Below, piece after piece: positions 1 through 5,918 of a DNA stretch of 5,918 nucleotides. The notes beneath the pieces are model-generated. The model was given only the letters and a program-made list of their open reading frames with translations, searched no databases and was not told the DNA's origin. The stretch lies in assembly GCA_027031765.1 (NCBI GenBank), contig JALVPN010000178.1, forward strand, positions 4,279 to 10,196, read 5' to 3'. This stretch comes from Promethearchaeota archaeon. Lineage in GTDB: Archaea > Asgardarchaeota > Thorarchaeia > Thorarchaeales > Thorarchaeaceae. A program made the position numbers and the translations under genes. The first letter of the stretch is position 1. The number at the start of each line of letters is the position of its first letter.

Positions 1-2
1 CT

Positions 3-668
3 GCCCTGCTGAGGAAGACCCTGACCGACGGGCAGAACTACCTGAACGAGTGGACGGCGTACGGACAGAAGGCACGGGAGGCAAAAGAGAAGGGAGAGGC
101 ACCACCCGCACCGCCGAAAAAGGACATCGGCATGGAGGTCATTGCCAAGGTGCTCAAGCGTGAAATCCCACTACACGCCCATGCTCACCGTGCGGACGAC
201 ATCGCCACCATAATAAGAGTCGCGAAGGAGTTCGACGTCCGGCTCGTGCTGATCCACTGCACGGAAGGCCACAAGATTGCAGACTTCATCGCAGAGGCGG
301 GCGTCCCAGCAGTGGTCGGGCCCACAATGCTCTGGGTGTCCAAGCCAGAGACCCGTGAGCGTTCGTTCGAAACGGTGGTGAAACTCGTGAGGGCCGGTGT
401 CAAGGTCGCACTCCAGACCGACTCGCTGACCCCCATGCTGCACTTCCAGCTCCTACCTATGTACGCAGTCAAGTACGGCCTCACCCGGGAGGAAGCGTTC
501 CGCTGTGTGACAATGAACCCGGCCGAGATCCTTGGTATTGAGCACAGGGTGGGCTCCCTTGAGAGGGGCAAAGATGCGGACATCGTTGTCTGGTCTGGTG
601 ACCCCTTCGACTTCTACAGCAGACCAGAGATGGTGTTCATCAACGGCAGAAGGGTCAACATCGACTGA
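3..668 (+). CDS. Metal-dependent amidohydrolase superfamily protein (Amidohydro_1-like), C-terminal part; 5' end outside the window
   Basis: The frame is open from base 3 (ALLRKTLTDGQNYLNEW...PPKKDIG) into the tracked ORF 132..668 and ends at TGA 666-668. Motifs: HAHRADD and IHCTEG (His ligands), ALQTD (Asp), and the typical tail TMNPAEILG...GSLERGKDADIVVWSGDPF. Substrate cannot be assigned. Confidence 0.92.
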   Translation, partial: ALLRKTLTDGQNYLNEWTAYGQKAREAKEKGEAPPAPPKKDIGMEVIAKVLKREIPLHAHAHRADDIATIIRVAKEFDVRLVLIHCTEGHKIADFIAEAGVPAVVGPTMLWVSKPETRERSFETVVKLVRAGVKVALQTDSLTPMLHFQLLPMYAVKYGLTREEAFRCVTMNPAEILGIEHRVGSLERGKDADIVVWSGDPFDFYSRPEMVFINGRRVNID

Positions 669-1087
669 TACCGTGGGTGGGTTTCACCTCGAAGACTGCG
701 GCAGGCGTCTAGGCACTTTTGACCTATGACAACCCTGCCCAGCGGGCCAGACCAATTCCGGTGATGACTGCAGTTCCAGCCTATGACACCGCGTTGACTG
801 TTGCCGAGTCGGAGTTCGTACCGTCCCATGCCTTGCTCCCCCTACGTCATTGCTGGGCAAGGCCTAGTCCCGTGACTGCCGACTCTCAATGACCAGCCGC
901 CCCACTGAAACGAATCGCCCGCTCTGGGGTTAAGTCTGGCTGCTCACAAGCGAGTGCCAAGCCCGAACAGATGTGCAGATCCATCTCTGATACCAATGGT
1001 TGGGCTGAACTACCATCCAGCCTTCTCCTTGGAAATGCTTATCGGGCCGCGAAGCCGCATGGCAGTCGAGAAGCGATTGCCGCTTCT

Positions 1088-1093
1088 GGGAGG
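1088..1093 (+). promoter_or_regulatory. Shine-Dalgarno-like site for ORF 1105..1968
   Basis: GGGAGG lies 11 nt upstream of the ATG at 1105. Confidence 0.55.
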
Positions 1094-1104
1094 AAACTAG
1101 TGAG

Positions 1105-1968
1105 ATGGCATACTACGGTTTTCCACACAGCATGTGGTTCCTGCAAGAGCTCACGCAGGAGTCTGCTCCAAACCTTCTGATTGACCCGTCAGTGTTCTTC
1201 TTTGTGCCTCAAGGCGAGGCAGGAGCGACTGACGATGACCCACATCAACGGAAATACATCAATCTGAGAGGTCTCCAACATCACTTCAATCTCTTTGTAC
1301 CTTCTGTGTTCGACCGGCTCATGGCTGGGAGTGAGCGCGACGCAGACGAGCACTATGGCCATGACAGAACCGACGTACTGAGGAGTCTTGCACGCTTCTA
1401 TGGAGCTGAGGAACTGGACGAGGGAGCTACCGATTTCTATAGAGAGTTTAGACGGTTCACAGGTGTCTTCGAAGGCAGAGGACTGAAAGAGCAGCCATTC
1501 TACCGTGATATGTACGAACACATCAAGTTGGAACTAGTAGAAGAAGGGCCGCCCTTGTGGGATCTGATCTTCGAAGAGTGCATTTTCCTGCGAACGATGT
1601 CGATATGGGGCGCGAAGGCGGAGGCGACATTCAAGTTGCTGAGAAAGGTTCTACACAAGGTGGGCACGATTGTAGCCGAGGCCACCGCATCAATGGTGTC
1701 AGAAGCAGTAGGGCGCTGGGAGGGGTATGCATATGAATTGGCCAGATATCTGCGGAGCCTCCCGGACAGCTTTGTGCGCATGTGGCAGGATATGGTCAGA
1801 CATATGCTCAGGCTTCCAGATGGGCATGCCATTCGCCGCTGGGAATCGATGCGCGCCGCCTTCAAGTGGGTTGGATTTGGAATTGCTGAAGTCCTTCCAG
1901 CACTGGTTCCAGGGGTTCCACCCTTCCTTTGGCTATCGGTGGCAACAGTCCTGTTCGTAGACCCATAG
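1105..1968 (+). CDS. Hypothetical protein (287 aa); possible PIN-like N-terminal fold and hydrophobic C-terminal tail
   Basis: Long ORF with ATG start, upstream GGGAGG and TAG stop; composition is protein-like. LLIDPSVF (D27) and LFVPSVF (63-69) resemble PIN beta1/beta2 patterns. The last 34 aa are hydrophobic. The CDS is well supported; the fold is tentative. Confidence 0.8.
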   Translation: MAYYGFPHSMWFLQELTQESAPNLLIDPSVFFFVPQGEAGATDDDPHQRKYINLRGLQHHFNLFVPSVFDRLMAGSERDADEHYGHDRTDVLRSLARFYGAEELDEGATDFYREFRRFTGVFEGRGLKEQPFYRDMYEHIKLELVEEGPPLWDLIFEECIFLRTMSIWGAKAEATFKLLRKVLHKVGTIVAEATASMVSEAVGRWEGYAYELARYLRSLPDSFVRMWQDMVRHMLRLPDGHAIRRWESMRAAFKWVGFGIAEVLPALVPGVPPFLWLSVATVLFVDP

Positions 1969-2003
1969 ACTGGTATCCCAACAGCATCACCGTACTTGAG
2001 AGA

Positions 2004-2037
2004 TGCAGATGGGGGGTCAGCTGACACCTTCGCTGCA
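2004..2037. other. 34-bp imperfect palindrome centred on the perfect palindrome GTCAGCTGAC (2016-2025); possible bidirectional terminator or protein-binding site
   Basis: TGCAGATGGGGGGTCAG/CTGACACCTTCGCTGCA: 12 of 17 symmetric positions are Watson-Crick and 2 more are G-U. It lies in the 182-bp gap between two convergent stop codons. Confidence 0.6.
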
Positions 2038-2076
2038 GTCAGTAGAGAGCTGACACCTTCGCTGTAGTCAGTAGAG
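2019..2076 (+). repeat. Tandem direct repeat, 2 x 29 bp (1 mismatch), with a partial third core CTGACACC at 2084-2091
   Basis: AGCTGACACCTTCGCTGCAGTCAGTAGAG (2019-2047) and AGCTGACACCTTCGCTGTAGTCAGTAGAG (2048-2076); no spacer between the units. Confidence 0.95.
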
Positions 2077-2150
2077 TGCTGTCCTGACACCGTGCGCAAT
2101 TTCTCCGGCCGTCAGGCGCCGAGTGCCTCCAGCCGCCAGCCGAAAAGCGA

Positions 2151-3818
2151 CTATAGTGGCCAGATCTTCGGTGCTACCCGCGCGAACCTCTTCTGTCGCC
2201 TCTCAATAGCCTCTGGTGTCCACTTGTCCTCCTCAAGTAGCCACTGCGTTATTACTATGTGTGACTTCCTGTATTCCTTTTTCTTCTTGCGGAAGGGAGA
2301 GTTGCTGGCCATTCTGTTTAGCCTGAAGTCAAGTAGAGTGAGGTTCCCAAGCCTGTGGACATACTCTTCAATCTCATCTGGACTGAAGTACGGTAGCCAG
2401 CCCTCGTTAGGGTGCTGTGGAAGAATGTGTTCGAGATGCACGGTTGAAGAGTACTCGAACTCGCGACTCTTGTCAAAGTATGAGTTGAATGCTCGAAGAA
2501 CACACTTCGCAACGTTTACTTTTCTCAGATGAGCGGTTCTGACATACTGACCAAACTCCTTGTCACCTGGAGCAAGCTCTCTCAGCTTCTGGATGGCTTT
2601 CGCAATGGACACCCTCTCACTACGAAGGTCTCTTGCGAGAGAAGTGGCTGTCCGCTCAAATGCATTCGGTCTTCCATCGCCGAATATGAAATAGCGGACG
2701 ATGAACGACCGTGCAGCAGTCACCAGATTGCTGAACTCTTCTGAGTCCATTGGACACCGTGATGCCGCAGAGAGGAGGATCGGATAGACCTGAGTTACCC
2801 TCAGCGCCTTGATGTCCTGCAGTGCGCCGTACACAGGTGCTGACAGATCCTGTTTCTTGGGATGGGTCAGGATATGGTAGTTCAGGGACTCTGTATCCAG
2901 ACTCCGGACAACTTCCCGGAACGGGTCTTGTTTTTGCAGGTCTGTCTTGACTCCACGGTAGAAGTCCCTCTGTCTCAGATGACGAAACTTCGACATCCAG
3001 TAGTACCTGATGAACTGTTCCAGGCTTTTCTCGCTTTCCAGGCGTTCTTCCATACGAGTCCAGATATTCCTCACTTGGCTGAGCATGTCTTCCCTCTTTG
3101 CGAGTGAGAAGAGCAAGTTCTTGAGCAGTGCCGCGTTCGTAAGCGGAGTGCCACGGGCATTGATTGTTTCGAAAATCTGGAACGCGTCAGCATCCTCTGA
3201 TGCCTTGATCCTGATGAACCTGACCTTTCCACACAGGAACTGGAAGAACCGAGGAATCCACAGCGGATCCTCAGACGCGACCATATCCTTTATCTTGCTC
3301 CTGAAGAACTTGTAGGCATTGTACAAGCGCTTCTGCGACTCCGTACGGGCATTCGCCCTTATCTTCTGCAGATTGTGCTGGCCCTGCATTATGTACTGCT
3401 GAAAGAACTGATTATCGGTATCATTCAGTGTGAGGCGTGGCTCCTTGTTCCCGGAAGTATAGTCGACATGGAACAGCAACCCATCTAGATGCTGTGGCTG
3501 AAGATATTGTGGTGGCTTGTCAAGCGAGTCAAGGTAGTCATACATGGCCTTGATGAGGACTGAGAGCGTTGCAAGGCGCTGTTGGCCGTCTACTACTTCA
3601 AAGTACGTGTTCTGCGTCTCAGACCTGTGGATAATGACAATTGTTCCCAGAAAGTAGGAGTCGATCTTCAGATCAAAGGCATAGGTCAAGTCAGACCACA
3701 GGTCGTCTACTTGCTCTTCCCACGAGTACTTTCTCTGGTATTCCGAAACGCGGTACAAATCGTCTCCAGAGAAGACCTGACTAATGCTCAGCGTATCAGC
3801 TGTGAACCCTGTAGACAA
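2151..3818 (-). CDS. GmrSD-family (DUF262 + DUF1524/HNH) restriction endonuclease-like protein, 555 aa
   Basis: DUF262 motifs: YQRKYSWEEQ, YFLGTIV, EVVDGQQRLATL, IFETINARGTPL. DUF1524 HNH-type motifs: LEHILPQ, HRLGNLTLL..N..SNSPFRKKKKEY. TTG start at 3818; an in-frame TGA at 3849-3851 bounds any upstream extension. TAG stop follows the typical ending ...KIWPL. Confidence 0.93.
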   Translation of the reverse strand: MSTGFTADTLSISQVFSGDDLYRVSEYQRKYSWEEQVDDLWSDLTYAFDLKIDSYFLGTIVIIHRSETQNTYFEVVDGQQRLATLSVLIKAMYDYLDSLDKPPQYLQPQHLDGLLFHVDYTSGNKEPRLTLNDTDNQFFQQYIMQGQHNLQKIRANARTESQKRLYNAYKFFRSKIKDMVASEDPLWIPRFFQFLCGKVRFIRIKASEDADAFQIFETINARGTPLTNAALLKNLLFSLAKREDMLSQVRNIWTRMEERLESEKSLEQFIRYYWMSKFRHLRQRDFYRGVKTDLQKQDPFREVVRSLDTESLNYHILTHPKKQDLSAPVYGALQDIKALRVTQVYPILLSAASRCPMDSEEFSNLVTAARSFIVRYFIFGDGRPNAFERTATSLARDLRSERVSIAKAIQKLRELAPGDKEFGQYVRTAHLRKVNVAKCVLRAFNSYFDKSREFEYSSTVHLEHILPQHPNEGWLPYFSPDEIEEYVHRLGNLTLLDFRLNRMASNSPFRKKKKEYRKSHIVITQWLLEEDKWTPEAIERRQKRFARVAPKIWPL

Positions 3819-3824
3819 TACAGA

Positions 3825-3830
3825 CCCCTC
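3825..3830 (-). promoter_or_regulatory. Shine-Dalgarno-like site for the GmrSD-like gene
   Basis: GAGGGG on the minus strand lies 6 nt upstream of the TTG at 3818, which supports that start. Confidence 0.55.
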
Positions 3831-4459
3831 GCGTGCACGCTGGAAATATCACTATTATTTCTTGCTGGCATGTATTCCATCTGAACATTGGATCACCGCC
3901 GACATGTGCACATTACCTGCTTAGGAACTGCTAGCTCTAGCAACACACAAGTACGTGCCGTCCCATACACTCCTTAATCGTGGCGTCACAGATAGCATGC
4001 CTTTCCGATGCGAGCTGAGAGAGGACTCTTGGTAGGCCTTCAGGTCATCATAGACGACAAGTACTGCTGATGGAGTAGACTCGCTGAAATCCCTGTCCTG
4101 TAGACCAGAACCGGAACTCCATTGAGAGCCGGGGCCCTTCTTGCTCGCCGTGTACCAAATACTCAGCAAACGTACTGGTGCCGCCCGAGTACAGGGTCGT
4201 TTCCATATTATCTAGAAAACATGCCAGAGAGAAGAAGGTGCTTCGCATTCCTCATCCGCTTCATTTCTGAACTGTTCTCCATTTTGGAACATATCCCGGC
4301 ATCGACAGTGCATCCTGTGCCCGGTTTCTCGCCTCTGTCGCGGCGCAACAGTGCCGATTTCCCCGGCGGTGACTGGCGTCAATCAGTGAAGTGTCACAAG
4401 GTACGTACTGGGAGAACGGAGTGCCCATGGGTTCGTTGTCCGTCCAGTGCATACCGCCC

Positions 4460-4819
4460 CTACTCGGTGAGGAACAGTCGCAGGAGCACCAGCCTGATGA
4501 TTGCGAGATCCCTCTTGTCCACTTCCCCTATCCGCTTGGTGACCCTCTGAACAGAGATTGAACGCACCTAGTGACACAGTGCGAACGAGTCCTTGTGGAG
4601 TCCTGTCTTGAACCTACGAAGTGGGACAACAGTCCACCAGCTCCTGTTCTTGGTAGAGAGCGGGACGACGACAACAAGACCAAGAGTGTGCCCTGTGCCT
4701 ACTTCCTTTGTGGGCACCGAGATGATGACACAGGGGCGAATCCCCTTCTGTTCATGTCCGACAGTGGGATTCAAATCCGCCAGGACTATCTCGCCGGGGC
4801 AGAATGGGGAGGTGGTCAA
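4460..4819 (-). pseudogene. mazF: MazF/PemK-family endoribonuclease toxin interrupted by one in-frame TAG (4568-4570); 119 aa if read through
   Basis: The N-terminal 83 aa contain GEIVLADLNPTVGHEQKGIRPCVIIS and VVVVPLST, and end in KDSFALCH. After the TAG the same frame reads VRSISVQRVTKRIGEVDKRDLAIIRLVLLRLFLTE* (TAG 4460-4462), matching the family's Q-I/V-R-S/T-I-S..R...K.IG C-terminus. The family call is confident. Pseudogene versus read-through versus sequencing error is unresolved. Confidence 0.88.
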
Positions 4820-5634
4820 GGGCCGTCATTCTCCGTCTGTTGCCATCTGTTCTTCGTCGTCAAACGCCAAGTCATCGCCCTCCAGCGAAATCCCACGAAC
4901 CTTGAAAGAGGCGCCCTGAACGGGTTCTCATCGTTCATCAGGTAGATCTGAGTTATGGCCTCCTGTCCCCAGTCACGCAGCAGGTACTCCAGCTCACGCA
5001 CTTGCACTTGTGTCAGGCCAGTCCTGCTCCTCGCAATGGTCGCTGTGAGGAATACTACTGCAAACAGCATCCCTATGTTGAACATTATGACAAGTTGTGA
5101 GAGAATCTTGTTGTACTGGCCGGGCTCATCTCTGATGGCTAGAGCATCGGGGATCTCATCGCTTGCCAGCGGAACTAGCTGGCGCAACCTTGAACTGATC
5201 CTTTCACCGTCTATGTCCGGAGAGTCGAGCGGCCCAGGCCTCTGCAAGTGGGTAGCCAGCACCAGCAGTGGCAGGATATCCGTCACCTGACTGAGTGAGA
5301 AGGTGAAGTTGGCCATCACAACGGGCCCGTAAGACGACTTCAAGGAACTGAGGAGCTCCGAGTCCTCGGACAGTGTACGGACTGTGAGCTGTATCTTCGT
5401 GTAGTTCTCAAGAGCAAGGAGACGCGACCGCTCAGGGTCTGTTGTCAGCATCTCAAAGGACGTGAGAGTGGCCTCAAGTACAGCCTCCCGGAGGATGGGG
5501 CCTATCTTCTCGCCCGCAGCTACTCTCTGTATGCGCTTGTCCTCCTTGCCTTCAGGGGGGATGACACCTATCATTCCCAGACTAGGAACGCGCGGGGCTT
5601 CAATCATTTCCTTCACCAACCCCTCGCTCCGCAT
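4816..5634 (-). CDS. Hypothetical protein (272 aa) directly upstream of and overlapping mazF; candidate non-canonical antitoxin or partner
   Basis: Long ORF with helical-looking composition and one hydrophobic stretch (aa 177-201). Its TGA (4816-4818) overlaps the mazF TTG start (TTGA overlap). An alternative start at ATG 5607 has GGTGA (5613-5617) 5 nt upstream. No family recognised. Confidence 0.78.
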   Translation of the reverse strand: MRSEGLVKEMIEAPRVPSLGMIGVIPPEGKEDKRIQRVAAGEKIGPILREAVLEATLTSFEMLTTDPERSRLLALENYTKIQLTVRTLSEDSELLSSLKSSYGPVVMANFTFSLSQVTDILPLLVLATHLQRPGPLDSPDIDGERISSRLRQLVPLASDEIPDALAIRDEPGQYNKILSQLVIMFNIGMLFAVVFLTATIARSRTGLTQVQVRELEYLLRDWGQEAITQIYLMNDENPFRAPLSRFVGFRWRAMTWRLTTKNRWQQTENDGP

Positions 5635-5684
5635 ATCGGAGGGTCTATCATCACAGGACTCGGGAAACCGTATCTTGCCCGTCC

Positions 5685-5692
5685 TTTATAAT
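5685..5692 (-). promoter_or_regulatory. AT-rich TATA-like element upstream of the hypothetical-mazF pair
   Basis: The minus strand reads ATTATAAA, 50 nt upstream of the ATG at 5634, within otherwise GC-richer sequence. It resembles an archaeal TATA box. The plus strand reads TATAAT, so orientation is ambiguous. Confidence 0.35.
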
Positions 5693-5918
5693 GCTACGCC
5701 GGCCATCCATTCGTGCAGTGTCCTGTTCGCCCCAAGCCCTAGTGACGGCAGTCGCTCCGGTGCTGCTCACGGCTGGAGTCAACCTTCACGGTTCTCCGCC
5801 TCTCGACTCTGCATCGCTCTTTTCTGATGCCCTGCAGTGCTCCTACTACAGGATCTACAGTCATGCCCCGACCCTGCAGATACGATTGGGGAGGCCACCG
5901 CAACTCCCCACTCTTCCC

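Follow-up and report, generated by a model that had tools for sequence, protein, structure and literature searches.

Toxins of the MazF, PemK, Kid and EndoA group (PF02452) are type II toxin endoribonucleases, and solved MazF structures are available for comparison from Bacillus subtilis (4MDX/4ME7), Staphylococcus aureus (4MZM) and Escherichia coli (5CR2). Their catalytic residues are an arginine in an R-P motif (Arg25 in B. subtilis MazF, Arg29 in E. coli MazF) and a threonine or serine after strand 3 (Thr48 and Thr52 in known MazF proteins). In canonical MazEF and PemIK modules a small antitoxin of the AbrB/SpoVT or RHH type is encoded upstream of the toxin, and the acidic C-terminus of MazE occupies the MazF groove. 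The module described here likewise places a MazF gene behind a partner gene, but this partner has 272 codons and is not a small AbrB/SpoVT or RHH protein, and the toxin gene itself is interrupted by an in-frame TAG.

The window, i.e., the whole stretch of 5,918 nucleotides that was analysed, forms the final 5.9 kb of a contig of 10.2 kb. This contig belongs to a Thorarchaeota metagenome-assembled genome (MAG) of 2.95 Mb in 229 contigs, with 59% G+C and rated 95% complete. We consider it very likely that the interruption arose by an ordinary nonsense mutation of recent date and that the toxin-antitoxin-like module around it is decaying, and below we weigh this reading against an artefact, a read-through switch, a split toxin and an altered genetic code. 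The features on which the argument depends are collected in Table 1.

Table 1. Coordinates of the toxin gene, its partner and the adjoining defence-type gene, in positions of the window.
Feature	Position	Strand	Remarks
GmrSD-type nuclease (DUF262/DUF1524), intact, 555 codons, TAG end	2151..3818	minus	PADLOC HEC-06 (candidate defence family), full length, E 7.5e-127
Original terminal TAG of the toxin	4460..4462	minus	Same alignment end as relatives
35 codons 3' of the internal TAG, still in frame	4463..4567	minus	Invariant Arg86 and Arg92 kept; two strands and C-terminal helix
In-frame TAG, codon 84	4568..4570	minus	CAG/CAA, AAT/AAC or CGG in relatives; same letters in Logan contigs
MazF/PemK toxin, first 83 codons, TTG start	4571..4819	minus	PF02452; bears RPCVIIS (invariant Arg28) and VPLST loop
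Partner gene in the place of an antitoxin, 272 codons at present	4816..5634	minus	All-helical, one hydrophobic helix; last 34 codons apparently out of ancestral frame
Acidic C-terminal tail of the partner, putatively ancestral, in another frame	4826..4927	minus	TGA end 6 nt before toxin start

A preliminary description of this DNA had outlined the toxin reading frame, and every coordinate it gave (4460-4819 for the gene, 4570 for the in-frame TAG, and 4394-4396 for the TGA) was correct; past its terminal TAG the frame runs for 21 more codons to that TGA (minus-strand translation of 4391-4819). Residues 1-83 matched PF02452 (PemK_toxin) with an E-value of 9.8e-14 and 51.9 bits (cut-off 23.1), and the 35-codon part by itself gave a weak match to profile positions 78-108 (E 0.089). 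When the genome was searched in six frames, the match crossed the TAG, extending over profile positions 3-107 with an E-value of 1.8e-21 and 77.7 bits, so that the continuous match through the internal TAG is far beyond chance. This bears out the earlier view that the 35 codons after the stop are in frame and family-like. The RPCVIIS and VPLST motifs, which had been called intact, were both found in the toxin. Arg28 is invariant in the MazF alignment and pairs with the VRP motif of 4MDX, and the V-P-L-S-T loop contains Ser55 and Thr56, although HMMER aligns the loop with that of 4MDX only with a shift of a few residues. A profile of the clade also matched B. subtilis MazF/EndoA (4MDX) best, over its full length (E 2.6e-17). 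Nevertheless, the full barrel and the C-terminal helix do not lie in one open frame, as codon 84 is TAG. The window's MazF is a family member by descent, but a pseudogene.

Relatives were sought in 61 related genomes and then in 87 genomes of the class, and the latter yielded 19 MazF matches in 16 genomes at 33-50% identity. The protein database held the window's own 83-residue product and two metagenome relatives (43-48% identity). No relative of more than 52% identity was present in the protein database, the metagenome scan or the class genomes, and nothing in the class exceeded 50%. Across 17 relatives that are 33-52% identical, the codon at the site of the window's TAG is CAG in eight, AAT or AAC in seven, CAA in one and CGG in one; a stop occurs there in none of the 17, nor in any of 18 other matches in the class. 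Conservation of the TAG in divergent orthologues, which the preliminary description had proposed as a check, was thus looked for and not seen. Its account of the site as a conserved glutamine holds for nine of the 17 relatives and for B. subtilis MazF, which has Gln at the equivalent position, but not for the seven relatives with Asn or the one with Arg. One C-to-T transition from CAG explains the TAG, and the single change from CAG to TAG suggested at the outset is the simplest history, CAG being the commonest codon at the site.

The only other internal stop among the class matches was found in one relative, G011 (contig C51, approximately 2180-2190), where TGG has become TAG and the in-frame stop replaces the conserved Trp of an N-W-W-T-V-V motif. 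This amber codon is a separate, independent inactivation at another codon, in keeping with the repeated loss of toxin genes.

An AlphaFold2 model of the read-through protein, with X at the break, has seven strands and a C-terminal helix (pLDDT 83), and the strands at 86-89 and 93-100 and the helix at 102-118, all of which come after the TAG, are its most confident part. The 83-residue product retains the catalytic Arg28 and is missing nearly a third of the fold. Judging from the predicted model and the solved MazF structures, the truncated toxin is very probably unfolded and inactive.

The coding region after the stop also bears on the age of the lesion. Identity to the relatives is 0.44 before the TAG and 0.30 after it, compared with 0.43 and 0.34 among the relatives themselves, and the 35 codons 3' of the TAG show no extra decay. 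Since this region keeps its invariant arginines and the usual similarity to relatives, the lesion is probably young, though 35 intact codons would also fit continued selection.

The partner gene lies upstream of the toxin gene and the two overlap in TTGA. A domain search of the partner returned nothing in Pfam, NCBIfam or PADLOC; its homologues, of 240-275 residues, directly precede a MazF homologue in 13 or more loci of Thorarchaeota and share an invariant R-D-W motif. In 10 of 13 aligned intact relatives the partner ends in an acidic tail of the type G-I-I-P-D-x-E-D-x-E-I-V-E-E. The in-frame ending of the window's partner is rich in Arg and Trp and does not match the relatives (hhalign E 0.5), whereas the out-of-frame tail listed in Table 1 matches the relatives' tails at a collinear place (hhalign E 0.0027). 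Similarly, the family profile follows frame 0 to position 226 and resumes in another frame over positions 230-247, a short and weakly scoring stretch of tail that is not significant alone. From its collinearity, its composition and the position of its stop, we infer that the partner has been frameshifted and has lost its acidic tail, seemingly through the loss of one base close to the CCC at 4922-4924. In its present state the partner would be a pseudogene, or at least tail-less.

The arrangement of the module varies in some relatives. In G031 (L012) and G012 (L014) there is a gap of about 600 bases between the partner and MazF, or the partner is cut short just after the R-D-W motif, which suggests further decay of, or insertions in, the module.

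In the window, two lesions of different kinds lie less than 360 bases apart within a module of about 1.2 kb, and three neighbouring genes (the GmrSD-type gene, the open reading frame at 1105-1968 and an amidohydrolase) are intact. Such a distribution of damage points to a relaxation of selection on this module and not to random error. A paralogous pair is present in the same genome on contig C53 (2290-3671), with a MazF gene that has no stops and is 42% identical to that of the window, and an open partner of 313 codons whose shorter tail resembles that of G011. Due to this intact pair, the organism still has a member of the family.

Taking these observations together, the history that we favour would run as follows. 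A MazF/PemK-type endoribonuclease toxin would have been inactivated recently by a C-to-T change that turned CAG (Gln84) into TAG, such that translation would stop after 83 residues and the product would end before the final two beta-strands and the helix at the C-terminus. The partner in this two-gene Thorarchaeota module would have lost its acidic C-terminal tail by a one-base frameshift, and with both genes broken the module would decay, the intact pair on C53 remaining. The two lesions may have arisen in either order: the partner's tail may have been lost first and a toxin-null then selected, or the toxin may have been lost first and the partner then have drifted.

The alternative that survives best is that the lesions are an artefact of sequencing, consensus or binning, or come from a mixed population, and that the organism really has CAG and an unshifted partner. 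The MAG is fragmented, in 229 contigs, and the check that was made on this point used contigs only. The stretch was found in one public DNA run, X1, a hydrothermal vent metagenome, and two others, X2 and X3, had no coverage of it; no RNA run was listed as containing it. Compared with the window, the Logan contigs of X1 show zero differences over 4300-4771 and 4784-5700 at a depth of about 11.5, and both lesions are covered; X1 is probably the source of the MAG, so it is the assembly that is independent here and not the sample, and as contigs were compared, a minority CAG allele may still be present. Both of these Logan contigs stop within the toxin gene, so that the 12 bases of 4772-4783 have no cover. 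This break, which fits an artefact or a mixture, may be a branch in the assembly graph caused by a variant, or a place of thin cover. Nonetheless, a slip of one assembler is unlikely, because the second assembly has the same letters at both lesions, and random error would not concentrate in one 1.2-kb module beside intact genes. We therefore regard an artefact or a mixed population as improbable. Of the two causes that the preliminary description had joined as the simplest, recent inactivation of the toxin is supported and sequencing error is unlikely.

The use of TAG in this genome bears on the alternatives of read-through and of an altered code. In a mechanical count of open reading frames of at least 300 codons (n = 1374), 545 end in TAG (about 40%), 763 in TGA and 66 in TAA. 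Among the MazF relatives the terminal codon is TAG in 10 of 14, TAA in two and TGA in two, in all cases at the homologous C-terminus. Within the window, TAG also terminates the GmrSD-type gene, directly after its C-terminal domain, and the open reading frame at 1105-1968. TAG is an ordinary working terminator in this genome and in the MazF clade. A tRNA with the anticodon CUA was not found by ARAGORN, with or without introns, a result that falls short of proving absence as only about 20-23 tRNAs were assembled; the tRNA genes of this genome carry introns, and tRNA-Sec is present. Models of the pyrrolysine proteins PylS and PylD (TIGR02367, TIGR03911) gave nothing near their cut-offs in this genome rated 95% complete. 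The host was searched for pyrrolysine machinery or a suppressor tRNA(CUA), as had been recommended, and neither was found by these models or by ARAGORN.

The preliminary description had also raised the possibility of a toxin gated by read-through, in which the TAG would keep MazF off until amber suppression occurs, e.g., through a viral suppressor tRNA, whereupon the full-length toxin would abort the infection. On such a reading the partner's tail would not be needed. It is in favour of this proposal that the 35 codons beyond the stop have stayed intact, with their invariant residues, that the module adjoins the GmrSD-type defence gene, and that a second member of the family, G011, is also interrupted by an amber codon. 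A designed switch should, however, be conserved, and the TAG at this site occurs in one genome only, the amber of G011 lying elsewhere in the gene. Suppression would also extend very many host proteins, given the share of long open reading frames that end in TAG, and full suppression would add 22 residues to the toxin itself; decay, moreover, explains the frameshift of the partner more simply. With an unconserved TAG that is a common terminator, no tRNA(CUA) or pyrrolysine system found and a frameshifted partner, we hold read-through gating to be highly improbable. The chance seems just as slim that the window and G011 reflect a recurrent strategy and not decay, i.e., a conditional, virus-triggered amber switch with a dispensable antitoxin tail.

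The GmrSD-type gene has a G+C content of 50%, as opposed to 59% for the genome, and this suggests that the region is an acquired defence island. Between this gene and an amidohydrolase lies the open reading frame at 1105-1968 on the plus strand, of 287 codons and with a hydrophobic C-terminus, for which no match was obtained in Pfam, NCBIfam or PADLOC.

In a split toxin, translation would re-initiate at the GTG after the TAG, and pieces of 83 and 35 residues would together form an active nuclease. The context (CAC TAG GTG CGT) would allow this, since a 35-codon open reading frame opens at that GTG. On the other hand, the relatives read ATT, ATA, ATC, GTC or GTT at this codon, so that a Val codon is expected there anyway, no relative is split, and the partner is broken as well; a split toxin is thus exceedingly improbable. 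An altered code, by which TAG would be read as pyrrolysine or another amino acid, is already close to refuted, with PylS and PylD below cut-off, no tRNA(CUA) found, conserved genes that end in TAG at homologous ends, and pyrrolysine or amber recoding reported, among Asgard archaea, only for Sifarchaeia (Sun et al. 2021; PMC9723677), even though Sifarchaeia encode pyrrolysine while 21% of their genes end in TAG (PMC9723677), a rare or avoided TAG terminator is the usual correlate of such recoding and not a strict requirement for it, and the tRNA-Sec of the present genome means that TGA is recoded.

An ordinary nonsense mutation in a decaying module thus remains the preferred reading, and in itself the finding matters little, as it adds another toxin gene seen soon after its inactivation. 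It does have consequences for annotation, as the window's MazF should be entered as a pseudogene rather than an 83-residue protein. Where stop-codon recoding is claimed for Asgard archaea, it also offers a clean negative case, combining normal termination at TAG, no suppressor and a broken partner.

The partner family, a by-product, is more interesting than the dead toxin. In Thorarchaeota the regular companion of MazF is an undescribed helical protein of about 260 residues, mostly acidic-tailed when intact. Among 1.84 billion cluster representatives only 28 belong to the family, and 24 of these have E-values of 1e-10 or lower. For an intact member, the predicted fold (pLDDT 77) is an all-helical bundle in which one helix is long and hydrophobic and the tail is of low confidence, and no fold match with an E-value of 0.001 or lower, or a TM-score of at least 0.5, was obtained in the PDB (by Foldseek) or the ESM Atlas. 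A complex prediction for the MazF dimer of an intact relative and the C-terminal 60 residues of the partner scored 0.48 against 0.61 for a control, and so speaks neither for nor against binding. This helical family always stands before MazF in these loci, and its acidic tail recalls the C-terminus of MazE; it is on these grounds a candidate new antitoxin type. The conserved adjacency, in at least 13 loci, together with the acidic tail suggests that the partner may neutralise the toxin.

Compared with known systems, the locus resembles pyrrolysine and amber-suppression recoding (Methanosarcina, Acetohalobium, Sifarchaeia and TAG-recoded phages) in having an in-frame TAG inside a conserved coding region, and differs from these systems in that no machinery was detected, the TAG is unconserved and TAG is a frequent working terminator. 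With MazF it shares the invariant Arg in the RP motif, the P-L-S/T loop, a length of about 119 residues, a predicted topology in which strands precede a C-terminal helix, and the place of second gene in an operon whose gene ends overlap or abut. Unlike in known MazF modules, the toxin is broken at codon 84 and the partner is not MazE (AbrB), PemI or an RHH protein. The locus also resembles decaying chromosomal toxin-antitoxin cassettes, which likewise have a single-base nonsense lesion in a gene that is otherwise family-like and a second lesion in the partner; compared with known cassettes of this kind, the present one stands apart by its Asgard host, a member of the Thorarchaeota, and by its undescribed partner family.
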